Shown here: positions 1 to 64,000 of the stretch, piece after piece
How positions within the stretch are numbered: position 1 is the first letter of the stretch
Layout of the letters: every line of letters begins with the position of its first letter
IMG/VR virus record: IMGVR_UViG_3300012988_000001
Location: 246,414 to 310,413 of that record
DNA: 64,000 nt
Strand: one strand, 5' to 3'
Source of the DNA: a virus
Program-made: the position numbers and the translations under genes
Notes under the pieces: generated by a model
What the model saw: the letters and a program-made list of their open reading frames with translations, nothing else
What the model was told of the DNA's origin: nothing
Database searches by the model: none

Positions 1-69
1 AGAAGCTAAAACTGTTCTGTTGGACTTCGATAGCTACATCTCAAAGATTAATAAATTAAGGAATATGTA

Positions 70-2784
70 ATGCCTAGTAAAAGTAAAGCACAAGCTAGGT
101 TCTTTGCAGCGGCAGCACACAACCCAGACTTTGCTAAGAAAGCTGGTGTTAGTACTAAAGCTGCTAAAGAATGGAACCAAGCAGACAAGAAAGCAGGAAC
201 TCTTAAAAAGGGTTCTAAGAAACCTGAACATGTGAAAGAAGAAGTTCTTGATGAAGAACTATTAGATGAAGCTAGTGGGGTTGGTAATTTCCCAGTACCG
301 CCAAGTTCTCTTAAGCTAATGCAAAAATATGCATCTTCAATTGTGTTGACATATGCTTATAAATCATTTCAACAGATGCAACAGAATACAGATGATGAAG
401 TAGATCAATTGGCTGCGAAAAAGGTTCTTCCGTTTCTAAAACGTTTCCAACAGAAATACGGTGCTCAAGTACTAAACGATAATAGTATGCGTAAGTATGT
501 GAACCAAAGTATTAGTATGCCAATCGACCATGCAGCTATTTTCCGGGAACTACCAAAATCACTACAGAATGACATGGTTAAAGTTCTAATTGAAAAGATG
601 CGTGTATTCGTAACATTCGACGCAAAATATTATAACAGCCGTGCTGGTGGTCATGCTAAGAAGATTAACAACACTACTAGTGAAATTGTTCTTGCTCTAC
701 GTCCTCAGTACTTCACATTTTCTTCAACATCCGGTACTGATGGCCTCGATGCAACAATGGAACGTATGGATTATTTCATGGGTTCTCTCGAACACGAAAT
801 GCAACACGCATTCCAAGAAATTGTCACTTCTCAAGTTAGTTCTCGTAAAGATAAGAATATTGAGATGAAGAAAGACTACGGGGATATGGGTGATGCTTAT
901 CACGCAAGTGGGGTTGAATTTGGTCCTCAGACAAAAGACATGATTAACGCTGGTATTTTGTGGTTAGATAACCAGAAAGACCGTGGAGAATTAAGTGGTA
1001 ATGCCAACAGTGATATTAAAGCTGCTATCCAACATGCATTCAAACGTTTAGAACATGGTCAAGGTAAAGTATATCAGGCTCTTAAGAATTACAAAGAAGA
1101 TGCTAATGCTAAAAAGCACATGACTCTAATCTTTAAAGGTCTTATGAAGCACTACCAAGAAATGGAAAATGAAGTTGATTCTGAGTTGGATTTAGATCCA
1201 AAAGAAGTTGACGGTGGTGAATCCCGTCTGTATCATTCCACTTCTAATGGTCCTGATGCAGATTACGAAAGTGATGATCCGATGGTTCAGATTTATCGTG
1301 CTATGGAATCCAAGAACGGTCTTAAACCATATCACGTAGAAGAAGAACGCGAACATGGTGCACCCCGTGATGATTTTGCTAACCCATATAACAAAATGGC
1401 ATCAATGGTGTATGCATTGCGTGATGGTGGATCAGTTCGTTTCATGAAGTACAGAGGTAATATTCGAGTTGACGCGTATCGTGATGGTAAAAGTCCTTCA
1501 CGTGAAGAAGGTGATTGGTTCGAAGAAGAAATAACACAAGAACTACTACCCCAAGCATTGGAAAATATGACTTCGTTCCGTTCATATAATACAATTGAGT
1601 ACTTCTTCGAAGATATTAAGCATAAAGCTAGCCAAATGGACCTAGAAGATATGGCAACTGCTTTCCCCAAATGGTTTGAAGCTGCTAAAGAGTTCTCTGG
1701 TGTTGACGACCCAAATAAGAAACTATCTTATGATTTTGATGAAGGTACTTTATTCTTTAGATTTGCTGGTGCTCGTGGTTCATGGTATATCCAAGATGCA
1801 CATGATGGTAAATGTGTACTAGAAGATAACGAAACTTATGAACGTAAGGGTTATATCAAATATGACGAAGTAGAAGATGTAATGACATTGTTATTCGCCA
1901 TCTATCAAATGGCTACCGACCGTCAAATCAATCGTGTAATGAAAAATATCAACGAATTGAATATTACTGTTGACTCGTTATCAAATACATGGGAATATGT
2001 ACAAGAATCATCTAAAGCACCAGTTGAAGAATCTTCAATGCGTGGTATGATGGATTTAGTACAAGATGCTGAAATTGCAGATGGTATAGATCAAGCAAAT
2101 AAAAGTACTGATGTTGCTAGAATGGCACAGAAGAAAAAAGATGATAGAATGAATTCATTAAATCAGCTAGGTGAAGAAGAAGAGTTTGATTTACAGGGTA
2201 AGCCTGTTAAACCCGGACAAAAATCAGCAGATGTACATGCTGGTACAAGTACTGAACGTGAGGTTAAACTAGACGAAATGCCAATGCGATTTGATTCATT
2301 CCAAGGCCAAAATGCTGATGAGTTCGTTGACAAAACAGCAGAAATGACAGGTAAAGCAAATCTAGTTCCATTCTCTGAACACGATACTTTCACTGTAATG
2401 CGTAACAAGAGTTACACTGGTTTTATCGCATTTGATAAACAAGGTAAACAAATTGCAGTTGTAAGTGGTCACCTTTCGGATGATGCAGTACTTGGTGTTA
2501 AGAACGTATTTGAAATTGCGGCGACGGCATCTAAATCAACAGTGAAAGGTGTTATGTATCAAATCTTCATGGATATGACTAAAGCTGGGATTTCAATACT
2601 AAGTGATAAATTACATACAGATAGTGCTATAAAATTCTGGACTCGTCTAATCGGTTCGAATGAAGTATATATCGTAGGTGGTGGTGAAGTTCTTGCAAAA
2701 GCTACACCAGAGAAAATCCACAAATACTGGAGCGATGATGAAAACAGCCCAAGTGCTGAACTTCAACTGCTTCTCGTGGGCTAA
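70..2784 (+). CDS. large hypothetical protein (904 aa) with basic K/A-rich N-terminus and an HEXXH motif (SLEHEMQHAF)
   Basis: Long uninterrupted ORF, RBS-like AAGGA upstream of ATG at 70. The HEMQH motif is visible in the translation. No family recognised. Confidence 0.5.
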   Translation: MPSKSKAQARFFAAAAHNPDFAKKAGVSTKAAKEWNQADKKAGTLKKGSKKPEHVKEEVLDEELLDEASGVGNFPVPPSSLKLMQKYASSIVLTYAYKSFQQMQQNTDDEVDQLAAKKVLPFLKRFQQKYGAQVLNDNSMRKYVNQSISMPIDHAAIFRELPKSLQNDMVKVLIEKMRVFVTFDAKYYNSRAGGHAKKINNTTSEIVLALRPQYFTFSSTSGTDGLDATMERMDYFMGSLEHEMQHAFQEIVTSQVSSRKDKNIEMKKDYGDMGDAYHASGVEFGPQTKDMINAGILWLDNQKDRGELSGNANSDIKAAIQHAFKRLEHGQGKVYQALKNYKEDANAKKHMTLIFKGLMKHYQEMENEVDSELDLDPKEVDGGESRLYHSTSNGPDADYESDDPMVQIYRAMESKNGLKPYHVEEEREHGAPRDDFANPYNKMASMVYALRDGGSVRFMKYRGNIRVDAYRDGKSPSREEGDWFEEEITQELLPQALENMTSFRSYNTIEYFFEDIKHKASQMDLEDMATAFPKWFEAAKEFSGVDDPNKKLSYDFDEGTLFFRFAGARGSWYIQDAHDGKCVLEDNETYERKGYIKYDEVEDVMTLLFAIYQMATDRQINRVMKNINELNITVDSLSNTWEYVQESSKAPVEESSMRGMMDLVQDAEIADGIDQANKSTDVARMAQKKKDDRMNSLNQLGEEEEFDLQGKPVKPGQKSADVHAGTSTEREVKLDEMPMRFDSFQGQNADEFVDKTAEMTGKANLVPFSEHDTFTVMRNKSYTGFIAFDKQGKQIAVVSGHLSDDAVLGVKNVFEIAATASKSTVKGVMYQIFMDMTKAGISILSDKLHTDSAIKFWTRLIGSNEVYIVGGGEVLAKATPEKIHKYWSDDENSPSAELQLLLVG

Positions 2785-2840
2785 AATTGAAAAGATAAAT
2801 ATTATCGGAAGCATCCCTGTGATGTTTCCGATATTTTTTT

Positions 2841-2869
2841 GAGACAAAGAAGCAAAAATGTGATATAAT
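2841..2869 (+). promoter_or_regulatory. class B-like promoter (GAGACA -35, 17 nt spacer, TGaTATAAT extended -10) upstream of topoisomerase gene
   Basis: gagacaaagaagcaaaaatgtgatataat. It shares the aaaatgtgatataat core with 8 other class B promoters. Confidence 0.5.
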
Positions 2870-2907
2870 AATATGGCAAAGAAACAAAGAGACAAAGGAC
2901 TGTAACA

Positions 2908-4881
2908 ATGACCAAACAAAAGAAATCCTCATCCGTGCTTTCTGAACATGACGTTCAGCGACTAAACGACTATCAACATGCTCGCATCCGTACTGAAATG
3001 TACTTAGGTTCACGTTCTGTTCATGAACACCAAGTAGTTCTTTTCGGAGAAGAAGGTTACAATGTTCAGAATCTAGAATGGGTTCCAGCATTGATTACTG
3101 CATTCCGTGAGATCATTGATAACTCCCTTGATGAGTTTAAAAAAGCTGGAACGAAAGATCCAGTACTAAAGATTGATTACAACGAAGAAGATTTATCATT
3201 TAGTATTAGTGATAACGGTCGTGGTATTCCAATCGATTACGTACCAGAGTTTGATGTACACTTGTGTACTATGGTACTAACAGAGACTAAGACAGGTCGT
3301 AACTTTGACGATTCAAAACGCGAAGGTACTATCGGTCAGAACGGTCTAGGTGGTTCCATTACAATGTGCGTTAGTTCTAAAGCAGAACTAGAGATTCACC
3401 GTGCGGGTCGCCCGTACAAAACAGTAGCATCTAACGATGGCTATGATGGTATCTATAAGTTCACACAGAAGTTTAAAGAAGGCACAATCCTTTTCCCTGA
3501 ACTAGATATTCAAGAACCTAACATTCGTAAGGTTCAAGCGGATAAAACTGGAACTTCTATTAGCTTCACGCTAAGTCCTGAAGTATTCAAAAACCGCAAC
3601 CTACCAACTGCGTTAGTATTCAGTATTCTTAAAGAGATTGCTTCAGCTAACCCAGCTTACAAGATTGTCCTTAATGGCAAGAAAATTGCTGTTAAAAACA
3701 CCCCAGAGAAAACTCTCTTCGGTGCAAACAAAATGATGAGCCTAAACGTCAAAGACGAAAGCATTGGTTTTGATAGTACTTTCTATATTGTCCCAAATGC
3801 TGTCCAAGGTATGAACACCAACTTCCATATGCAAGGTATTGTAAACAATGCTCCAGCATTTGATGGTGGTACACACCTCGAAACGTTCAAGAAGTTCTTC
3901 TCCCTAGGCGTTAGTACTGCTCTTGAGAAAGAAGCAAAGAAACGCAAGATGACACCTAACCGTGCTGATATCGAAGAAGGGCTAATGATTTATAATGTGA
4001 CTACAATGAACGCACCATCGTTCAACTCACAGATTAAATCTAAGCTAACTAACGAAAATGTTATTGCTCCAGTGAAAAAAGCGATGACTCCTGAATTCTT
4101 CGATGAACTTGTTAAAAAGAACAAAGAATGGGTTGATGAGATTTTCACTCGTACTTCAGAGCGTACCAATAAGAAAGATGCTGATGAAGATCGCCGTCTA
4201 GCTAAGAAGTTGCTAAAATCTAAAGTTGCCAAACTACTTGATGCAACTGGTACAAACCGTGAAGAATGTATTCTACTAATTGCAGAAGGTGATTCCGCTG
4301 TTAGTAACATGTCTGCTGCTCGTGATTCCAAGAAGCATGGTATTCTACCATTGCGTGGTAAAATCATGAACGTAAACGGAACGGAGAAAACTAAAGCCCT
4401 AATGGATAGTGATTCCCTAAAGGATATCATGGCATCTATCAACCTAATCCCCGGTCAGAAAGCAGTACGTTCAGAATTGAACTACGGTAAGCTATATATC
4501 TGTGCCGATGAAGATGAGGATGGTAAAAACATTGGTGCGTTAGTAGTTAACTTCCTATTCAAATTCTGGCCTGAACTATTTGAAGACCCAGAAAACCCAT
4601 TTGTATATGTTTTCAAAACACCATTTATTATCCTTGAGAAAGGAAAAGAAAGTCGTTACTATTACGGTCACAATGTGGACGAATATAACCCAGAAGAATG
4701 GAAAGGTTGGAAAGCAACTCGTGCTAAAGGATTGGGTACTCTAGAAAAGAGTAACTTCCGTGATGCATTAACAAACGGCGTAGCAGTCGCTATTATCGAT
4801 GATGGTTCACTAGGGGCAACTCTAGACCTAATCTTTAATAAAGACCGTGCAGACGACCGTAAAGAGTGGATGGAAGAATAA
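2908..4881 (+). CDS. DNA topoisomerase II large subunit (T4 gp39-like, GyrB/ParE-type ATPase plus Toprim, unsplit)
   Basis: 657 aa. The N-terminus MTKQKK...DYQHARIRTEMYLGS matches the T4 gp39 start. GHKL ATPase and Toprim (EGDSA) motifs are present. Confidence 0.85.
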   Translation: MTKQKKSSSVLSEHDVQRLNDYQHARIRTEMYLGSRSVHEHQVVLFGEEGYNVQNLEWVPALITAFREIIDNSLDEFKKAGTKDPVLKIDYNEEDLSFSISDNGRGIPIDYVPEFDVHLCTMVLTETKTGRNFDDSKREGTIGQNGLGGSITMCVSSKAELEIHRAGRPYKTVASNDGYDGIYKFTQKFKEGTILFPELDIQEPNIRKVQADKTGTSISFTLSPEVFKNRNLPTALVFSILKEIASANPAYKIVLNGKKIAVKNTPEKTLFGANKMMSLNVKDESIGFDSTFYIVPNAVQGMNTNFHMQGIVNNAPAFDGGTHLETFKKFFSLGVSTALEKEAKKRKMTPNRADIEEGLMIYNVTTMNAPSFNSQIKSKLTNENVIAPVKKAMTPEFFDELVKKNKEWVDEIFTRTSERTNKKDADEDRRLAKKLLKSKVAKLLDATGTNREECILLIAEGDSAVSNMSAARDSKKHGILPLRGKIMNVNGTEKTKALMDSDSLKDIMASINLIPGQKAVRSELNYGKLYICADEDEDGKNIGALVVNFLFKFWPELFEDPENPFVYVFKTPFIILEKGKESRYYYGHNVDEYNPEEWKGWKATRAKGLGTLEKSNFRDALTNGVAVAIIDDGSLGATLDLIFNKDRADDRKEWMEE

Positions 4882-4932
4882 GTACAGAAGGGGATACAGG
4901 AAGTATCCCCGAAATAACAAAGAGGCAAAGGA

Positions 4933-6354
4933 ATGGCTAAATCAACAAAGAAACAAGAAGCAGCGAACGCTATTATTAACCCAACGCTAACGCTACTACA
5001 ATACAACAGTTCTGATTATATTAACCAATCATCATTGGAATATTCTATCAGTACTCTTGACCGTGCAATCCCCGGTATTGATGGATTGAAAGCATCTCAG
5101 CGTAAAGCAATCTTCACGCTAAGTAAAATCTCAGGCGAGATTAAAACTGTATCCGCAGCAGGGCGAATGATCAGTGACGGTATCTACCTTCACGGTGACG
5201 CATCAGCAGCAGGAACACTACAGAACCTAGCATCACCAGTAGCGAATAACTATCCGCTAATTGGTAAGCGTGGCGGTTTTGGTACACAAGTAAACTCCAA
5301 TCCAGCAAGTGCACGTTATACTTATGTTAAACGTACTGCTGTGACCGAAGCCCTAGTTCTTCGTGATATGGATATTGTACCAATGCAACCAAACTACGAT
5401 GATACAACAATGGAACCAACTTACTTCCTACCTATTATCCCACTATCTTTATTTGGTAACGATAGTATGTCTGTAGGTTATAAGAGTCTCATTCTTCCTC
5501 ATAAAATCGAGGATATCATTGACAACTGTATTCGTGCAGTTAATAATAAACCTCTCGAAAAAATGACTCCGTATTTTGTATCTGTTGGTGCAAGTGATCA
5601 AGTTACTGAGCTAGACGAGAACAAATATGAATTTTATGGTCAGGCAGAAGTAATTGATGCCAGTACTGTAAGAATCCTAGGTCTACCACCTCGTGTCAAA
5701 ATTGACAAATTCATTGAGAAACTAATCGCAATGGAAGAGAAAGGTGAAATTCGTGATTATGATAATGATAGTACTGATACTATTGATATCACGATTAAAC
5801 TTCCACGTGGTACATCTGCAAAATGGAAAGAAAAAGATGTAATTGACTATTTTGGTCTAAGCAGCAAATTGACTCAAGCACTTGTAGTACTAGGTGAAAA
5901 TGGTCGAGTTAAAGTGTATAATAACACTTCTGACTTGATTAAAGATTTCGTTCACTTCCGCTTCAAGTTCTATGTGCGTCGTTATGAGCATCTACTTGCC
6001 AAAGCTGAAGCTGAAGTGCGTTATAAAGCTCTAGTAGCTAAATGCTTTGAGAATGAAATGGTAACTAAAATCAAAGATTTCAAGAACCGTCAAGAACTAG
6101 TTAACTTCGTAACTTCTCTAAATGATGACATTGAAGCAACTGATGACAATATTCAAAACATCGTGAACTATGCTTCTTATCGTTGGACTCAAGAGAACTA
6201 CGACAAGACACTAGAAGAAATTCAAGAAGCCCTAGCACTAATGGATGAATACCAATCTCTTTTGGATAACCATGAAGAGATTTGGAAGATTTACGGTCAA
6301 GAGCTAAAAGAACTTCGCAAAATGGATTGTACTCCAAAAGCAGATACTAAATAA
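4933..6354 (+). CDS. DNA topoisomerase II medium subunit (T4 gp52-like, GyrA-type breakage-reunion domain)
   Basis: 473 aa, immediately downstream of the gp39-like gene. The AIPGIDGLKASQRKAIF motif corresponds to the GyrA N-terminal helix and active-site region. Confidence 0.8.
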   Translation: MAKSTKKQEAANAIINPTLTLLQYNSSDYINQSSLEYSISTLDRAIPGIDGLKASQRKAIFTLSKISGEIKTVSAAGRMISDGIYLHGDASAAGTLQNLASPVANNYPLIGKRGGFGTQVNSNPASARYTYVKRTAVTEALVLRDMDIVPMQPNYDDTTMEPTYFLPIIPLSLFGNDSMSVGYKSLILPHKIEDIIDNCIRAVNNKPLEKMTPYFVSVGASDQVTELDENKYEFYGQAEVIDASTVRILGLPPRVKIDKFIEKLIAMEEKGEIRDYDNDSTDTIDITIKLPRGTSAKWKEKDVIDYFGLSSKLTQALVVLGENGRVKVYNNTSDLIKDFVHFRFKFYVRRYEHLLAKAEAEVRYKALVAKCFENEMVTKIKDFKNRQELVNFVTSLNDDIEATDDNIQNIVNYASYRWTQENYDKTLEEIQEALALMDEYQSLLDNHEEIWKIYGQELKELRKMDCTPKADTK

Positions 6355-6360
6355 AAATCA

Positions 6361-6390
6361 AAGGACGCACTTCGCGTCCTTTACTATTAT
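6361..6390 (+). terminator. rho-independent terminator
   Basis: aggacgc-actt-gcgtcct hairpin followed by a T-rich tract. Confidence 0.6.
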
Positions 6391-6429
6391 AAATACGTTA
6401 GCTTTTAAACATTTTGGAGAAATTTAATT

Positions 6430-8817
6430 ATGGCAAATTTTGAGCCACGCTGGGACTTGAAAGCTGATTCAACTGTAATGATCGAAGGTCAAACTACATA
6501 TCTAAGAATTCAATTAAGTAAGAATGATGATAGTACTGATAATGTAATAACATTAGGTGATGACCAATATTTGGAACTATCTTTTACGATAGATGGTAGT
6601 GGAGAAACTCTAGAAGAACGAGATTTTGAATTCTCTGTTGGTGAGAGTATGTCTACTTTAGTTCCAATTGAACAAGGAACTACTGGCAACAAACATATGC
6701 TAGGAAATCATACAGTCAAATTAGATAAAAAATCCTTTACCCTCGCGTCAAGTACTGCTAAACTAGACGTGTATCTAATGAAGTTATACTGTGTTGATGA
6801 TGGTGTTTGGGATGGTCCTGAAAAACTTGACTTCACATTCAACACTATGGATATTATAACCGTTGTTGATGACCAGATAGCAAATCAGGAATCATTTGGT
6901 GTATTAGGTAATACTAAAGCAACTATTTCATACAATAATTCTACTGAATATTGGGTTACACCATCTGTCATTGCACGAGGTGAAAAGTACTGTATTGGGG
7001 CTATGGCGTATGGTGCTGATAGTCGTATCTTTGTTGATGCTTATGGTCAATGCAGACGTTACGATAATGCATTGGATGAAAACCTATACCCAGATGATTT
7101 ATCTAACCGAGTATTCTATCCAACATACCAATTACAACCACTTACGTTAGCATCTACCCCAACAGATGGTATTACTGATTTACGAACTGTTTTAGTTCCT
7201 AAAACTGGTGGGTTTAATGAAGAAGTATCGGTTGTTATCCGTGATACACTTGGTAATATGGTTGATTCTGGATTGAAATTTAATGCCAACGGACAACTAT
7301 TACAAACCTTCATTTATGAATCCGAACCAACTGATGGTTATATAAAGGTACGTATCGTCCCATTATCGGCAATTTATCAAGATCCTGCTGATTCATTCCA
7401 AGTAGGTAAACGTTTCAAAGCATACCAAATGTGGATTTGCCCGAATGATACCTCTTATATAAAAGGTGCACCGAAGCCCGGTCATTTATATCAATTGAAA
7501 GATAACGTTGTTTATCCATATGTAATAAAAAATGAGTACATAAATTCAGTTGAATATGCAGTATTTGATGAAACTGCTTGGAATGATCTAGGTGTGTATG
7601 ATGTACGTTTAGGACAAGGTATAATCAACCAAGAACGTCTATTCAGAATATTGGTTAATGCCAGTACTGGAAGTGGTATTGATTTCGAAACTGATGCTAA
7701 TTTGGGAAGAATTCACGTTGGGGAATATTTTGGTCACACTGTATATCCACAAATTAAGGCCAGTGGTTCATTGGTTACATATAGAATAGTACAATCAACC
7801 TCACCTGATGATATCAGAAAATATGGTTTAGATTTAACTGCTGATGGATTAATGGTAGGTACTGCTTATGCTAGAAGTTCGGATTTTAGTGCAAACGATG
7901 ATATTAAATTAGAGTTTGACGTAATAGCCAATGACAAAAGTGGTGCAACGGTTACTAAGAGATTCAACATTACTATTATTCGTGGATTTGGTCAAAACTA
8001 TTTGGGTGCATCTATTTGTCCTAGTAAAACCTTCGAACGATCATGGTTTGCAAGCATAGCTACTGAACTATATTACAATAACAAAACTTATTATCGTGAA
8101 AGTGATGATAGATATGGTTTACAAAAAGTACCTCGCATGTTGTTAAAAGAAAACTTTGTATCACAAAGTTATCCTTATACAACATTAAAAGATATCAAAA
8201 AAGTACTTCAGGATAAACTTGTTGATCCTAACAATGGTGCTCCAGTACCGAATGGTGTTTTCTCACTAGTGATGGGGAATTATAAAATCGTATCGGCACT
8301 TGACAACCTAGGGAATGTGGTGTATGATTTACTTTATCGCGAATTACACCCAGCAGGTACACGTGTGAGTGTGAGTTTGAATCCACGAACATACACCGAT
8401 ACCGATAATGAATTGTTTGCAGAAATCTTTGGTATGCGTCAGAATGTTTTCAAGGCTGTTGGTGAAGATGTAACAAATCTTTATACTGACCCTGATGATT
8501 TGCGTAACCGTGGATTGGTTGTTCCCGCAATTTTAGGTCTATCTGATGAAATGTTAGATACCGTTCCTCGCTTTATGAATCATCCATACGAAGACGATGG
8601 ATTGAAACCTCAATTCATGACTATTATACCAGTAGCATACTTCAAGCCCGGTCAAGCGGAAGCATTCTTTAACCGAATGGTTCAAACTAACGAACATAGT
8701 TCATTGGTAAATACCGAGTTCGAGGTTCATGGAGTAGAATTTACATTCCATACCTCTCAATATGAATTGTATGTTCAAGATAAATTTACAATTCCAATTA
8801 TTGGAAACGCACTATAA
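6430..8817 (+). CDS. hypothetical protein (795 aa)
   Basis: Long ORF with an RBS. No motif recognised. Confidence 0.5.
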   Translation: MANFEPRWDLKADSTVMIEGQTTYLRIQLSKNDDSTDNVITLGDDQYLELSFTIDGSGETLEERDFEFSVGESMSTLVPIEQGTTGNKHMLGNHTVKLDKKSFTLASSTAKLDVYLMKLYCVDDGVWDGPEKLDFTFNTMDIITVVDDQIANQESFGVLGNTKATISYNNSTEYWVTPSVIARGEKYCIGAMAYGADSRIFVDAYGQCRRYDNALDENLYPDDLSNRVFYPTYQLQPLTLASTPTDGITDLRTVLVPKTGGFNEEVSVVIRDTLGNMVDSGLKFNANGQLLQTFIYESEPTDGYIKVRIVPLSAIYQDPADSFQVGKRFKAYQMWICPNDTSYIKGAPKPGHLYQLKDNVVYPYVIKNEYINSVEYAVFDETAWNDLGVYDVRLGQGIINQERLFRILVNASTGSGIDFETDANLGRIHVGEYFGHTVYPQIKASGSLVTYRIVQSTSPDDIRKYGLDLTADGLMVGTAYARSSDFSANDDIKLEFDVIANDKSGATVTKRFNITIIRGFGQNYLGASICPSKTFERSWFASIATELYYNNKTYYRESDDRYGLQKVPRMLLKENFVSQSYPYTTLKDIKKVLQDKLVDPNNGAPVPNGVFSLVMGNYKIVSALDNLGNVVYDLLYRELHPAGTRVSVSLNPRTYTDTDNELFAEIFGMRQNVFKAVGEDVTNLYTDPDDLRNRGLVVPAILGLSDEMLDTVPRFMNHPYEDDGLKPQFMTIIPVAYFKPGQAEAFFNRMVQTNEHSSLVNTEFEVHGVEFTFHTSQYELYVQDKFTIPIIGNAL

Positions 8818-8826
8818 GGAGATAGT

Positions 8827-9135
8827 ATGTTTGATCCACTATTCAGTACTGCGGGAATGTCAGACCGTGAGTTACAACAAAAAATTTTCGATATGAGTGA
8901 ACGTATCAGCCGTGCACGTGCGAGTGGTATTAATGATGATATCATTCAACGTATGTATATGGTTCTACAAGCATGTGATGATGAAGTAATGCAACGTTCT
9001 GCTAGTAAAGAGTATGAAAAATTAGAAGAAGAAGACAAATGTGTTTTTGATTCTGATGAGTACTTAAAAACCGAAGAGGATAAACAGAAAAAACATGAAG
9101 GTCCAAGGAAACAGATATATAAATCAGGATGGTGA
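8827..9135 (+). CDS. hypothetical acidic protein (102 aa)
   Basis: ORF with GGAG RBS (aaggagatagtatg). Confidence 0.4.
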   Translation: MFDPLFSTAGMSDRELQQKIFDMSERISRARASGINDDIIQRMYMVLQACDDEVMQRSASKEYEKLEEEDKCVFDSDEYLKTEEDKQKKHEGPRKQIYKSGW

Positions 9136-9613
9136 TGTACATTGCAATTTAAATGCAGTAGTATACGCTATGAACTGTGGTGCAGACTTACAGTATCTTA
9201 AATTAATGGAGATGGATGAGTTTGAACGTGCCAAGTTCAATGATAATTGTAAGAAATTTGGATTAGAATATAGAATGCTCGATTATACAATTGAGCATGA
9301 TAAAAATCATGAGCTATGGGTCTATGACCCAGCTTATGATAAAATAAACCTTGAGGATTACTTTCTTAACAAATGTTCTAACGAAGAACAAATGGATAGA
9401 GTAAAATATGAATTGGGTTTATATGAAGAATATAACATGACTAAACTACTACGCTGTATGATTTGGCTAGTAGATTACTTCGAAGAAAATAATATCTTTT
9501 GGGGTTTAGGTCGTGGTAGCTCAGTTAGCAGCTACTGTTTATATCTACTCGGTTTGCACTTAGTTGATAGCATTAAATACGATTTAGATGTAAACGAATT
9601 TTTGAAATGGTAA
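9095..9613 (+). CDS. DnaE (Pol III alpha)-like fragment, truncated just before the catalytic PDFDVDF motif
   Basis: 172 aa ORF. ...LLRCMIWLVDYFEENNIFWGLGRGSSVSSYCLYLLGLHLVDSIKYDLDVNEFLKW aligns with E. coli DnaE ...[52 protein letters not shown]. It is followed by a stop codon. Confidence 0.5.
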   Translation: MKVQGNRYINQDGDVHCNLNAVVYAMNCGADLQYLKLMEMDEFERAKFNDNCKKFGLEYRMLDYTIEHDKNHELWVYDPAYDKINLEDYFLNKCSNEEQMDRVKYELGLYEEYNMTKLLRCMIWLVDYFEENNIFWGLGRGSSVSSYCLYLLGLHLVDSIKYDLDVNEFLKW

Positions 9614-9629
9614 AATATAAGGATATATT

Positions 9630-10019
9630 ATGGCTAAACACACTTCCTATCGTGGTCAAAGTATTGACATTGATATGATGAAATATCAAAACCAGCATGA
9701 CCGTGCTTTAGGTAATGCTAATATGAACGCACGTGGTGACAAACTAGGTGCTGGTGGTACTATTGTTAAAACTCGCGAAGAATTAATCGCAGAGCGTGAA
9801 CGACAAATGCAACTACCAGATTATCTACCAGAACATACTAGTCATTCTGTTCAAACACAAAATGCAGTAGTAGAAGATTCTGGATTTGATGATTCTATGT
9901 TTGAAATGCCTGAACAAGAACCCGTAGTGGCTCCAGTGGTTGCTCCAGTTGAAGTACAGGAAGAAGTTCAAGAGAAAGCTGCACCACGCCGTGTACGTGC
10001 TAAGAAAGACGACGAGTAA
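9630..10019 (+). CDS. hypothetical protein with VVAPVVAPV repeat and basic C-terminus
   Basis: ORF with RBS aaggatatattatg. Confidence 0.4.
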   Translation: MAKHTSYRGQSIDIDMMKYQNQHDRALGNANMNARGDKLGAGGTIVKTREELIAERERQMQLPDYLPEHTSHSVQTQNAVVEDSGFDDSMFEMPEQEPVVAPVVAPVEVQEEVQEKAAPRRVRAKKDDE

Positions 10020-10029
10020 GGAGTAAGAT

Positions 10030-10353
10030 ATGGAGTCAAAAAAACTTACTGCTTGCAAAGGAAAAGTACTAGTAACTAACTTAGACAGTGGTGAACAAAA
10101 AACTGCCGCTGGTATTATCATCGGGGATGATGATGGTAAACTACGTGGTGTACGTAGCCGTTGGGCTGAAGTATATAGCGTAGGTGAAGATATTACCGAT
10201 ATACAAGTTGGTGAATGGATTTTGATTGAGCATGGTCGTTGGTCACGTACAATCTATATTGAAGGTACAGCACTAAATTTAGTCGATTATCCAAAAAGTG
10301 TACTATGTGCAGCACCAGAGAAACCAAAGAATTATGTTGGTTTCGGAAAATAA
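10030..10353 (+). CDS. GroES/T4 gp31-like co-chaperonin (Hsp10 fold)
   Basis: 107 aa. KVLVTNLDSGEQKTAAGIII...GDDDGKLRGVRSRWAEVYSVGED..VGEWILIE pattern resembles GroES (VIVKR..ETKSAGGIVL...GEVLAVG...VKVGD.V). Confidence 0.5.
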   Translation: MESKKLTACKGKVLVTNLDSGEQKTAAGIIIGDDDGKLRGVRSRWAEVYSVGEDITDIQVGEWILIEHGRWSRTIYIEGTALNLVDYPKSVLCAAPEKPKNYVGFGK

Positions 10354-10360
10354 TTTTAAT

Positions 10361-10389
10361 GCCCGGAGTTTTCTGGGCTTTCTTTTTGA
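10361..10389 (+). terminator. rho-independent terminator
   Basis: gcccgga-gttt-tctgggc hairpin plus tttcttttt. Confidence 0.6.
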
Positions 10390-10398
10390 AGGTATAAA

Positions 10399-10674
10399 AT
10401 GATTACAGATGACGGTAAAGTTGATTTTAACTTCGTTCAGTTAGAATCTAAAAATGGAAAATTTTACTTCGAACACCCAAAGAACAAAAAGATTGTTTAT
10501 GAGGTTCCTCATGATCAATTTAGATTCCTTTTCGTTAAGGCAGCACAGGATACCGCTAATGGTAGTATCCTAAAAAAGAAATCTAATTCATTTGAGTACT
10601 TACTAAGTCAACTCGAAATGAATGAAGACCTATTTCAAGCAATGTTATACCCAAATTCAGAATGGACTATTTAG
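10399..10674 (+). CDS. hypothetical protein (91 aa)
   Basis: ORF with RBS gaaggtataaaatg. Confidence 0.4.
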   Translation: MITDDGKVDFNFVQLESKNGKFYFEHPKNKKIVYEVPHDQFRFLFVKAAQDTANGSILKKKSNSFEYLLSQLEMNEDLFQAMLYPNSEWTI

Positions 10675-11642
10675 GAGTAAGTATGAGTAATAATGCACTA
10701 TGGACAGAAAAGTACCGCCCACGTGACATGGAAAACTATGTCTTTAAAAACCCAGCATTTGAAGCTAAAATGATTGAGTGGATTACTACAGGCGATATTC
10801 CACACATCGGTTTCTTCGGTCCAGCAGGAACGGGTAAAACTTCGGCTATTGGTGTCCTAATCAATGGCCTAGAAGCCAATGGTCACATCGATCGTTTTGA
10901 TGTTATGACCCTAAACATGTCCGATGAGGGTATTGACGCAGTTCGTGAAAAGATCGAACCAGCAGCCCGTCTAACGCCTAATGGAAAGTACCGTATCTTT
11001 GTACTAGAAGAGATGGAACAGATGAACCAAAAGGCACAAGCGTCCCTCAAACGTACAATGGAAGACTATGCTGATAATGCTCGTTTCATCCTAACTTCCA
11101 ATGAACCACACAAGATTCTAAAGCCTATCCTTTCTCGTGTACAAAACATTACAATCGAGAAACATGATCGTGAAGCGTATATGACTCGTGTCATTAACGT
11201 TCTATTAGCAGAAGAAGTAGATTTGAGTTCAGAAGACAGTATCAATCTAGTTGACAAGTATATCAATGCAACGTATCCTGATTTCCGCAAAACACTAAAC
11301 ACCTTGCAGAGCAGCATTGTAGATGGTAAACTTCTAAAACTCGAAGATAGTGTAGATAGCACTGCTAACTACCGTGCACTTATCATCGATGCACTTCAGA
11401 ATGGTAGCATTCGTGAAATGCGTGAACTTATTGTTCAAAACGTTCCTGAAGATGAAATGGATGGGTTCTTTACATTCCTTTCGCAGAATGTTAATATGTT
11501 CACTTCAGACGAAATCACTCGTATGAAGATTATCGTTAAAATTCGTGACGCAATGGTTAAACAAGCCTCTGTCTCTGACCGTGAATTGAACCTAAGTGCG
11601 TTACTATGTGAAATTGATCTAACTGTCTCAGGAGACATGTAA
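10662..11642 (+). CDS. clamp loader ATPase (T4 gp44-like, RFC-type AAA+)
   Basis: EKYRP...GPAGTGKTS Walker A, DEAD-like LEEME Walker B, SRV sensor. C-terminal ...TYPDFRKTLNTLQS matches T4 gp44 ...NFPDFRKTIGELDS. Confidence 0.8.
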   Translation: MDYLGVSMSNNALWTEKYRPRDMENYVFKNPAFEAKMIEWITTGDIPHIGFFGPAGTGKTSAIGVLINGLEANGHIDRFDVMTLNMSDEGIDAVREKIEPAARLTPNGKYRIFVLEEMEQMNQKAQASLKRTMEDYADNARFILTSNEPHKILKPILSRVQNITIEKHDREAYMTRVINVLLAEEVDLSSEDSINLVDKYINATYPDFRKTLNTLQSSIVDGKLLKLEDSVDSTANYRALIIDALQNGSIREMRELIVQNVPEDEMDGFFTFLSQNVNMFTSDEITRMKIIVKIRDAMVKQASVSDRELNLSALLCEIDLTVSGDM

Positions 11643-12268
11643 TGTCCAAGCGTAAAGCTATCGTATTTGATGTGGATGAAATTTTACTTGACCACCTCGG
11701 AGGTTTCCGGGTGTGGTTGGCTAAGAAACATGGCATCATTTGTAAAAGTGATTATCCAGATCAGTACGATTTGACTGAATGGATGGGAGTAGCAGACCAG
11801 AAAGAAGTAGTGAAGTACTTGAAAGAGTTCAACGAAACTTCGTGGGAGTTTGGTGTACTAAAACCACAATCAGAAAGTGTTATATCGTTTATGTTTGCTT
11901 TACGCCACACTTTCCCAGATGCGGTATTTGCAGCACTAACCAAATCTGGCACAATGGGTCATGGTGAAGTTCTTCGCCGTGCTAACTTAGAACACGTTTA
12001 CCCAGACGTACTAGATGAAGTACACATTGTTGAAATGTACGAATCTAAACGTGGAGCCTTACATAAGCTCCAAGCTAAGTACGATGTAGTTGCTCTCGTA
12101 GATGACTATATTGAGAATATTGAAACAGCAGTCGATATGGGTATTCGTGGTATTATGTTGAATTGTCCACATAATGCACAGTACTCCCAGCGTGAAGATT
12201 TTCATTACGCTGGAAATTGGCCTTCAATTATCCACGAAATCTGTACGGTAATGAATAAAGGGGAGTAA
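11642..12268 (+). CDS. HAD-superfamily 5'(3')-deoxyribonucleotidase-like protein (NT5C family)
   Basis: N-terminal VFDVDEILLD (DxD HAD motif I), size and later VDDY motif typical of 5'-deoxyribonucleotidases. Confidence 0.6.
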   Translation: MSKRKAIVFDVDEILLDHLGGFRVWLAKKHGIICKSDYPDQYDLTEWMGVADQKEVVKYLKEFNETSWEFGVLKPQSESVISFMFALRHTFPDAVFAALTKSGTMGHGEVLRRANLEHVYPDVLDEVHIVEMYESKRGALHKLQAKYDVVALVDDYIENIETAVDMGIRGIMLNCPHNAQYSQREDFHYAGNWPSIIHEICTVMNKGE

Positions 12269-12333
12269 TCCCCTTTAGTTGTTTTTATATTCAGTAAATA
12301 AGGATATAATTATGTAACATAAAGGAACATAAA

Positions 12334-12903
12334 ATGGAAGAAAATTCAGCAATTCAAAACTTGTACGATCAAGATGGTCTTCTAGATATCCTATTGGGTG
12401 TTGAGAAGTACTTCGATGATATGGACTTGTATGCATATAAGAACTGGATTTACGGTGAACTAGTAGAAGGTCCAATGGTTAGTAAGTACTGGGTAGAAGT
12501 TACCTTTAAGTACGACCATGATACTTTCCCTGATCCTATGGGAACAAGGGTACTAGAACAACAAGGGACTAAAATATTCATTAAGCGTGATTTCGAAGTT
12601 ACCCCTGTTGCGTTTCCTCGTAATCGAAATGATATGCAAGCAGTCGGTACACAAAGTGGGTCGGTATCCCTACCTAAAGATGAACGTATCCCCGTCATTC
12701 TATATAAATTCCAAATCCCTCGCCGTATCATTAACCCTGAAAGTTTCGATGAGTACAAACTAATGGCAAGTACGTTCAATAAGAACGATAACATGGATAA
12801 TGAAGAACCAGATACCCAGCAGGACATGAGCATGGACAACGAAGAAGATGTTCAACAAATGGATCAGCAAATGGGTGGACAACCACCAATGGGAGGTATG
12901 TAA
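12334..12903 (+). CDS. hypothetical protein with Q/M/G-rich acidic low-complexity tail
   Basis: ORF ending ...MDNEEDVQQMDQQMGGQPPMGGM. Confidence 0.45.
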   Translation: MEENSAIQNLYDQDGLLDILLGVEKYFDDMDLYAYKNWIYGELVEGPMVSKYWVEVTFKYDHDTFPDPMGTRVLEQQGTKIFIKRDFEVTPVAFPRNRNDMQAVGTQSGSVSLPKDERIPVILYKFQIPRRIINPESFDEYKLMASTFNKNDNMDNEEPDTQQDMSMDNEEDVQQMDQQMGGQPPMGGM

Positions 12904-13586
12904 TGAGTAAGCAATTAAATGAACGTGCGTTACGTCCAGACATTCTAAAAGATCTAGTTCACCCAATTATTAGTGTAGATGAATACACTTCCAAGATTGG
13001 TGAGAACAATGTTGTTGTAGCATTTGAAGTACTAGATAACTTCGATGCTGCATATGATTTAAGTTCTTTTATTGAAAAATCACCAGTAGGTGTCATTGAC
13101 ACTGAAGCAAGTGAAACTCCTAACGTGGATGGTAGATATATAGTATTTTCTGAATTCGAACGTGATGGCGAATTTCCAATGCGTCTTTTACTATTAATTA
13201 AGACTATTGAAAACATTTGTCCTAATCCGGGTTGGAAAATACAACTATATGGTGTTAATGATCCAATTGATGTGGACTTTAAAACTATTACTAAGAAAAT
13301 GGTTCTTGTTAAACCAGATACTATTACCGAGTTTTTCGATCCAGCATCAGTATCAGTTGACATTCTCGAAGAAACCATACGTTTAAACACTGCTTATGGA
13401 CCATTGCACTTCCAAAAAGGAAGTGGTATAGTATCTGAAACATATGTAAAAAGTTTACTTGATGAAAAAACAGACCTTGACAATACACGCTTAAGTGGTA
13501 TTCTAGGAGAAGGGTTTGATGTTCTTCGTAGTGGAGAGCAGTACATCATTGGTAATAGAACAGGACAGTATGTTGTATTGAGATAA
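12903..13586 (+). CDS. possible sliding clamp (T4 gp45-like) - weak
   Basis: 227 aa (gp45 is 228 aa). Segment FEVLDNFDAAYDLSSFIE resembles gp45 DVIDFDVAIYDLNGFLG. The position next to the clamp loader is consistent. Similarity is judged by eye only. Confidence 0.3.
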   Translation: MSKQLNERALRPDILKDLVHPIISVDEYTSKIGENNVVVAFEVLDNFDAAYDLSSFIEKSPVGVIDTEASETPNVDGRYIVFSEFERDGEFPMRLLLLIKTIENICPNPGWKIQLYGVNDPIDVDFKTITKKMVLVKPDTITEFFDPASVSVDILEETIRLNTAYGPLHFQKGSGIVSETYVKSLLDEKTDLDNTRLSGILGEGFDVLRSGEQYIIGNRTGQYVVLR

Positions 13587-14383
13587 TGAAAGTACTGAAT
13601 TCCCTTTTAGCACTTCATGAAGTAACTAAATGCAGTACCCAAAAAAGTGGTCGCAATGGCCTAGCTAAAAGATTGTATGTTCGCACATACGAGATTAACC
13701 GCATAGGCCGTGACTACGATGATATCAACCGAAAAGATGTTGGTACAGAGATGATTCTCAAAGCGTACTTAGCACGTAAGGTATATATCAATGAAAAGAA
13801 TCTCCGAAATAAGTTCTTCTTCTTTGAAGAGGACTATGAAAGTGAGAAGAAGTTTACTGATGGATTATGGAAGATATTTTGCATAGAAGTATTCGGTTCA
13901 GTACTACCTGAATTACCAGTACCCACTACATATGACGAATTAGAAAGATTATTCAGAAATGATGCACTGTACTTAGATTTCTCTTTACACAAAACCGTTA
14001 AAGAGTCAGTCATCCATAACCAAATTAAAGGTGCAAATCATTTCCAAAGTATTAAAGACTTTGACTTGTATTGTTCCTTACCGGGAATCCCCGGATGGAC
14101 TGCACAGCAACATGGTGCTATGTTAGCTGATGGTCGGGTAGAAGCCCCACAGCGTCTTCTACAATGTTCAATCTCTATGTTCAAACTTGAATATGAAGGT
14201 TGTCCAGAACCGTACCAGTACTTCTGGAAGGAACGTGCTAATGCTGCGATGAACAAAGCATTGGTTATCCTACAGAAGACGTATATTACAAAATTTAGAA
14301 ATGCCACTATGTACGACAAGCCAGTACTTCCAGAGAAGTTCGAGCCTGTCAAAACATTCGTGTGGAACAATAAAAGAGCGTAA
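13586..14383 (+). CDS. hypothetical protein (265 aa)
   Basis: ORF, ATGA overlap with upstream gene. Confidence 0.45.
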   Translation: MKVLNSLLALHEVTKCSTQKSGRNGLAKRLYVRTYEINRIGRDYDDINRKDVGTEMILKAYLARKVYINEKNLRNKFFFFEEDYESEKKFTDGLWKIFCIEVFGSVLPELPVPTTYDELERLFRNDALYLDFSLHKTVKESVIHNQIKGANHFQSIKDFDLYCSLPGIPGWTAQQHGAMLADGRVEAPQRLLQCSISMFKLEYEGCPEPYQYFWKERANAAMNKALVILQKTYITKFRNATMYDKPVLPEKFEPVKTFVWNNKRA

Positions 14384-14410
14384 CATAAAAATTACGCTCT
14401 TTTTGTTTTT
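14375..14410 (+). terminator. rho-independent terminator
   Basis: agagcgtaa-cataaaaa-ttacgctct hairpin plus tttttgttttt. Confidence 0.7.
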
Positions 14411-14415
14411 AGGGG

Positions 14416-14444
14416 TTGACAGACTGAACCGGATGCCCTATAAT
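14416..14444 (+). promoter_or_regulatory. class A sigma70-consensus promoter
   Basis: TTGACA-17nt-TATAAT. Confidence 0.65.
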
Positions 14445-14503
14445 AACCTCACTTTATTGCAGTACACATTTTATTGAACACGATTAAAAACTAACATGAG
14501 GAT

Positions 14504-14944
14504 TTGCCTATGACAGCTAAAATTGAATTTTTCTACACCCACGGTCATTCTTACACTGCCACTAACGTAATTGAAGAATCGATCTGCACTGATAACGACA
14601 AGGTTCTATATGTTCATGAAACTGTGAAAGAAGATCTAGACATTCATTCAACTAACGCAGTAACTGTTCAGAAACATGACCTAAAATTTGCAATTATCAC
14701 CTTCAGTGCAGATTCCGAACATTCCGGGTACACTGAAATCATCCACGGCCTAGTTGAGAAATTCGACATTATGGCAACCTTCGCTGAAGCTGAAAAAATT
14801 CGTAAGCTAGAAGCTGAAGATCGTGCCACCGAAGAACGTATTGCCTACAAACGCCAACGTGAAGCAGAAAAATATGTTGAGCGTCGTCGTAAGCGTTCCG
14901 CTGAACGTAAATCGGAAGGTCGCGGCAACCAACAATCAAACTAA
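14504..14944 (+). CDS. hypothetical protein with basic coiled-coil C-terminus (RKLEAEDRATEERIAYKRQREAEKYVERRRKRS)
   Basis: ORF downstream of the promoter with RBS gaggatttgcctatg. Confidence 0.5.
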   Translation: MPMTAKIEFFYTHGHSYTATNVIEESICTDNDKVLYVHETVKEDLDIHSTNAVTVQKHDLKFAIITFSADSEHSGYTEIIHGLVEKFDIMATFAEAEKIRKLEAEDRATEERIAYKRQREAEKYVERRRKRSAERKSEGRGNQQSN

Positions 14945-14947
14945 GTG

Positions 14948-14975
14948 TTGACAGTACAAAATAAGTCTGTATAAT
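14948..14975 (+). promoter_or_regulatory. class A sigma70-consensus promoter
   Basis: TTGACA-16nt-TATAAT. Confidence 0.65.
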
Positions 14976-15028
14976 GTTTGACATGAAGGGGAGCAATCCG
15001 CTCCCTTATTAATTAAACGAGGACCGAT

Positions 15029-16162
15029 ATGAAAGGCAAATACTTCTTTATTGAAAATGGCAAAGAAATCGAAATCAAAGAATTTGACTACAAATACGTT
15101 CGTAATGCCTTTCTAAAGGAGTATGATCGTAAAGCTAACCGTCAATACTGCTTCACTGTAATCGTGGACCGTACATATGACCCAGTTGGTGAGCCTGTCT
15201 TTGATGTTCGTGTACTGGATTTAAACGATATCTACTTTGATAACACACGTTTACGTATGCTCGAAGTAATGATTGACGAGATTAGCTGGGATAACAAAGC
15301 TACTACTCGTATTCAAAATCTTCCAGTTCCACCACTCCAGAAAGAGTATCAGGATTTCTTGGAAGGTAAAAAACGTAAAGCAGTGGTTACAACGGATTCA
15401 TCTCCGCAGTTGATTGAGATTCCACCGCCACCACCATTAGAGCGTGTTCCAGTACTTGAGGATGATGCACGTATTCAGAGCGTTGAACTTATGTTTGATG
15501 GTTCTGATATTGAAGTAAAACCAATGGTAGTACTGGATTGGGTTGATAACTTCCAAGTTGCTAACCACGAAGTATCTACACAAATGCGGGCTATGACCGA
15601 AAAGCAGATTAAGATGGTTGCTAACATCAATACGCACAGTCAGTACCTTCAAGGTGTAATGAAAAATGTGTCTAACGTGCTTGAAGACATTTTCCCTGTG
15701 AATCCGGGGTTATTCAAGCGTATGTTTGGGAACACTGATTTCAAGATTAGTGCAGAAGATTTGCAGCCAAGCATTGAACGTTTACAAGCAGCAGTGAAGA
15801 TTGATCCACGCCGTTTTGCTGGTATCAAAGAGACTTTTGATGAAATCAATACCTTAAGTACTGAAATCAAAGATTGTCTTGATCAGGGTGTGTTAGGTTG
15901 TAAGTTTGCAGTGGCAACGATTGAAGAATCTTTTGAATTTGACATTCGCGAAGAACGTCTAATGAAAATGGGTATCGTCGCCAACCAGACTCGTCTTTCT
16001 ATGAAAGATGCTGAAATGAACTTCAATATCAGTATGGATAGCTTCAACGAAATCCAGACAGTATTGATTCCAGTTATCGTTATGCGTATGCAAGCTAGCG
16101 TGAATAACAAGCTAGACGACGACACTGTAAACATGATCCGCAAGATTGCGAAAAAAGACTAA
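15029..16162 (+). CDS. hypothetical protein (377 aa)
   Basis: ORF with RBS cgaggaccgatatg. Confidence 0.5.
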   Translation: MKGKYFFIENGKEIEIKEFDYKYVRNAFLKEYDRKANRQYCFTVIVDRTYDPVGEPVFDVRVLDLNDIYFDNTRLRMLEVMIDEISWDNKATTRIQNLPVPPLQKEYQDFLEGKKRKAVVTTDSSPQLIEIPPPPPLERVPVLEDDARIQSVELMFDGSDIEVKPMVVLDWVDNFQVANHEVSTQMRAMTEKQIKMVANINTHSQYLQGVMKNVSNVLEDIFPVNPGLFKRMFGNTDFKISAEDLQPSIERLQAAVKIDPRRFAGIKETFDEINTLSTEIKDCLDQGVLGCKFAVATIEESFEFDIREERLMKMGIVANQTRLSMKDAEMNFNISMDSFNEIQTVLIPVIVMRMQASVNNKLDDDTVNMIRKIAKKD

Positions 16163-16171
16163 AATAAACTG

Positions 16172-16199
16172 TTGACACAATCTGGTAGTGCTGTATAAT
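16172..16199 (+). promoter_or_regulatory. class A sigma70-consensus promoter with 10-bp inverted repeat (GTAGTGCTGT/ACAGCACTAC) bracketing the -10
   Basis: TTGACA-16nt-TATAAT. The inverted repeat was read directly. Confidence 0.65.
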
Positions 16200-16252
16200 G
16201 TTCACATCAAGACGAGACAGCACTACATATTAACTTAAAAGAGGAATTAAAC

Positions 16253-17395
16253 ATGTCCGAGAAAGATATCACTCCAGCAACTAAAGCACCACGTACTCGT
16301 AAAGCTGCACCGAAAGCAACTGCTACCAAGACCAAAGCGAAAGTTAAAGCTGAAAGTGAAGTTTTCGAACAGTCTGAAAAGCAGCTACCGACATTGACCT
16401 CTGCAAAGGGTCAGACTATGGAACTGACTGTTTCTAACATTCACAACTTTGGTATGGAAGCTGGTCAAAGCATCTCTGTACTGAACGACCAGATCCTTAA
16501 CCGTGTTAAGGTTGCTGACAGCGGTGAATTTGGTGAAAGCGTAAACAACATTCTTGCTCTCACCCGTAGTGTTGACATTGAATCTTTGGGTAATAAAAAC
16601 CAAGGCATCGTAGGTAAATTCTTAGGTTTGTTCCGTGACGCAAAACGTCAAGTAACCGACCAGTTGAACACCAGCTATGACCAGATTCAAGAAATCGTTA
16701 CTACCCTTGATGGCGGCGTTGCACGTATGACCGATGAAGCACGTTGGTTGGAAAAAGTTTATACTGCTAACATCGAACATTTGAACGAACTAAAATCAGC
16801 ACTAGTTTGCATTGAAGATGTGAAAGCACCACAAGAAGCTATTCTCGATGGTATGCGTTTGGACGACACTGTAGAAGTTGAGAAGTTCGAAGAACAGAAA
16901 CTTATCGTAGAAGCACTCGATAAGCAAGCGGATAAAGTACGTCGTTTGATTACTCTATCCCAGCTAATGGCTCCACAGATTATGTCCATGCGTAAGGTTA
17001 ACACCAATACTCATGAGAAGTACCAGACTCTAATCACGACTACCATCCCAGCATGGAAGACGCAGATGAGCCTCGGTCTAATCAGTGATGCACAACGTAA
17101 AGATAACGAGCTTTCAGCTAAGATCGATGATCAGACTAACCTACTACTATCCAATAACGCGGATACCGTAGCGAAGAACATGGTTGACTCTGCTAAAGCT
17201 AACCAACGTGGGGTTGTAGATTTGGATACACTACGCAAAGTACAGAACACTATGCTCCGTGGTATCAACGATACCATCCTAGTAGAGCAGAGCGGTAAAG
17301 CAGAGCGTGAAAAAGCAAAACTTGAAATGGAAAAAATGGATCAAGATTTGAAAAACGCACTACTTGAGATTGCCGACAAAACTCACAAGAAATAA
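16253..17395 (+). CDS. TelA/YaaN-family (toxic anion resistance-like) protein
   Basis: 380 aa. C-terminal half ...SQLMAPQIMSMRKVNTNT...TTIPAWKTQM...QRGVVDLDTLRK...GKAEREKAKLEMEK parallels B. subtilis YaaN/TelA ...QMAPQI...TIPLWKNQM...ERGIVDIETLK... Confidence 0.65.
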   Translation: MSEKDITPATKAPRTRKAAPKATATKTKAKVKAESEVFEQSEKQLPTLTSAKGQTMELTVSNIHNFGMEAGQSISVLNDQILNRVKVADSGEFGESVNNILALTRSVDIESLGNKNQGIVGKFLGLFRDAKRQVTDQLNTSYDQIQEIVTTLDGGVARMTDEARWLEKVYTANIEHLNELKSALVCIEDVKAPQEAILDGMRLDDTVEVEKFEEQKLIVEALDKQADKVRRLITLSQLMAPQIMSMRKVNTNTHEKYQTLITTTIPAWKTQMSLGLISDAQRKDNELSAKIDDQTNLLLSNNADTVAKNMVDSAKANQRGVVDLDTLRKVQNTMLRGINDTILVEQSGKAEREKAKLEMEKMDQDLKNALLEIADKTHKK

Positions 17396-17404
17396 TAAAA
17401 CAAA

Positions 17405-17426
17405 GGAGGCGAAAGCCTCCTTTTTC
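17405..17426 (+). terminator. rho-independent terminator
   Basis: ggaggc-gaaa-gcctcc plus tttttc. Confidence 0.7.
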
Positions 17427-17439
17427 ATAGGAGAATTTT

Positions 17440-17655
17440 ATGAGTAAACCAGTTGTTGTTGAGTACTTTGAAGACCGATATGGGTTCGAAGAGAACCGTT
17501 TCTTTGGCCTCTTTACGTCTAAAGCATCATGGGAAAATTATTGCCAACATAACGGTATTACTATTCGCCGCCCGGATGGTGTATTCAGCCTACGTGACCA
17601 CTATAACGATGGTACTTACACATATAATGCAAACGAAGTTGACTTTATTCAATAG
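17440..17655 (+). CDS. hypothetical protein (71 aa)
   Basis: ORF with RBS taggagaattttatg. Confidence 0.4.
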   Translation: MSKPVVVEYFEDRYGFEENRFFGLFTSKASWENYCQHNGITIRRPDGVFSLRDHYNDGTYTYNANEVDFIQ

Positions 17656-17663
17656 GAGGAATA

Positions 17664-18371
17664 ATGGCAGAATTAAAACGCCGTGATGTAACTATCGATA
17701 TCGAATCTTGGGGTACTCCTGAGAATAGCGGTTACGATATTATCATCCCTAACTACGCACTAGTTGTAGTACCGGATGAACCAGAAACATATGATCTAGA
17801 ATGGCTATACGTACAGCTACCAATCCAACAACAGATTGAGAGTGGTCTAAAGATGGATGCTAGTGCTCTATCTTTCTGGTTTGATATGTGTGCACAAGAT
17901 TACCCTCATGCACTAGAAGAAATGAAGAAGTCTCTTACCCTCTCTGCTCCACGTATCCGTACTCGTAATTATGAACCTTTGCGATTGAACTCATATCAGG
18001 ATCTTGTTGTTCCAGATCCTAGTACTATCGTGGAGAACTTCATTAGCAATTTCTATCGCAATGAAGGTAAGATTTGGGGTAATGGTTGTCACTTTGACTG
18101 TAGCATTTTACAAGCGAACCATCGCCTACTCTTTGGCAACAGCACAATGTGGAAATATAATGCACCACAGAACGCTAGGAGCCTCAAAGACCTTCTAAGT
18201 GAGAAACAACGTGAAGAGATGGATGCCATCGTTAAAGACTATCTAGGACGCTTTGAAACGACTATGCGTGTGGAATGTGGGATCACCAATCTTCAGCTAC
18301 ACCACCCGTTGTATGATGCAGCACGTGAAGCCCTTCAGGTTTCTTATTGCCGTAAAGTTAAAAACGGTTGA
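17664..18371 (+). CDS. DEDDh-type 3'-5' exonuclease (DnaQ/T4 DexA-like)
   Basis: VTIDIESWG (Exo I D-x-E), GNGCHFDCSIL (Exo II) and HHPLYDAAREAL (Exo III H-x4-D) motifs. Confidence 0.55.
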   Translation: MAELKRRDVTIDIESWGTPENSGYDIIIPNYALVVVPDEPETYDLEWLYVQLPIQQQIESGLKMDASALSFWFDMCAQDYPHALEEMKKSLTLSAPRIRTRNYEPLRLNSYQDLVVPDPSTIVENFISNFYRNEGKIWGNGCHFDCSILQANHRLLFGNSTMWKYNAPQNARSLKDLLSEKQREEMDAIVKDYLGRFETTMRVECGITNLQLHHPLYDAAREALQVSYCRKVKNG

Positions 18372-18395
18372 CAGGCGTTATGGGTGTGCTATAAT
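18368..18395 (+). promoter_or_regulatory. class A sigma70-consensus promoter with GGGTGTGC/GCACACCC inverted repeat around the -10
   Basis: TTGACA-16nt-TATAAT. Confidence 0.65.
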
Positions 18396-18425
18396 CTCTG
18401 CACACCCAAATTAAGAGGATAAATC

Positions 18426-19520
18426 ATGTTAGATTTTGCTATTCTCTTCATACCAGCATTCTTAGTAATGATTGCCATGAAGATGATGTATGACCACAAG
18501 ATTACTGCTAAAGAATTAGGTATTCACCTTGCAGCAGTAATTATTGGTGCAGCAGTAATCTTAGGTATTAACTACGCTTTCCTGTATAGCAATTTACAAG
18601 ATGTTGAAGTACTGAATGGTGAAGTCACTGGTAAGTACAAGCATACTGAAATATGTACGCAGTCAAGTTCTTGTAAGCGTTATACATTAAAAGAAAAATG
18701 TCACACATATCGCAGTGATGGTAAAACTAAAAAGTCATGTAAGACTTACAAGAAGTTCCATTACTATTCAGAGTTTGACTGGTACATTACCAGTACTGTT
18801 GGTAAAGTTGAAGTTGAGCGTGTTAACAGTCGTGGTGATGTAATGCCTCCACGTTACGACATTGCTAAGATTGGTGAACCAGCTAGTGCTGAACACACAT
18901 ATACAAACTATTTGTGGGCCGATGAGCATTCTCTCTTTGCTCCAGAGAACTTCGAAGAGAAGTATCCTGAAGATTATAAGAAGAATATTCCAAGCTATCC
19001 TTTGGTTTACGATTTATATCGTACAAACCATATTGTCAACTTGACAAGCGTACCGAGTACAGGCTATAATGAATTCATATCGGATGTGCTACGCACCGAA
19101 GGTGAAAAGAAGCAGTTAAACATTACTGTGGTTATGTACAATAGCAACGATCCACAATTCGTAGATGCTACCTTGACCAAATGGCGTGGTGGCAAGAAGA
19201 ATGATGTACTCATGTTCTTCGGAATCAACTCCGAGGGGAATGTGGATAAATTCTTTAGTACATCGTTTGCTGGTGGTATGAAAAACGAAATGCTTCATGC
19301 CAACATGCGTATTGATGCGTTGAGCGAGAAAATGTCGCTTGATTTGTTGAAGAAACAGGTATATACTACTGTTCAGAAATACGAGAGGTTACCAAACGAA
19401 GAGTTCAAGTACATGAAATATCGTCTTGAACCTAAGAAGGAAATCATCGTAGTGTGTAGCGTAGTGCTACTAATTATCTCAATGTTTATTGGCTTCTATA
19501 TGAGGGACAACGATTTATGA
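18426..19520 (+). CDS. membrane protein with N- and C-terminal TM helices and a Cys-rich extracytoplasmic region
   Basis: 364 aa. Hydrophobic N-terminus (ILFIPAFLVMIAM) and C-terminus (IIVVCSVVLLIISMFIGF). CTQSSSCKRYTLKEKCHTYRSDGKTKKSCKTYKK segment. Confidence 0.5.
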   Translation: MLDFAILFIPAFLVMIAMKMMYDHKITAKELGIHLAAVIIGAAVILGINYAFLYSNLQDVEVLNGEVTGKYKHTEICTQSSSCKRYTLKEKCHTYRSDGKTKKSCKTYKKFHYYSEFDWYITSTVGKVEVERVNSRGDVMPPRYDIAKIGEPASAEHTYTNYLWADEHSLFAPENFEEKYPEDYKKNIPSYPLVYDLYRTNHIVNLTSVPSTGYNEFISDVLRTEGEKKQLNITVVMYNSNDPQFVDATLTKWRGGKKNDVLMFFGINSEGNVDKFFSTSFAGGMKNEMLHANMRIDALSEKMSLDLLKKQVYTTVQKYERLPNEEFKYMKYRLEPKKEIIVVCSVVLLIISMFIGFYMRDNDL

Positions 19521-20077
19521 AAAACGCAATTTTAGCAGTAGTTGCACTGTTGGTAGTTATTGTACTTGGTGTAGCTGGTGTGGTTGGTATGTACAGTTCC
19601 ACACATGACACTGCGGTTGAATTCGAAAGTAATATCAAGCGTTTTTATGATGCATCCGAAAACGACTTGAGCAAATATACATTGTCGATTCAAGATAAAA
19701 CACAAATCTCTGAACTATATGTTGGTGACTTGCGTTCAGTAATCGGTGAGTACTTCAATGGTAAGCAAGGCGTTTCTGAGAAACAAGTAATGTCCTTCAT
19801 CCAACAGCACATCCCGAATTTGGATAGCAAGATTTATCAAGAACTATTAGCAACAATCGAAGCTGGACGTACTCAATTCGCGAACACCCAGAAGATGAAG
19901 ATTGATCAGTGTGCTTCTTATGACAAATTCCTAAATGGTTTCTGGAATAAGAAGATTATTGATTCAGCAGTCTTCCCATCTAAAGAGAAAGCACACTACT
20001 GTGTGGTAGTATCTGACAAGCAGACACGCACTGCAATGGAAACTGGCATTCAAGAGCCAATTAAACTAAAGCGTTAA
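19517..20077 (+). CDS. membrane-anchored protein (N-terminal TM, 186 aa)
   Basis: N-terminus ILAVVALLVVIVLGVAGVVG. No LemA LIPNLV motif. Confidence 0.45.
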   Translation: MKNAILAVVALLVVIVLGVAGVVGMYSSTHDTAVEFESNIKRFYDASENDLSKYTLSIQDKTQISELYVGDLRSVIGEYFNGKQGVSEKQVMSFIQQHIPNLDSKIYQELLATIEAGRTQFANTQKMKIDQCASYDKFLNGFWNKKIIDSAVFPSKEKAHYCVVVSDKQTRTAMETGIQEPIKLKR

Positions 20078-20086
20078 TGATACAAT

Positions 20087-20112
20087 GAGAGTGCTGAGGC
20101 ACTCTCTTTTTT
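20087..20112 (+). terminator. rho-independent terminator
   Basis: gagagtgc-tgag-gcactctc plus tttttt. Confidence 0.7.
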
Positions 20113-20124
20113 ATAGGTACAAAT

Positions 20125-20796
20125 ATGACACAAGCAGGAACATTCGATGAATGGATGGCTGATACAGCAGCCTTAATAAACTTAATTCAGGAATTAGGCG
20201 ATAGACGATGGAGTATCAAATCATACAACTCCCCTCACTTCTCTTATTCTTATGATGGTAATAATTGGACTTTCAAGTACAGTAGAGTACTAGAACCGAT
20301 TGAAGACCTTCGTGGTGCACAAGCTGCATTACAACAAGCCCAACAAGCAGCCTCATTAGCTTCACAATCTATAGCTGGTCCAATTGGTGCACCCGGTGGC
20401 CTACCCCAAATGTATGGCAGTTATATCGCTGCTCAACCCGGTATTCATACTCATGGTATGAGTAACATGACGAAAACTACTCCCGGAATCAATCATATAA
20501 TCATCGTACTCGGTGGTGTGAACAGCAATTGTATTCAAAGTGTGCAATGGATTCGTAAACCAAATAGTGGTTTGTCTATAGTGAGTAATTTAGATTCAAC
20601 TTTCGGTAATATGGAAGGTGGAACCGCACGTGGTTCTTTCCTATTCTTACCGAACATGAAAATTCTTGTTAATGACAAAATCTACTCCAATGACACCCCG
20701 GATGCATTCACCCAAGATATTGGTGGTGATGATCAACCTTTCCGGTACTTAGACCTTCTCGCATTTAGGGAGAAATATGATGGGCCAATTTATTGA
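20125..20796 (+). CDS. hypothetical protein (223 aa)
   Basis: ORF after the terminator. Confidence 0.45.
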   Translation: MTQAGTFDEWMADTAALINLIQELGDRRWSIKSYNSPHFSYSYDGNNWTFKYSRVLEPIEDLRGAQAALQQAQQAASLASQSIAGPIGAPGGLPQMYGSYIAAQPGIHTHGMSNMTKTTPGINHIIIVLGGVNSNCIQSVQWIRKPNSGLSIVSNLDSTFGNMEGGTARGSFLFLPNMKILVNDKIYSNDTPDAFTQDIGGDDQPFRYLDLLAFREKYDGPIY

Positions 20797-21256
20797 GAAA
20801 CTAGAAAGAATTTCCCCACTAATCGGGAAGCACAATTTTTATGAAACAGTACAAAGAACTAGATGCTATTGGAAATCAATGCAAGAATACAATTTACATG
20901 AGAACTTAGCAATTCTAGGTGAGGGTGATAAAATTGATATCATAGTACCATCGTACACTAATGACAAATTCACACAACTATCACTCACCAAAGCAGGTGA
21001 GTGTGCTTGTGTAACCTATTGTCCAACATACGGTGGTATAACCCTAAAGATCTTCGTTGATGAAAACAATAAGATAAAATCTATCTTAGCTACAGATAAC
21101 GACATGGACGGTAGACCAGTACTTGATGTGTTTTACGGGAATGGATTTGTACGTTTATTCCACATCGTGATACCACGTGAAGAACTATCAGAAACCCTAT
21201 TTCAATTTAACACAATCGATAGTTCAGATCTATCGTTCTTAGAGGATTTTGCATGA
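20777..21256 (+). CDS. FQ-motif family protein (weak member)
   Basis: C-terminus ...ELSETLFQFNTIDSSDLSFLEDFA. Confidence 0.4.
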   Translation: MMGQFIEKLERISPLIGKHNFYETVQRTRCYWKSMQEYNLHENLAILGEGDKIDIIVPSYTNDKFTQLSLTKAGECACVTYCPTYGGITLKIFVDENNKIKSILATDNDMDGRPVLDVFYGNGFVRLFHIVIPREELSETLFQFNTIDSSDLSFLEDFA

Positions 21257-21786
21257 ATTACTTACGTACACATTTGGATAAGAAAACTGTCCAGACTATT
21301 TGTGATAAAATTAGAGAAGAGATTCTTGACAAGGTTCAGACTTTCGACTATACTGTGTTTGAACATTTCAAACCAGAAGATCAAACCACAATCCAGCGTA
21401 TTAACGTGGATGTGAAGAATAATGTACTAACACTTAGTCGAATGCTTAAATTTGATTACGTAGATATTAATAATAATTACGATCCTTACCGTTATTCACC
21501 AAACCAGTACTCAATGAGACAAATCTATGTTGATTTCAAAATTCGAGTACTTCCAAAATCGGGAAAAGTAACTTCGGTTACTATCGAATTGGGAATGGAT
21601 GGTCAAAGCAGAAATGAGGGAGTGGCATTCGGTCTATATGTTGGTGATGAGAAGTTCTTGATCAATAACGATTTCTATGATCGGGAATCCTTCGAAGGTC
21701 ATGTTTTTCAACAATCAACGGTTGACAAGGCAGAGCCTTTTGGGTTAGACTATGTACTCGAAATCATTCAAAAACTAAAGGTGTGA
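21253..21786 (+). CDS. FQ-motif family protein
   Basis: C-terminus ...ESFEGHVFQQSTVDKAEPFGLDYVLEIIQKLKV. Confidence 0.5.
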   Translation: MNYLRTHLDKKTVQTICDKIREEILDKVQTFDYTVFEHFKPEDQTTIQRINVDVKNNVLTLSRMLKFDYVDINNNYDPYRYSPNQYSMRQIYVDFKIRVLPKSGKVTSVTIELGMDGQSRNEGVAFGLYVGDEKFLINNDFYDRESFEGHVFQQSTVDKAEPFGLDYVLEIIQKLKV

Positions 21787-21789
21787 ATT

Positions 21790-21978
21790 ATGATGCAATT
21801 TCTCTTGTTGGTTAGCGTTCTACATTATGGTCAAACCCAGCAGTTGCAACCTCTAAATGTAGAGACATTGCAGATTCAAACACGCTCCTGTGAAAACGCA
21901 GAAGCAAAAATTCGTGAGTACTATGCAAATGAACGGTACTCACGTATCATTAACCTAAAATGCATGAGGATGGATTAA
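21790..21978 (+). CDS. small protein with signal-peptide-like N-terminus
   Basis: 62 aa. Confidence 0.3.
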   Translation: MMQFLLLVSVLHYGQTQQLQPLNVETLQIQTRSCENAEAKIREYYANERYSRIINLKCMRMD

Positions 21979-21979
21979 T

Positions 21980-22348
21980 ATGATCTGGATTGCCCTTATT
22001 ACGGTAGTAACTCTTTATGTGCTGTACTTCATGTTTCGCTTTGCAGCAACAATTCAGGGTGTTATTTTAAAGACTGATACTAAATCAGCATTTGGCTTCA
22101 TCGCTGACTATCCAAAGTCTTGCATTATTGCAGCTTTAGTGGTTATGGGTTTGAGCCTTAGCCAGTACTACAATCATATCTACGCAATGTATGATTGCAC
22201 AGTACAGCAGAAAATCCATAAGGCCGCTAATAGTGAGTACTCATGGTATAATGCAGAATGTAACTTCCAAGATAAGAACGGTGTATTCATTAACATGAAA
22301 CGCGTCCGGGGTCTACCCGAAGGTGCAAACGAACAAGTAGAGGAATAA
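21980..22348 (+). CDS. small membrane protein (2 predicted TM)
   Basis: 122 aa, hydrophobic segments. Confidence 0.4.
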   Translation: MIWIALITVVTLYVLYFMFRFAATIQGVILKTDTKSAFGFIADYPKSCIIAALVVMGLSLSQYYNHIYAMYDCTVQQKIHKAANSEYSWYNAECNFQDKNGVFINMKRVRGLPEGANEQVEE

Positions 22349-22851
22349 TGATGTTTGAGTGGGATCAAGAGAAGCATGAGTACTTCGATCCTACTGAAGA
22401 CGGATTTACCCATATCAATACCTATAGTAAAGGTCGTACCGAATTGGGGAGGATGCTATCAAATTTCGCATTCTCCCCTTTTGTGTATGAAGAATATGGT
22501 AAGTTCAATTCAGTAGAGGCTTTTTGGTACTGGTACTTAACCGGACAAAAGCATGATGACTTACGTACCCTAAGTGGTTCTTATGCTAAAGTAAAAGGTC
22601 AGAGTTATCATGCTGACCGTACTGAGCATTCACTTACAGAAGAAACCATAGAAGTGATGCAAGGTGCTATTATATGTAAAATTGCACAGAATGAAAAACT
22701 ACAGGAGATGCTAATTTCTAGTACTCTTCCATTCTGTCATTATTACTATATGCATGGTCGGGTTATCAATCCATTTGATGGTCATGATTGGTTCTCTGAA
22801 ACATTGGAGGATATCAGGACTGCGTTAAAATCTGGGACAACTGACCATTAA
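22348..22851 (+). CDS. NADAR/YbiA-like (DUF1768) protein, putative ADP-ribose-nucleobase hydrolase
   Basis: LSNFAFSPF...SVEAFWYWYL... aligns with E. coli YbiA FSNFAAWPI...SEHYFQAQKF. C-terminal LQEML...L..CHYY parallels LRALL...LVEH. Confidence 0.5.
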   Translation: MMFEWDQEKHEYFDPTEDGFTHINTYSKGRTELGRMLSNFAFSPFVYEEYGKFNSVEAFWYWYLTGQKHDDLRTLSGSYAKVKGQSYHADRTEHSLTEETIEVMQGAIICKIAQNEKLQEMLISSTLPFCHYYYMHGRVINPFDGHDWFSETLEDIRTALKSGTTDH

Positions 22852-22862
22852 TGTGATATAAT
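22834..22862 (+). promoter_or_regulatory. class B promoter (GGGACA-17-TGaTATAAT) reading into an ORF-free region
   Basis: ctgggacaactgaccattaatgtgatataat. Confidence 0.6.
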
Positions 22863-23297
22863 AAATGTAGATGTAACAATTGTGGCTGCAATGCAGACGT
22901 ATTAAACCGAACCCCTTGAAAACGTAAAGGGACGATGAGCATGACCACACATGCGAAGTGCAGATGAAACCCGTTCGCGGCAATGCGGCACTATAAAGAG
23001 CGACGTAAGGCACGTAAACGCTCCAAGATAGACATATGAGGTCACTCACCAATATGCTAAGGGAGATGCTTAGGCATCACGTATAGAGCTTGTTCGAATA
23101 GGTTCTATACGAGTGTAGTAAGACTACGACCGTTGCACATGACTGTGATAGAGAGAAACAGAGCAACCCGCTTTCGTTCTTTGACCAATTTTAGTACGCT
23201 ATAGTTACGTCTAAAATTCAGAGAAATTCACAATTCGAAAATTCCGATGCCACCAGCGTCAGAACTTAACTCAGTACTTTAATTAGTACTTTTTTAT
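22863..23297 (+). ncRNA. candidate structured non-coding RNA (~430 nt, ORF-free, GC-richer than surroundings)
   Basis: No ORF above 15 codons on the + strand. Bounded by a class B promoter and a hairpin plus U-run terminator at 23273-23297. Internal hairpins include cgtatagag...tctatacg. Confidence 0.35.
23273..23297 (+). terminator. rho-independent terminator (AGTACT-ttaatt-AGTACT plus T-run)
   Basis: Read directly. Confidence 0.5.
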
Positions 23298-23395
23298 TGT
23301 CTTCATTCCCCCAGTGGGGGATGAAATTGCCTCAACAAACCTCGTCAGTAATAAAAGTACAAAATGAATTGAGTTACGATAGTAACGAAAATTCT

Positions 23396-23424
23396 TTGAC
23401 AATCGTAAGATTGGCAAATATGAA
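23396..23424 (+). promoter_or_regulatory. class A promoter (TTGACA-17-TATGAA)
   Basis: A second TTGACA-17-TATGAT lies 31 nt downstream. Its -10 overlaps the ATG of the next ORF. Confidence 0.5.
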
Positions 23425-23450
23425 CCTTGACAACAATACAGGAATAAAGT

Positions 23451-23687
23451 ATGATAACAGCAATTTGTGAAATGGCTGACCAAGCCACTGGTATTGAAGA
23501 TGCCAGATTGATCGAATCTCATGCTGAATCAGTAAAAGAGTACGAAGATGAAATGGATGAGATGATGGGTATGTATGGCTATCGTCTATACTTCTATGAC
23601 ATTGAGTGTACTGGCATTGAGGATTGGACTGAATCAGAAATATATGAGTTTATGCGTGTAAACGCACATTTGGAGATTGATGCATGA
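23451..23687 (+). CDS. small highly acidic protein (78 aa)
   Basis: ORF rich in D/E. Confidence 0.4.
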   Translation: MITAICEMADQATGIEDARLIESHAESVKEYEDEMDEMMGMYGYRLYFYDIECTGIEDWTESEIYEFMRVNAHLEIDA

Positions 23688-23863
23688 AAGTTAGATTAGA
23701 AGAAGATTACCCAGAGTACGAATACGGCCCTCGTGGTGGTGATATCCTTGAAGTAGTTTCACAGGATGAAGAAGAAGGTGTATTCTATTGCAAATTTGGT
23801 GATGAAACAGATTTTGCCATTTATGAATACGAAGTGGAAGAGGTTATCGAAGATGACCAATAA
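23684..23863 (+). CDS. small highly acidic protein (59 aa)
   Basis: ATGA overlap with the upstream ORF. MKVRLEEDYPEYEYGPRGGDILEVVSQDEEEG... Not in the ORF track because it is under 60 aa. Confidence 0.35.
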   Translation: MKVRLEEDYPEYEYGPRGGDILEVVSQDEEEGVFYCKFGDETDFAIYEYEVEEVIEDDQ

Positions 23864-24815
23864 ACTAAATCGTTCCATTGGCTGCTTAATGGGACTAGCA
23901 GTAGGTGATGCTGTCGGAACCACATTAGAGTTTAAAGAACGTGATTATGAGAACATTACTGATATGGTAGGTGGTGGTCCGTTTGATTTAGATCCGGGAC
24001 AATGGACTGATGATACCAGTATGGCACTATGCCTAGGTTACGCACTACTTGAAGGTCACGACATCAATAGCATAACAGAAAGTATAAAGTGGTCAGAAGC
24101 CCAATTAGTGAATTATGTTGATTGGTACAGAAACGGTTACTGTAGTTCTAATGGTCACTGTTTTGATATTGGTGGTACTACCCGCAACGCATTACTAAAT
24201 TACATTCGTGATGGTGTTTTGCGTAACAATGATCATTTCCTAGATTCAGGTAATGGTAGCCTTATGCGTCTTGCTCCTATTCCAATCTATTACAATACGA
24301 ATAACGCAGAAGAGTTGTTCACTCTTGTGTATGCTGCTGATCTAAGTAGTAGTACTACACACGCTAGCGAATTATGTCGTCAATCTTGTATTGCTTTCTC
24401 AGTACTTTTGAATCGTGCTATCAATGGCAGTACTAGTGAAGGTTCTCCGAATAAAGCGAATCTCTTAGACTTCCCAGCACAAGTTTGGAGAACATTTGGC
24501 GTTTCAAGTAATTTAGTACTTGACATAATGAACGGATCGTATCAAAATAAGACTCGTGATGAAATCAGTTCGAGTGGTTATGTGATTGATAGCCTAGAAG
24601 CCGCTCTATGGGCGTTCTGGAACACTGATAACTTCCGTGACGCAATCCTATTAGCTGCTAACTTAGGTGACGATGCAGACACCGTAGCGGCGATTACAGG
24701 ACAGATTGCAGGTGCATTCTATGGCCTAGATGGTATCCCTGATGATTGGGTACAGAAGATTGCGAAGAAAGATAAGATTTTGAAATTAGCAGAGGACTTG
24801 TATAATGCAGGTTGA
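23853..24815 (+). CDS. ADP-ribosylglycohydrolase (DraG/ARH family)
   Basis: GCLMGLAVGDAVGTTLEF, TDDTSMAL, FDIGGTTRNAL, GNGSLMRLAPI, DADTVAAITGQIAGAFYG motifs. The ATG at 23853 is the start chosen here. The six-frame track starts the ORF at an upstream in-frame ATG (23766). Confidence 0.85.
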   Translation: MTNKLNRSIGCLMGLAVGDAVGTTLEFKERDYENITDMVGGGPFDLDPGQWTDDTSMALCLGYALLEGHDINSITESIKWSEAQLVNYVDWYRNGYCSSNGHCFDIGGTTRNALLNYIRDGVLRNNDHFLDSGNGSLMRLAPIPIYYNTNNAEELFTLVYAADLSSSTTHASELCRQSCIAFSVLLNRAINGSTSEGSPNKANLLDFPAQVWRTFGVSSNLVLDIMNGSYQNKTRDEISSSGYVIDSLEAALWAFWNTDNFRDAILLAANLGDDADTVAAITGQIAGAFYGLDGIPDDWVQKIAKKDKILKLAEDLYNAG

Positions 24816-25248
24816 TAAGATTGTCAACGTAAAACTCTCTGTTGGTGATGTTGTTCAAATCGAACATACTTCGGTTGATGAACGTAAAAAGATAAAAGCC
24901 ACGGTAGCGTGTGCTAATATCAATCAAGGGAAAGGTATTGCTATATTCTGTGATGAAGATGGTAAGACCTATTCATGGAAACCATATCCTTCTCCACACG
25001 GAGAAGTAACACGTATTGATTGTGCTCGTGAAGATGTACTAATCAATCCATATGTTATGGCTTTCAGTAAAGAGGTGCAAAAGTTTCGTCCTGTTGACGC
25101 ATATTCTGGTGAGTACTACTATACTGAAAAAGTATGTGAAACTCACGAATGGAGCATTGCACTACCACCACACGGTGACCATATATGCAGAAACTGCAAA
25201 ATGGTCGTCAATGATAACTTTCAAGAAGTAGGGTATTATGGGAATTAA
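24805..25248 (+). CDS. hypothetical protein with C-terminal Cys/His cluster (CETHEW..HGDHICRNC)
   Basis: 147 aa. Confidence 0.4.
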   Translation: MQVDKIVNVKLSVGDVVQIEHTSVDERKKIKATVACANINQGKGIAIFCDEDGKTYSWKPYPSPHGEVTRIDCAREDVLINPYVMAFSKEVQKFRPVDAYSGEYYYTEKVCETHEWSIALPPHGDHICRNCKMVVNDNFQEVGYYGN

Positions 25249-25501
25249 TATGTCTTACTGTATGTTTGAAAATACAGTAAAAGCAATGGAAGAAATTAAA
25301 GAAAGAATGTGGGACGAAGATTTCGACCCAGATGAACTTTCTAAGTACGAACGTAGAGCGTATGATGCTCTATATGATTTAGTTGATAGTATCAAAGATG
25401 CTTTAGACGAAATTGAAGAACGTAAAGAAATGGAAGAAGCTGAACGCGAATTCCAAGAAGAATGTGACGACCAATACGCAGAGGAAGATGATGACAAATA
25501 A
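25238..25501 (+). CDS. very acidic small protein (87 aa), candidate DNA-mimic
   Basis: About 40% D/E. ...EEAEREFQEECDDQYAEEDDDK. Confidence 0.45.
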   Translation: MGINMSYCMFENTVKAMEEIKERMWDEDFDPDELSKYERRAYDALYDLVDSIKDALDEIEERKEMEEAEREFQEECDDQYAEEDDDK

Positions 25502-25694
25502 AGATCAACTCCCTTACATCATCACTGAACGTATTGTGCTTGACATGGCCTACAATCCAGAGTATGGTGATAACCGTATGTGTACTTGTGGTCATGCTTA
25601 CATTCGTCATTTCGATCCATATGAAGAAATGGAGCCAACAGGTTGTAAGTACTGCGGCTGTTTTGAATTTGTAGAGAAACTACATTTTGACTAA
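25488..25694 (+). CDS. small Cys-rich (zinc-ribbon-like) protein
   Basis: MCTCGHAY...CKYCGC. Start placed at the ATG at 25488, overlapping the stop of the upstream gene. Confidence 0.4.
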   Translation: MMTNKDQLPYIITERIVLDMAYNPEYGDNRMCTCGHAYIRHFDPYEEMEPTGCKYCGCFEFVEKLHFD

Positions 25695-25703
25695 GAGGTA
25701 TAT

Positions 25704-25889
25704 ATGCGTCTATTAGTAAAGGTGATTCTAGCGGTAGCGTGTCTCAATTTTGTATTAGGCGTATGTAATGTATTTTTCACGCCATCAGAATACAAATGGT
25801 TTGGTAACATTGCTATCTTTTGTGTTCTAGGTGTGCAATTAATTTTGTGCAGTGTTATCTTCCACTCTCCAGATAAGGATTCAAAATGA
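25704..25889 (+). CDS. small membrane protein
   Basis: 61 aa, two hydrophobic segments. Confidence 0.35.
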   Translation: MRLLVKVILAVACLNFVLGVCNVFFTPSEYKWFGNIAIFCVLGVQLILCSVIFHSPDKDSK

Positions 25890-26377
25890 AATATTATATG
25901 GTAAATCTAGTAGATAGTTCCGGTATTGGTCACACCAATTATACTTACTTTCCTCTCTCTGATGAAAGTACTATCGAAGTAGCAGAAGAACTTTATTACG
26001 AAGCATTCCCATATTTACGTTATGATAATCCGGGTGTACTCACTGTTAAAGAAATTGATGAAGAAACCTATCGTGCTGGCCTAGCATTTAATCGCTATGT
26101 TGAAGTATGTCGTCAAAACGATATCGATAACAAAGTACCGATTGATCGCCAGAGCTATCATCTATGGGAAACACATAATATGTTCCCTACCCGCAAGTGG
26201 GCTGAAATGTTCGCACGTACAAGTAAACCAGTACTAATTGGTTATCCTAAAATGCACTCAGTGAACAAGATGGATGATAATCGTAATATCCACTTCGTAT
26301 ACCATTACAGTACTGGTATGGATTTCCGTGATGATAAACGTTTACATAAAGTCATCACGTACAAGTGGGAAAAATGA
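25886..26377 (+). CDS. hypothetical protein (163 aa)
   Basis: ORF, ATGA coupling. Confidence 0.45.
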   Translation: MKYYMVNLVDSSGIGHTNYTYFPLSDESTIEVAEELYYEAFPYLRYDNPGVLTVKEIDEETYRAGLAFNRYVEVCRQNDIDNKVPIDRQSYHLWETHNMFPTRKWAEMFARTSKPVLIGYPKMHSVNKMDDNRNIHFVYHYSTGMDFRDDKRLHKVITYKWEK

Positions 26378-26580
26378 TTACTAACAAAGAACCTGTATAT
26401 ACAGAAAAATCCTACTGCAATAAGTGTAAACACGCATATGAGATTCGCACTATGGAATGTCAAGTATGCGGTTATAATCTACCAGCAGTATTCAAGGTCG
26501 ATGAACGTTATTCAGACCTAACACAATTCCGGGCGTTACGCTCAATGAAACGCTATAATGAAAAAATGGGGAACGTATGA
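26365..26580 (+). CDS. small zinc-ribbon protein (CNKCKHAY...CQVCGYNL)
   Basis: 71 aa. Confidence 0.4.
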   Translation: MGKMITNKEPVYTEKSYCNKCKHAYEIRTMECQVCGYNLPAVFKVDERYSDLTQFRALRSMKRYNEKMGNV

Positions 26581-26990
26581 CTTTATCTGAAAAAATAAAA
26601 CAAATTCCTTTCTTTAAAAATCGTACCATTATCGATGCTTCTGATCGTGATAAAATTGGTCTAGTTGGCTTTAAAGAAAGTGCTGATGATGTGTATAGCT
26701 CACTGGTAGTATCTCCTGCTAGTGATAGTGGTGTAATTCCAAACATCGTCATGATTAGTACTAAAGGTTGTCTAGTACGTCTAGATGAAGGTGAGCAAAC
26801 TATCCTAATCTCTATGTGTAAAGAAGATGATAAGGATGGATTCACTGAAGTATTCCCTGCGTCCATCGATAATGGTGAATTCTTTCAAAGTACTTTAGTC
26901 AATGACTTCCGTCATATTGATTATGAATACATCGAAGCACTTCATCAGGCGGTGGCTATTCTTCATGACGAACTCCCAGAAGATAACTAA
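26577..26990 (+). CDS. FQ-motif family protein
   Basis: C-terminus ...DNGEFFQSTLVNDFRHIDYEYIEALHQAVAILHDEL. Confidence 0.5.
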   Translation: MTLSEKIKQIPFFKNRTIIDASDRDKIGLVGFKESADDVYSSLVVSPASDSGVIPNIVMISTKGCLVRLDEGEQTILISMCKEDDKDGFTEVFPASIDNGEFFQSTLVNDFRHIDYEYIEALHQAVAILHDELPEDN

Positions 26991-27384
26991 TGCTTTGAGG
27001 GTCTTTCAACGCGAGACAGCGAGTATTCCGCTTCTCGTGTATGAGGGATTAAGAAAGTATGTAAGGGTTGAAAATGACTCTTTCGATACGCAATACTACT
27101 TTGCGGATTTCTACTTAAGTTTTACTTATTATCGAAAAGAGTTCAGTTCAATGTCATTGTATACGAGTAGGTTCAGTTCTGAATGTCCTATGATCTGTTT
27201 TGAGCGTACTGGTGATATTATCATCGGTAAGGCTTTGGATAGGATTAACATCTATAATGGGTGTTCTCCTACTGCACAGGATATGAAGAACATAGACCTT
27301 GAATTGGAAGCGTTTGAGTACTTAGAAGATATACTAAGGAACATCGAACCGATGTTAGAAGATATTGCCCGGAAATTTCTTTGA
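26965..27384 (+). CDS. hypothetical protein
   Basis: Start chosen at the in-frame ATG overlapping the upstream stop. Confidence 0.4.
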   Translation: MTNSQKITNALRVFQRETASIPLLVYEGLRKYVRVENDSFDTQYYFADFYLSFTYYRKEFSSMSLYTSRFSSECPMICFERTGDIIIGKALDRINIYNGCSPTAQDMKNIDLELEAFEYLEDILRNIEPMLEDIARKFL

Positions 27385-27391
27385 GATTTCT

Positions 27392-27420
27392 GGGACAAAC
27401 TAGTGAAAATGTGATATAAT
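27392..27420 (+). promoter_or_regulatory. class B promoter directly upstream of tRNA
   Basis: tgggacaaactagtgaaaatgtgatataat. The tRNA starts 9 nt after the -10. Confidence 0.65.
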
Positions 27421-27428
27421 ATAATTAC

Positions 27429-27518
<90 letters not shown>

Positions 27519-27533
27519 CATTTATTTGAAAAT

Positions 27534-28082
27534 ATGAAACGCGAAATATATGAACTAAATCCTACAAGTTGTAAACATTGTGGGAACATAATACCATACA
27601 AGAAAGGTGTACAAGATAAAGTATTTTGTAATCTTTCATGTTCGGCTCAATACAATAATAATCAAAAATACCAAACTACCAAGATAGATAATATTTGCTT
27701 GGGATGTGGTGTATCTTTTACTACGAATAACAGACCTAGAAAATTCTGTTCGCATCTATGCTCAACTGAGTCAAAGAAGAACGAAAATATCAACCAGTGG
27801 AAATCTGGCGAACTCCAAGGATATAGCGGGAAAGCAAAACAGTTGAAACCGTGGATACGGAAGTATCTATTTGAAGTTCGAGGAACAGCTTGTTCGGAAT
27901 GTGGTTGGGATAAACGCCACCCAATGGATGGGGCAGTACTTACAGAAATCGATCATATCGATGGAAACGCCGAAAATTGTCATGAAGATAATTTGAGGAT
28001 TCTATGTCCAAACTGTCATAGTATGACAGAAACACACCGTGCTCGTAACAAGAATGGTACGAGAAATACACGATATAACTGA
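27534..28082 (+). CDS. HNH homing endonuclease
   Basis: C-terminal CSECGW...EIDHIDGNAENCHEDNLRILCPNCHSMT HNH motif plus N-terminal Cys-rich zinc fingers. Confidence 0.8.
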   Translation: MKREIYELNPTSCKHCGNIIPYKKGVQDKVFCNLSCSAQYNNNQKYQTTKIDNICLGCGVSFTTNNRPRKFCSHLCSTESKKNENINQWKSGELQGYSGKAKQLKPWIRKYLFEVRGTACSECGWDKRHPMDGAVLTEIDHIDGNAENCHEDNLRILCPNCHSMTETHRARNKNGTRNTRYN

Positions 28083-28092
28083 GGATTTAAAT

Positions 28093-29400
28093 ATGGGTAG
28101 CTTTAACGCATCATGTGCAGTAAGTCATTGTAGTATTAATCCGGGTGATCCAGTAAAATTGATCCCTATTGTAAGTAACACACCGATTCACGGTGAATAT
28201 AACGCAGACATGCATAAAGGCTTTTCATGTTATTGCCATGATCAGTTCAGTATGATTGGCTATCCTATGGATGCCACATATGAAGATTATGGTGATTTTG
28301 ATGTTAAAGAGGATATGTTCTCTGAATATAACCTAAGCATTATTCGAGACAAGTTCACGAAGAATGTCCCACCTGAAGATGAGAAAGATGATTACAGTTC
28401 AATTGCTGATAGCCGCAATGGTTACAGTCTTGAACCAGAAGATTTGGATTGGAGTAAAATAGGTGAAATGATCCATTTCGGTAATATGTATCTCGATAGT
28501 AATAAAGACCGCACTAAGCGTCGTTATATGGGATTCTTCCCAGTACACAAATGTGTATACGATCTATTGATGCAACGTAACCCAGAAATGCACTTTGATG
28601 ATTCATATGATAACGTTAATTTCCAACGTTTTCTAGAGAAAGCACTCAAAGACAATCCACCATCAACTACCAATAATCCGGTATTCGAAGAAGCTATTGT
28701 ACAATACATGGAACTCTTCGGTCCACTAATTGGTACTGAACTAAAAGACGGAACTATCATGACACCGGAAATGGCTCATGAGAAAGCTGTTGGTATGGCA
28801 GACCTAAAAGTGGAAATGGCTGAACTACGTGATAGTCATCGTCGTGAGTACTCATACGATAACACATCAAGTATCAAACGTTTCCTACGCTATCGTAAAG
28901 AAAACAAACTACCAGTACTCACTGATGAAGAACATATTGCACTAGTAACCCTAGACGCTGAATGTACTTATCTAATCCGTGGTTTGAATGATCTTCAAAT
29001 CCAACTTATCCCACCAATGACAGCGAGGCAAGAGTATGATAAGACTGATCACGCAACGTTCCTAGTAGCTTGTGGTAAAGCACTACTCGCTATGCAAGCA
29101 GTAAGTGATGAAGAACATTATGGTGATGATGAAGACGATGTAGAAAGCACTAAGGTAGTGGTTGAAGCAGAAATTCATGTATCACTAAATAACCTACGCG
29201 AATCGGCTCAACACGACTGGAAGCCAGAACGTGGAAAAGTAAAAGTTGACGCGATTGATCGTTTTGCGGTACAATACCCAGACGGCGTTACTCTAAGTGC
29301 TGGTGAAGTAATTTCACAGGGCTATGGAGTAATGCTAGTAAGTATGCCAAGTACTATCCTACCAATCGTGTTTAAAAACGATATCAAGGTAGAAGAATGA
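28093..29400 (+). CDS. hypothetical protein (435 aa)
   Basis: Start at the ATG following the HNH stop, with GAGGA RBS. Confidence 0.5.
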   Translation: MGSFNASCAVSHCSINPGDPVKLIPIVSNTPIHGEYNADMHKGFSCYCHDQFSMIGYPMDATYEDYGDFDVKEDMFSEYNLSIIRDKFTKNVPPEDEKDDYSSIADSRNGYSLEPEDLDWSKIGEMIHFGNMYLDSNKDRTKRRYMGFFPVHKCVYDLLMQRNPEMHFDDSYDNVNFQRFLEKALKDNPPSTTNNPVFEEAIVQYMELFGPLIGTELKDGTIMTPEMAHEKAVGMADLKVEMAELRDSHRREYSYDNTSSIKRFLRYRKENKLPVLTDEEHIALVTLDAECTYLIRGLNDLQIQLIPPMTARQEYDKTDHATFLVACGKALLAMQAVSDEEHYGDDEDDVESTKVVVEAEIHVSLNNLRESAQHDWKPERGKVKVDAIDRFAVQYPDGVTLSAGEVISQGYGVMLVSMPSTILPIVFKNDIKVEE

Positions 29401-29762
29401 CAGCACAAGAGCTAATCGAACGCTTACAACGCATGAAACCGGAAACGGAGATTGTAGTTGCAGTAAACGTACCATATGACTCAATTGGACCATCGCCTAG
29501 TGCGATGGTTACACAAGCCTTTAGTGGCTTTGATTGGGACAATGGAACACTACGTTTGAGTACTGAAGGAAACTTAGTGAAGTTCAATGATGAACAATTC
29601 GCAGCTTTCCAACAGATGAAAAAAGAAGCACGTAAAACTCGCAGTGATGCGTGGTACAAATTAGGCGGTCGAAACCTATCTTGGGAAGACTGCAAAGCAT
29701 TAGAAGAACAAATGGACAAAGATGTTCACCCTTTATTCAAGGGAAGTTATAACAAGGACTAA
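29397..29762 (+). CDS. ELI-family small protein (N-terminal ELIERLQRMKPETEIVVAV)
   Basis: Shares an N-terminal motif with ORFs at 42984, 45831 and 59042. Confidence 0.45.
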   Translation: MTAQELIERLQRMKPETEIVVAVNVPYDSIGPSPSAMVTQAFSGFDWDNGTLRLSTEGNLVKFNDEQFAAFQQMKKEARKTRSDAWYKLGGRNLSWEDCKALEEQMDKDVHPLFKGSYNKD

Positions 29763-29764
29763 CG

Positions 29765-30322
29765 ATGATTCAAGATATTCAAGCACTAATGAGTCAAATC
29801 TCTGATTATCTTTCTGATAAAGAAGGGTTTACAACAGAGTTATCAAATAACGGTTGTGTACTAAAAGTTATCAACAATAATGTTGACCCTGTGCAGGAAA
29901 CGCAGTATGATGGTTATGAACTATTACTTTATACTCTAGGTACTCGTAAATTAGGACATGACATTGATCTAAACATTCACGAAACCGAAGCAGGTAAAGT
30001 GTTTGCTATTAATACCGAAGCACAACTTGATATCCGGGCTTATATGTCAGATATCAACTCACTAATGGCTACTACTGATGATGCTGATGTACAATCCATC
30101 ATTCTATGTGACCAAACTGGTGACAGTGCTCAACCAATTTGTCTAATGACACTATACAAAAATGGTAACTGGCTACGTCAAGACTTGACAATGGCTGAAG
30201 TACTATATGCTGCTACTCACGAACTTGTGATTGAGAAGCAAGACGGTGCATATGTTTATGGAAAACTCCGTGAACTAGCAAACCGTGTTATTTCTGAAGC
30301 TAAAGAAGCTGAAGTAAAATAA
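29765..30322 (+). CDS. hypothetical protein (185 aa)
   Basis: ORF. Confidence 0.45.
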   Translation: MIQDIQALMSQISDYLSDKEGFTTELSNNGCVLKVINNNVDPVQETQYDGYELLLYTLGTRKLGHDIDLNIHETEAGKVFAINTEAQLDIRAYMSDINSLMATTDDADVQSIILCDQTGDSAQPICLMTLYKNGNWLRQDLTMAEVLYAATHELVIEKQDGAYVYGKLRELANRVISEAKEAEVK

Positions 30323-30334
30323 TTGAAAAAAGTT

Positions 30335-30363
30335 GGGACAAAACGTGAATTTTGTCCTATAAT
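30335..30363 (+). promoter_or_regulatory. class B promoter with perfect GGACAAAAC/GTTTTGTCC palindrome between -35 and -10
   Basis: ttgggacaaaacgtgaattttgtcctataat. Nearly identical to the copy at 58993. Confidence 0.65.
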
Positions 30364-30511
30364 ATAAGTATGAAGAGGTTACACCCCGTGTGTTTAAGTA
30401 ACGTAGCCTCTTCGAACATATAAAATGTTATTTCCATTTTATGGTTCATCCTTTTTTTGATATAATTAATGAAACAAGTGTTCTCCGCTTTATGCGTCTT
30501 GTTTCATTTCT

Positions 30512-30590
30512 GCTGATGTGGCTCAATTGGTACAGCACCGTACTTGTAATACGGCATTTTTTGTGGGTTCAAGTCCTACCATCAGCACCA
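30512..30590 (+). tRNA. tRNA-Thr (anticodon TGT)
   Basis: Acceptor GCTGATG/CATCAGC, anticodon stem-loop ccgta-cttgtaa-tacgg, T-arm gtgggttcaagtcctac, CCA. Confidence 0.7.
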
Positions 30591-30648
30591 CGTAAGTTCG
30601 AATAATATTCTCTGCACCATAAATAAAGATATTACGAAAGGATATCTT

Positions 30649-31326
30649 ATGGAAGAAATATTATTTGAATTATACCGTCACAAAGGTTCGTCATTGAATA
30701 AAACTGATATTGATGAATGTGACAAATTACCATCGTACAATACACTATGTCGTAAAGGCTATAGATTGACCGGACCGAAAGGTTTGAATGAGCAATTTAA
30801 ACAAAGACTTTATGCAGAAAATTCTAAAAAATGCCTTGTGTGTTCAAACGAATTAGAGTATAGTACTGACATTGAGATTAAGAAGTTTTGCTCACATTCA
30901 TGTTCTGCTACGTATTCTAATACGCGTAGAATACGAGAGAAGAAACCAGATAATCAATGTCTAAATTGTGACAAAACTGTTTCGTCAAGGAATGTTTACT
31001 GTGATAGTAATTGTTCAATTGAACACAAAAATAAAGTGTGGTTAACGGAATGGTTAAATGGCGAACGCCCCGGTTATAGTGGTAAAACATATCAACTATC
31101 ACCAACTGTTCGCAGATACTTACACGAAACACGAGGAACCGCATGTTCCGAATGTGGATGGGACAAGAAGCACCCAGTTGATGGTTCAGTACTCACAGAG
31201 GTTGATCACATTGATGGAAATGCATCTAATTGCCGTCCAGAGAATTTACGGATATTGTGTCCGAACTGTCATTCTATGACACCAACTTTCAGAGCAAGGA
31301 ATCCTGATTCAGTGCGAAGAAGATAA
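30649..31326 (+). CDS. HNH homing endonuclease (paralog of 27534..28082)
   Basis: C-terminal 80 aa nearly identical to the 27534 gene (RGTACSECGWDKKHPVDGSVLTEVDHIDGNASNC...LRILCPNCHSMT). Confidence 0.8.
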   Translation: MEEILFELYRHKGSSLNKTDIDECDKLPSYNTLCRKGYRLTGPKGLNEQFKQRLYAENSKKCLVCSNELEYSTDIEIKKFCSHSCSATYSNTRRIREKKPDNQCLNCDKTVSSRNVYCDSNCSIEHKNKVWLTEWLNGERPGYSGKTYQLSPTVRRYLHETRGTACSECGWDKKHPVDGSVLTEVDHIDGNASNCRPENLRILCPNCHSMTPTFRARNPDSVRRR

Positions 31327-31385
31327 CCCCCGAAAATTGAATCGTTCTCCATTTGATTTAATTTTTATTTTCCCTTAAATTGTTA

Positions 31386-31414
31386 TTGACAACAAGCCAG
31401 TTTATTGTTATGAT
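31386..31414 (+). promoter_or_regulatory. class A promoter (TTGACA-17-TATGAT)
   Basis: Read directly. Confidence 0.6.
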
Positions 31415-31440
31415 ATTCTGGCTTTCTTTTGGAGAAGAAA

Positions 31441-31623
31441 ATGTCAAATATTATGAAGAAGTGGCTAGTTGGATTTGGTATTGCACTTTATATCCTACTA
31501 GTGATGTTTAACGTAGTACCGCAGATGGTATCAGCCCCTGATACATTCTCAAACGTGCTAGGTGCAGGAATCTTTGTGTTCAGCATCCCAGCAATTATCG
31601 CAATTTACAAAAAGGTATTCTAA
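31441..31623 (+). CDS. small membrane protein (2 TM)
   Basis: GGAGA RBS. MSNIMKKWLVGFGIALYILLVMF... Confidence 0.4.
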   Translation: MSNIMKKWLVGFGIALYILLVMFNVVPQMVSAPDTFSNVLGAGIFVFSIPAIIAIYKKVF

Positions 31624-31625
31624 TA

Positions 31626-32462
31626 ATGTTGAAGAAAATTCTACTAGCAGTTGGTATTTGTTTTGGTGCACTAGCTCTAACAGGCTGTGATCGTGTTGAA
31701 CCGGGTTTTGTTGGGATTAAAGTCAACAAACTAGGTGATGACAAAGGTGTTGGTGAAGTAGTTGGTGTAGGTCGTGTATGGACTGGTATTAACACTGATC
31801 TATATGTATTCCCTATGTTCAAACAAATGAAGTCATATGACGAAGAATTTGTATTCCAAATGCGTGATGGTACTACCATCGGTTACAAAATTGGTGTGTC
31901 ATATAAAGTAGACGCTGGTAAGGTTAAAACTGTATTCCAGACTTACCGTAAAGGCGTAGACGATATTACTGATACTGATCTACGTCAAAAGATTAGTGAC
32001 TCACTAACCCGTCTTGGTAGTAAGATGAGTACTGATCAGTTTATCGATGGTGGTAAAGCACAACTACTTGATGATGCACTAAAAGATATTCAAGGTGAAA
32101 TGGGTCCAGTTGGTATTCAGATTCTAAGTCTATCTTGGATGGGGAAACCTTCATATCCTCCATCAGTTGACGCTTCTATCAACGCAAAAGTAACTGCGAA
32201 CCAGAAGACTCTACAACGTCAGCAAGAAGTGCTACAGAAGAACGCAGAAGCTGATATGGCTCGTTCTGAAGCAAAAGGCCAAGCAGATGCTAAACTACTC
32301 CTAGCTGAAGCTGAAGCAAAAAGTATCGAAATTCTAGGTGACGCACTACGTAAAAACGCAGACGTTAAAGACCTAAAAGCAATCGAAAAATGGGATGGTA
32401 AACTACCAACTATGATGGGTACTCAAGCAGTTCCATTTGTTGATGTTCCAAACACTAAGTAA
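31626..32462 (+). CDS. SPFH/band-7 (prohibitin/HflK-like) domain lipoprotein
   Basis: Lipobox LALTGC. VEPGFVGIKVNKLG...VWTGINTDLYVFPMF, then a charged coiled-coil region typical of SPFH proteins. Confidence 0.65.
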   Translation: MLKKILLAVGICFGALALTGCDRVEPGFVGIKVNKLGDDKGVGEVVGVGRVWTGINTDLYVFPMFKQMKSYDEEFVFQMRDGTTIGYKIGVSYKVDAGKVKTVFQTYRKGVDDITDTDLRQKISDSLTRLGSKMSTDQFIDGGKAQLLDDALKDIQGEMGPVGIQILSLSWMGKPSYPPSVDASINAKVTANQKTLQRQQEVLQKNAEADMARSEAKGQADAKLLLAEAEAKSIEILGDALRKNADVKDLKAIEKWDGKLPTMMGTQAVPFVDVPNTK

Positions 32463-32468
32463 TACCTT

Positions 32469-32499
32469 AAGCTCCGAGAAATCGGGGCTTTTCTTTTAA
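32469..32499 (+). terminator. rho-independent terminator
   Basis: aagctccg-agaaat-cggggctt plus ttcttttaa. Confidence 0.6.
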
Positions 32500-32518
32500 G
32501 CGTACAAAAGAGGTTACT

Positions 32519-32908
32519 ATGTTTACAGTACAAGATTTTATCAATGTATTCAGTAAAGAATTAGTTATGGGTGCTAGTATGGTTACACACTGTACTCGTA
32601 ATTATGAGAATAGTAATATTCACTATACTGTGTATAATGAAAAATTAGAAATTACAATAGTTTCGTTCAATGATCCTAAGTACAGCCACTATACCCTAAT
32701 CTATGACGAATGTATGGATTGGGTTGTAATGTTAAAGCGTGGTGTGCATGGAATAAAAGATTCTCGTGTGCATTATAAACGTGTATCTCAAGGTCACAAT
32801 CAAGTAACCCCTGAACAATTACAACAAATAAAACTAATAAAAGAGAATATGGCATTTGATCATGCTCACGATATGGTTCGGAGTAACATGAAGAGTGGAA
32901 AAGTTTAA
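32519..32908 (+). CDS. hypothetical protein (129 aa)
   Basis: ORF. Confidence 0.4.
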   Translation: MFTVQDFINVFSKELVMGASMVTHCTRNYENSNIHYTVYNEKLEITIVSFNDPKYSHYTLIYDECMDWVVMLKRGVHGIKDSRVHYKRVSQGHNQVTPEQLQQIKLIKENMAFDHAHDMVRSNMKSGKV

Positions 32909-33320
32909 AATAAACACGGAACAGTTGTATAATAGCTGTACTGAACTCATTGACTGTGTATCAAATACGCGTCAGGGGTTTACAAAAATTTATGAATCGT
33001 CAAATAGGGTAATGTTTGAAAATTCCAAAAAGATGGTAGTGCAACTTACTTCAACGGAGCTAGCTCTACGATATAAAAAAATATCATTGTACTACAGGGA
33101 TAATATAGTCCAATTTTGTACTAATGGTATTTCATACATGAACGATGTAGTATATATACCTATATTCCATGATTTTTCGTTCTATCGTATCAGTACTGAA
33201 GATGAATTATTTCAACTTAGTACCGTAATTGACATTAAGCACATTACCCTTTCTGATATACAGAAATTGAATAGGTTGAGGGAATACTTCGACTATCTGC
33301 ACCTAAAAAATAACATTTAA
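32895..33320 (+). CDS. FQ-motif family protein
   Basis: ...RISTEDELFQLSTVIDIKHITLSDIQKLNRLREYF. Confidence 0.5.
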   Translation: MEKFKINTEQLYNSCTELIDCVSNTRQGFTKIYESSNRVMFENSKKMVVQLTSTELALRYKKISLYYRDNIVQFCTNGISYMNDVVYIPIFHDFSFYRISTEDELFQLSTVIDIKHITLSDIQKLNRLREYFDYLHLKNNI

Positions 33321-33330
33321 AGGGAAAATC

Positions 33331-33759
33331 ATGAAAATCAAAGAAGTAATTGAAGAATTCGCTACAGAAGATTTCTCCGAATGGGAGATGGTACGAAACC
33401 GCAATAATCAAGCTCTATGGTTGCGTCGAAACAATAGTTGCCTTAAGGTGCACGTTCGCCGTGATTCCGATGATCAATACATTGTGAAATTATATCGTTT
33501 CCAAGATCTAGGTGATTTTAGTGGTATGAACTACCGAATTACTATTATTCCTGAAGGTATCGAGTTGTGTACATTGGAGATGAACAAAGACCAACCAGAT
33601 GAGGTAATCACAATCAATGATTATCGTTCCCTAGAATCTGAAGATAGTTTCTTCCAGCAGTCTCTAGTACAGGATATGGGAGATCTAGAATGTTCTCATA
33701 TTGAAACACTAATTTATTTGAACCACTTGGTAATTGAACGTACTAAAGGACACATCTAA
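33331..33759 (+). CDS. FQ-motif family protein
   Basis: ...LESEDSFFQQSLVQDMGDLECSHIETLIYL. Confidence 0.5.
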   Translation: MKIKEVIEEFATEDFSEWEMVRNRNNQALWLRRNNSCLKVHVRRDSDDQYIVKLYRFQDLGDFSGMNYRITIIPEGIELCTLEMNKDQPDEVITINDYRSLESEDSFFQQSLVQDMGDLECSHIETLIYLNHLVIERTKGHI

Positions 33760-34331
33760 TGAAAACCAATTCGATTCATGATGTGATCAAGATGAAGCCC
33801 TGCTTCGCTAGTACCATCATGCGTAATATCACTTTCAAGAAGATGAAACGTACTTCACGTATGAAGTCCAAGCATTATTACCGTGGACGGCAACATGATT
33901 CGTTACGTGTCATCTACGATTATGCTGAAAAGACGATCCAATTCATCCGGGAATTGAACTGTTCCTATGGTTTACGTCATGAGTCCTTGACATACCATTA
34001 CAGTAAGGGTATAGTAGTCAAAGAATTTCATGAGCGTAGTTCTTATGAACCTAAATGGCGTAAAGTTGAATATCCCTTCATCATTGACGAAGCAGAACAT
34101 TTTACACAGAGTTTAATACTAGATCAGTACTTCCCAGAGTTGGAAGATTTTGTTAAAATGAAAGAAATGCTTGCTGAGTTCAAACAGGACTCGTATGATT
34201 GGGATAATGAGATGTACGCCAATAAATGCAAACGCCGTAAGGAGAGTGCTTTAAAATGGAAACAAAAAACAGGTCGCAGTTTGACACAACATTGGGGTCG
34301 GAAATCAAAGGCAAAGCCTTCATCCTCTTAA
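33759..34331 (+). CDS. FQ-motif family protein (motif internal, basic C-terminal extension overlapping next gene)
   Basis: ...DEAEHFTQSLILDQYFPELEDFVKMKEMLAEF. Confidence 0.45.
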   Translation: MKTNSIHDVIKMKPCFASTIMRNITFKKMKRTSRMKSKHYYRGRQHDSLRVIYDYAEKTIQFIRELNCSYGLRHESLTYHYSKGIVVKEFHERSSYEPKWRKVEYPFIIDEAEHFTQSLILDQYFPELEDFVKMKEMLAEFKQDSYDWDNEMYANKCKRRKESALKWKQKTGRSLTQHWGRKSKAKPSSS

Positions 34332-34666
34332 GGAAAGACCTTGAGATGCCTGAAGGTAAGCTAGCAGTACAGGTTGGTCATGCCATTGACCAAGTTTGGG
34401 CTTACGCACATTCTGGTAACTGTAGCAGTACTGAAGAATCTGATTTTCAAGAGTGGGTTAATCACGGTCGTCGTAAAATCCTCTTGCGTCTGAAGGACGA
34501 AAGTGATATGATTAAGGTCAAGTCAAAATTGGAAGCCGAAGGGGTTTCAGTCTTTGATGTTTACGACTTCGGGATCAACTTCTTCGACGGCTTAACATAT
34601 ACGGGTCTGGTGGTATTCCCAACAGACAATGAAATCAAAGCATTAAAACGTGTGAGGGTTTACTAA
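34256..34666 (+). CDS. PTH2-type peptidyl-tRNA hydrolase
   Basis: KAFILLRKDLEMPEGKLAVQVGHA matches the PTH2 motif [24 protein letters not shown]. C-terminal DVYDFGINFFDGLTYTGLVVFP matches [21 protein letters not shown]. Confidence 0.65.
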   Translation: METKNRSQFDTTLGSEIKGKAFILLRKDLEMPEGKLAVQVGHAIDQVWAYAHSGNCSSTEESDFQEWVNHGRRKILLRLKDESDMIKVKSKLEAEGVSVFDVYDFGINFFDGLTYTGLVVFPTDNEIKALKRVRVY

Positions 34667-35061
34667 TGTTATTACAACGTCATAACGGTTTGTTCTTAGG
34701 TATTCTTCTGGGTGTTTGGCTTGCTGGTAACTTTGTACATTGGGTTATCGATGTTGAAGCACCAAACCAAGAACTTGTAGAGAAAGCTCGCCGTGAAAAT
34801 GAAGCTGCACAACCACCTAAGCCACCTGAGCCTAAACGCAACGATACTGGCTTGTATGCTGAAGTACTAGACATGTTACCTTCATGCCGTGGTAATGAAG
34901 AGAAGAGTACTGGCGACAAGTTCTATCTATGCCCTAATGGGTCTAAAATTACACAAATTAACTGGAGCCGTTTAGGTGGCGACCGTAAAGGGGTGGTAAC
35001 TCGTTACTTTAACCCAGAAGGGCAATTAATCCTAATCTACGGTCATCCTGACGACGAATAA
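34666..35061 (+). CDS. membrane-anchored protein (N-terminal TM, 131 aa)
   Basis: LFLGILLGVWLAGNFVHWVI TM segment. Confidence 0.45.
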   Translation: MLLQRHNGLFLGILLGVWLAGNFVHWVIDVEAPNQELVEKARRENEAAQPPKPPEPKRNDTGLYAEVLDMLPSCRGNEEKSTGDKFYLCPNGSKITQINWSRLGGDRKGVVTRYFNPEGQLILIYGHPDDE

Positions 35062-35070
35062 GGATTAACG

Positions 35071-35379
35071 ATGTTCACAGCAATACCACATAAAGATAAA
35101 GAACAACCAATGTCTAAATTTGGTTTGGAAATTGTAACTGATCATGCACAAGTGATGGTAAAAACATCATCTGGACACAAAGTACTAGACCTCTATGTGC
35201 GTAATAGTAATGGTCAGCTTTATGCAAAGAATGGTCAGTACTTCATTTGTCTAATGCGTTCTGGTGTAACCAGTAATTCCAAGATTACATGGGTTGAACT
35301 AGATGGAATAGATGAAGTATATGACAAATGTTACCTAACGTACTTTCAACCGATGGATGGCATGAATGAAAAAAATTAA
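35071..35379 (+). CDS. hypothetical protein
   Basis: ORF. Confidence 0.4.
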   Translation: MFTAIPHKDKEQPMSKFGLEIVTDHAQVMVKTSSGHKVLDLYVRNSNGQLYAKNGQYFICLMRSGVTSNSKITWVELDGIDEVYDKCYLTYFQPMDGMNEKN

Positions 35380-35554
35380 TAGCACCACTGAATATGAAAT
35401 CAATGTGGCAGATCTCGAACAGTTAATTCGTGAAAAACACTTGACTGATTTACCAGAAAACGCTAAGATCTCTATCACCCCGCAATACCAGAGCTACTAT
35501 GATGAGCAGGTATGGCGTGGAATGAAAATTACGGTAGAGATCAAGGGAGAATAA
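35366..35554 (+). CDS. hypothetical protein
   Basis: ORF. Confidence 0.35.
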   Translation: MKKINSTTEYEINVADLEQLIREKHLTDLPENAKISITPQYQSYYDEQVWRGMKITVEIKGE

Positions 35555-35555
35555 A

Positions 35556-35813
35556 GTGGCTAATGTTGTTAAAGCACGTAAAATGATTAGTGGTGACGAT
35601 CTTCGTTATTTGAATAACTATCGCCACCTCTTTCAGAAACTATGTGCTGGTGTACACATGACTGTGATTACTGACACTGTTCAGGAACCAGAAGATGTGT
35701 TTGGAAATTATGCTAAAGTTTTCAAGCTGTATATGAAAAAAGGGCTATTGGATCTTAAAACCATCACTGAAGTTGATGATGACGAAGAGATGGAAAACTT
35801 TTTATTCTTGTAA
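35556..35813 (+). CDS. hypothetical protein
   Basis: ORF. Confidence 0.4.
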   Translation: MANVVKARKMISGDDLRYLNNYRHLFQKLCAGVHMTVITDTVQEPEDVFGNYAKVFKLYMKKGLLDLKTITEVDDDEEMENFLFL

Positions 35814-35880
35814 GGGGGATTTATGTCTGAACCACTAGATCGTGATGATGATTTCCTAGATGAGCGTTATGGTGATAGCG

Positions 35881-36375
35881 ATGACTAAACTCAAATTAGT
35901 TACGTTAGCCGAACTCGTGAAACTCATGAATGAGTTCTTCGACACTAACCCGGAGTTTCACAAGACTCCATCATGTGAAGTCAACCTGAAGGTGTCAAAC
36001 CCTGATTTTGACCGTGATAATGGTGGTTATGATGACCTGATCACTATTTTTGCATGTGAGCGTTATATTCGTTTCAAATTGCGTGATAGTAAGAACTTAA
36101 TCGAGTATGATCTATCTTGTCTACCGTGGCGTGGCGGGTTTAACCTCAATATCTGGTACGATGGTAAAACAAGCCACATTGACCGTAGTTCTCATCAAGC
36201 GATTAAAGCTCAGTACTTAAGTACTGAAGAAGAATATTTCCAAGCGAGTACGGTTTTAGATTATCGTGGTGTAACGTTGGAAACGATCAAAGAGATTGCC
36301 AAATTACAAGATCGCATGTATAATTACTTCGGTCTTGTACCTGTGCCTTATGAAACGGATGGAGGTTTTGTATGA
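35881..36375 (+). CDS. FQ-motif family protein
   Basis: ...YLSTEEEYFQASTVLDYRGVTLETIKEIAKLQD. Preceded by a 22-codon ORF (35823-35888) with a strong AGGGGGA RBS. Confidence 0.5.
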   Translation: MTKLKLVTLAELVKLMNEFFDTNPEFHKTPSCEVNLKVSNPDFDRDNGGYDDLITIFACERYIRFKLRDSKNLIEYDLSCLPWRGGFNLNIWYDGKTSHIDRSSHQAIKAQYLSTEEEYFQASTVLDYRGVTLETIKEIAKLQDRMYNYFGLVPVPYETDGGFV

Positions 36376-36746
36376 AACAAGAAACATTAGACAAAATTCT
36401 GGAAGCGATCAAAGCTACTCCACCAGATGAACTGTACAAACAATTGTTTGGTTTCTATGAGAAGGATTACATTGCTTATCTTGATGACAAGCAGTATGAA
36501 TTCGAAGCACAGTACATCATTGATGCCATGACCAAATCTGACATTACAGAAGTGAACGTGTACGAGGGTGAGATTCAGCCTCCTTCTAAGATGTTCTTCC
36601 ATTACTTGCATAACAATGCCACACAAGGCACTGATGGCGAGTTCTGGGATGGTTGGGGAGCCTCTACGCTTGATGTACCAAACTTCCCATTGCGTTATTT
36701 GTGGGTGAACGGTCAAGGCACTGAACACTTCTTCCAGTTGGTGTAG
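36372..36746 (+). CDS. hypothetical protein
   Basis: ORF. Confidence 0.45.
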   Translation: MKQETLDKILEAIKATPPDELYKQLFGFYEKDYIAYLDDKQYEFEAQYIIDAMTKSDITEVNVYEGEIQPPSKMFFHYLHNNATQGTDGEFWDGWGASTLDVPNFPLRYLWVNGQGTEHFFQLV

Positions 36747-36748
36747 AT

Positions 36749-37183
36749 ATGACTAACCCAATTTTTCGTAAGGTGTATGATGGTAATTTAACGGCAGAGG
36801 ATTTGAAAATGCTTAACAGTACTGAAAAGTTTGTAGAATTCCATGACGCTCATTATCATACTTATGTTTCTTATAACATTAATAAGATAACGGGCGGTAA
36901 GAGTCTTTATCAGATTAAAAAGGATCATATTGATCAGCAGCACAAAATTGAACGTGAATGGTATCAAGCATATCCACAGATTGGAGAACGGGTTGTTTTC
37001 CGTAGTGTAGATGCACAAGATAATATTCATGATGGGTTTGGGATTGTTGAGAAGGTTCACGCTCACGATTTCCGTACTGGGTATGCTTTGTATACCGTGA
37101 AATTAGAGGAAGGTGATGATACATATCAATTGTATTGTAACCGTCCGGGACAAGAAGATAAGGAATGGATTAGGCGTGCTTAA
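36749..37183 (+). CDS. hypothetical protein
   Basis: ORF. Confidence 0.45.
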   Translation: MTNPIFRKVYDGNLTAEDLKMLNSTEKFVEFHDAHYHTYVSYNINKITGGKSLYQIKKDHIDQQHKIEREWYQAYPQIGERVVFRSVDAQDNIHDGFGIVEKVHAHDFRTGYALYTVKLEEGDDTYQLYCNRPGQEDKEWIRRA

Positions 37184-37388
37184 ACCAAATGTATTTTACG
37201 CAGGGCATAATACCCTAACCAATGAAGTATTCACTGAATCTATGTATCGCCATCGTATTGATACATATGATTATATGGTAATGTCCTTTGGTGAAGATTG
37301 GGAAGAATCCCGTCCATATCTTACAATTAAACTATGTGAGGTAGTGTTCGTTGGAACAGAAAATCAAAGTGAAGGGAACGGTAACTGA
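37174..37388 (+). CDS. hypothetical protein (GTG start with AAGGA RBS)
   Basis: Start is uncertain. Confidence 0.3.
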
Positions 37389-37689
37389 AGTTAAGGTTGT
37401 CGAAGTTGAATTGTATCCTGATGAATTAGTTAAAAAGGCTATGCCACATTTAACAGTCGATGATACAATTCAAGCTATCAAGAATCATATGGAACGTAGG
37501 TTTCGTGAAAACGATCCTGACCTTCCCAGTGGTGCAGAAATCAACTGGTATAGAAAGGTATGGGAGAAATACTCCTTTACTGATTACCACAAAAATGCTG
37601 ACGTGTATGAGGATATTCGTAAATTCAATTCTGAAGAGTTACAATACATTCTAGCAATTGAATCTATCTATCATGTACTAAACAACTAA
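37351..37689 (+). CDS. hypothetical protein (start uncertain, possibly ATG 37441)
   Basis: ORF. Confidence 0.35.
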   Translation: MEQKIKVKGTVTEVKVVEVELYPDELVKKAMPHLTVDDTIQAIKNHMERRFRENDPDLPSGAEINWYRKVWEKYSFTDYHKNADVYEDIRKFNSEELQYILAIESIYHVLNN

Positions 37690-37710
37690 TGCCGCTCTGC
37701 GGCATTTTTC
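37689..37710 (+). terminator. rho-independent terminator (atgccgc-tct-gcggcat plus ttttc)
   Basis: The hairpin contains the ATG used by the ORF track as the start of the next gene. Confidence 0.5.
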
Positions 37711-37721
37711 GTAGGAAAATT

Positions 37722-38192
37722 ATGAAAACTAAACCACTTACGCAGATGAAAAAATTCTACGCAGTAAAAGATGAAGTAGTGGATAGAATGATTGAGATTC
37801 GTAGCCGCCCTCTTTCACCGGAAACAAGATATACATACATTAGACCACACAAATCAAGTTTAATCTATTTTGGATGCCCCGGACTTATTGAAGAAATGTC
37901 ATTTTGCATTGAAATGGAATATAACGGTGTTCTAATGATATTCTTCTATGATCCTATTTCAGACGATAGGGTTGAGTATACTTTTGCATTCAATTGGTCT
38001 GAAGACGAAATTGAAGATGGGACTGACGAATTCTTTATTGATGTGGACATTGATGATGCGGGTCTATTCCAAGAGAGTACCATAAACGATATTCAATTCT
38101 TAACAGTAGAACTACACCAAGCATTGGTTAAGTACTGTCTAGATGTGCGAGAAGCACTAAGGATTAAACTTGAACATGATGAAAGCGTTTGA
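37722..38192 (+). CDS. FQ-motif family protein
   Basis: ...DDAGLFQESTINDIQFLTVELHQALVKY. Start placed after the terminator with a GGAAAA RBS. Confidence 0.5.
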   Translation: MKTKPLTQMKKFYAVKDEVVDRMIEIRSRPLSPETRYTYIRPHKSSLIYFGCPGLIEEMSFCIEMEYNGVLMIFFYDPISDDRVEYTFAFNWSEDEIEDGTDEFFIDVDIDDAGLFQESTINDIQFLTVELHQALVKYCLDVREALRIKLEHDESV

Positions 38193-38556
38193 AGAGATTA
38201 GAATTCTCTTGAAACAAGATGTGTATGACAAAGTAACCCCAGACCGCCACGCTGAATTTATTGCTGATTATCCGATAACAGATCACATTGATGCTATGTG
38301 TACAAAAGATGTTGTTGAGTACTCATGGCATGAGAGGAATGGTTCATATGCATACTTGAATGTAATGATATTTCGTGATGGTAGAATTTGGGTGCTATAT
38401 AATCCAGAAGGGAAGATTGGTGCTGGTATTCACCTGAAGTTTAAAATTCACAGTACTGAAGAAGATTTATTCATGCTCAGTACTGTACAAGATGATTTGG
38501 GACTTGGCTTAGAACAGCTTAAAGTCTGTAACTGGATATGGGAGATGTATTTTTGA
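38170..38556 (+). CDS. FQ-motif family protein
   Basis: ...IHSTEEDLFMLSTVQDDLGLGLEQLKV. Confidence 0.5.
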   Translation: MNMMKAFEEIRILLKQDVYDKVTPDRHAEFIADYPITDHIDAMCTKDVVEYSWHERNGSYAYLNVMIFRDGRIWVLYNPEGKIGAGIHLKFKIHSTEEDLFMLSTVQDDLGLGLEQLKVCNWIWEMYF

Positions 38557-39161
38557 ATTTATTATCTGATAAGATTGCAATGACTTATGGTAGTTTAAAT
38601 GATGAACCACGTTTTGATGCAGGATGGAATAGATACACTACAGTAAATGATTTTGCTTTCATTGACGACGACCAAGTTTTGTGTATTAATATCGCACCTA
38701 ATCTTTACATTAATTATAAAGATATTGTGTTCATTGATCCCGAAACTGGGGAAGATCTTGAAGTACTACCATATATGGATATGTCTGAAGAGGAATTCTT
38801 TCAGTACACAACTGTATATGATTTTGGTGCATGTGACTTTGATGATATTACATTCACCAAGAAACATATTTGTGCACTACAGGGCTTAACTGGTAATTTT
38901 CAGAAAAAAGTTAACGAACACATGAATAGATGGCAATCTGAATTACAAGCCACTCTATCACGAGAAATTAGTCATGAAATTGACAAAGAACTAATGCAAA
39001 ATCTATCCAATCTAAGTTGGAGTGCTAAAGAAGTTGCACTACCAATTCCACCAACACCAACCAAGATAGCTTCCATGCCACTGCTAGCAGATGCATTGAA
39101 GATTCAAATGATTGGTGATAGTTGTGTATCATTTAAAGCTATGAATCAGGGGAATCCATGA
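38538..39161 (+). CDS. FQ-motif family protein (motif internal)
   Basis: ...DMSEEEFFQYTTVYDFGACDFDDITF. Confidence 0.45.
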   Translation: MGDVFLNLLSDKIAMTYGSLNDEPRFDAGWNRYTTVNDFAFIDDDQVLCINIAPNLYINYKDIVFIDPETGEDLEVLPYMDMSEEEFFQYTTVYDFGACDFDDITFTKKHICALQGLTGNFQKKVNEHMNRWQSELQATLSREISHEIDKELMQNLSNLSWSAKEVALPIPPTPTKIASMPLLADALKIQMIGDSCVSFKAMNQGNP

Positions 39162-39592
39162 GTAACAAATATGATTTGAAAATGCTTAAACGTGGTATGA
39201 TGGAGTTTAAAAACATCATTGGTGCGTACCAGTACTTAATGGATGTTGGGGCTATCTCTGAAGTTGATTTGTACAACGAATACTGCACTAAAGATGATGC
39301 AGGTAATCCACAAGATTTCTCCGCTACTATCGGTTCTGAACACATTGAGATAACCTTTATGGATAGTATGCTATCCGTAATGCATAATCGCCTTGTGTAT
39401 GAAATTGCTAACGATGATGGGTACTTGTTAGTACTGGATATTAAAAACCCAAATGAAATAAACAACGATGAATCTTTCTTCCAAGCAAGTACGTTATATG
39501 ACCTAACAGATATAGAAGGTTATGAGTGGTTTACCACAATTATGGATTGTTTTGCTTCGGTAATGGATTTCATGGAGAGTGATGATGTATAG
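39158..39592 (+). CDS. FQ-motif family protein
   Basis: ...INNDESFFQASTLYDLTDIEGYEWFTTIMDCF. Confidence 0.5.
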   Translation: MSNKYDLKMLKRGMMEFKNIIGAYQYLMDVGAISEVDLYNEYCTKDDAGNPQDFSATIGSEHIEITFMDSMLSVMHNRLVYEIANDDGYLLVLDIKNPNEINNDESFFQASTLYDLTDIEGYEWFTTIMDCFASVMDFMESDDV

Positions 39593-39977
39593 AATTGAAA
39601 TTGAATATAGTACTGGTAACACCTTCGGTACTCATATTGAAACAACTGTTATTGATGATGTAGTATTCGCAGATCTAGAGAGTGCTAAACAAGCTCTAAA
39701 GATTATTGCTAAACACAAAGAAATGTGTGAAGCAGCAAACGTCGTTTGGCGTACAACTGACGCTGAACGTAAAGCAAAACTAGCTGAAATTGCTGCACAA
39801 CCGTGGGCGGTAAAATCCGAATTCAGCAGTGATTATGAGTACCAAGTAAAAGTCCCTACCTCTAAGGATTGTCAAGAGTGGGAGAACATTTACTGCTTCT
39901 GGATGGGGTACTTTGAAACCCTACACGAAGCCCGTATCGTGTCCGACGAAGATGATGGAATGTCGATCTCTTTCTGA
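39579..39977 (+). CDS. hypothetical protein
   Basis: ORF. Confidence 0.45.
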   Translation: MMMYRIEIEYSTGNTFGTHIETTVIDDVVFADLESAKQALKIIAKHKEMCEAANVVWRTTDAERKAKLAEIAAQPWAVKSEFSSDYEYQVKVPTSKDCQEWENIYCFWMGYFETLHEARIVSDEDDGMSISF

Positions 39978-40006
39978 TTGACAGGTACAATTTGATTTAG
40001 TATAAT
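39978..40006 (+). promoter_or_regulatory. class A promoter (TTGACA-17-TATAAT)
   Basis: Read directly. Confidence 0.65.
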
Positions 40007-40033
40007 GGCCTCCTTAATTGGGGGCTTTTTCAT

Positions 40034-40486
40034 TTGGAGGAAATCATGGGAAACACAGTCCTGACTTTGTTGCGTAAAATTAAACATCCTGTTATCCAAC
40101 GTCGCGTCCATTCGGAGAACGAGAGTCGTTATTATAATCATTGGACAAGTAGTGCTGGTGGTTTTGCAGTACTCCGCACAAACACGCACTATGAAATTGC
40201 TCTTGAGTTTAAACACAACCAAGAGAACTATCGTATTAAGTTATACCGTGATTCATTTTCTATGGTGCGTAAGCGTGTTGCAAAATTCTACGCCCACACT
40301 GGTTATCACATGCAGAAACCAGAAATAGTTGCAGAACTCGAAAACATAGCGTATAATGATTTTGAAGCAACAATATTCCAACACTCACTACTTGGTGAAC
40401 TGGGAATGTTCGGAACACAAGAGGCAGAAATGCTATTACAACTACGTAACATCTATTTTGGAGAATGCGATGAATCCACGTCCTAA
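40034..40486 (+). CDS. FQ-motif family-like protein
   Basis: ...DFEATIFQHSLLGELGMFGTQEAEMLLQLRNIYF. Confidence 0.45.
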   Translation: MEEIMGNTVLTLLRKIKHPVIQRRVHSENESRYYNHWTSSAGGFAVLRTNTHYEIALEFKHNQENYRIKLYRDSFSMVRKRVAKFYAHTGYHMQKPEIVAELENIAYNDFEATIFQHSLLGELGMFGTQEAEMLLQLRNIYFGECDESTS

Positions 40487-40585
40487 TAGTGGTACTAAAA
40501 TGAGTCCTGAGCAGAAAGCACGTTTGCTGGCTATGATCAACAAAGACAGTAACGTATTATTCGTAGATTTTAAGAAGGGAAAATA

Positions 40586-40951
40586 ATGAAACAGTTTGCA
40601 ATCTTCCATAAACCGAACATGACACCAATCTCATTCTTCTGTACTAAAGAAGCTGGTATGGAACGTTTATTGTTCATTACAGATTGTAACGTATTCGGCC
40701 TATTTGAAGTTGATGTAACTATTATTGGTAATATTGATGCTATGTACGATGCTTCTCAGCATACGATGGCAACGGTCTGTACTATCAATAATTGTGTACT
40801 GTCAGTACACCCAACTCGAAAAACTGCGTTCCAACATACGCAAGCTATTTGCCAAGGTCTGATTAGTGTATGTGCAATCGAATACACTACGGGTAAAGAA
40901 ATCAAACGTCCTAAGAAGGAGACAGAAGATGATCTTAACGATTTTTCTTAG
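40586..40951 (+). CDS. hypothetical protein
   Basis: ORF. Confidence 0.4.
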   Translation: MKQFAIFHKPNMTPISFFCTKEAGMERLLFITDCNVFGLFEVDVTIIGNIDAMYDASQHTMATVCTINNCVLSVHPTRKTAFQHTQAICQGLISVCAIEYTTGKEIKRPKKETEDDLNDFS

Positions 40952-41153
40952 TGGTATGGTTGTAAGTATTCTTCTGGATTGGTTCTATCTACATTGTGTT
41001 AAGAGTGGTGTAGAGATTGAATCTTATCCTAAGCAGTACTTGAAGTACACCAAGTATCAGCTATTCCGTTCATGGGTTTTATGGGCGACGATGTGGCCTG
41101 TAGTACTGTCTATGGTTATTGCCACGAACGTGGCTAAGTGGGTGAAATCATGA
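40929..41153 (+). CDS. small 2-TM membrane protein (holin-like topology, function unknown)
   Basis: MILTIFLSGMVVSILLDWFYL...VLWATMWPVVLSMVIA. Confidence 0.4.
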   Translation: MILTIFLSGMVVSILLDWFYLHCVKSGVEIESYPKQYLKYTKYQLFRSWVLWATMWPVVLSMVIATNVAKWVKS

Positions 41154-41350
41154 AAGCCGTATCTGTAATAAATTCACCGGGTGGTATATCTCGCTGTGAT
41201 GAAGAAACTCGCATTGTTGGATTTCGTGTAGAAGTATCTGAAATACAAAATACTAAAGGTGAACATCAGGTGACCAATCCTGATATCATTGAAGATATTG
41301 CTATTCAGTACTTGAAGGACAAAGGCTATACTGTAGAAAAGATTGATTAA
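41150..41350 (+). CDS. hypothetical protein
   Basis: ATGA overlap. Confidence 0.35.
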   Translation: MKAVSVINSPGGISRCDEETRIVGFRVEVSEIQNTKGEHQVTNPDIIEDIAIQYLKDKGYTVEKID

Positions 41351-41355
41351 AAGTA

Positions 41356-41384
41356 TTGACATGGGGAGGAAACTCCCCTATAAT
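41356..41384 (+). promoter_or_regulatory. class A promoter with GGGGAG/CTCCCC palindrome in the spacer
   Basis: ttgacatggggaggaaactcccctataat. Confidence 0.65.
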
Positions 41385-41413
41385 ACACACATCAACAAAG
41401 AAGAGGAAAATGA

Positions 41414-41603
41414 AATGTCTGAAGTCGCTCCTACTCATCTGTATGTTATTAAGTTTAAAAAGAATGGTATTCCAAAGGAATATCAAATCCCAGCAACTAC
41501 GGAATTCAATGCGATAGTACGTTTAGGTCAAATCCACGGTGATGACCGTAACTACCGTGAAGATCTGAAAATTGAAATCATCTCCATTACAAAGGTGCGT
41601 TAA
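41414..41603 (+). CDS. hypothetical protein
   Basis: RBS aggaaaatgaaatg. Confidence 0.45.
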
Positions 41604-41935
41604 TGAATCCACACAATCTGGTTTATACTGATCCAGCACTGCGTACTGCTATTAGCATGGCAACTACTCCAAGTATTGTCGAACCAAAACCACATCATCA
41701 TGCACGTTTCACTAATGATGAAGTCATTACAATGAAACTGTATTACCACTGGGATCATAAAACTTACCGTGAACTTGCTGAAATGTTTGACACGGATTAC
41801 AATATGGTATATAATATCATCAACAAGAAAAAGTACAAAAACGTTCCTCTGAACTTCATGACGAAGATTCCAGAAGATTTCCATATCCAGACGAATAACA
41901 AGTATCGTTCATTCAAAGTAAAGGGGCACAAATAA
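41603..41935 (+). CDS. hypothetical protein
   Basis: ORF. Confidence 0.45.
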   Translation: MNPHNLVYTDPALRTAISMATTPSIVEPKPHHHARFTNDEVITMKLYYHWDHKTYRELAEMFDTDYNMVYNIINKKKYKNVPLNFMTKIPEDFHIQTNNKYRSFKVKGHK

Positions 41936-41936
41936 T

Positions 41937-42083
41937 GAAAAAGATCAATAACGCATTTTTGACTAAAGAAGAAATCGAAGAAATCCTAAACGCACTGAAT
42001 CTTGCTATCAGTGAATCTATGGAAATCGATGAGGTTACTAACCTCGAATTGCAGGGTAAATTATCAGCCCTTCTCGAAGAATA
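41937..42083 (+). CDS. small hypothetical protein (48 aa)
   Basis: ATAATGA overlap. Under 60 aa, so not in the ORF track. Confidence 0.3.
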
Positions 42084-42087
42084 AGTG

Positions 42088-42116
42088 TTGACAGGGGATG
42101 AACAATCCCCTATAAT
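42088..42116 (+). promoter_or_regulatory. class A promoter with GGGGAT/ATCCCC palindrome in the spacer
   Basis: ttgacaggggatgaacaatcccctataat. Confidence 0.65.
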
Positions 42117-42155
42117 AGTCTCATCAACTGATGATTAACTGATTAAGGAAACACA

Positions 42156-42587
42156 ATGAAAACTACTATTCAAATGCGTCGTGCGAAACATATGATCGCT
42201 ATCTGGCTGAAGCCGGGTGATGAGGAATCCCTTGCTGATGCTCTGGATACCGCTCGTCGTTGCTGGAACCGTTCTTCACAGCGTACTCTGCGTGTATGGG
42301 CTAAGACCCTGTTCCGCAATCCAGAACGTTATGAGTTCACTGGTATGGCTCACAAAGAATTAGTTCTGGAAGACCATTTCAATGACGAAGAACTCATGCA
42401 AGTTGATGAAGCAATTCGCAGCCGTACTTTAGTAGTGGATTATGATTATGTAGTCCGTAGCATTATCCAGCACAAGTGGGTATACCGTTTGAGTACTGAA
42501 GAAGCTATCGATTGCGGCATTAAAGCATTCTATGGCGAAGGTCTGAAACATCGTCCAGCTAAACCGGTACTGAAGCCATGCAAATAG
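42156..42587 (+). CDS. hypothetical protein
   Basis: RBS aaggaaacacaatg. Confidence 0.5.
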   Translation: MKTTIQMRRAKHMIAIWLKPGDEESLADALDTARRCWNRSSQRTLRVWAKTLFRNPERYEFTGMAHKELVLEDHFNDEELMQVDEAIRSRTLVVDYDYVVRSIIQHKWVYRLSTEEAIDCGIKAFYGEGLKHRPAKPVLKPCK

Positions 42588-42826
42588 AACGCACAGCAGA
42601 CGGTCCTGATAATGACCGTTTCACTCTAGTGAAAATAAAATTATCTCACGCTGATGAGGGAGATGTCCTTGACAGGCGGGGTATGTGTGCTACAATGTAC
42701 CCACAGTATGAGGAACGCATTAACCTCAAATTGAATTCGGCAGGATTGGGCTTCACTCTTGATTTAGAAGAAGCTGAAAAACTCGCAAATCTACTAACAC
42801 TCGCACTAAGCGAATTTAAGGAGTAA
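42578..42826 (+). CDS. hypothetical protein (contains an internal promoter)
   Basis: ORF. Confidence 0.4.
   Translation: MQIERTADGPDNDRFTLVKIKLSHADEGDVLDRRGMCATMYPQYEERINLKLNSAGLGFTLDLEEAEKLANLLTLALSEFKE
42669..42696 (+). promoter_or_regulatory. intragenic class A promoter (TTGACA-16-TACAAT) with GGGTA/TACCC repeat around the -10
   Basis: Read directly. Confidence 0.5.
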
Positions 42827-42983
42827 ACTATGTTCAAACGTCTATACACCTCTTTCGTAACTCCGTTCAGTGAAGCTCTGAAAGCATGGGAATCCCGTAC
42901 TGAACAGTCCATCAAAGCTGGTGGTACTACTCCAGTGTATGATCGTTATGACCCTTCACGTGGTCTTCATGCGGAGCCTAAAC

Positions 42984-43175
42984 ATGACTAAAGCTGAACT
43001 TATTGCACAATTGGAAGGTTATCCAGATGATGCAGTAATGGAAGTTGTTCAATATGGCGAACACTATGACATTACGTGTGTAGTACCATATGATGATCAT
43101 GGTGTCCCAATTCTTGAATTGGGTATCTATAAACCAAAAACCGTACCGGAATCGGTGAAGAGGTCAAATGGCTAA
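42984..43175 (+). CDS. ELI-family small protein
   Basis: MTKAELIAQLEGYPDDAVMEVVQ. RBS ggagcctaaacatg. Confidence 0.4.
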   Translation: MTKAELIAQLEGYPDDAVMEVVQYGEHYDITCVVPYDDHGVPILELGIYKPKTVPESVKRSNG

Positions 43176-43365
43176 GGCTAAAGTAATTTTTACTAAAGAC
43201 GATGTTCTAGGACAAGAGAGTACGGTTATGGTTAATCTAAGGAATCATACAGCACGTAAAAACTCTACCCTAGAAGAGATCGCCAAATGCTTTAAAACGA
43301 AGCTCCCGCGTGGTAAAACGTACTGGAAGCTACACATGACTCAACTTTCGCATGGAGATTGGTAA
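43168..43365 (+). CDS. hypothetical protein
   Basis: ORF. Confidence 0.35.
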   Translation: MAKAKVIFTKDDVLGQESTVMVNLRNHTARKNSTLEEIAKCFKTKLPRGKTYWKLHMTQLSHGDW

Positions 43366-43511
43366 TGTCTATCAAAATCGATCCAGAAACACAGAAAGCA
43401 GTAGACCCTGAAAGTATCGGTAAAGACATGAAAACACGTGCTATTCTTGCAGTACTCAGCGTGTGCGTCTTTGTCGCTACATGGAAAATTGGGGCAGCAC
43501 TTTTTTCATAA
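43365..43511 (+). CDS. small membrane protein (48 aa)
   Basis: TAATG overlap. C-terminal TM segment. Confidence 0.3.
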   Translation: MSIKIDPETQKAVDPESIGKDMKTRAILAVLSVCVFVATWKIGAALFS

Positions 43512-43516
43512 AAGAT

Positions 43517-43545
43517 TTGACTCCCATACAAATTAATAGTATTAT
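43517..43545 (+). promoter_or_regulatory. class A-like promoter (TTGACT-17-TATTAT)
   Basis: Read directly. Confidence 0.5.
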
Positions 43546-43584
43546 ACTCTCATCAACTGGTGAGAGTTTTTAAGAGGAACTAAA

Positions 43585-43767
43585 ATGAAAATTTATACCT
43601 TAGATCACGGTGTATATGGTTCAGCGGTAGTAGTTGCTAACAGCAAAGCTGAAGCGTACATTAAAATCAAAGCTGAACACCCACGTACTACCGAGTTTGA
43701 CATTGATCGTGTTCGTGAACACGAAATCAACGAAAACTTTTCATTTTCTAACTGGGGAGATATGTAA
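43585..43767 (+). CDS. hypothetical protein
   Basis: RBS aagaggaactaaaatg. Confidence 0.4.
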   Translation: MKIYTLDHGVYGSAVVVANSKAEAYIKIKAEHPRTTEFDIDRVREHEINENFSFSNWGDM

Positions 43768-44018
43768 TGTACAAATATCGTTATGAAAAAGATGGTCGTG
43801 TAACTGACTGCTACCCGGTTGACGAAGATGATACAATGTGGGTACAAAGTGGTAAAACCATCAAAGACCTTATGGAACTGGCTAAAGAGAAATGGCCTGA
43901 TGTTGAGTTCGAAGATATCTCAATCGAAGCCGTTCATCACCACCAGTACAGCATCTATTACGATTTGCATGATAGCTCAGATTATGTGGACTATCTTGTG
44001 CTCTCGGTGGAGGTATAA
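43767..44018 (+). CDS. hypothetical protein
   Basis: ORF. Confidence 0.4.
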   Translation: MYKYRYEKDGRVTDCYPVDEDDTMWVQSGKTIKDLMELAKEKWPDVEFEDISIEAVHHHQYSIYYDLHDSSDYVDYLVLSVEV

Positions 44019-44019
44019 G

Positions 44020-44205
44020 ATGATCAAACGTTATGAACCTAAACAGTGGGAAAGTGCTACTGGTGAGCCATTCGTAAAAATGGTAGAAGATGTTCATGGT
44101 TCCTTCGTAAGCATTCATGATCATCAAATGGAAGTGACCCGTCTTCAAGAACGGATTGCGGAACTTCAAACCGACCGTGACGGTCGTTGGTATGGGGATG
44201 TATAA
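44020..44205 (+). CDS. hypothetical protein
   Basis: RBS ggaggtataagatg. Confidence 0.35.
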   Translation: MIKRYEPKQWESATGEPFVKMVEDVHGSFVSIHDHQMEVTRLQERIAELQTDRDGRWYGDV

Positions 44206-44423
44206 TGTCTAAACTTGCTAAACATTTTCCAATTGTAACTTTATCTGGGTACTCAGCATCATGTTTTTCTGATCTGTTTCAAACAGCGAAAGAATTCCTT
44301 GCAATCCACCCTGATTGTGTAGTACAATTTGAATTCAACGGGCAGCTTATTGGCGTCAATGATTATACCCACGATGACGCATGGGCTAAGTACATCAAAA
44401 GCGAATTTCCAAAGGTGCAATAA
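44205..44423 (+). CDS. hypothetical protein
   Basis: ORF. Confidence 0.4.
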   Translation: MSKLAKHFPIVTLSGYSASCFSDLFQTAKEFLAIHPDCVVQFEFNGQLIGVNDYTHDDAWAKYIKSEFPKVQ

Positions 44424-44588
44424 ATGCCAGTAATCTATTTCAATGTTCAGTACAGTGTTGATGGTGAAATGCGTGAAGAACGTATCTCTGGCTTAAATAA
44501 ATACCAAGTAGCTGCTGAACTAGGTTCGAAGTACTTCAAAGGTCACGAACTGTATATTTTCAATATTCAGCTAGCATAAATATATTAT

Positions 44589-44666
44589 GTCTTCATAGCT
44601 CAACAGGATAGTAGCAACGACCTTCTAAGTCGTAGGTTGTAGGTTCGAATCCTACTGGAGACACCA
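44589..44666 (+). tRNA. tRNA-Arg (anticodon TCT)
   Basis: Acceptor GTCTTCA/TGGAGAC, anticodon stem-loop cgacc-ttctaag-gtcgt, T-arm gtaggttcgaatcctac, CCA. Confidence 0.75.
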
Positions 44667-44814
44667 CATTGTTCCGAAAAACTTGAGTACTAAGATTCGT
44701 TTATCTTGTCTTCGTATAAGATGTGTATTTTCAGGAAACGTTCGAGTATAATGATTCTAATATTGTCATTATATGAGTACTAACCACAATGAAGTACTAG
44801 GAACACCATATTAA

Positions 44815-44906
44815 TTGCCGGTAGGCTAGAGTCCGATGCCACCCACCTCATAAGTGGATACAGTTAACCAGACACACCGAGGGTTAGAATCCCTCCCGGC
44901 GAACCA
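44815..44906 (+). tRNA. tRNA with extended variable region. Anticodon loop CUCAUAA (CAT: Met or Ile2?)
   Basis: Acceptor TTGCCGG/CCGGCGA, T-arm gagggttagaatccctc, CCA. The long variable region pairs poorly, so the isotype is uncertain. Confidence 0.45.
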
Positions 44907-44910
44907 TATA

Positions 44911-44941
44911 AATGCCAGTACTTAAGTACTGGCATTTTTTA
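44911..44941 (+). terminator. rho-independent terminator after the tRNA pair. Its hairpin also overlaps the 3' end of the minus-strand HNH gene
   Basis: aatgccagtac-ttaa-gtactggcatt plus ttttt. Confidence 0.65.
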
Positions 44942-45764
44942 TAGAATCATAGGAATCTACCATAGAAACCAATTCATCATATGTAATACTTGATTGTGTA
45001 CCTTTTGATTGATTCTCAGAATGTAACATGAGTTCACAATTTAACGGGTGCTTTATATAATAGGGATCATAATTGAATTTTATAGCATCTCTAATTGAAA
45101 CTTTGTGATCTCGTGAAACACCATTTATATTAATATCATTTCCCTTAGTTTTTCTCCACCCATGCTTGTTGAGAAATTCAATATCAAACAAATCGGGGTA
45201 ATGATAAACATTAAAAGTGAATATAAATTTAGCTCTCCCATTTTCGGTGTAACAGTGTTTACAATTATTACAGTATCCAGTTTGCTTTCTGTATGAACCA
45301 ACAAAAGAACAATTCTTACATTTACATATAAAGATCTTTTCAAACTCACCAACTTCATCTTTTATTTTTTTAGGATTAGTAGTAGATTTATTATATAATC
45401 TTTTCGTGGGTGATTTCTTTTTATTTCTTGGTATTTTTGAAACAGATATCGAAATTTTTTGTTTAGTTTCCTCGGTCATTTCCCTGTTGAAATTACTACA
45501 ACTTTTACTACAATATTTTTGTGTTGGGAAGTTATAGGTAAAATCTTCCCCACAGTACTCACACTTTTTAAGTTTATTAATTTTTAATTTTTTACCTTGA
45601 CATTTATTAGAACAAAAAGCAGTAGTGCTTCCATTTTTAATACACCTGCGAATTTCTTTCACTTCTCGTGAAATTTCGACTTGACAGCCATCACATTCTA
45701 GTGTTATTCTAGAACGACTTTTTAATGACGAAATATCGTTTAATGTTATATTTGTTAATTTCAT
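44922..45764 (-). CDS. HNH-type homing endonuclease (Cys-rich Zn fingers), the only convincing minus-strand gene
   Basis: 280 aa with multiple CxxC pairs. C-terminus ...GVSRDHKVSIRDAIKFNYDP...NCELMLHSENQSKG (His-Me finger-like). RBS on the minus strand. Confidence 0.6.
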   Translation of the reverse strand: MKLTNITLNDISSLKSRSRITLECDGCQVEISREVKEIRRCIKNGSTTAFCSNKCQGKKLKINKLKKCEYCGEDFTYNFPTQKYCSKSCSNFNREMTEETKQKISISVSKIPRNKKKSPTKRLYNKSTTNPKKIKDEVGEFEKIFICKCKNCSFVGSYRKQTGYCNNCKHCYTENGRAKFIFTFNVYHYPDLFDIEFLNKHGWRKTKGNDININGVSRDHKVSIRDAIKFNYDPYYIKHPLNCELMLHSENQSKGTQSSITYDELVSMVDSYDSIKNAST

Positions 45765-45830
45765 AATTTATCCTCTGCTAAATCTTTATTTAGGTTCAAA
45801 CCGCATGGGGTACACCAAAACGGAGAAAAA

Positions 45831-46232
45831 ATGAGAAAAAATGATCTAATCAAAATGTTACAAGAGATTGAGGGAAATCCACAGATTGTGATATGGAATG
45901 GTTATGTTGATGACTACATGGACATTGACAAAGGTACTGAGAAGATTACTCTTGTTAAAGAAACTGAAGAATTTCTCTTCAATGCTTTAAAAGGCCAATG
46001 GTGTCAGATGAATAATACTTGGGATATTCCAGAAGAGGAACTTACTAAGCTCGCTGCACATGCCAAAGAGTTACATAAAAACAAAGAATATGATTTTGCT
46101 AACCCATACGTGACTCCAGAAGAATTCGAGAGTTGGTATGGCAAAAGATCCTTGACAAAGTACGTTCTATCCCCTAAACTACGTGGTAAAACATCATTAG
46201 GCATATATCACAACGCAGATATCAATTACTAG
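45831..46232 (+). CDS. ELI-family protein
   Basis: MRKNDLIKMLQEIEGNPQIVIWN. Confidence 0.45.
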   Translation: MRKNDLIKMLQEIEGNPQIVIWNGYVDDYMDIDKGTEKITLVKETEEFLFNALKGQWCQMNNTWDIPEEELTKLAAHAKELHKNKEYDFANPYVTPEEFESWYGKRSLTKYVLSPKLRGKTSLGIYHNADINY

Positions 46233-46239
46233 GAGATTT

Positions 46240-46875
46240 ATGAACCGTCATAGCTTTACATCCTTTAACATCAAACGTATCGTTGGTGAAGTGTCCCAAA
46301 TCCTCGGCTGTCAAGAAGAATTTATTACTTCATCTTTTGACTTCCGTAAGAGTACTGACACTCGTGTTGTAACGCCTGAAGGTACAGTGTGTACTCGTGT
46401 TCGCTACTTCGAGCACTATCAGCAAGACCATGCTACTATTACTCAGCAGCGTACAGAACTTCCTATGTCTGAAGTACTGAAAGAGTGGATGCAAAATGTC
46501 AAGAAGTATCCACCATCCGAAATCTTCTTCCAGCAAACGGGACCGAAGTCAGAGAAAGCTGAGAAACGCTGTAAACTCATCTGTGAGGACTTATATCTCT
46601 TCTCCTTCCCAGAGGGTCAAGAGAATCTTCTAAACGAGCTAGGAGCCGCGTATCGCGAATTTGAGGTACTTACAACTCTGGGCTATGATGACTTGAAAGA
46701 TGGGCGTCTTTTAGAAGTGTCTACTAAACTTCAGTACTACATGCGTGAAGTATGTAATGCTTTGGAAGCAATGCACAAGAAAGACCAACTTCTAAACGAT
46801 TATTACAAGTCTTGGAAAGTTAAGTATCAAGACTTGAGCCGTGAAGTATCTAAACTAACAATGGAGTTTATCTAA
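46240..46875 (+). CDS. hypothetical protein
   Basis: ORF. Confidence 0.45.
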   Translation: MNRHSFTSFNIKRIVGEVSQILGCQEEFITSSFDFRKSTDTRVVTPEGTVCTRVRYFEHYQQDHATITQQRTELPMSEVLKEWMQNVKKYPPSEIFFQQTGPKSEKAEKRCKLICEDLYLFSFPEGQENLLNELGAAYREFEVLTTLGYDDLKDGRLLEVSTKLQYYMREVCNALEAMHKKDQLLNDYYKSWKVKYQDLSREVSKLTMEFI

Positions 46876-47426
46876 TGTCAAATCTATTTCGTCCGGGAGC
46901 AGTAATCCCTAAAGGTTATACAATTGCAATCACTTCATGGGAAAATGATGGTGATGATTACGATACTATCTATATTAAAGGACTACCAACCACTGATATT
47001 GTGAACGAAGTACTTCATGTACTCAAGTGGTTTGGTCATTGTTCTGATGACATGGGTAATGAAGATATTCAACATGAAGAGATCCTTGATCGCTTGTGGA
47101 ATGGTATCGAAGATGGTATTATTACCAAAGATTTTTTCGACCGCTTTATGGGTGATATTGAATTCCCAGTAATCGGTGATGATGAAGCTCACGATGATTG
47201 GCTTGATCGTGTAGCACAAAATGGTGGCTATGAAGACGTGGAAGATATGGTTCGTGGATTCTTGAGCTATCCAATGCAGTACGAATCTAACTTTGCTCGT
47301 ATGCTAGAGAGTGTTGTAATCCACCACTTCGAACAAGAGTTCAAAGTACCGGCGATGCCACCAGCACTAACCAAGTTCGATGCTAGTTGGTCTGAACGTG
47401 GTAGTAATACCGTATGGAAAATCTAA
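46875..47426 (+). CDS. hypothetical acidic protein
   Basis: ORF. Confidence 0.45.
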   Translation: MSNLFRPGAVIPKGYTIAITSWENDGDDYDTIYIKGLPTTDIVNEVLHVLKWFGHCSDDMGNEDIQHEEILDRLWNGIEDGIITKDFFDRFMGDIEFPVIGDDEAHDDWLDRVAQNGGYEDVEDMVRGFLSYPMQYESNFARMLESVVIHHFEQEFKVPAMPPALTKFDASWSERGSNTVWKI

Positions 47427-47623
47427 CACGTGATGATGTAGAAGAAATCCCGCTTGGATTCTATCTAATCTTTTGGGAAGGTGGTGGAATGAGTAAAGCT
47501 ATGATTTCTGTAAACAGAAGGGGTGTTCGTATTATAAATTGTTTAAATTGGCCCGCTAATTCTTACAATGCCCCATTAGTTGATTACGTTGACGATATTG
47601 AAAAAATGATTTTCATCATGTAA
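47414..47623 (+). CDS. hypothetical protein
   Basis: ORF. Confidence 0.35.
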   Translation: MENLTRDDVEEIPLGFYLIFWEGGGMSKAMISVNRRGVRIINCLNWPANSYNAPLVDYVDDIEKMIFIM

Positions 47624-47636
47624 TAGGAGAGTACTC

Positions 47637-48323
47637 ATGAAGTTTATAAAAGAAAATGCTTATATCTTTGTGGGTGCTCTATTAGTACTTGCACTTGCAA
47701 CAATAATTATTAATAGTATCTATGCTGGTTACCAGCAGTACAAGTTAGAAGAGGAACCAAAAATGTATGGTTTGATGTATGTTAGTCCTGAAGGTGAGAA
47801 AGAGTATTACAGAAACACTGACGGGTCCACAACTAAAAATATCGATGACATTGCTATTCTAGCACAGAAGAAAACTGCTGTAGCTAAAGCAAAAGCATTG
47901 CTAAAGTCTGGACACTTAGAAGAAGCTGGTGGGGATATCTACGTTGTTGAGGTAGTTAAGTTAGTACTTAACCCTGAGAAAGTAACTATTCCTAAGAAGA
48001 AAGAAGGTTACATGATTGAATCAATGGATGCACATAAGTTGACTCCATGTTACTATACTGGTCCAATGAATATGGATTATTACAGTTCTTACAAATTCAG
48101 CGATTGTAAAACTCCCGGCACTGTATTTAAAACTGAAAAGAAAGCACTCGAAGTGATTGAGAGATTTTCAAAATATCTACGTGATAAGGAACAGCAAGAT
48201 TTGGCTGATCACCATCGTTATCATCCTAATCGCGTGTATAGTAATCATTTCCCTACCATTGTTGAACGCAATGATTATCTCATTGAAAACTTCAAGGTGA
48301 TTAAAACTGATGAGAATGATTGA
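47637..48323 (+). CDS. membrane-anchored protein (N-terminal TM)
   Basis: AYIFVGALLVLALATIII. Confidence 0.45.
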   Translation: MKFIKENAYIFVGALLVLALATIIINSIYAGYQQYKLEEEPKMYGLMYVSPEGEKEYYRNTDGSTTKNIDDIAILAQKKTAVAKAKALLKSGHLEEAGGDIYVVEVVKLVLNPEKVTIPKKKEGYMIESMDAHKLTPCYYTGPMNMDYYSSYKFSDCKTPGTVFKTEKKALEVIERFSKYLRDKEQQDLADHHRYHPNRVYSNHFPTIVERNDYLIENFKVIKTDEND

Positions 48324-48531
48324 AGCTATTGCTACCCTATTGACTGCGGTATTCATGGTGTGTATAATGTTGTTCGTGTGCTTCATACCACTTATGGTAG
48401 TATATGCAAGTGGACTACCCGAATTGGACATGTTCGCACGAATTATGGGTTGTCTTATCTCAATTCCTATGTTAAGATTAACTCTCGACGTAATCGACTG
48501 GATTTCAGACCTCAAGTACTGGAGAAATTAA
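48310..48531 (+). CDS. small membrane protein
   Basis: 73 aa, hydrophobic. Confidence 0.35.
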   Translation: MRMIEAIATLLTAVFMVCIMLFVCFIPLMVVYASGLPELDMFARIMGCLISIPMLRLTLDVIDWISDLKYWRN

Positions 48532-48532
48532 A

Positions 48533-48964
48533 ATGCAGAAAGGTGTATCGATTTTCTTTGAAATGCACGAACAGGGTATGCCACATGTAATTGCTGGCAT
48601 CTATAGTCCTTCTATGAAAACCGAAGAAGAGATGAAAGCACAGATGGTTGGCTTGATGGGTTATGATCCATTCAATGAACGCTATAAACCTGTGTTCATC
48701 AACCACACACATTTGTACGCTCATTCCCTACTCGGTAATGAGATTGATAAAGATACTCGTTATACTTTGTCTCGCTTCTTCCCAGTGGCTTTAGAGCCGC
48801 AGAAGCTACCAGTTGACCCGTTCAAGTTCGAACACCGTGACGTGGGTGCGTATGAGTTCATCTCAAATAATCGCTACAGCAAACAACTTCGTGAGCATCG
48901 TGTTGCTTTACAGAAAGAAGGTGTTGAACGTTATAAAGAAGAACGTGCTCGCAGTAAGGGGTAA
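48533..48964 (+). CDS. hypothetical protein
   Basis: ORF. Confidence 0.45.
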   Translation: MQKGVSIFFEMHEQGMPHVIAGIYSPSMKTEEEMKAQMVGLMGYDPFNERYKPVFINHTHLYAHSLLGNEIDKDTRYTLSRFFPVALEPQKLPVDPFKFEHRDVGAYEFISNNRYSKQLREHRVALQKEGVERYKEERARSKG

Positions 48965-48966
48965 GA

Positions 48967-49770
48967 ATGAAACTTGATGAAATGATAATTCGGGCGTTGG
49001 AGCTAGAATTAGAACATCATACCCGCGAAGAAAGGCGGGGTTTTAATAAAGCACTTGCTGAAGCTAAATGGTTGGTTGCTTATCCAATAAGTAGTAATAC
49101 TACACCACTACCAAGTGAATGGGTATTTGATCGTATAACATTTGTATTCAGTAATAATATACCTACATTTAGGCCACGGGGATTCATTGATGGTATTAGT
49201 GAATTTTCTATATGTGATGATACTTATTGGGCTAGTTGGAAAGAAATTGCAGTACACATGAGTGGTACAATCTGGATTGAAACATCTAAGATTAAACCAT
49301 CACATATTGAACCAATTCCTTTTAAACATCTTGATACACTCCCAGTACTAGGATATCATGCTGTTACAGAGTTCCACGAAGCCATAACTTCTTATATGGG
49401 AGTGGGTGAAGATTATGAACTGGACGCTGTACTTGAGAAGTACTTGGAATCTTTAAAACCAGAAGAACTAAGTCTTCCAATAGTATTTGATGATGTAGAA
49501 CAACGTAACTGGTATGAGTACGGAAAACGTACTGTACGCATTGAGTACTTCAACGAAATCATTGGCTATGCTGAGTTTAGTGGTCGTGAACTCTTAGGTA
49601 AGAAGTTTTTCACCACTGATATCAAAAAATATCAGGCCGCACTAAAAGATATGGTTGACAAGAGCGGTGTTTATGATAAAATGGCGTTCAATGGAGTAAC
49701 AGTTATCACTGATGAAGATGCTGATGCTCATGTTGGGGTTCCCGATATTACCCCATTAAAATTTACGTAA
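48967..49770 (+). CDS. hypothetical protein
   Basis: ORF. Confidence 0.45.
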   Translation: MKLDEMIIRALELELEHHTREERRGFNKALAEAKWLVAYPISSNTTPLPSEWVFDRITFVFSNNIPTFRPRGFIDGISEFSICDDTYWASWKEIAVHMSGTIWIETSKIKPSHIEPIPFKHLDTLPVLGYHAVTEFHEAITSYMGVGEDYELDAVLEKYLESLKPEELSLPIVFDDVEQRNWYEYGKRTVRIEYFNEIIGYAEFSGRELLGKKFFTTDIKKYQAALKDMVDKSGVYDKMAFNGVTVITDEDADAHVGVPDITPLKFT

Positions 49771-49782
49771 ATGGGGGTTGAC

Positions 49783-50025
49783 ATGCCAAAGATTTTAGTA
49801 CTAAAATGTGTGTCTGATTCGGGCTTCGGTTATGACCGTATCTTTGTAGGAAATGAGTTCTCTCGTGATCCTGCTGATATTGTACAGCTAGCCTCTCAGC
49901 AATTTAAAAAATTCGATTGGGGTGATGGTAAACTTCACCTCGTTGATGATGTACAAGATGAGGTCATTCTTTTCTTAAAGAAAAATGGCTATGAAGAATT
50001 CGATGCAGAATGCATCCACGTTTAG
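49783..50025 (+). CDS. hypothetical protein
   Basis: ORF. Confidence 0.4.
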   Translation: MPKILVLKCVSDSGFGYDRIFVGNEFSRDPADIVQLASQQFKKFDWGDGKLHLVDDVQDEVILFLKKNGYEEFDAECIHV

Positions 50026-50037
50026 AGGAAAATAACA

Positions 50038-50192
50038 TGCAAGCAGTTCTAATTCTAGCAATCCTACTCATTCTTGCAGTACTTGGTCAGATTCCACTAC
50101 TAATCTGGTTTGTGATGGGTGTAGCAGTTGTTCTAATCTTCCGTAATGGTGTTAAGTCATACGAAGAAAATAAAAAGAAACACAAAGTGTAA
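50038..50192 (+). CDS. small membrane protein (51 aa)
   Basis: MQAVLILAILLILAVLGQIPLLIWFVMGVAVVLIF. Under 60 aa, so not in the ORF track. Confidence 0.35.
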
Positions 50193-50345
50193 AACAAATT
50201 GGGAGTACTAAAAACTCCCAATATTAATTAAATGAGCGTTGTTTCCAGACGATTAAGTAAACCGGGATGGTACATAACTGGAATCTGAATAGCTACAGCG
50301 GGGGTTCGATTCCCTCCTTCGCTCCCAAATTCTTTTCACAAAGTT

Positions 50346-50374
50346 GGGACAAAACAAATACTTTGTGATATAAT
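50346..50374 (+). promoter_or_regulatory. class B promoter
   Basis: ttgggacaaaacaaatactttgtgatataat. Confidence 0.65.
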
Positions 50375-50457
50375 AAACCATCGACGGATGTAAAGCGTAA
50401 CTTACCGCTCTCGTGTTGAGAGCATCTTGAAAAACGTAAAATAAGGATTTTACAAAT

Positions 50458-50673
50458 ATGTCTAAAGTAACTACCACCGAAACCCGCCTAGCTGATATCA
50501 CTGACGTTGAGCGTACTGTGAACTACATCAAGTTCCAACTATCCCAAGTTGAAGCGATGCTAGACCAGCACAGCGGCGACGACCGGAAGATTGTCTTTGT
50601 GCATCTTCTAGAGTGGAAGAACAACTTGAAGAGTGAGCTACACGATCTAACTCGCAAAAACAAGCGTAAGTAA
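50458..50673 (+). CDS. hypothetical protein
   Basis: ORF. Confidence 0.4.
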   Translation: MSKVTTTETRLADITDVERTVNYIKFQLSQVEAMLDQHSGDDRKIVFVHLLEWKNNLKSELHDLTRKNKRK

Positions 50674-50729
50674 GACACAAGCCGTCACTTAAGTGACGGC
50701 ATATTAATCTAATACAAAGGGATGCAAAC

Positions 50730-50972
50730 ATGATTACTCAAGAAGAATTACGTAGTACTTTCCACCGTATTGAAGATTTAAAAACAGTACGCAAAGAAAC
50801 TTGGGAAGCGTGGCATAAGCTAAACAACCAAGAACAACGTAGCAAAGAAGAAGGTAAAGAGCTATCTCGCCTCTCCAGCCTAAACTCTTCTTTGAACTAC
50901 GAAATCCGTGGGCTTCAGATTAAATTCAAAGAACAATCCGAAGCATTCATTCAACAAGTCGTAAGGGGTTAA
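50730..50972 (+). CDS. hypothetical coiled-coil protein
   Basis: ORF. Confidence 0.4.
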   Translation: MITQEELRSTFHRIEDLKTVRKETWEAWHKLNNQEQRSKEEGKELSRLSSLNSSLNYEIRGLQIKFKEQSEAFIQQVVRG

Positions 50973-50974
50973 AA

Positions 50975-51457
50975 ATGATACTCTTTATTACAATCTGTGC
51001 TAGTATCGTGGGCATCTTTGCTTTTCTACTAATTGTAAGTACTATCTGTATGGGTAAACCAGTTCTCATGAGTTTACAAGTACTGATGGGATCACTAAAG
51101 TACAGCAAAGAGGTTAACGACAAAATCGATCTAGAACTGGGTAAAGTAGATGCAGGTTTCTATCATGTAGTGGTAGAAGAACATACAATCTGTTTGTACT
51201 CTAAAGAGAAGTATCCAGACCGTGATGCAATCGCACGATACAGTGATAAACCAGAACTAGAAATCTGGATTGAAAACAAATTCTACTCATACGGTAATAT
51301 CTACCGTTTGAATGGTCAATCACCACGCGACCTACAGAATAAGCGTCCGTCTATCAAGCTAATGAAACAGATTTATCAGCTAGAGAAGACTAAAGGCGAA
51401 AGCACTTCTAAAGTGAAGAAAGACAAATCTAAAACAGAAACAGTTGTTTTAGGATAA
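50975..51457 (+). CDS. membrane-anchored protein (N-terminal TM)
   Basis: ILFITICASIVGIFAFLLIV. Confidence 0.45.
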   Translation: MILFITICASIVGIFAFLLIVSTICMGKPVLMSLQVLMGSLKYSKEVNDKIDLELGKVDAGFYHVVVEEHTICLYSKEKYPDRDAIARYSDKPELEIWIENKFYSYGNIYRLNGQSPRDLQNKRPSIKLMKQIYQLEKTKGESTSKVKKDKSKTETVVLG

Positions 51458-51460
51458 TGA

Positions 51461-51487
51461 AAGGGACTTCGGTCCCTTTTCTTTTAA
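51461..51487 (+). terminator. rho-independent terminator
   Basis: aagggac-ttcg-gtccctt plus ttcttttaa. Confidence 0.7.
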
Positions 51488-51505
51488 TTAAAGTAAGAGG
51501 TAATT

Positions 51506-52027
51506 ATGACTAATCAAGATTACATGGATTTACTGAAGAGATTTGCATGTGGTGAAAGTACTACAGAAATGAAGATTGAGTACTTCGGTCAGAATAATCC
51601 AAGAGAACTGATGATTCGGTATTTTGTTAATACAGATGTGTATAACGTTGAAACTGGTGATCTATATCAAAGGGGAGTCACTGGGTGTAATGTGATTGAG
51701 ATTATGAACAATGAGTTGATAATGCTCATGCCTAATGTTATGGATGCCTATCTCACCAAGACTTATACGAATAGTCAGTTGATTCGTTTGTATCAGGATA
51801 ATGCACGTTTAATGCAAGCAGGAACGATTCTAGCGAACCAACACTCTGGATCACAACTGCGTATCCCTTATTATGAGGACGCCGCCGAACGCTTCCAGCG
51901 TGAGCTAACGGGTGAAATCGTACTGTATGAGTCACACCTTCAGTACGTCCATAAAATCGTTCAGAATGCTCATGACGCATACGAAACAAAGATGCGAGAA
52001 ACTTGGGACAATGCAGTGATTTTGTGA
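51506..52027 (+). CDS. hypothetical protein
   Basis: ORF. Confidence 0.45.
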   Translation: MTNQDYMDLLKRFACGESTTEMKIEYFGQNNPRELMIRYFVNTDVYNVETGDLYQRGVTGCNVIEIMNNELIMLMPNVMDAYLTKTYTNSQLIRLYQDNARLMQAGTILANQHSGSQLRIPYYEDAAERFQRELTGEIVLYESHLQYVHKIVQNAHDAYETKMRETWDNAVIL

Positions 52028-52033
52028 TATAAT
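52005..52033 (+). promoter_or_regulatory. class B promoter (overlaps the 3' end of the upstream CDS)
   Basis: ttgggacaatgcagtgattttgtgatataat. Confidence 0.6.
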
Positions 52034-52064
52034 AAAAGAGTCAATTGGACATGGAGAAAATATA

Positions 52065-52361
52065 ATGGAATATCTAAACGAAGACGAATTCAAAGACCTC
52101 GATAATTTCATCGAAGGTTGTACCGATACAGAAGCAGCTATTGGCGATCTTAAAGCAGTAACCGATTCAATCGACGGTATGTTTATGATCCCAGTACGTG
52201 CTAGTACTGTATACGTTGGGGAGCTACATACCGATGGTAATGCCACCCTTAAAGATTATGAAGACATGATTTCAATGGGTCTTGACCTAAACGAAGATGA
52301 AGTCAGTCATTACCATGAATTACTTGCAGCTTACGAAGAGATGCAAAATAATTCAAAATAA
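52065..52361 (+). CDS. acidic small protein (98 aa)
   Basis: D/E-rich. Confidence 0.45.
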   Translation: MEYLNEDEFKDLDNFIEGCTDTEAAIGDLKAVTDSIDGMFMIPVRASTVYVGELHTDGNATLKDYEDMISMGLDLNEDEVSHYHELLAAYEEMQNNSK

Positions 52362-52374
52362 TTTGCAAATTCTT

Positions 52375-52403
52375 GGGACAAAAACAAGAAAATGTGATAT
52401 AAT
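52375..52403 (+). promoter_or_regulatory. class B promoter upstream of a leader and tRNA-Ser
   Basis: ttgggacaaaaacaagaaaatgtgatataat. Confidence 0.65.
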
Positions 52404-52631
52404 ATAAGTATCTTAGAGAGTTGAGTTACCTATTCCTTTTGGTGCTCTCTAAGATACAAAACGCTGGCAAAACGGATTCAAACAGCAAACATCTGAAAAA
52501 ATTATAGATGAAGTTACGACGATGTGCCTTAATCGGCCTAGTGAGTAACAGGCGGGTAGCGAGCTTAGAGCTATATTCATAGGTGAAAAATGTCGAGGCG
52601 GCCTATGTCTTATTCAAATTGAATCCAGTAT

Positions 52632-52723
52632 GGAAGGTTGGTCGAGTTGGTTTATGGCTCCAGTCTTGAAAACTGGCGACGGTTAATAGCCGTCCGTGGG
52701 TTCGAATCCCACATCTTCCTCCA
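52632..52723 (+). tRNA. tRNA-Ser (anticodon TGA), type II
   Basis: Acceptor GGAAGGT/ATCTTCC, anticodon stem-loop ccagt-cttgaaa-actgg, variable arm gacgg-ttaatag-ccgtc, T-arm gtgggttcgaatcccac, CCA. Confidence 0.8.
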
Positions 52724-52725
52724 CG

Positions 52726-52772
52726 GAATCTAACAGCAATTTACTTTTTTCGATTATAAAAAAACCCAAAGG
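52726..52772 (+). repeat. copy 1 of a ~45-nt AT-rich element GAATCTAACAGCAATTTAC-TTTTTTCGATTATAAAAAAAC immediately 3' of tRNA-Ser
   Basis: Matches 54259-54297 at about 85% identity. A partial copy lies at 54192-54213. Confidence 0.5.
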
Positions 52773-52781
52773 ATTCCCGTT

Positions 52782-53159
52782 ATGACATTTGATGATTTTG
52801 AAGTATACGTAAGACGTGAAATTGAGAATTATCTAAACCGCCCTGAGAGTAAAAGTATTTCACAGTGTTTTCACTTTGACAGTACTCAATACTTAGTGCT
52901 AAAATGGCGTAATACACCAAATACAGCAGATGTACGTTTCTCAATCAATTATGATTATGAAGATATGTATATTGAATTCACACTCATTGTTGAGTATGAT
53001 ACTGGTGAAGACGAAGATGATCATCACAGTCAAGGTACTGTACATGATATACCAACATCTGAAGAAGAATACTTTCAAAAGAGTACAGTACAAGATTTAG
53101 GTTTCCGTTGGGAATTCTACCAGTACTTGTATGACTTCTTTGAAAAGCAAAGAACCTAA
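52782..53159 (+). CDS. FQ-motif family protein
   Basis: ...IPTSEEEYFQKSTVQDLGFRWEFYQYLYDFF. Confidence 0.5.
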   Translation: MTFDDFEVYVRREIENYLNRPESKSISQCFHFDSTQYLVLKWRNTPNTADVRFSINYDYEDMYIEFTLIVEYDTGEDEDDHHSQGTVHDIPTSEEEYFQKSTVQDLGFRWEFYQYLYDFFEKQRT

Positions 53160-53164
53160 ATTAT

Positions 53165-53246
53165 TGGGGAGTGGCAGAGCGGTCGATTGCACCAGACTGT
53201 AAATCTGGCATACCACGCGTTGGTTCGAATCCAACCTCCCCAACCA
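53165..53246 (+). tRNA. tRNA-Tyr (anticodon GTA)
   Basis: Acceptor TGGGGAG/CTCCCCA, anticodon stem-loop ccaga-ctgtaaa-tctgg, T-arm gttggttcgaatccaac, CCA. Confidence 0.65.
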
Positions 53247-53264
53247 TTAAGAAAAGAATTGACA

Positions 53265-53516
53265 ATGAACACAAATTTTGAGACAATATGTGCACTTGCT
53301 CAAGGTATTATCGACGCAACGATTGATATGCCAGAGCAGTACGCACAGAAGATTGAAGAACTAGCAGCGACTATCGTTACAGTAGCTTCAATGGCTGAAG
53401 GTATCCCAACTGCTAAAACGATTGATAGTCGTGATCTTGTTGAGGGTCGTAATGATCTTGGTGATGGGATTGTTGCTTATCGCGAAGGTAATGAAATTCG
53501 CCTAGCTCGTGATTAA
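53265..53516 (+). CDS. hypothetical protein
   Basis: Start placed after the tRNA (the ORF track start overlaps the tRNA). Confidence 0.4.
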   Translation: MNTNFETICALAQGIIDATIDMPEQYAQKIEELAATIVTVASMAEGIPTAKTIDSRDLVEGRNDLGDGIVAYREGNEIRLARD

Positions 53517-53637
53517 GTAATATACTGGTTAAGCTCATAGACGTTCCTTGTAACGGGAATAAGGGTTAACAGTACCGAACGTTATCGAGTAACCCCGAAA
53601 GACCCAAAGGTATATTACTTACCTAACTGGAGAGCAT

Positions 53638-53865
53638 ATGTCAGTACTAAACAATAACTATTTCAGATTAAAAACTGAATTTGAAGTTCAAGTTGATATA
53701 AAATATATTGGTAATAATACATTTTCATATACTATTGATTCTAGTAATGTTGCAACTCCAGCACTTAAAGAATTGAAAACATTATTGTACTTTGAACCAA
53801 AAAGTGGAATACTACATGGGGTTGTAAAATTCTATGGTAAAGTTCCAGATGAGTTTGGAGATTGA
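53638..53865 (+). CDS. hypothetical protein
   Basis: RBS ggagagcatatg. Confidence 0.4.
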   Translation: MSVLNNNYFRLKTEFEVQVDIKYIGNNTFSYTIDSSNVATPALKELKTLLYFEPKSGILHGVVKFYGKVPDEFGD

Positions 53866-53866
53866 A

Positions 53867-54184
53867 ATGTCAGTACATAAAGAAGTAGTAAATAAATTAG
53901 AAGAACTTCTTGAGATAGTCAAAGTACTTCCTCAAGGATATCAATATAAAGTACGTGAATTAAGTGCTTGTATTGAAACAGTAGTATCTATGTATGATGA
54001 CGTACAACGGGGTATCATTCCTGAAGTACTGATCAAAATGCGTAACGGTGAACCAATGGATGAGATTCCAGAGGAACACCACAAAGAACAAGATGTAGAA
54101 AGTGTCCCAGTACTGGAGTCTGAAACAGATATCTCTAAGCCTGTAAAGACTAAGTTAGTACTAGGTAAAAACACTTCTCTATAA
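53867..54184 (+). CDS. hypothetical protein
   Basis: ORF. Confidence 0.4.
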   Translation: MSVHKEVVNKLEELLEIVKVLPQGYQYKVRELSACIETVVSMYDDVQRGIIPEVLIKMRNGEPMDEIPEEHHKEQDVESVPVLESETDISKPVKTKLVLGKNTSL

Positions 54185-54258
54185 CCTGTTTTGGAATCTA
54201 ACAGCAAATTATATAAAATACATTTGGCGTAATTAAAAAGACAGATTCCAGTTAAAAC

Positions 54259-54297
54259 GAAATCCAACAGCAATTTAATTTTTCGGTATAAAAAACA
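54259..54297 (+). repeat. copy 2 of the same element (AAATCCAACAGCAATTTAA-TTTTTCGGTATAAAAAAC) just 5' of tRNA-Pro
   Basis: Read directly. Confidence 0.5.
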
Positions 54298-54314
54298 AAA
54301 ATGGATTTCAGTAT

Positions 54315-54395
54315 CGGTGTGTAGCTCAGTCTGGTCAGAGCACTCCGTTTGGGACGGAGGGGTTTTCAGAGGTTCGAATCCTCTCACACCGACCA
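54315..54395 (+). tRNA. tRNA-Pro (anticodon TGG)
   Basis: Acceptor CGGTGTG/CACACCG, D-arm tagctcagtctggtcagagc, anticodon stem-loop ctccg-tttggga-cggag, T-arm agaggttcgaatcctct, CCA. Confidence 0.75.
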
Positions 54396-54434
54396 CGTAG
54401 TTACGATAAATACTCTAAACAATGGAGTATTATC

Positions 54435-55004
54435 GTGAAACAATTTACAAAAGAAGAATTAATCAACGCAACAAGAAATGCGACTCGTAAGACACATGTC
54501 TATACTAATTTGGGAATTAATAAGCCAAATGGTAATATGATAAAAAAAGTACAAAACCAATATGACCATCATCAACTAGATTTGAATGAAATGCTATATT
54601 GGAATATGTATACAGTTAAAACGTGTCCAGTTTGTGATGAAGAGTTTGTTGTATCTCAAAAGGTAGAACAAGCTAGACCTAAAATGACTTGCTCGTATGC
54701 ATGTTCTAATACCCATTTTAGAAGTGGTATTAATAATGGTTCTCATCAGAAATCACTTAACGGTGGGTTGAATAGTTCAAGTCATTATCGTACTATATGT
54801 TTCCATCATCATGAGAAGAAATGTATTATTTGCGGTGAAGACAAAATAGTTGCTGTACATCATTATGATGAAAATCATTATAATAATGCAGCAGAGAATT
54901 TAATCCCAATGTGTCCTACGCATCATCAATATATGCATAGCTCATACAAAGATTTAATTCAAAAACAAGTTGACGATTATGTGAAAACATGGTCTAATAC
55001 TTAA
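54435..55004 (+). CDS. HNH homing endonuclease
   Basis: CPVC/CSYAC zinc finger and ...AVHHYDENHYNNAAENLIPMCPTHHQYMH HNH motif. Confidence 0.7.
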   Translation: MKQFTKEELINATRNATRKTHVYTNLGINKPNGNMIKKVQNQYDHHQLDLNEMLYWNMYTVKTCPVCDEEFVVSQKVEQARPKMTCSYACSNTHFRSGINNGSHQKSLNGGLNSSSHYRTICFHHHEKKCIICGEDKIVAVHHYDENHYNNAAENLIPMCPTHHQYMHSSYKDLIQKQVDDYVKTWSNT

Positions 55005-55010
55005 ATCGGA

Positions 55011-55086
55011 GGTCGGTTAGCTCAGTCGGTAGAGCGAAACACTGTTAATGTTGAGGTCGCGTGTTCGAGCCACGCACCGACCGCCA
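55011..55086 (+). tRNA. tRNA-Asn (anticodon GTT)
   Basis: Acceptor GGTCGGT/ACCGACC, anticodon loop ctgttaa, T-arm gcgtgttcgagccacgc, CCA. Confidence 0.8.
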
Positions 55087-55092
55087 CAATTT

Positions 55093-55168
55093 GGTCCTAT
55101 AGTTTCAGCGGTAAAAATACTCGCCTGTCACGCGAATGTCGCGGGTTCGAATCCCGCTAGGACCGCCA
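55093..55168 (+). tRNA. tRNA-Asp (anticodon GTC)
   Basis: Acceptor GGTCCTA/TAGGACC, anticodon loop ctgtcac, T-arm gcgggttcgaatcccgc, CCA. Confidence 0.75.
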
Positions 55169-55179
55169 CTTTATGAGGA

Positions 55180-55377
55180 ATGTTTATGACAAACGTTCGA
55201 GTACTGCTAGTGTTCACGCCAGCAGAAAATGAATCATCACTTGATACCTTTTCGGTAAAACTTGATGAGAATGAAAATTTGACAGAAGATATCAAAGCTG
55301 ATATACTTCGATCATATTTTCAAAATTCCAAACGCACCACTGCGGAATTGGAAAGAATTCAATTTAGTATTGAATAA
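55180..55377 (+). CDS. small hypothetical protein embedded between tRNAs
   Basis: 65 aa ORF with GAGGAA RBS. Confidence 0.35.
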   Translation: MFMTNVRVLLVFTPAENESSLDTFSVKLDENENLTEDIKADILRSYFQNSKRTTAELERIQFSIE

Positions 55378-55378
55378 T

Positions 55379-55455
55379 GCGTTGTTAGCTCAGTTGGTAG
55401 AGCAGGGAACTTTTAATTCTCATGTCGCAAGGTTCGATTCCTGCACGACGCACCA
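55379..55455 (+). tRNA. tRNA-Lys (anticodon TTT)
   Basis: Acceptor GCGTTGT/ACGACGC, anticodon stem-loop gggaa-cttttaa-ttctc, T-arm with one bulge, CCA. Confidence 0.7.
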
Positions 55456-55457
55456 CT

Positions 55458-55531
55458 ACTCTATTCGTCTATCGGTTAGGACGTTGGCCTTTCACGCCAG
55501 AAAGAACAGTTCGATTCTGTTATAGAGTACC
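55458..55531 (+). tRNA. tRNA-Glu (anticodon TTC)
   Basis: Acceptor ACTCTAT/ATAGAGT, anticodon stem-loop ttggc-ctttcac-gccag, T-arm aacagttcgattctgtt, CCA. Confidence 0.7.
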
Positions 55532-55533
55532 AC

Positions 55534-55620
55534 ATTTACTGTTAGCTCAGATGGTAGAGCGGTTGTACTGGTGAGACTCCAGACAAAAGGGACACTGGTT
55601 CGATGCCAGTACAGTAAACC
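55534..55620 (+). tRNA. atypical tRNA-like gene. It has acceptor, D-arm, T-arm and CCA, but an 8 to 10 nt expanded anticodon or variable region and no clean anticodon loop
   Basis: Acceptor TTACTGT/ACAGTAA, D-arm tagctcagatggtagagc, T-arm actggttcgatgccagt, CCA. The middle folds as gtactgg-tgagact-ccagac. Confidence 0.3.
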
Positions 55621-55625
55621 ACAAT

Positions 55626-55701
55626 GCGTGATGATAGTTCAGTGTCAGAATATTTCCCTTTAGGATTCGGCAACGGTTAGATTCCGTTGATTCACGCTCC
55701 A
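55626..55701 (+). other. degenerate tRNA-like element (T-arm aacggttagattccgtt, imperfect acceptor, ends CCA)
   Basis: Read directly. D-arm and anticodon arm pairing are poor. Confidence 0.2.
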
Positions 55702-55991
55702 AACATGTTGGTGTAGATTAATCTGCATGGCAACGGGGAGAAATCCCACTCAGCAGGAGAGCAATGTAACAACTATGGTCGTGGCCGATTCCTGCCGACC
55801 CGCTTAGTACTCGTAAGGTACTAAACGATTATAAGTACAGAAGTATAAGGGCAGCGGTGTATACCAAATTGACGATACTATTTCTGTACTTTCTTTTTAT
55901 GGTAACAGATAACCAATTCTTGCAGTAATCCAGAGGGAGTGTATGCTGGGAGGGGGATATCTTGGAGTGAAAATCTTCATGTTACCTGCAT

Positions 55992-56117
55992 TGCGTGACG
56001 TTACGTAGAGCACCGAACAGATATCCTAAGTCAGTCTAGAAATACTTAGGAAGGAGTTAGTGTTATCTAGGGTATCATACGAGGTTGATCGCTCGTTGGT
56101 GTGGTTCGAGTCCACGG
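55992..56117 (+). other. tRNA-like element with a canonical T-arm (tgtggttcgagtccacg), a 3' acceptor strand plus CCA, and a matching 5' strand 126 nt upstream. Too long for a standard tRNA
   Basis: gcgtgac ... gttacgt-a-cca pairing found by eye. Confidence 0.2.
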
Positions 56118-56300
56118 TTACGTACCACTTAAATCATTTACCTTTAGACTGTAGTTCGAAATGCAGAATATTGGGGTACATAACATCGCTTAAGGACTTC
56201 GTTTAGCGGCGAAGGGGATACGTGCAAGGGTTATGAAGAAAATACCGGGAACGACTGGCTATGCCTTAGATGATTTATTTTTAATTAAAGGAGTACTGAA

Positions 56301-56693
56301 ATGCTTCATGACTTAATAGAGTTGTATTATTATATTAAGAATCTCGATAAGATTGATAACGCAATATATAGTTGGCGTTTTGAAACATGTGGCATATTAC
56401 ATTATCTGGATTTGAAACAGGTAATGAATCCTCACACTGGTGAGATATATCTTGCCATCAAATTATATGTAACATCACAGGATTCAAATTTTAAGAGTTC
56501 TAGTATTCGAGTTGATCCTAATCGAGTTGTATATAGAGATTCATATGCTCAATTATACACTACCAACCACGAAGGTGCTTTGACTGATGAGAATGCAGAT
56601 TATCTGTTAACTTGTCTCAGTACTGAAGAGGTTAACGCTATTGGTTGCATCTATGATGAAATCAATGCTTTATATAAACGGAGTCGTGTATGA
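56301..56693 (+). CDS. FQ-family variant protein
   Basis: C-terminus ...CLSTEEVNAIGCIYDEINALYKRS. Same N-terminal LI.LYYYIK start as the next ORF. Confidence 0.4.
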   Translation: MLHDLIELYYYIKNLDKIDNAIYSWRFETCGILHYLDLKQVMNPHTGEIYLAIKLYVTSQDSNFKSSSIRVDPNRVVYRDSYAQLYTTNHEGALTDENADYLLTCLSTEEVNAIGCIYDEINALYKRSRV

Positions 56694-57088
56694 TCCAAGA
56701 CTTAATTGATGTTTATTATTACATTAAAAGCGTTGATGACCTTCAAGACCTTGAGGGTTGGGCATTTACTGCCGCCACGTCATCCCATGCGATAACAATT
56801 GTCCCAACGTGGAATGCAACGTATACTGATCGTAAATGGGAAATTAAAATAACCACTGGTAACATAAATGATTATCGGTGGATTTTTTTGACCAAAAATC
56901 AGGTAGAAGTATTCCATTACTGGAAATATCGTTACGCAATATCAATTCCCGGATTAATCACCGAGAATGAATCTGATATGTTGATGAAATTCATCAGTAC
57001 TAATGAGATTTCTATTATAAATCAGATCTTACTTGAAATGCGTAAATTAGAGAACAGGAGCGTTCCTTATGAACGAACTAAATCGTAA
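56690..57088 (+). CDS. FQ-family variant protein (paralog of 56301 gene: MIQDLIDVYYYIKSVDDL vs MLHDLIELYYYIKNLDKI)
   Basis: Read directly. Confidence 0.4.
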   Translation: MIQDLIDVYYYIKSVDDLQDLEGWAFTAATSSHAITIVPTWNATYTDRKWEIKITTGNINDYRWIFLTKNQVEVFHYWKYRYAISIPGLITENESDMLMKFISTNEISIINQILLEMRKLENRSVPYERTKS

Positions 57089-57584
57089 TAGAGATTACTT
57101 CAAACTATTGGCTGAAGAGTTTAGCCATGATATGATTGATGTTCTTTCTGATGAACCGTGTTTTACTGTTGACTTTTGGAATGGGGAAGAGTATGATTTT
57201 AACATCATAGACAACCAAAGTTATCTCCGTGACTATTGTCCGAATTTCACAGGTGACGTTCATCTCTTTACAAACAAGATCCATGTATGTTATACTCCTG
57301 ATAACGGCGACATTGAATTGCGTGAGATGTTCCACTTCAATACGTCCGAGTACGGTGTACCGTCCGAGTACTGCAAAGATGAGATTCATGATAGTGATGC
57401 AAATATTATCATTATCAAGAAAGATACTTTCTGGTACAATGACGAAGAGTACAGAATGGGAAGTACAGAAGAAGAACGTTTCCAACTTTCCTGTACTGAT
57501 TTGGGGTACTTCATTGAAGTACTAAATGAAGTGAAACGTTTTATCCTAGAGGATATTGAAGATCATGGAAAACCAGAAGTATAA
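57069..57584 (+). CDS. FQ-motif family protein
   Basis: ...MGSTEEERFQLSCTDLGYFIEVLNEVKRF. Confidence 0.5.
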   Translation: MNELNRNRDYFKLLAEEFSHDMIDVLSDEPCFTVDFWNGEEYDFNIIDNQSYLRDYCPNFTGDVHLFTNKIHVCYTPDNGDIELREMFHFNTSEYGVPSEYCKDEIHDSDANIIIIKKDTFWYNDEEYRMGSTEEERFQLSCTDLGYFIEVLNEVKRFILEDIEDHGKPEV

Positions 57585-57984
57585 AGAAATGTTTCAAAAT
57601 ATGCTATTTGATGCAGACTTCGAATTCGGCTTTGTAAGCGGTTCTAATTATAAGTTCTTCATCAAGGCGGCTGGCTATCGCATCACTTGGGATCGTTTGG
57701 CACATACTATCGAATTGCCATCCCTTGATGAAGCAGGTTCAGTACGAACGAATGCTAAATCTTCGCATGGCATGACTCCTGCACAAATGGTCAACCTATT
57801 AAAAGGTCAGTCAACTAAGCAGGAGTACTACATCCCTACTTCACAAGAAGACGAGTTCCAAGCTAGTACTGCTAGGGTTGGTAACATATTACCATTTGTG
57901 TTAGTAGAACATCTTGAACGCTTACTTAGTGTTGCACAGGAATGTATTTCTCGGTACTCAATTGATGAGAGGAAGTATAAATGA
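57556..57984 (+). CDS. FQ-motif family protein
   Basis: ...IPTSQEDEFQASTARVGNILPFVLVEHLERLL. Confidence 0.45.
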   Translation: MKIMENQKYKEMFQNMLFDADFEFGFVSGSNYKFFIKAAGYRITWDRLAHTIELPSLDEAGSVRTNAKSSHGMTPAQMVNLLKGQSTKQEYYIPTSQEDEFQASTARVGNILPFVLVEHLERLLSVAQECISRYSIDERKYK

Positions 57985-58241
57985 AAGATGCACACGGCAT
58001 TGAGATTACAGAAGGTTGTACTCTCATGTTCGCACAGCGTGAACCAGACAAATGGAATCCACGTGATATGATTTTCCGTAAAGTAGAGAAGATTGATCCC
58101 GCCTTTGGTGGTCGTATCATCTTTGAAGACAAAAACCAAAATAGCATTGCTTACAAGCAAAACATCACAACTCTCCGTGTAGTATCGGAAAGTTTTGTAA
58201 AGGCTTGGGAAAGTGGTGAATTGTTTATGAGGGAATTCTAA
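57981..58241 (+). CDS. hypothetical protein
   Basis: ORF. Confidence 0.4.
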   Translation: MKDAHGIEITEGCTLMFAQREPDKWNPRDMIFRKVEKIDPAFGGRIIFEDKNQNSIAYKQNITTLRVVSESFVKAWESGELFMREF

Positions 58242-58483
58242 TGAGTAATAAGTACTTTGTACGTTATAGTTACAATGTAACCAACAAGGTTCCACGTGGT
58301 GATGGTCTTGGTTGGGGTTATGAAACTGAACAAGTGACCGATTCTTGTGTATGTGAAATCGATCCAGAGCATATTGATATATCTGAAGTACGTCATACTG
58401 TACTTCGTTATGAACTCAATTATTTGGGTGAACGTAAACCAGATGCATATGATATTGATATTTTAGTACTGAATAAACTATGA
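58241..58483 (+). CDS. hypothetical protein
   Basis: ORF. Confidence 0.4.
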   Translation: MSNKYFVRYSYNVTNKVPRGDGLGWGYETEQVTDSCVCEIDPEHIDISEVRHTVLRYELNYLGERKPDAYDIDILVLNKL

Positions 58484-58653
58484 TTAACTATATCTTTCGT
58501 GTAAGGGGTAAAGGTATTGTTCCCGGATTGACAGTTGTTCGTGCGTACACTGCAACTGATGCTCGTGAAATGCTACTAGCTGAATTCAGCAAGCCCGAAG
58601 ACGTTACGATCACTTTGGTTGAATGTAGTCAAGAATTATCGTTTTTAAACTAG
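58483..58653 (+). CDS. small hypothetical protein (56 aa)
   Basis: ATGA overlap. Under 60 aa, so not in the ORF track. Confidence 0.3.
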   Translation: MNYIFRVRGKGIVPGLTVVRAYTATDAREMLLAEFSKPEDVTITLVECSQELSFLN

Positions 58654-58754
58654 GACATATTGCGTGATCTGGTTTTATCGTGTAGAATGAGGCTAAAATC
58701 ATTTGTAAATGCGTTAGAAGCGGAGTCGGGGTTGAATTCCCCGAATGTCCACCA
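58653..58754 (+). other. long (102 nt) tRNA-like element. It has acceptor GGACATA/AATGTCC, T-arm cggggttgaattccccg, CCA. An internal stem-loop aatga-ggctaaa-tcatt would present CUA
   Basis: Read directly. Too long for a standard tRNA and the D-arm is unclear. Confidence 0.3.
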
Positions 58755-58756
58755 CC

Positions 58757-58844
58757 GGGAGAGTGATGGAAAGGCATACATAGGCATCTCCAGTGTCTTA
58801 GTCTTGATGACAATGCAAGGTTCGAGTCCTTGTCTCTCCCACCA
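58757..58844 (+). other. tRNA-like element (acceptor GGGAGAG/CTCTCCC, T-arm caaggttcgagtccttg plus 1 nt, CCA)
   Basis: Read directly. The anticodon arm was not resolved. Confidence 0.3.
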
Positions 58845-58992
58845 AACAATAATACCTATCATCTAATATCAGTACTGGTGGCGTGTCGTCGAGGACGATG
58901 GACAGTACTGACAGGATACCTCGTTCGCCAGCAGTGGGTTCGGGGGATGTACGTAAAGTCGTGCTGGGTATGCCAAATTATTTAAAAAACTT

Positions 58993-59021
58993 GGGACAAA
59001 ACATGAATTTTGTCCTATAAT
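58993..59021 (+). promoter_or_regulatory. class B promoter with GGACAAAAC/GTTTTGTCC palindrome (near-duplicate of 30335)
   Basis: ttgggacaaaacatgaattttgtcctataat. Confidence 0.65.
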
Positions 59022-59041
59022 ATACGTACAAGAGGAAATGA

Positions 59042-59258
59042 TATGAAAGCTAAAAACCTGCTGGCGATGTTACAAAACAACCCAGAAGCTGAAATTATTA
59101 TGCGTGAGCAAGGCTACGAAGTTGATGCGTTCAACGAAGTGTCCACCGCTCATTTGTACCGCCAAGGTGATGTTGTTTTTGAACGTGGTGAAAACTTCAC
59201 TGATTTCATCGATGATGAAACCGCAGAGGCTTTAGTCGATATCATCGTCCTATCATAA
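59042..59258 (+). CDS. ELI-family small protein
   Basis: MKAKNLLAMLQNNPEAEIIMREQ. Confidence 0.4.
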
Positions 59259-59292
59259 ATTGTAAATTTGCTAATTGGAGAATCCAAAGAAT

Positions 59293-59874
59293 ATGAAATT
59301 AACCCTACGTAAAGCTCATCGTTTAGTTAAAGACCTACAGAACAAGTTAGGTGTTCGTAATGTTTCCAAGAACATTCACCACAGTGCTGACCTTGCTGAA
59401 GTAACAGCAACCATTGCACTTGTCGAAGGTCTAAACCGTGCTAGTGTTGAACAAACCCTAGACGTAGCAACAGCGATTAGTGAAATCCGTGCAGCAGTAC
59501 AAGTACTAAACGCTCGTGACGTAGATGGTGATACCATCGATTCTCTACTAAACGCTAAGGTTCTAGTAGAAACCAAGATGAAAGTACTTTCATCATTCGC
59601 GTATCCTACACAGCAGGATCAAGAAGGCCGTGAACTAGCGATTCGTCGCCAAGTTTCTGACGTTGCGAAACACGCTGGCTCAGGCATGTACCACAACGAA
59701 GTAACTGTTAGTGGTCACAGTGTTGATTCACATACCCTATTCAATGAACAGTACGTTGCATTGAAACAGGAACAAGAACGCATTAGCGATAAGCTAGCGT
59801 ACATCAATAACGCTCTACACGTAGAGATTGATGACAAGTATCTTGAACTATTCAAGACACTACAAGTTTTATAA
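59293..59874 (+). CDS. hypothetical protein
   Basis: GGAGA RBS. The ORF track start at 59275 is a TTG codon. Confidence 0.45.
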   Translation: MKLTLRKAHRLVKDLQNKLGVRNVSKNIHHSADLAEVTATIALVEGLNRASVEQTLDVATAISEIRAAVQVLNARDVDGDTIDSLLNAKVLVETKMKVLSSFAYPTQQDQEGRELAIRRQVSDVAKHAGSGMYHNEVTVSGHSVDSHTLFNEQYVALKQEQERISDKLAYINNALHVEIDDKYLELFKTLQVL

Positions 59875-60156
59875 GGTAGCTTAACCGCTGACCTCCCTTT
59901 ACCGAAAGGGCATATAGATGTTAAATCTATACTTTACATGGTATGAAAGATTGTCTGAGGACACTTTTTCGAATAAAGAGTTTGCTGCCATCTACACTAT
60001 TTTACAGATTATTTCTTGCTTGTTTGTGAAATGGCTTAACTCGATTGTCCGGTTGCTATGTTGCATGTTTGCATTGTTGCTTCGCTCTTTCGGTAACGTA
60101 TCTTGGTCCCGTTCTGATGTAAATAGAATGGGACACCCTATTAATTTAAACACGAG

Positions 60157-60732
60157 GTGCTTATGAATCTTGAGAAGTTTAATCCAAAGAAAGTAAAAGA
60201 CCTACCATTGCGAAAGTATAATCTAATGCTTCTGGATGGACGATATATGCAGTGTATGGAATTGGAATATGTTGAAGACGGTCCAATGACACAAACTGTT
60301 TATTACTTTGTTAGTACTGACAGGCAAACGAAAGTAACACCGAAAGAGGTTGAATCGTTTTGTCGCTATATTCATTTTGATTATGTAGCAGTTGGTAATG
60401 GATTTGCTCTCACTAAAAACGGTTCAAAGATATTTCGTGAAAACGTGTATGGTGTAATTGAAAACGAACAATATGCACAGCACTTCATTATTAATATGAA
60501 CAATAACGCAAACACTTACACTCCTGATACAATTCATCGTAATGATATCGTTGAATGTATTGACGGTCATTTCTACAATGGTGATAAAGCCATTGTTACT
60601 GAAGTACGCAAACCGTATGATGTAGAAGACCACGGAACCGTTGAAGTGTATATGCTTGATAAGAAGTTTTTTGAGCACTTCACTTACACCGGATGGAATC
60701 AATTCTTGAAGGTGGTGGAAAAATACGACTAA
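60157..60732 (+). CDS. hypothetical protein
   Basis: ORF. Confidence 0.45.
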   Translation: MLMNLEKFNPKKVKDLPLRKYNLMLLDGRYMQCMELEYVEDGPMTQTVYYFVSTDRQTKVTPKEVESFCRYIHFDYVAVGNGFALTKNGSKIFRENVYGVIENEQYAQHFIINMNNNANTYTPDTIHRNDIVECIDGHFYNGDKAIVTEVRKPYDVEDHGTVEVYMLDKKFFEHFTYTGWNQFLKVVEKYD

Positions 60733-60764
60733 TGTACTAAATACTCCTTTAAGTAGGAGTAAAT

Positions 60765-61115
60765 ATGTTCAGTACACATCTTAAAGTTGAACTAATAAAC
60801 AACAAAGGTAAGAAATGGAAAGTACTAGAGGACTTGACATACCATAGCGATTACGGTATGATCACTGTGCCAAAAGACTTCCAGACTGACTTTGCTAGCG
60901 TCCCTCGTATCCCTGTGGTTTTCGAACTTGTAGGTGACAGAGGCCACGCAGCAGCAACCGTACACGATTGGTTATACCAACATGGTGACCTATCGAGGAA
61001 GCAAGCCGATTTAGTACTTCGTCAAGCATTACGCGATACGAATGTAGGAAAGGCTAGATCGTATGTAATGTACTATGGAGTACGTGCATTCGGATGGTTG
61101 TTCTTCAAAAAATAA
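60765..61115 (+). CDS. DUF1353-like protein
   Basis: ITVPKDFQTDFASVPR...AATVHDWLY pattern typical of DUF1353. Confidence 0.4.
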   Translation: MFSTHLKVELINNKGKKWKVLEDLTYHSDYGMITVPKDFQTDFASVPRIPVVFELVGDRGHAAATVHDWLYQHGDLSRKQADLVLRQALRDTNVGKARSYVMYYGVRAFGWLFFKK

Positions 61116-61296
61116 AGTTAGAGCGGTTGTAGCCAGTACAGGGCAGTACGTAGGAGTAGTGACCTATTAGTATCCTGTGGTCTTAATAGACTTTCACGAG
61201 GTCAGTACATACGTTAGTCACTTTTCGTATGTAGGAATAAAGCTGATAAAAAATGAGTAAGTATACCATTCACTGGTTAGGGTGGGCTTACGTCTT

Positions 61297-61372
61297 GCGG
61301 TAGTAGCTCAGATGGTAGAGCGGGAGTTTTCCAAACTTCAGGTCTTCGGTTCGAAACCGAATTATCGCTCCA
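61297..61372 (+). tRNA. tRNA-Gly (anticodon TCC)
   Basis: Acceptor GCGGTAG/TTATCGC (with G-U pairs), D-arm tagctcagatggtagagc, anticodon stem-loop ggagt-tttccaa-acttc, T-arm ttcggttcgaaaccgaa, CCA. Confidence 0.75.
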
Positions 61373-61383
61373 CGAGGTAAAAT

Positions 61384-61932
61384 ATGTATAATAAGAAGAT
61401 AGAAATATCTGGCATTAACAATGGTTACCAATATTTTATTGATTATGAACATCCATTAGCAACCGGAAATTCAGGAAGGGTGTATTTACACCGTCACATC
61501 GCATCAATTAAAATTAGTCGATGGGTTACTGGTAATGAACATGTTCACCATATTGATGAAAACAAACTTAATAATGATGAAGTTAATTTGGAAGTACTAT
61601 CAGATCTTGAACATCGTCGTTTACATTGGAAAGAAAGAAATAATTTGCCAGATGATTACGAATGGTTTGATTCTGAAATTATTCCATGTAATTGGTGCTC
61701 AGAATTATTTCAAACGAAATATAAAGATCACATGTATTGTTCTATTAGTTGCGGATCATTAGCACAACCACAAAAATTCCCAATTGATAAAGATATATTA
61801 TCCGAATTGATTTGGAAAATGCCAGCCACTGAGATAGCCAAAATATATGGTTGCTCTGATAAAACCATCGGTAAAAAATGTAACCGATATAATATAACCA
61901 AACCACCACGCGGTTATTGGTTGCGTAAATAA
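61384..61932 (+). CDS. HNH homing endonuclease
   Basis: ...NEHVHHIDENKLNNDEVNLEVLSDLEHRRLH HNH motif. C-terminal Cys pairs. Confidence 0.7.
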   Translation: MYNKKIEISGINNGYQYFIDYEHPLATGNSGRVYLHRHIASIKISRWVTGNEHVHHIDENKLNNDEVNLEVLSDLEHRRLHWKERNNLPDDYEWFDSEIIPCNWCSELFQTKYKDHMYCSISCGSLAQPQKFPIDKDILSELIWKMPATEIAKIYGCSDKTIGKKCNRYNITKPPRGYWLRK

Positions 61933-61945
61933 CAGGAGAATACAA

Positions 61946-62203
61946 ATGAAGTTTTCCAAGATTTTAGAAGAATTACAAGCGTCATGGAAAAATGGCGTAT
62001 ACGTTGACCTTCCAGAGTACCGCAGTAATGAACGCATTTATGTTCATCGCAGTGGTAAACTCTTCCACGTTAAATCACAATACGGAGGTCCATTGTGGTG
62101 TATTCCAACTGAATTAACCAGCTACGAGAAGGAAGACAGCCGTTGGCAAGTCAACCCACTTCAAAGCAACAAACTACCAGAGAAATTCTCTGAAGGTTGG
62201 TAA
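61946..62203 (+). CDS. hypothetical protein
   Basis: ORF. Confidence 0.4.
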   Translation: MKFSKILEELQASWKNGVYVDLPEYRSNERIYVHRSGKLFHVKSQYGGPLWCIPTELTSYEKEDSRWQVNPLQSNKLPEKFSEGW

Positions 62204-62269
62204 CAGATCTCTCCCGGCAGTGATGATATATTACAAAAGCTGCCATCCCCATAACGTAAGTTATGTTTT

Positions 62270-62304
62270 GCCGATAGTATGATCATCTACTATCGGCTTT
62301 TTTC
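62270..62304 (+). terminator. rho-independent terminator
   Basis: gccgatagta-tgatcatc-tactatcggc plus ttttttc. Confidence 0.7.
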
Positions 62305-62321
62305 TTATCTGGAGAAAGAAA

Positions 62322-62810
62322 ATGAACACTAAGAATCTAGCAAAGTACGTAATGCGTAGATGTAAACTATTAAGTACTTTTAATGCTGACATGTGGAGTA
62401 ATAAGGTAGATAATAAATTCCATGCTGGACGTGTATTCAACACAGCTAAAATACCAGCAGGAACGGTGCGTCAATCCCTTTATATGAGTACTGACGGTAC
62501 TATCTATATGGGAATCCTTGATTGTGATCCGGGATTTGGGAATGATGAAATTGAACTAGATATTGAGTACAATTTCGATACTCGTGTTATTACCTTAAAT
62601 TATAATAACATTACTCTTCAAGAAGCATATGAAGACATGGAAGATGATGAAGAAGATTGCTTTACTGTTTCTTATGAACTTACTGATTCCGAAGCAGAGT
62701 ACTTCCAAACTAGCTTAGTTGAAGATCCTATGTTTGAATTTGAAGATGAATTAATGATGATTACATTCTTTGAAACAATTCGTGAACGTTTCTATAAGGT
62801 TAAATCATGA
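62322..62810 (+). CDS. FQ-motif family protein
   Basis: ...LTDSEAEYFQTSLVEDPMFEFEDELMMITFF. Confidence 0.5.
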   Translation: MNTKNLAKYVMRRCKLLSTFNADMWSNKVDNKFHAGRVFNTAKIPAGTVRQSLYMSTDGTIYMGILDCDPGFGNDEIELDIEYNFDTRVITLNYNNITLQEAYEDMEDDEEDCFTVSYELTDSEAEYFQTSLVEDPMFEFEDELMMITFFETIRERFYKVKS

Positions 62811-63316
62811 AGAATATTACAACACCAGATCGCAAGGCATTTGATTTGATTATGGGATTTATCGAAGATTACGATTGCTGTAATATGGCAACGTATGATT
62901 CAGTAATACACCACAATAACGCTCTAAACAATGAACAGTACTACAATTCTGAACGTACTGATATGCATTGTTTTAAATCTAGTCTTGGTAATCATCCATT
63001 AGAAGTAACACTAAAATTTGGAACACAGGAAGATATGAGTTTCCTCATCTATCCAAAGAATGAGAATGGTATACGTCTTATCAACTTCATGTACAATTTT
63101 GATGATGCTAATGGTGATGAAGAATGGTATGAGAAGTCAAACCATTGGTGGGCTGATTTTTGTATTGAATTGTATGATACAGAGGAAGAATACTTCCAAG
63201 CTAGTACGGTTGATGATCTACTTCTAACTCCAGAGGAAAACCAAATGTTTATTGATTTCAATAATGCATTTACCCAACATTTGATCAAACGCATAGGAGA
63301 AAAACACTATGGATAA
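62807..63316 (+). CDS. FQ-motif family protein
   Basis: ...LYDTEEEYFQASTVDDLLLTPEENQMFIDF. Confidence 0.5.
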   Translation: MKNITTPDRKAFDLIMGFIEDYDCCNMATYDSVIHHNNALNNEQYYNSERTDMHCFKSSLGNHPLEVTLKFGTQEDMSFLIYPKNENGIRLINFMYNFDDANGDEEWYEKSNHWWADFCIELYDTEEEYFQASTVDDLLLTPEENQMFIDFNNAFTQHLIKRIGEKHYG

Positions 63317-63533
63317 TCAACACCGTAAAATTACAGGCTATCGTGAACTAAGTGCAGAAGAGATTGCACTCATGAATGAAGTCAAAGAAATGAGTGCTCA
63401 AGTAGGGCAGTTAATTGAGAAACTACACTCAACCCCAGACGTTGACAAACGCTGGCTAAATATTGCCAAGACAGATTTACAGAAAGGCTTCATGAGTGCT
63501 GTACGCAGCGTTGCAAAGCCTGATTCATTCTAA
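63309..63533 (+). CDS. hypothetical protein
   Basis: ORF. Confidence 0.4.
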   Translation: MDNQHRKITGYRELSAEEIALMNEVKEMSAQVGQLIEKLHSTPDVDKRWLNIAKTDLQKGFMSAVRSVAKPDSF

Positions 63534-63542
63534 GGATAGAAT

Positions 63543-64000
63543 ATGGACAATTACGAACACACCCCCGGTGGTAAACCTTTTGACGATTTAGATGCGTATT
63601 TCGATGATGACCATCTATCAGAAGAAGATAAAAAACTACTTGCTGAACTAGATGCGATCGATGTTAATACAGCAGAACTAGCAGTAGAGTTTACCGACCG
63701 TGACCTAGTACATAATAGTATGCTAATGGGTCGTATGGCTAAACTAAAAGGCCACGCTAATAACGTAGACTGTTGCTCTTACACTTACGTAATCAACGTA
63801 TATCAGAAAGACCCCGCCGCAAGTACTTTTAAGTACACTCGTGTATATGAATTCGCTGATAATGTATCCATCTCTCTAATGGAACTATTCAGTACTCAAG
63901 GTTGTAACTTCATCAAGCGTAGTACCACACAGTGCTTTGGTGCTGATGAACTACATAACCCACACATTGAACTTGAACAACGTGCAGTTTATGTGTATGA
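63543..64000 (+). CDS. hypothetical protein (3' end beyond the window)
   Basis: ORF running to the window edge, with GGATAG RBS. Confidence 0.4.
   Translation, partial: MDNYEHTPGGKPFDDLDAYFDDDHLSEEDKKLLAELDAIDVNTAELAVEFTDRDLVHNSMLMGRMAKLKGHANNVDCCSYTYVINVYQKDPAASTFKYTRVYEFADNVSISLMELFSTQGCNFIKRSTTQCFGADELHNPHIELEQRAVYVY

Follow-up and report, generated by a model that had tools for sequence, protein, structure and literature searches.

A 172-residue jumbo phage protein as the probable N-terminal subunit of a two-gene, much reduced C-family polymerase

Results

The 172-aa open reading frame (ORF) at 9095..9613 most likely encodes the N-terminal subunit of a two-gene, much reduced C-family polymerase of the T4-related group 2.2 jumbo phages. 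The probability of this reading is approximately 0.8. The protein, referred to here as the N-unit, is homologous to the alpha subunit of DNA polymerase III (Pol III alpha), as is a second small protein, the C-unit, which is encoded at a distance in the same genome. The N-unit and C-unit families are exactly complementary in DnaE coordinates and they co-occur. The N-unit gene is intact and under purifying selection.

Source genome

The window is the whole stretch of DNA analysed here (64,000 nt), and positions are given relative to its first base. It belongs to a Rak2-like (121Q/GAP32/CBB type) jumbo phage, which is T4-related. The closest deposited genomes are those of Salmonella phages Munch, 7t3 and PHA46, with approximately 78% nucleotide identity. 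Metagenomic contig ERZ27311759:k141_2757135 (366,036 bp) contains the window in identical form, with 0 mismatches over 19.6 kb. The first-pass annotation, which was made from the letters of the window, attributed T4-type replication accessory genes to this phage. T4-type genes for a clamp loader, topoisomerase II subunits and a gp31-like co-chaperonin are indeed present.

2908..4881 and 4933..6354: topoisomerase II subunits, T4-type accessory genes
10662..11642: clamp loader, T4-type accessory gene
10030..10353 (+): gp31-like/GroES-like co-chaperonin (phrog_931 'head morphogenesis'; Pfam Cpn10, E=7e-5)

A family B DNA polymerase has been reported for CBB (CBB_263) and for group 2.2 jumbo phages (PMC5259590; PMC7824862). 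The window also encodes an ADP-ribosylglycohydrolase (23766..24815, +; Pfam E=2e-68), an SPFH/Band 7 protein (31626..32462, +; E=8e-23) and a TelA-like toxic anion resistance protein (16253..17395, +), all of which are unrelated to the split polymerase.

Homology of the N-unit to Pol III alpha

The N-unit gene and the parts of its product that are relevant to the assignment are as follows.

9095..9613 (+): N-unit gene of the proposed split minimal Pol III alpha-like polymerase, encoding 172 aa; coordinates run to the end of the stop codon
9368..9607 (+): Pol III alpha palm homology detectable by sequence, aa 92-171, corresponding to E. coli alpha ~321-392
9509..9523 (+): GRGSS motif (G139 R140 G141 S142 S143), aligned with GRGSGAGS of E. 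coli alpha

The ORF matches the Pfam family PF07733 (DNA_pol3_alpha) with an E-value of 3.7e-10 and a score of 40.3 bits, which is above the curated cut-off of 23.9 bits. In this match, aa 92-171 fall on profile positions 16-95 of 260. The DnaE likeness described in the first-pass annotation is therefore confirmed for the listed ORF, and profile comparisons at the family level are also significant. A family profile built from 42 diverse members aligns with the full-length DnaE of Pseudomonas phage nickie in hhalign (probability 95.6%, E=1.1e-8), where aa 97-172 of the N-unit correspond to DnaE 337-415. In a sequence search of the PDB, the same profile identifies E. coli Pol III alpha residues 321-392. 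The protein also matches phrog_11127 from end to end (1-171/171, E=3e-83), and the start codon at 9095 is backed by the conservation of residues 1-25 among orthologues.

The AlphaFold2 model of the N-unit has a mean pLDDT of 82. Its best matches in a Foldseek search of the PDB are all C-family polymerases, and the top matches are the Pol III alpha subunits of E. coli, M. tuberculosis and Thermus. The structural equivalence begins near E. coli alpha residue 275 and continues to approximately residue 392, which leaves approximately 45 family-specific residues at the N-terminus of the N-unit. Within the homologous segment, the GRGSS motif is the GS motif of Pol-beta-like nucleotidyltransferases, which in this superfamily contacts the triphosphate of the incoming nucleotide.

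At the other end of the protein, L170 is aligned with L392 of E. coli alpha. This places the stop codon approximately 7 residues ahead of the catalytic Asp401 (E. coli alpha numbering). The first-pass annotation, which put the distance at 10 residues, placed the stop shortly before the catalytic aspartates and describes the ORF correctly in everything of substance. The catalytic aspartate triad is not part of the N-unit polypeptide and is found instead on the separate C-unit (D12/D14/D16 and D78). Neither the N-unit ORF nor its neighbours have Pfam hits to the N-terminal PHP, C-terminal fingers, clamp-binding or OB domains.

Size, conservation and selection of the N-unit family

In tblastn searches, every Rak2-like phage contains an N-unit copy of equal size with 77-86% identity; the proteins of Salmonella phages Munch and 7t3 share 86% amino acid identity with the N-unit. 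More remote copies are found in XaC1, a Vibrio phage, Stenotrophomonas and Agrobacterium phages, PA5oct-like phages and XacN1, and even in Alishewanella phages with genomes of 141 kb. Among 120 homologues listed from a collection of 5.8 billion proteins, lengths range from 95 to 183 aa and 107 are between 160 and 183 aa, with the shorter entries spanning only part of the query. An exhaustive profile search of public data gives at least 484 clusters at 50% identity (E<=1e-30). The representatives of the best 150 of these 484 clusters are all 156-196 aa long.

G137, G139, R140, G141, S142, S143, S146 and Y147, together with other residues, are invariant in the 42 diverse members. The C-terminus is an EFLK motif in all 42 aligned members, a few of which carry short tails. 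All five orthologues compared have exactly 172 codons. In the comparison with Munch, the closest relative, dN/dS is 0.08 (Nei-Gojobori), and the two halves of the protein have similarly low values.

A partner gene outside the window

The first-pass annotation stated that no continuation of the polymerase lies downstream of the ORF in any frame. This holds for six frames of the whole window. A phmmer search with two full-length phage DnaE proteins detects no further polymerase piece in the six-frame window, and tblastn and hmmsearch with the C-unit family detect no C-unit there. The missing half is likewise not found by a search for PDxDxD and KxDxLG motifs in all six-frame ORFs of the window or by Pfam searches of its ten largest ORFs. 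A minus-strand ORF at 39893-40240 that gave a 10-bit hit in these searches overlaps plus-strand genes and is taken as a chance match.

The C-unit is encoded on the same contig (ERZ27311759:k141_2757135) and on the same strand as the N-unit. The gene product, P0389, is 208 aa long. The gene start lies 32,575 nt upstream of that of the N-unit and approximately 23.5 kb before base 1 of the window. Because of this position outside the window, it was missed at first pass. The proposal that further DnaE fragments might be present elsewhere in the genome is thereby supported.

The C-unit was traced independently through the annotation of phage PHA46, in which a second small coding sequence is labelled 'DNA polymerase'. 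The PHA46 C-unit is 210 aa long, matches phrog_11778 and lies 33 kb upstream of the N-unit, between UvsW-type helicase and primase/DnaB genes. Its sequence reads METTTYKKARTDVDIDV...HKSGIHF...YQKVDILSQ...FIAMIRPGK...YFKKPHAYAY. Approximately 5 kb upstream of the C-unit, the PHA46 locus also encodes a DnaQ/RNase T-type 3'-5' exonuclease (locus positions 10984..11802; Pfam RNase_T, E=6e-14). It is annotated as 'polymerase exonuclease subunit' and is a possible proofreading partner of either polymerase. The corresponding region of the present phage is located upstream of the window.

The 120 C-unit homologues listed are all 157-220 aa long. The motifs of the family are TDIDIDV near the start, H..G, a third aspartate (KVDIL), RPG and the finger motif KxHAxxY. 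In 28 diverse homologues, D12, D14, D16, H44, G47, K76, D78, R145, P146, K183, H186 and Y190 are invariant. In a search of the PDB with the C-unit profile, the only two polymerase hits are both M. tuberculosis DnaE1 (E=0.07-0.19). The alignment to DnaE1 consists of collinear pieces.

DnaE1 412-424: piece 1, SMPDIDIDFDDRR (PDIDIDF)
DnaE1 483-524: piece 2
DnaE1 568-673: piece 3, GLLKMDFLGL...VIALYRPGP
DnaE1 773-788: piece 4, YAFNKSHAAGYGMV (FNKSHAAGY)

The hhalign comparison of the C-unit with a single DnaE is marginal (E=0.084). Weak Pfam DNA_pol3_finger hits occur in 13 of the 28 C-unit members, and no other family recurs. The AlphaFold2 model of the C-unit has a pLDDT of 93, and its 12 best Foldseek matches in the PDB are all Pol III alpha (probability 0.98-1.00 for the top eight and 0.35-0.60 for the next four). 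Since the sequence statistics are marginal when taken alone, the assignment of the C-unit relies on five collinear hallmark motifs, the structural matches and the complementarity of the two units.

Complementarity and co-occurrence of the two units

In DnaE1 coordinates, the N-unit ends at residue 406 and the C-unit starts at approximately residue 412. When an artificial concatenate of the N-unit and C-unit is used as a tblastn query, normal phage DnaE proteins align unbroken across the junction (for example at query positions 97-207, 36-199 and 102-207). In every sampled phage with the small proteins, the same query aligns with two separate places. The 135 records obtained with this query gave 230 places, which corresponds to approximately 95 phage genomes with both genes. 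The C-unit query alone is found in 96 records, and the N-unit is also present in approximately 95 of them. A fused, unsplit minimal version is absent from the 150 N-unit and 120 C-unit relatives listed and from the phage records.

The two genes are on the same strand and are never adjacent. The distance between them varies as follows.

Alishewanella phages: 11 kb
XacN1: 15 kb
PHA46: 33 kb
PA5oct: 44 kb
Atu_ph07: 182 kb

Neighbouring ORFs and transcription context

The ORFs closest to the N-unit gene provide context and are listed here with the nearest structural gene.

6430..8817 (+): virion structural protein, 795 aa, upstream of the N-unit; no PHP domain
8827..9135 (+): ORF of 102 aa (phrog_15348), context, not assigned to the enzyme; its last 41 nt overlap the N-unit start in another frame
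9630..10019 (+): ORF of 129 aa (phrog_14844), context; directly after the N-unit, no Pfam hit, not homologous to the C-unit

The statement in the first-pass annotation that no PHP domain lies upstream agrees with this arrangement. The upstream ORFs are the phrog_15348 ORF and the structural protein gene, neither of which has a Pfam hit. An identical 41-nt overlap between the phrog_15348 and N-unit genes is annotated in Munch, GAP32, 121Q and XaC1, and the overlap is only 1-17 nt in distant relatives. It probably reflects translational coupling.

The phrog_14844 gene always follows the N-unit gene directly in Rak2-like phages, XacN1, PA5oct and Atu_ph07. The N-terminal core of its product is conserved (S-x-RG-x-x-[IV]D...GNANMNARGDxLGxGGxIVKTREE), and the tail is charged and varies in sequence. 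The protein encoded here starts with ...RGQSIDIDMM and was considered as a source of the missing catalytic strand on account of its DxD-like 'IDID'. This candidate was rejected. The second aspartate is not conserved in the phrog_14844 family, and the protein has no similarity to the C-unit family in hhalign and no Pfam hits. The order of N-unit, small ORF, co-chaperonin and clamp loader is kept in Munch, PA5oct and Atu_ph07 and partly in XacN1.

A T4-late-type TATAAATA occurs at 6388-6395 (+), 34 nt ahead of the structural gene at 6430..8817. It is the sole such site in the 64-kb window, compared with 6.55 in shuffled sequence. Strong terminator-like hairpins are located on the same strand at the following positions.

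2803-2833 (+): strong terminator-like hairpin
10361-10378 (+): strong terminator-like hairpin
12256-12277 (+): strong terminator-like hairpin

The structural protein gene, the 102-aa ORF, the N-unit gene, the 129-aa ORF and the gp31-like co-chaperonin gene probably form one transcription unit, in that order. The TATAAATA site and the hairpin at 10361-10378 suggest that the unit holding the N-unit gene is transcribed late. A scan for sigma-70 promoters near the N-unit shows no excess, with 39 sites compared with 35.7 expected from shuffled sequence. The C-unit gene of this contig is surrounded by helicase and primase genes, and its strand contains no T4-late-type TATAAATA in the 6.6-kb locus around it. 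The N-unit and C-unit genes are thus possibly in different transcription units, which is an unusual arrangement for obligate partners.

Alternative explanations

The first-pass annotation offered a decayed remnant, a split or intein- or intron-interrupted polymerase, and a truncated module that binds host replisome partners as explanations for the ORF. The short coverage of the N-unit, approximately 10% of a normal DnaE, and the missing catalytic aspartates are what would be expected if an originally complete dnaE had decayed to a pseudogene fragment. The dN/dS of 0.08, the equal length in five of five orthologues, the invariant key motifs, among them GRGSS, and a worldwide family of at least 484 clusters with a fixed C-terminus are not congruent with decay, and the probability of a pseudogene is close to nil. 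The idea of a split polymerase with its remainder elsewhere is the one that stands, with the C-unit 32.6 kb upstream and approximately 95 genomes containing both genes; the intein or intron invoked as its cause does not. Covalent joining of the halves, by a split intein or by trans-splicing introns, has a precedent in cyanobacteria, where dnaE-n and dnaE-c are distant genes whose products are joined by a split intein. Homing endonucleases also split phage DnaE genes, for example in Bacillus phage KLEB27-3. In the present case, however, the two units abut with no spare residues: the N-unit ends approximately 2 residues past the position of E. coli L392 and the C-unit starts approximately 10 residues before its DxD motif. 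Pfam detects no Hint/intein domain in either protein, the two genes have start and stop codons of their own, the genes are separated by 11-182 kb and the lengths are constant across hundreds of clusters. The probability of covalent joining is consequently negligible.

The third suggestion is one form of a wider explanation in which the N-unit acts alone, as a decoy or adaptor for host or phage replisome components or as an NTP-binding regulator. We consider this very unlikely. The co-occurrence with the C-unit is almost strict (approximately 95 of the 96 records with a C-unit), the two families complement each other exactly where the protein is split, and the invariance of the catalytic-site GRGSS, a nucleotide-binding motif, is unexpected for a pure binding module. 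The segment 321-392 of E. coli alpha is also not known to be a docking surface for beta, epsilon or tau, which counts against a lone N-unit; nothing was found in support of a truncated module that binds the host replisome. A further explanation accepts that the units assemble and retain the Pol-beta-like core but regards the product as another type of nucleotidyltransferase; examples would be a terminal transferase, an enzyme modifying primers or ends, and a nucleotide-signal synthase. Several features would fit an enzyme that works without a template: the clamp-binding, OB and PHP domains are missing along with the thumb and most of the fingers, the two units (172 and approximately 210 aa) are small compared with the approximately 1160 aa of E. 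coli alpha, and a family B replicase is already present in these phages. The C-family finger motifs RPG and KxHAxxY, in contrast, are invariant, and they would be dispensable without a template. The best structural matches, moreover, are to polymerases only. A non-templated enzyme is for these reasons unlikely.

Discussion

Proposed enzyme

In the preferred reading, a C-family polymerase of two subunits, the N-unit would supply the first part of the Pol-beta-like palm (E. coli alpha ~275-392) with the GRGSS triphosphate-binding motif. The C-unit (approximately 210 aa, 208 in this phage) would supply the TDIDIDV metal-binding strand, the H..G motif, the third aspartate (YQKVDIL), and the RPG and KxHAxxY motifs. 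The two units most likely associate non-covalently. The strand before GRGSS may then complete the beta-sheet of the C-unit across the subunit interface, and the GS loop and the three aspartates would form a single active site. The enzyme is probably an auxiliary polymerase or nucleotidyltransferase beside the family B replicase, and its synthesis may be templated. The split enzyme has no PHP, clamp-binding, OB or tau-binding domain and lacks most of the thumb and most of the fingers. With these losses, processive templated synthesis is not assured, and nucleotidyl transfer may be non-processive or even non-templated. A literature search returned nothing relevant in the way of experimental work on the split enzyme or of expression data in the PA5oct omics paper.

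The split may itself be functional, although we regard this only as a tentative idea with a small chance of being correct. If the halves came from different transcription units and the active site formed only with both, the enzyme would be a temporally gated second polymerase or nucleotidyltransferase. The N-unit would be expressed from behind the late-type promoter, with the structural gene and the gp31-like co-chaperonin gene, and the C-unit from among helicase and primase genes. The small protein encoded at 9630..10019 might be a third component.

Comparison with known systems

The split arrangement is already known and the gene is a routine annotation in Rak2-like phages. A truncated 172-aa Pol III alpha-like protein was noted in the CBB genome paper (PMC5259590). 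The split minimal Pol III alpha of group 2.2 jumbo phages was described by Iyer, Anantharaman, Krishnan, Burroughs and Aravind (2021, Viruses 13:63; PMC7824862), with an NTP-binding N-terminal unit and a Mg2+- and template-binding C-terminal unit alongside a family B polymerase. Those authors suggested that it carries out DNA synthesis auxiliary to the family B replicase (PMC7824862). The N-unit reported here is orthologous to their stand-alone N-terminal NTP-binding unit (PHROG 11127, approximately 172 aa). The distant Mg2+- and template-binding partner (PHROG 11778) is present here as well, and nothing essential differs. The present copy is from the contig of an uncultured phage with T4-type clamp loader, topoisomerase II and gp31-like genes.

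The N-unit has the GRGS motif and the first segment of the palm in common with bacterial Pol III alpha (DnaE, DnaE1, PolC; PF07733). E. coli alpha is approximately 1160 aa long compared with approximately 380 aa for both units, and here the aspartate triad is on a second polypeptide. The cyanobacterial split-intein DnaE resembles the phage system in that two distant genes encode Pol III alpha. Its break is far downstream and each half carries an intein fragment, whereas the break in the phage enzyme is inside the palm, before the catalytic strand, and without an intein. The closest detectable full-length relatives of the homologous segment are full-length phage DnaE proteins, for example those of nickie and KLEB27-3, with 28-35% identity. 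In contrast to the jumbo phage system, these retain the PHP domain and all polymerase parts together, either in a single gene (1130 aa) or in two neighbouring pieces that flank a homing endonuclease. In the dnaE of Bacillus phage vB_BauM_KLEB27-3 (locus 2798..7168), an HNH endonuclease gene separates a 691-aa piece from a 428-aa piece. This break is of the homing-element type and its position is different from that of the jumbo phage split.

Significance

This study adds another orthologue of the N-unit and independently confirms the existence of the partner, its complementarity and its location in the same genome. In the proposed enzyme, a polymerase active site would be divided over two small proteins whose genes are tens of kilobases apart. 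At approximately 380 aa in total, it would be the smallest known C-family polymerase module, found beside a family B replicase of the archaeo-eukaryotic type. Should it prove active, it would define the minimal catalytic core of Pol III and bear on ideas about how bacterial replicases arose.

What the first reader, a model, noticed from the sequence alone, without database searches (positions are those of the whole stretch)
22348..24815. ADP-ribosylation reversal island: NADAR (YbiA-like) and DraG/ARH-type ADP-ribosylglycohydrolase, flanking an ORF-free RNA locus and two acidic mini-proteins
Two unrelated enzyme families that remove ADP-ribose are encoded within 2.5 kb. The ORF at 22348-22851 has the NADAR/DUF1768 pattern (SNFA...SxEAF...). 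NADAR proteins are known to hydrolyse ADP-ribose from guanine bases in DNA, which reverses DarT2-type toxins. The ORF at 23853-24815 is an unambiguous DraG/ARH-family glycohydrolase. Between them lie a promoter-driven ORF-free ~430 nt region and two very acidic small ORFs (23451-23687, 23684-23863). The layout looks like a counter-defence locus against host ADP-ribosylating systems (DarTG-like TA or defence toxins, or NAD-derived signalling).
Basis: partly seen in the sequence, partly recalled or inferred. Interest (0 to 1): 0.75.

Follow-up and report, generated by a model that had tools for sequence, protein, structure and literature searches.

The report
ADP-ribose erasers flanking unknown structured RNA
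In this jumbo-phage segment, two enzymes of known types that strip ADP-ribose from DNA and from proteins are real but fairly ordinary, while the gene-free gap between them encodes a large, intricately folded RNA that matches no described RNA family and has several copies per genome in related phages.

Summary
ORF 22348-22851 is a divergent NADAR-fold protein. Pfam alone scores it below threshold, but profile, fold and hhalign searches place it with the three solved NADARs and with T4 gp30.3/AdfN, the "phage NADAR" type with a Glu-to-His change. ORF 23853-24815 is a Tri1/DraG-type ADP-ribosyl-arginine hydrolase with an intact metal site. It is the third gene of five overlapping genes. The acidic 59-aa ORF has an SH3-like fold and is fused in frame to the ARH in a related contig, giving a Tri1-like architecture.

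The "island" reading is only partly supported. ARH is missing from some relatives, a 480-590-aa ORF separates the two genes in others, and the 64-kb window has no ART, macro or NAD gene.

The main result is the gap. Positions ~22869-23348 are a sigma-70-promoted, ~480-nt RNA with about 20 helices and three covariation-supported pseudoknots. It has no Rfam match. Related jumbo phages carry two to five copies in unrelated contexts, and it also sits beside the integrase of enterobacterial temperate elements. It is an independent RNA gene of unknown function.

The parts
22348..22851 (+). Divergent NADAR-fold protein (167 aa) of the 'phage NADAR' / T4 gp30.3 (AdfN)-like type
   Evidence: Pfam NADAR scores only E=0.013, 16.2 bits, below the 35.1 cut-off; PHROG 652 scores 5e-45. 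A family profile (A1) searched against PDB gives the three NADAR structures as top hits: 8bau at 2e-4, YbiA 2b3w, and 8bat. The AF2 model has pLDDT 91. Its top three Foldseek hits are YbiA, 8bau and 8bat, with probability 0.99-1.0 and TM 0.53-0.60. hhalign against T4 gp30.3 gives probability 88.8%, E=2.5e-6, with E57 aligned to the AdfN catalytic E36. E57, K81 and H131 are invariant in the family. The family has 2121 representative clusters, many fused to Macro, SLOG, DUF4326 or canonical NADAR domains.
22834..22862 (+). Sigma-70-type promoter of the RNA gene (-35 GGGACA, extended -10 TGaTATAAT); the -35 element lies inside the 3' end of the NADAR ORF
   Evidence: The scan gives 10 of 12 matches with TG before the -10. 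TGnTATAAT is invariant in the 15 aligned loci and was found upstream of 35 of the 37 copies examined; the other two are cut off by the end of the fetched locus.
22869..23348 (+). About 480-nt structured non-coding RNA (5' end inferred from the promoter, 3' end from where conservation stops). It has about 20 nested helices plus three pseudoknots: 22880-22885 with 22945-22950, 22983-22985 with 23033-23035, and 23093-23097 with 23235-23239.
   Evidence: On 29 distinct copies (A4), 99 nested pairs are 96.3% paired, against about 40% when the partner is slid. 48 pairs change on both sides. The covariation score is 0.367 against 0.04-0.06 for slid controls, and 0 of 500 shuffles reach it. For the pseudoknots, 15 pairs are 89.8% paired against 20-48% slid, with covariation 0.50 against at most 0.125. 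Many G-U pairs on the + strand fix the strand. The MFE z-score is -3.96. There is no Rfam match at gathering score or at E<=10, and no tRNA or tmRNA call. nhmmer finds a single copy in the window.
23273..23295 (+). Terminator-like hairpin (AGUACU/AGUACU) plus U-run inside the conserved element
   Evidence: The stem covaries: AGTACT/AGTACT, GTACAC/GTGTAC and AGAGAC/GTCTCT (helix 19). It is deleted in EJP2 while the downstream hairpin is kept. It may therefore give a short isoform (~427 nt) and a read-through isoform.
23302..23348 (+). Conserved post-terminator hairpin (UUCAUUCCCC/GGGGGAUGAA, 23302-23325) and invariant CCUCAACAAAYCYCGUCAR tail (23330-23348)
   Evidence: This region is as conserved as the core in all copies, whatever lies downstream. 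Helix 20 is 95% paired but shows little variation.
23396..23424 (+). Possible promoter of the downstream operon (TTGACA, 17 nt spacer, TATGAA). This is inference only.
   Evidence: Read directly from the sequence. The TTCTTTGACA block is conserved in the copies at this locus. The scan tool did not call it.
23451..23687 (+). p78, an acidic 78-aa protein and the first gene of the ARH operon
   Evidence: pI is 4.05. The same position is occupied at 42-54% identity in EJP2, XbC2 and CBB, with a remnant in GAP32. There is no Pfam or NCBIfam match. Its stop overlaps the next start (ATGA).
23684..23863 (+). p59, an acidic 59-aa protein with an SH3-like beta-barrel fold; a split N-terminal module of the ARH
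   Evidence: The AF2 model has pLDDT 87.5 and five strands. Its best folds are SH3 domains at TM about 0.6, with no significant E-value. In contig L090 it is fused in frame to the ARH as a 380-aa protein with no separate ATG. Homologues are otherwise stand-alone at 55-59 aa. PHROG 14198 matches at E=5e-7; its 'exonuclease' label looks unreliable.
23853..24815 (+). Tri1/DraG-type ADP-ribosyl(arginine) hydrolase, 320 aa
   Evidence: Pfam PF03747 scores 1.4e-68 over the full length. The best solved relative is Tri1 (6dre) at 1e-79. The best NCBIfam model is Tri1 NF041672 at 7.5e-107, 357 bits, below the 490 cut-off because only profile positions 65-358 match. The metal and catalytic motifs are present: E26, T52-D53-D54-T55, D105 and D273-D274-x-D276-T277.
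24805..25501 (+). p147 (24805-25248) and acidic p87 (25238-25501), the last two overlapping genes of the same operon
   Evidence: Each start overlaps the preceding gene by 11 nt. p87 is syntenic in all genera, including those without ARH. It matches PHROG 26791, a family of unknown function.

Best explanation
Three separate things sit side by side here.

(1) 22348-22851 encodes an early-expressed NADAR-fold N-glycosidase of the phage (gp30.3/AdfN-like, Glu-to-His) clade. It most likely removes ADP-ribose from guanine bases of phage DNA, and possibly RNA, after attack by DarT1-type or similar guanine ADP-ribosyltransferases. The fold and the conserved Glu, Lys and His are shown. The substrate is inferred.

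(2) 23451-25501 is one operon of five overlapping genes. Its enzyme is a Tri1/DraG-type ADP-ribosyl-arginine hydrolase with an intact binuclear metal site. It most likely erases arginine-linked ADP-ribose from proteins. The SH3-like p59 probably acts as its detachable N-terminal targeting or toxin-binding module, as in Tri1. The homology, the motifs and the fusion in a relative are shown. The target and p59's role are inferred.

(3) Between them, from its own sigma-70 promoter, the phage makes a ~430-480-nt highly structured RNA. It is one paralogue of a family with two to five copies per jumbo-phage genome. It is an independent, trans-acting RNA gene, not a leader of the ARH operon and not a component of the ADP-ribose module. 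Its most likely mode of action is as a folded scaffold or decoy that binds a host or phage macromolecule early in infection. The structure, copy number and independence from context are shown. The function is a guess.
For: NADAR. Experimental precedent is T4 gp30.3 = AdfN, which removes G-ADPr from DNA and defeats DarTG1 (PMC11825919). The His substitution is typical of phage NADARs (PMC11543638). T4 NADAR is also active on G-ADPr RNA (PMC11833690).

ARH. For Tri1's dual mechanism see PMC8120803. The fusion of p59 to ARH in L090 comes, and the SH3-like fold.

RNA:
- Conservation at 70-85% nt identity in 62-70 jumbo-phage records, mostly unannotated.
- Invariant promoter and covarying terminator.
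- Covariation statistics.
- Three full-length copies in 121Q, and at least two each in Serratia BF and three metagenomic jumbo contigs.
- Copies in unrelated contexts, including one that converges on minus-strand genes between endonuclease VII and the baseplate hub, which rules out a leader role there.
- Copies beside integrases of temperate elements in E. coli, in Citrobacter and in four metagenome contigs.
Against: - There are no expression or biochemical data for any part.
- The NADAR-like protein fails Pfam's threshold.
- It lacks the Lys seven residues after the catalytic Glu. That Lys (K95 in E. coli C7, K50 in P. nicotianae) is essential in DarT1-associated NADARs. Here the position is Leu64 (PMC11543638).
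- Iyer et al. argue that phage NADARs mainly process soluble ADPr derivatives (PMC9503650).
- AdfN(T4) needs an unknown T-even factor (PMC11825919).
- No ART was found in the window that could be a partner or a target.
- The order NADAR, RNA, ARH is conserved across genera, and the E. coli island that carries the RNA also encodes a DUF4326 protein, a domain often fused to this NADAR family. A functional link between the RNA and ADP-ribose processing therefore cannot be excluded.
- The p59-ARH fusion was seen in one contig only.
Confidence: 0.6

Rival explanations
1. The two hydrolases are not counter-defence. They manage ADP-ribose chemistry made by the phage itself or by host signalling. The NADAR would hydrolyse soluble ADPr derivatives such as cADPR-type immune signals or RNA-repair by-products. 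The ARH would reset arginine ADP-ribosylation laid down by phage Alt/Mod-like transferases as a timing switch.
For: The NADAR-like family is repeatedly fused to Macro, SLOG, DUF4326 and phosphoesterase domains. Iyer et al. link exactly that network to low-molecular-weight ADPr derivatives (PMC9503650). The same paper notes that T4-like NADARs are early genes next to ARTs. The Lys needed for DNA-adduct hydrolysis in DarT1-type NADARs is not conserved.
Against: The only phage NADAR tested in vivo (T4 AdfN, same His-type clade) acts on DNA G-ADPr and defeats DarTG1 (PMC11825919). No ART, SLOG, macro or NAD-salvage domain occurs in the 64-kb window. The closest characterised relative of the ARH is an immunity protein against a hostile ART.
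Confidence: 0.25
2. The ORF-free region is a long cis-acting leader, such as a riboswitch or attenuator, that controls read-through into the p78-p59-ARH operon.
For: A terminator-like hairpin lies 155 nt upstream of p78 on the same strand. Conserved sequence continues past it. At this locus the RNA always precedes the same operon.
Against: Paralogous copies lie upstream of unrelated genes. In A4, JNE01 and 121Q one copy points into convergent minus-strand genes. Copies in temperate elements follow an integrase. In EJP2 the terminator hairpin is deleted while the rest is kept. The size and the three pseudoknots go well beyond known attenuators.
Confidence: 0.1
3. The RNA works together with the flanking ADP-ribose hydrolases. 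It could be a decoy substrate for RNA-targeting ADP-ribosyltransferases, or an NAD-capped RNA used in or protected from RNAylation.
For: The order NADAR, RNA, ARH is conserved across genera. The E. coli island copy is 2.5 kb from a DUF4326 gene, a domain fused to this NADAR family elsewhere. NADARs and ARH-like enzymes act on some ADP-ribosylated RNAs (PMC11833690).
Against: The other paralogues in the same genomes have no ADPr gene next to them. The Citrobacter-type elements show none in the regions fetched. ARH is lost in three phages that keep the RNA. There is no direct evidence of any kind.
Confidence: 0.08
4. The gap is decayed coding sequence, or holds small unannotated genes, and the conservation reflects protein or DNA-level constraints such as an origin of replication.
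For: Some GenBank records annotate short 'hypothetical proteins' in it, on either strand. T4-type origins are promoter-linked.
Against: The + strand has no ORF of 30 aa or more in 22863-23296. The annotated mini-ORFs differ in strand and position between records. Indels are not in multiples of three. 48 nested pairs and 11 pseudoknot pairs have compensatory changes on both sides, with strand-specific G-U pairs.
Confidence: 0.03

Closest known systems
T4 gp30.3 = AdfN (anti-DarT factor NADAR), Pfam PF08010 / NADAR superfamily PF08719
   Same: Small stand-alone early phage protein with a NADAR fold. The catalytic Glu aligns (E57 with E36). A His stands where cellular NADARs have Glu or Asp. There is no N-terminal DarG1-type extension (PMC11825919, PMC11543638).
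   Different: Similarity is only at profile level (hhalign probability 89%; Pfam PF08010 matched at best E=0.002 in 5 of 28 family members). The Lys seven residues after the Glu is missing. It belongs to a separate, very large family (PHROG 652; 2121 clusters) with its own fusions. Activity is untested.
Tri1 (Serratia proteamaculans, PDB 6DRE; NCBIfam NF041672), a DraG-family ADP-ribosyl-arginine hydrolase and immunity protein against the T6SS toxin Tre1
   Same: About 55% identical over the whole hydrolase domain, with all metal-binding and catalytic motifs. In one relative the enzyme carries a ~58-aa N-terminal module of the same length as Tri1's toxin-occluding extension.
   Different: Here that module is a separate gene (p59). 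It has no sequence similarity to Tri1's extension and is predicted to be an SH3-like barrel. The setting is a phage operon and no cognate ART is known. The score is below the NCBIfam equivalog cut-off.
GOLLD and ROOL RNAs (large ornate phage/prophage-borne RNAs of unknown function; PMC12286853, PMC5737381)
   Same: These are also hundreds of nucleotides long, with many conserved helices and pseudoknots. They are carried by phages and prophages, are not tied to one neighbouring protein gene, occur in tRNA-rich genomes, and have no known function.
   Different: There is no sequence or structure match to them or to any Rfam model. This RNA is found in enterobacterial jumbo phages, has several diverged paralogues per genome each with its own promoter, and is not directly adjacent to tRNAs. 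Oligomerisation is untested.
E. coli YbiA (PDB 2B3W), housekeeping NADAR N-glycosidase of riboflavin metabolism
   Same: Best structural match of the model (TM 0.60). It shares the LSNF...E motif region.
   Different: Only 17% identity. The phage family has His in place of the YbiA-type Glu, and a viral context.

Membership tests
NADAR superfamily (PF08719) | Sequence match to the family model at the curated threshold | tested here: not met
   16.2 bits, E=0.013, against a gathering score of 35.1. Only 3 of 28 family members match at E<=0.1.
NADAR superfamily (PF08719) | NADAR alpha+beta fold | tested here: met
   The AF2 model has pLDDT 91. The only significant Foldseek PDB hits are the three NADAR structures, with probability 0.99-1.0 and TM 0.53-0.60. 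The profile search against PDB gives the same top three.
NADAR superfamily (PF08719) | Catalytic Glu after the (L)SNF motif, and the acidic or His residue at the second catalytic position (E125 of P. nicotianae NADAR; His in phage NADARs) | tested here: met
   E57 is invariant and aligned to E43 of 8bau and E36 of AdfN. H131 is invariant, and its position relative to the AdfN His was inferred by counting beyond the hhalign block (PMC11543638).
DarT1-reversing NADARs (DarG1 / AdfN function) | Phosphate-coordinating Lys seven residues after the catalytic Glu (K95 in E. coli C7, K50 in P. nicotianae) | tested here: not met
   The aligned position is Leu64/Tyr63 and is not basic in the family. K81, which corresponds to K75 of 8bau, is invariant.
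DarT1-reversing NADARs (DarG1 / AdfN function) | Hydrolysis of guanine-N2-ADP-ribose on DNA, and rescue from DarTG1 | not testable with these tools
   Needs an enzyme assay or plaque assay.
ADP-ribosylglycohydrolase / DraG-ARH family (PF03747) | Full-length match above threshold | tested here: met
   232 bits against a cut-off of 26.2, covering profile positions 1-287 of 287.
ADP-ribosylglycohydrolase / DraG-ARH family (PF03747) | Binuclear metal site and catalytic Glu (E-D-D plus DxDT) | tested here: met
   E26, T52-D53-D54-T55, D105 and D273-D274-A-D276-T277 are identical to Tri1 in the alignment.
Tri1 equivalog (NF041672) | Score above the equivalog cut-off, including the N-terminal Tre1-occluding extension | tested here: not met
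   357 bits against a cut-off of 490. Only profile positions 65-358 match. A non-homologous N-terminal module exists as a separate gene, and is fused in L090.
Any described RNA family (Rfam 15, 4227 models), including tRNA, tmRNA, RNase P, group I/II introns, GOLLD, ROOL, HEARO | Covariance-model match | tested here: not met
   Nothing in the gap at gathering score over the whole window. In 22700-23600, only chance-level hits at E 0.48-8.4 to miRNA, snoRNA and CRISPR-repeat models. ARAGORN is negative there.
Structured non-coding RNA (generic) | Conserved base pairs maintained by compensatory changes, beyond slid and shuffled controls | tested here: met
   with numbers given in the parts list. 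The alignment and structure were derived from the same sequences, so the percentage paired is somewhat inflated. The counts of changes on both sides are not.
Independent transcription unit | Own promoter and terminator; actual transcript | tested here: inconclusive
   The promoter consensus is invariant and the terminator stem covaries. No transcript data are available.

The most novel reading that the evidence does not exclude
The 480-nt element is a previously undescribed class of large, pseudoknotted RNA with ribozyme- or ROOL/GOLLD-like complexity. Rak2/121Q/GAP32-type jumbo phages keep it in several diverged paralogues, and it is shared with integrase-borne temperate elements of Enterobacteriaceae. 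It would act in trans in phage-host conflict as a catalytic RNA, a cage or scaffold, or a decoy for a host factor. In the most adventurous version it is a substrate or decoy in nucleic-acid ADP-ribosylation, serviced by the neighbouring NADAR and ARH.
Probability: 0.5. Interest if true: 0.85.

Novelty: new variant of a known kind. Interest (0 to 1): 0.62.

Why it matters
The two enzymes add a divergent, very large branch to the phage NADARs (2121 clusters at 50% identity, invisible to Pfam's NADAR model). They also add a phage version of the Tri1 "bind and erase" architecture, split into two genes. Both are directly testable against DarTG1 and against arginine-ADP-ribosylating toxins.

The RNA matters more. 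New large RNAs with about 20 helices and several pseudoknots are rare, and past examples (RNase P, group I/II introns, OLE, GOLLD, ROOL) turned out to be catalysts or unusual assemblies. This one occurs in cultivable E. coli, Salmonella, Klebsiella, Serratia and Erwinia phages such as 121Q, PBECO4, Munch, GAP32, CBB and BF. Genetics, RNA-seq and cryo-EM are therefore immediately possible. Many genome records currently fill the locus with spurious mini-ORFs or leave it blank.

Tried and rejected
- **Rfam.** Searches at gathering score and at E<=10 gave no credible family. ARAGORN found no tRNA or tmRNA in the gap.
- **RNase P resemblance.** By eye, from memory of the E. coli M1 sequence, ACGACCGUUGCA...ACAGAGCAACCCGCUU resembles RNase P conserved regions. 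cmscan lists no RNase P model, so I dropped the idea.
- **Closing helix.** RNAalifold proposed a long-range helix GAUGA(22934-38)/UCGUC(23342-46). It is invariant or broken with no compensation, so it is unproven (helix 2). The GCUAAGG/CCGUUGC helix (23056-63 with 23130-36) is likewise invariant.
- **PA5oct ncRNAs.** The RNA-seq-defined ncRNA001 and ncRNA002 of the related Pseudomonas jumbo phage PA5oct are not homologous by nhmmer.
- **More copies in the window.** BLAST with word size 7 and nhmmer found none.
- **A protein partner.** The 165-aa ORF next to the RNA in temperate elements has no homologue in 50,697 phage records. The 480-590-aa ORF between NADAR and the RNA in Mimasvirus and Eneladusvirus has no Pfam domain.
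- **Plasmids.** No copy was found.
- **Literature.** Four searches for a description of this RNA found nothing. The library is incomplete, so this is weak negative evidence.
- **Sequence-only PDB search.** The NADAR-like protein alone gave nothing.
- **p59 against Tri1's N-terminal extension.** No similarity was found.
- **Hallingskeid ORF.** Its 74-aa ORF at the p78 position is not a p78 homologue.

Full report
**What the window is.** It has about 38% GC and nearly all genes on the + strand. It carries 14 tRNA genes. DNA similarity of 80% and below points to Salmonella phage Munch/7t3, Klebsiella phage fENko-Kae01 and the wider 121Q/PBECO4/GAP32/CBB/BF group of ~350-kb jumbo phages. An exact copy of two of its proteins lies on a 366-kb metagenome contig whose gene calls agree with the ORFs used here.

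**The NADAR-like ORF (22348-22851).**
- Pfam gives NADAR only 16 bits (E=0.013, cut-off 35.1). PHROG 652, a family of unknown function, matches at 5e-45. A single-sequence PDB search finds nothing.
- I collected 60 homologues, none with a precomputed Pfam domain, and aligned 28 of them (A1).
- The profile's three best PDB hits are exactly the three solved NADARs: 8bau at 2e-4, YbiA 2b3w at 0.013 and 8bat at 0.35.
- An AlphaFold model from A1 is confident (pLDDT 91). Its only credible Foldseek hits are the same three structures (probability 0.99-1.0, TM 0.53-0.60).
- T4 gene 30.3 was recently shown to be AdfN, a NADAR that removes ADP-ribose from guanine in DNA and defeats DarTG1 (PMC11825919). 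hhalign of A1 against gp30.3 gives 88.8% probability and E=2.5e-6, with the family-invariant E57 on AdfN's catalytic E36.
- The family-invariant H131 sits where cellular NADARs have Glu or Asp. This is the substitution described as typical of phage NADARs (PMC11543638, PMC11825919).
- One essential residue of DarT1-associated NADARs, the Lys seven residues after the Glu, is not conserved.
- An exhaustive profile search finds 2121 representative clusters (686 at E<=1e-30). Many are multidomain. Of ten long ones scanned, seven carry Macro, SLOG (YAcAr), DUF4326 or a canonical NADAR domain, and one a calcineurin-type phosphoesterase. This is the ADPr-processing network described for DNA viruses (PMC9503650).
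- Conclusion: this is a genuine but divergent member of the NADAR superfamily, of the phage clade. The guanine-ADPr substrate is inferred.

**The ARH (23853-24815).**
- It matches PF03747 over its full length at 1.4e-68.
- The closest solved structure is Tri1 (6dre, 1e-79). The alignment shows identical GDAxGTTLEF, WTDDTSMALCL, CFDIG and LGDDADxVAA blocks. The residues are E26, T52-D53-D54-T55, D105 and D273-D274-x-D276-T277.
- The best NCBIfam model is the Tri1 ADP-ribosylarginine hydrolase equivalog at 7.5e-107. The score is below its cut-off because the first 64 profile positions, Tri1's toxin-occluding N-terminal extension, have no counterpart.

**The two acidic mini-proteins belong to the ARH operon.**
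- p78, p59, ARH, p147 and p87 overlap start to stop (ATGA or 11-nt overlaps).
- p78 occupies the same place in EJP2, XbC2 and CBB, and p87 is syntenic in every genus.
- In a related contig, p59 is fused in frame to the ARH (380 aa, junction ...EELIDDDKLNRSKGCLMGLAVGD, no internal ATG). The ARH domain then starts at about residue 58, against about 65 in Tri1.
- p59 is predicted to be a five-stranded SH3-like barrel (pLDDT 87.5; SH3 domains at TM about 0.6, E not significant). It has no sequence similarity to Tri1's extension.
- Other homologues are stand-alone, so the fusion is a single but clean piece of evidence for a physical partnership.

**Is it an 'island'?**
- The order NADAR-like gene, gap, ARH recurs in Munch, fENko-Kae01, EJP2, Hallingskeid, XbC2 and Serratia BF.
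- GAP32, CBB and fHe-Yen9-04 lack the ARH. Mimasvirus and Eneladusvirus have a 480-590-aa ORF with no Pfam domain between the NADAR-like gene and the gap.
- A Pfam scan of 107 ORFs of the window finds only 17 families. None is an ART, macro, Nudix, SLOG or NAD-salvage domain.
- NADAR domains occur in about 48% and ARH domains in about 5% of jumbo phages (PMC9503650), so neither is new for such phages.
- I read them as two separate early-region hydrolases that happen to be neighbours, not as a demonstrated functional unit.

**The gap is a large structured RNA gene.**
- *Conservation.* BLAST of 22852-23450 finds 62 phage records, all jumbo phages of eight host genera. Identity is 70-85%, mostly with nothing annotated, and there are 3-5 matching places per record.
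- *Alignment.* I fetched 14 loci and aligned them.
- *Promoter.* Every copy starts with TGnTATAAT preceded by a TTGACA-like -35.
- *3' end.* A hairpin plus U-run, whose stem covaries, lies about 430 nt downstream. A further hairpin and an invariant CCUCAACAAAYCYCGUCAR follow.
- *More copies.* Motif scans added IMG/VR, GTDB and metagenome copies. This gave 29 distinct sequences (A4) and then 45.
- *Nested structure.* For the RNAalifold structure, 99 pairs in 20 helices are 96.3% paired, against about 40% when the partner is slid. 48 pairs show changes on both sides. The covariation score is 0.367 against 0.04-0.06, and 0 of 500 shuffles reach it.
- *Pseudoknots.* An all-against-all scan for covarying columns revealed three extra helices. 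A 5' strand pairs with a hairpin loop (22880-85 with 22945-50). AUG pairs with CAU (22983-85 with 23033-35). The loop UUCGA pairs with UCGAA 140 nt away (23093-97 with 23235-39), changing to UUGUA/UACAA in other copies. Together these are 89.8% paired against 20-48% slid, with covariation 0.50 against at most 0.125.
- *Strand and stability.* Frequent G-U pairs fix the + strand. The MFE z-score is -3.96.
- *Not coding, not known.* No + strand ORF of 30 aa or more lies in the core. No Rfam model matches, even at E<=10. Four literature searches found no description.

**The RNA is independent of its neighbours.**
- 121Q has three full-length copies. Serratia BF and three metagenomic jumbo contigs have at least two each.
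- In Asteriusvirus the paralogues lie after a structural gene and before Dps, after a sigma-factor gene, or between endonuclease VII and the baseplate hub. In the last case the flanking genes are on the opposite strand. That excludes a leader function.
- Full copies also exist in two E. coli chromosomes, in an island between ffs and ybaA with IS3, integrase remnants, and DUF4326, DUF488 and dual-OB genes.
- In Citrobacter amalonaticus the RNA follows a large serine recombinase at the edge of an integrated element and precedes a CI-type repressor. Four metagenome contigs share that layout.
- With the island copy as query, GenBank phages again give only jumbo phages, now including weak core matches in Rak2-like Klebsiella phages. 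Plasmids give none.
- The window itself holds one copy.

**What the RNA does is unknown.** Several features argue for a trans-acting folded RNA whose shape matters:
- an early sigma-70 promoter;
- several anciently diverged paralogues whose variable hairpins differ while the core is invariant;
- three pseudoknots;
- presence in both lytic jumbo phages and temperate elements.

It could be a scaffold, a decoy or a catalyst, in the manner of ROOL and GOLLD (PMC12286853). I hold this with low confidence. A link to ADP-ribose chemistry is not excluded, given the conserved synteny here and a DUF4326 gene near the E. coli copy, but the other paralogues do not support it.

**Verdict.** The enzymes are new members of known kinds, with a split Tri1-like architecture as a variant.

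Noticed in passing
L031:8640-9270 (E. coli LR-29-1, NZ_AP027515.1; also NZ_CM130020.1) and L033:3480-4112 (Citrobacter amalonaticus P55): Complete copies of the jumbo-phage RNA, with the same promoter, sit in bacterial chromosomal mobile elements. In E. coli the island lies between ffs and ybaA and carries IS3, an integrase fragment and DUF4326, DUF488 and dual-OB genes. In Citrobacter the copy is directly after a large serine recombinase and before a CI-like repressor. Only 2 of 5426 complete E. coli genomes carry it. About 700 nt of further ORF-free sequence follows the E. coli copy.
   Followed up: partly
window 63309-63530 (+): A 74-aa Acb2/Tad1-family protein (PF24729, E=4e-19; similar to T4 Vs.4), that is, a likely cyclic-nucleotide or gcADPR sponge against CBASS or Thoeris. 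It is a bona fide anti-defence gene 38 kb from the finding.
   Followed up: partly
window 55536-55621 (+): ARAGORN calls a tRNA of undetermined identity with a four-base anticodon (CTGG). It sits at the end of a cluster of tRNA genes. It could be a frameshift-suppressor-like tRNA or a mis-call.
   Followed up: no
L090:535-1677 (Logan ERR14654858_24831): A natural in-frame fusion of the 59-aa acidic SH3-like protein with the ARH (380 aa). In the same contig p147 is missing. Fused and split forms coexist among close relatives.
   Followed up: partly
window 22825-23052 (-), 23283-23522 (-); GenBank records 7t3, PHA46, Hallingskeid, fHe-Yen9-04 g347/g348, 121Q_516: Several deposited genomes annotate short 'hypothetical proteins', on either strand, inside the RNA gene. 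These are almost certainly spurious calls.
   Followed up: partly
L005-L009 (for example CBB_349, L007:525-2249; GAP32_343; BF_0348): In Mimasvirus and Eneladusvirus a 480-590-aa ORF with no Pfam domain is inserted between the NADAR-like gene and the RNA. A strong terminator (ATACCAGCnnnnGCTGGTATTTTTTT) separates it from the RNA promoter.
   Followed up: partly
window-wide: Other recognisable genes in the 64 kb are topoisomerase II subunits, DNA pol III alpha and delta'-like, TelA, Band_7/SPFH, peptidyl-tRNA hydrolase PTH2, an Rv2179c-like 3'-5' exoribonuclease, Cpn10, DUF1353 and two HNH endonucleases. About 85% of the ORFs have no Pfam match.
   Followed up: no
window 45001-46000: A local drop in GC to 0.30 with reversed skews coincides with one of the few minus-strand ORFs (44925-45764). 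It looks like an inserted mobile or foreign gene.
   Followed up: no
P0197 (1415 aa) and other hits: Some members of the NADAR-like family occur in giant multidomain proteins that also contain a canonical Pfam NADAR domain and DUF4326. Two different NADAR types can therefore coexist in one polypeptide.
   Followed up: partly

Follow-up and report, generated by a model that had tools for sequence, protein, structure and literature searches.

What is encoded in the 599-bp gap at positions 22852 to 23450 of this 64,000-nucleotide stretch of viral DNA (the window; positions 246,414 to 310,413 of IMG/VR record IMGVR_UViG_3300012988_000001), which lies between intact, unrelated genes and is without any conserved open reading frame (ORF)? 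A preliminary description, made from the letters of the window alone, had proposed a structured noncoding RNA (ncRNA) of about 430 nt, bounded by a promoter and a terminator. The segment is indeed richer in G+C than its surroundings (0.43 to 0.47 at 22800-23200, compared with 0.37 to 0.39 in the flanks). It had also been called free of ORFs above 15 codons on the plus strand, which is not literally true, as a 26-codon ATG ORF (22951-23031) and a 23-codon TTG ORF (23133-23204) are found there; what stands is that no frame on this strand is conserved. Among 34 homologous copies, the strand, frame, and position of the longest stop-free stretch all vary, so that nothing is conserved as coding. The placement of the locus in an ADP-ribose-reversal island is right for the downstream gene, an ADP-ribosylglycohydrolase (PF03747, E = 1.9e-68), and unsupported for the upstream 167-amino-acid ORF, which has no Pfam match. 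Paralogues of the RNA sit in quite different neighborhoods, so its association with ADP-ribose genes is incidental. No second copy of the RNA was found inside the 64-kb window.

A promoter had been read at 22834-22862, and a sigma-70-type extended -10 promoter is present there on the plus strand, with GGGACA (22834-39), a spacer of 17, TATAAT (22857-62), and an upstream TG (22854-55), in total 10 of 12 matches. Shuffled sequence contains promoter-like sites at least as often as this region does. The motif TGnTATAAT at 22854-22862 is invariant, with T2, G3, T5, A6, T7, A8, and T10 unchanged in 34 of 34 aligned copies, and this invariance indicates that the site is not a chance match. Its distance upstream from the conserved RNA is constant, as is expected of a sigma-70 extended -10 element, and the predicted transcription start is near A22869.

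Homologues were collected by pattern scan and nhmmer, which gave 46 nonidentical copies in 14 clusters, 34 of them aligned. Chance accounts for 59 of the 66 pattern matches in bacterial genomes (about 48 expected) and for 3 of the 45 in IMG/VR. By blastn, the gap was matched in 62 jumbo-phage records, in three to five places each. Jumbo phages related to RaK2, 121Q, GAP32, and BF carry four to five dispersed, syntenic paralogues per genome, a full copy being present in RaK2 itself, and nucleotide identity is 66 to 86% across several jumbo-phage genera with differing flanking genes. In Serratia, Enterobacter, Buttiauxella, and Escherichia coli, small integrated elements carry single copies, typically with the integrase on one side and a CI-like repressor on the other. 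The copy in an E. coli chromosomal island is 80.6% identical to the E-type copy of phage BF and has both promoter and terminator, and seven further chromosomal or metagenome-assembled copies adjoin integrases, CI-like repressors, or host genes. A search of the neighbors of the chromosomal copies with Pfam, PHROGs, and PADLOC found no partner protein shared between contexts; these neighbors are integrases, CI/Cro-like regulators, ParB-like proteins, and proteins without assignment.

The proposal of a structured ncRNA is strongly supported by covariation over 34 to 46 homologues, by G-U pairs specific to the plus strand, and by the lack of a conserved ORF. In the curated structure, 85 base pairs are 92.8% paired across the 34 aligned copies versus 77.1% in shuffled alignments and 38 to 43% when the strands are slid, and 50 of the 85 have changed on both sides. 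The covariation score of 0.461, against 0.173 in shuffles, was exceeded by none of 500 shuffles, and RNAalifold found 37 of 64 pairs to be compensatory. Compensatory pairs thus go beyond both the shuffled and the slid controls, in a region where no reading frame is conserved. Compared with shuffles, the fold has a z score of -3.9 on the plus strand and -1.8 on the minus strand, and the many G-U and U-G pairs are sensible only for a plus-strand RNA.

About 25 helices make up the predicted fold, along with four long-range pairings that covary (PK-a to PK-d), all on the plus strand. Its main body (a 5' domain, a central domain, and a 3' core) runs from the predicted start at 22869 to the end of helix H14 at 23262. 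PK-a joins the leader UGUGG (22881-85) to CCACA (22945-49) in the loop of H2 (22939-22954), and the leader strand is directly followed by a small hairpin, CUGC/GCAG (22886-96). Across the 34 copies, PK-a is formed by 18 distinct leader/loop duplexes of 5 to 9 bp, for example, CUGAUUGA/UCAAUCAG, CUGUUGAAU/GUUCAACAG, and ACAACGG/CCGUUGU. H1 (CCCUU/AAGGG, 22913-22931) carries the conserved loop GAAAAYGUA, and all five of its pairs are compensatory. H3 (AGUGC/GCACU, 22957-22992) encloses a conserved internal loop, AGAUGAAAC/CAAUGCG, and the nested H4 (CCG-UUCG-CGG); both helices are 100% paired, four of the five H3 pairs are compensatory, and the H4 tetraloop is replaced in other copies by an extension of 27 to 45 nt. 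PK-d pairs AUG (22983-85) with CAU (23033-35), the latter within the conserved strand GAUAGACAUAU. Its variants are AUG/CAU, AUA/UAU, and ACA/UGU, with GUUUAC/GUAAAC in EJP2 and Hallingskeid, and alignment columns 233/294 hold G-C 25 times and A-U 9 times with zero mismatches. H5 (GAGCG/CGCUC with an inner ACGU/ACGU, 22998-23023), preceded by an invariant AUAAAG, is 97% paired with five of five pairs compensatory. The covariation alignment places H6 (UGAG/CUCA), the conserved single strand ACCAAUAUGCUAAGGGAG, and H7 (GAUGC/GCAUC) at 23037-23078, where UAAGGGA is invariant; H7 is much longer in other paralogues.

The hairpin cgtatagagc...gttctatacg, singled out in the preliminary description, exists as H8 (23080-23111), with 11 pairs, of which 10 show compensatory changes. 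Its loop, UUCGAAU (23093-99), forms the 7-bp PK-b with AUUCGAA (23233-39); this pairing is 99.6% paired, six of its seven pairs are compensatory, and it is replaced by UUCAUAC/GUAUGAA or UUUAUGUAG/CUACAUAAA in chromosomal copies and by UUGAAU/AUUCAA in RaK2. Downstream lie H9 (GUAG-UAAGA-CUAC, 23115-23127; two pairs compensatory) and the most conserved core, GACCGUUGCA...GAUAGAGAGAAACAGAGCAACCCGCUUUCG (23128-23176), which has long invariant runs. Within the core, H12 (GAGAG, 23151-55, with CUUUC, 23171-75) and PK-c (GUUGC, 23132-36, with GCAAC, 23163-67) are each 100% paired, with the respective variants GGGAG/CUUCC and GUUGU/ACAAC. H11 (UGUGA/UCACA) and H13 (UCU/AGA), together spanning 23144-23232, close around the core and around a long hairpin (23187-23218) that is optional, being absent in types C, D, E, and F and in some type-B copies; they are 99 to 100% paired, with compensatory changes in three of five and three of three pairs, respectively. 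H14 (GAUGC-CACCA-GCGUC, 23246-23260) carries the first CGUCAG box, and the alignment contains GAUGC/GCGUC versus GACGA/UCGUC there, the automated count being blurred by a one-column gap.

At its 3' end, the RNA departs from what had been proposed. The terminator-like hairpin is present, formed by AGUACU/AGUACU at 23273-23290 and followed by U6 (23290-23295), but with -5.5 kcal/mol and only two G-C pairs it is weak and fails terminator-scan criteria. In other copies the hairpin has -7 to -12 kcal/mol. The hairpin, with covarying stems, is conserved in paralogue types 1, A, B, and E and absent from the orthologue in phage EJP2 (EJP2_1) and from types C, D, and F; in all, it is missing from 15 of the 34 aligned copies. 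The terminator is therefore optional within this RNA family. Covarying conserved structure extends about 125 nt beyond it, to approximately 23419, and, together with the several paralogue types that have no terminator, this makes the unit about 550 nt long (22869-23419) rather than 430 nt.

This additional segment begins with H15, a 10-bp hairpin at 23302-23325 (UUCAUUCCCC-AGUG-GGGGGAUGAA), of which the "second strong hairpin" of the preliminary description, tcccccagtggggga, is the tip. H15 is found in all copies, those of RaK2 and the chromosomes included. It has no double changes; C-to-U changes opposite G have occurred (U-G 11, 6, and 2), and these are tolerated only in plus-strand RNA. The conserved tail CCUCAACAAACCUCGUCAG (23330-23348) contains a second CGUCAG box and a nearly invariant CAAA-C-CGUCA, and alignment analyses resolved no pairing partner for it. 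A closing helix proposed by RNAalifold, GAUGAG (22934-39) with CUCGUC (23342-47), can be no more than a candidate: its two strands hardly vary, and the few changes that do occur (CCCGUC in 121Q, GUUGAG in XbC2) are uncompensated. The tail is followed by an AT-rich stretch. The 3' module (23366-23413) consists of an outer stem, GAAUU/AAUUC (23366-70/23390-94), surrounding GUUAC-GAUA-GUAAC (23373-86), and a last hairpin, CAAUC-GUAA-GAUUG (23400-13). The inner hairpin is longer in most other copies and there has the conserved loop GAACGNNGUGA, and the last hairpin covaries (CAAUC/GAUUG, CAUUC/GAAUG, CAUAC/GUAUG, and CUAAC/GUUAG).

Comparison with Rfam 15 (4,227 models, among them RNase P, group I/II introns, tmRNA, 6S, ROOL, GOLLD, HEARO, and the small ribozymes) gave no family match on the RNA. 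At gathering thresholds, only tRNAs were found in the whole window; at an E value of ≤10, the intervals 22600-23600 and 22865-23425 yielded only 10- to 17-bit chance matches to miRNA and snoRNA models, and at an E value of ≤0.1, eight diverse family members yielded nothing on the RNA. ARAGORN found no tmRNA in the window, in agreement with Rfam. Three resemblances were pursued and rejected. RNase P RNA (M1) is similar in size (about 400 nt) and in having long-range pseudoknots, and two short stretches of E. coli M1 presumably resemble the core at 23128-23176. However, no RNase P model matches at an E value of ≤10, the change of CUUUC to CUUCC is compensated in the alternative helix H12 and uncompensated in a P4-like AAAG/CUUU pairing, and five paralogues per genome would be unexpected. 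GAUGAG-stem-CGAA at 22934-22957 recalls a hammerhead, but the catalytic C-U is not conserved and no covariance model matches. The H8 loop UUCGAAU is similar to a tRNA T-loop, but paralogues have UUGUAUA or UCAUAU instead, and compensating changes tie the loop to a distant strand. Literature on structured and noncoding RNAs of jumbo phages and prophages contained no description of the family that we could find, and the family is apparently previously undescribed.

The nearest likeness is to ROOL and GOLLD (RF03087 and RF01998), with which the RNA has in common a size above 400 nt, many helices and pseudoknots, encoding by phages or prophages, no associated ORF, frequent occurrence in tRNA-gene-rich genomes or regions, and no known function. 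In descriptive terms it belongs to the ROOL/GOLLD-like class (>400 nt, multipseudoknot, ORF free, phage or prophage). By sequence and structure there is no match between them; ROOL and GOLLD are hosted by phages of Lactobacillales or of the rumen, in contrast to the Enterobacterales jumbo myoviruses that carry this family, and they are usually present in a single copy per genome, compared with four to five diverged paralogues here. ROOL and GOLLD form homo-oligomers in cryo-electron microscopy (cryo-EM) (PMC12286853), and by analogy the covarying long-range pairings of this RNA could in principle be intermolecular. Large RNAs are also transcribed in PA5oct, a jumbo phage that is related to the RaK2/121Q clade and depends on its host's RNA polymerase: RNA sequencing (RNA-seq) revealed four ORF-free "putative lncRNAs" of 236 to 619 nt (ncRNA001 to -004), of which ncRNA001 and ncRNA002 each account for 1 to 5% of phage reads (PMC7318152). 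ncRNA002, the one of the four that was compared, has no homology to the present family by nhmmer at an E value of ≤10.

We consider the chances about even that positions 22869 to approximately 23419 of the plus strand are a stand-alone gene for a large structured ncRNA of an undescribed family that acts in trans, and we favor a trans-acting folded RNA that serves as a protein-binding scaffold or decoy or as a ribozyme. From the sequence we infer the promoter, the ends of the RNA, and its abundance. The host RNA polymerase would transcribe the RNA without phage factors, and the host-type promoter therefore suggests expression early in infection. Part of transcription would end at the weak hairpin and U6, giving an RNA of about 430 nt, and the remainder would read through H15, the tail, and the 3' module, giving about 550 nt. 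Produced abundantly from four to five paralogous genes, the RNA would act in trans once folded, binding a macromolecule of the host or the phage as a scaffold, a decoy, or the core of a ribonucleoprotein, and it may be multimeric and possibly catalytic. The accessory-gene position of the island copy, between integrase and repressor, suggests a role in conflict between mobile element and host or between elements. Several observations count against this model. The different contexts share no partner protein beside the RNA, and most jumbo-phage copies run in the same direction as the genes downstream of them. Conserved structure 3' of the terminator is not what one would expect of a simple terminated RNA gene, and four to five copies with a position at a strand switch also fit replication origins.

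Replication origins are indeed the main rival, albeit one that we regard as unlikely. A promoter-driven RNA would stay hybridized downstream as an R-loop and prime the leading strand, as in T4 or with ColE1 RNA II; the four to five copies would be the multiple origins of the phage, and the copy in an island would serve to get the island replicated. T4 has at least five origins with R-loop primers, oriE relies on an early promoter that is independent of factors, and active origins are located at strand-switch regions (PMC3016281). Similarly to oriF, oriG, and oriE, the present copies are promoter-driven noncoding units dispersed over a T4-related genome, with an early host-type promoter as at oriE and with one type (B/E) at a strand switch, adjoining baseplate-hub genes. 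The AT-rich sequence after the tail, the conservation past the terminator, the movement of a self-contained module between elements, and the Serratia fonticola copy that adjoins two ParB/RepB-like genes point the same way. However, T4 origins share no motif and require no elaborate RNA fold (PMC3016281), whereas all copies here, whose origin activity is putative, share one elaborate fold, and four covarying pseudoknots with long invariant single strands point to the function of a folded RNA. ColE1 RNA II is likewise about 550 nt long, is transcribed from a sigma-70 promoter, and has a fold that matters for its action at a downstream site, but it is not known to have a pseudoknot core, and unlike it the present family is absent from all 72,556 PLSDB plasmids searched by blastn; a conserved antisense unit similar to RNA I was not seen. 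Prophage-like elements place the RNA beside the integrase rather than replication genes, and the GC skew of the window shows no inflection at 23 kb, which is a weak test.

The RNA could instead be a cis-acting leader, either a huge riboswitch or attenuator working on the hairpin and U6 or an RNA similar to HK022 put that makes the polymerase read through terminators, an explanation to which we give little weight. Most jumbo-phage copies are codirectional with downstream genes; in types 1 and A the order is promoter, structured RNA, terminator, and same-strand genes, several copies per genome head gene arrays, and the island RNA points through cI toward the cro-side operon. Types C, D, and F, with no terminator and codirectional genes, read straight into these genes, so that the RNA there would form the 5' portion of an mRNA. 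Against this, B/E copies are flanked on both sides by opposite-strand genes, which indicates that codirectionality is not general and that the RNA is more than an mRNA leader. Moreover, the downstream genes differ among types, the fold is unchanged in the many copies in which the terminator is absent, and sequence conserved 3' of the U-run cannot influence that terminator. The put RNAs, which are also promoter-proximal structured phage RNAs with terminators downstream, are about 70 nt long, consist of two stem-loops, and act only in cis. Known antitermination RNAs in general are many times smaller than the present RNA, which is about seven times the size of put, and one of its paralogue types has no codirectional downstream gene. 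Less probable still is a new ribozyme, self-processing or trans-acting, that might, for example, release itself from a read-through transcript. The size, the four pseudoknots, and the invariant unpaired blocks at junctions resemble large ribozymes, and terminator-less copies would need processing to yield a discrete RNA, but no Rfam ribozyme matches, including RNase P, group I/II introns, and small self-cleavers, and the hammerhead-like GAUGAG...CGAA is not preceded by a conserved CU before GA. A decayed protein-coding gene, or the remnant of an intron or other mobile element, is very improbable. It would agree with the automatically annotated "hypothetical proteins" in the gap of 7t3, PHA46, Hallingskeid, 121Q (gp516), and Yen9-04 (g347 and g348), but these occupy different strands, frames, and positions, an open frame is conserved nowhere, indel lengths do not keep to multiples of three, and substitutions follow base pairing rather than codons. 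As for an intron, which had been thought unlikely from the outset, no intron model in Rfam matches, and intact, unrelated genes stand on either side.

Among bacterial and phage RNAs, large ones with a complex tertiary fold are rare, and almost all classes found to date have proved to be ribozymes, riboswitches, or unexpected RNA assemblies. This family, whose fold has about 25 helices, four long-range pairings that covary, and long junction strands without variation, is equally intricate, and it appears to be a new class of large structured RNA, one that occurs in culturable coliphages. A bolder reading, doubtful though not far-fetched, is that this four-pseudoknot class is an essential and abundant early product of jumbo phages like RaK2 and 121Q, with either a new activity of its own (a ribozyme or self-assembling RNA particle) or a role as the structured primer common to all their replication origins, and that small integrative islands of enterobacteria captured copies to parasitize or block infection by jumbo phages. 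The presence of four to five ancient paralogues in virulent jumbo phages and of a single accessory gene in temperate-type islands points to a role in conflict of phage with host or island, or to a phage replication origin of a new kind. Because host phages such as Sharanji, 121Q, and PBECO4 grow on laboratory E. coli K-12, knockouts, RNA-seq, pulldowns, and cryo-EM are feasible. Gaps of 600 to 850 bp in dozens of published jumbo-phage genomes are thus not empty, and some of them are now annotated with spurious "hypothetical proteins."

The 599-bp ORF-poor gap at 22852 to 23450 contains a conserved, intricately folded plus-strand RNA gene with a host-type promoter. It lies between a 167-aa ORF without a Pfam domain (22348 to 22851) and a 78-aa ORF (23451 to 23687), beyond which an ADP-ribosylglycohydrolase gene is encoded (PF03747, E = 1.9e-68). 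The promoter proposed in the preliminary description is present at 22834 to 22862 (GGGACA-17-TATAAT, with TG upstream of the -10 element), and the raised GC content reported there was borne out (0.43 to 0.47 within the gap versus 0.37 to 0.39 outside). The claim that the plus strand holds no ORF above 15 codons was too strict, as a 26-codon ATG ORF (22951 to 23031) and a 23-codon TTG ORF are found, but neither is conserved, and no reading frame is conserved across the copies of the RNA. The TG-TATAAT box does not vary among the 34 aligned copies, which most naturally suggests that the host polymerase transcribes the RNA without modification. For 22869 to 23297, the predicted folding energy of the plus strand is -115 kcal/mol (z = -3.9 versus dinucleotide shuffles), compared with z = -1.8 for the reverse strand. 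ARAGORN found neither tRNA nor tmRNA in the gap, and the suggested cmscan search against Rfam yielded no family there even at E <= 10.

Comparison of the copies revealed invariant blocks between stems whose two sides change in concert (alignments A1 to A3). RNAalifold predicted 64 pairs from 22 copies, 37 of them with compensatory changes. The curated structure, built by inspection and by scanning 40 copies for covariation and tested on 34 copies, comprises 85 pairs in 16 helices with 92.8% of cells paired, versus 77.1% with partners shuffled and 38 to 43% with partners slid by 1 to 3 columns. Both sides change at 50 of the 85 pairs, and the covariation score of 0.461 (0.173 for shuffled partners) was reached by none of 500 shuffles. 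Four long-range pairings, pseudoknots PK-a to PK-d, cross other helices. In PK-a, the 5' leader pairs with the loop of hairpin H2 (22939 to 22954), and 18 different duplexes of 5 to 9 bp are seen among the copies. PK-b joins the loop of H8 (23080 to 23111), the hairpin singled out in the preliminary description, to a strand 140 nt downstream through 7 bp (99.6% paired, six of seven pairs compensatory). PK-b reads UUCGAAU/AUUCGAA in the window and UUGUAUA/UAUACAA or UCAUAU/AUAUGA in other paralogues, with additional variants in chromosomal copies and RaK2. PK-c (GUUGC/GCAAC) lies within the invariant core, and PK-d (AUG/CAU) varies to AUA/UAU and ACA/UGU, with GUUUAC/GUAAAC in EJP2 and Hallingskeid. 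The helices contain many G-U pairs; read from the opposite strand, these would be A-C mismatches, which identifies the plus strand as the functional one. The full structure can be drawn for the window copy with every pair canonical. Three near-invariant GAUGA boxes (22934 to 22938, 22963 to 22967, and 23320 to 23324) and two CGUCAG boxes (23257 to 23262 and 23343 to 23348) could form mutually exclusive pairings, i.e., a switch; covariation did not discriminate among these.

The hairpin with a U6 run taken for a terminator exists at 23273 to 23295; at -5.5 kcal/mol and with two G-C pairs, it falls below the terminator criteria of the scan tool. Paralogue types 1 (that of the window), A, B, and E keep a counterpart in which the stems covary and the U-run is invariant; the EJP2 orthologue and all type C, D, and F copies lack it. 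The second hairpin of the preliminary description (C5/G5, 23307 to 23321) was also recovered. It forms the tip of a 10-bp hairpin (23302 to 23325), which, like the tail CCUCAACAAACCUCGUCAG (23330 to 23348) and a 3' module (23366 to 23413), is conserved across the family, RaK2 and the chromosomal members among them. The 10-bp hairpin shows C-to-U changes opposite G, and the last hairpin occurs in four covarying versions; both observations point to selection on the plus-strand RNA past the U6 run, and from this conserved structure the functional unit is predicted to span about 550 nt (22869 to ~23419). Either transcription partially reads through the U6 hairpin or there are two RNA isoforms. In most copies, the hairpin of the 3' module has a conserved 11-nt loop, GAACGNNGUGA, which is carried by Munch, Mimasvirus and Eneladusvirus phages, RaK2, and the Serratia fonticola chromosome (records L001, ~2200 to 2235; L110, ~3590 to 3625, minus strand; L127, ~1790 to 1815). 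The window and EJP2 have a short GUUAC-GAUA-GUAAC hairpin in its place.

The window derives from a jumbo myovirus of ~350 kb belonging to the RaK2/121Q group, and virulent jumbo phages hold the RNA as four to five old paralogues. The 64-kb window contains a single copy. By blastn, the gap matched 62 phage records at 66 to 86% identity, each with three to five separate matches, among them Asteriusvirus (121Q, PBECO4, and EJP2), Mimasvirus (GAP32, CBB, and XbC2), Eneladusvirus (BF and fHe-Yen9-04), and Erwinia phages. Nearest over the gap were Salmonella phages Munch and 7t3 and Klebsiella phage fENko-Kae01 (85 to 86%), the last being 92% identical in the RNA core. Searching IMG/VR with conserved-core patterns and then with nhmmer recovered 46 non-identical copies, which form 14 sequence clusters; three pattern hits were chance matches. 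The phage copies occupy unannotated or dubiously annotated gaps of 600 to 850 bp with varying neighbors: type 1 lies upstream of the ADP-ribosylglycohydrolase gene, type B/E between endonuclease VII and baseplate-hub genes, and type C upstream of a 175-aa ORF and dam, the position at which RaK2-type Klebsiella phages carry a full-length, more divergent copy. In type C copies, a strong hairpin and U-run directly follow the invariant TGnTATAAT box (L027, 1166 to 1215, Munch 40.5 kb; L028, 1100 to 1130, GAP32; L023, 2826 to 2875, 121Q), and the Munch and GAP32 records label this element a terminator; an RNA of this type would therefore have a terminator-like structure at its 5' end.

Outside jumbo phages, integrated elements carry the RNA as a single accessory gene. 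Searched with the core pattern, 185,579 bacterial and archaeal genomes gave 66 hits (~48 expected by chance), of which nhmmer identified seven as full-length members: the Serratia fonticola GTA-SR07 chromosome, Enterobacter chinensis, Serratia sp. 2723, Enterobacteriaceae RIT714, and three MAG contigs. By blastn, 2 of 5,426 complete E. coli genomes carry it. The RNA adjoins a large serine recombinase or tyrosine integrase at five such loci and lies at the element edge, adjoining host genes, at two further ones; a CI-like S24 repressor is convergent with it at three. A common module consists of the RNA, the CI-like repressor, a Cro-like wHTH protein, and a 286-aa unknown protein, accompanied by a tyrosine integrase in a Buttiauxella MAG (L066, 2855 to 5899), where a PDC-S73-like candidate defense gene lies nearby, and by a large serine recombinase in E. 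chinensis (L118, 127 to 3026). In E. coli LR-29-1, the RNA lies in the middle of an integrase-bearing island of ~10 kb inserted between ybaA and ffs, the gene for the SRP RNA (L129, NZ_AP027515.1, 3473 to 3484 kb), within an unannotated 1.4-kb gap. The integrase is of the tyrosine type and is cut by IS3, and the island also contains a small serine recombinase and DUF4326, DUF488, and dual-OB genes. This RNA copy shares 80.6% identity with the E-type one of Serratia phage BF and brings a promoter and a terminator of its own; the RNA gene thus moves as a self-contained unit from one mobile element to another.

We favor, at about even odds, an RNA that acts in trans through its tertiary structure. 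In that case, the folded molecule would provide a protein with a scaffold or a decoy and might also form multimers or have catalytic activity. This reading draws on the strand context of type B/E, the differing neighbors of the types, the high dosage implied by several strongly promoted copies, and the fact that the module functions, or at least is retained, across unrelated genomic contexts. A cis-acting leader or antitermination RNA would suit the co-directional copies, but the B/E paralogue is flanked on both sides by opposite-strand genes and cannot be an mRNA leader, which leaves this explanation improbable.

The main rival, itself unlikely, is a replication origin at which the RNA primes DNA synthesis. 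T4 offers a parallel, with at least five R-loop origins, an early promoter at oriE, and active origins at strand switches (PMC3016281). However, T4 origins share neither motif nor fold, the element occurs on none of 72,556 plasmids, and a skew inflection is absent from the window. A ribozyme, with which the architecture is compatible, is without specific support and is improbable. A decayed gene or intron is excluded for practical purposes by the lack of an Rfam match, the covarying pairs, and the absence of a conserved frame.

The RNA is alike in kind to ROOL and GOLLD, large, ornate, phage-associated RNAs of unknown function (PMC12286853), but matches none of the 4,227 families in Rfam, those two included. 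In size and setting it has an analogue in ncRNA002, an RNA that RNA-seq has established for the related jumbo phage PA5oct, but the two have no detectable sequence relationship. This "putative lncRNA" is a GC-rich, ORF-free, 451-nt region in the terminal repeat, defined by RNA-seq (L030, 452 to 902; PA5oct, 21951 to 22401). A full-text literature search, beyond whose reach most subscription-journal papers lie, found the RNA nowhere described. On these grounds we rate it a new RNA class. Several phages carrying it grow on laboratory E. coli, which makes experiments on expression and function straightforward.

Downstream of the RNA, a near-consensus sigma-70 site (TTGACA-17-TATGAT, 11 of 12 matches) at 23427 to 23455 overlaps with its TATGAT the ATG of the 78-aa ORF, so that either the start of this ORF is mis-set or the site is an internal promoter; the -35 element of the EJP2 equivalent is TTTACA. 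The ADP-ribosylglycohydrolase ORF (region 23684 to 24815) is listed from the ATG at 23766 and overlaps a preceding 59-aa ORF by 98 nt. Its Pfam match begins only at residue 39, and the Munch orthologue has 321 aa, so that translation probably starts downstream of the listed ATG. Elsewhere in the window, ARAGORN predicted 14 plus-strand tRNA genes between 27429 and 61372, only 11 of which were confirmed by Rfam; those called by ARAGORN alone are a 92-nt tRNA-Met (44815 to 44906), a "tRNA-???" with the four-base anticodon ctgg (55536 to 55621), and an 86-nt tRNA-Gly (58759 to 58844).
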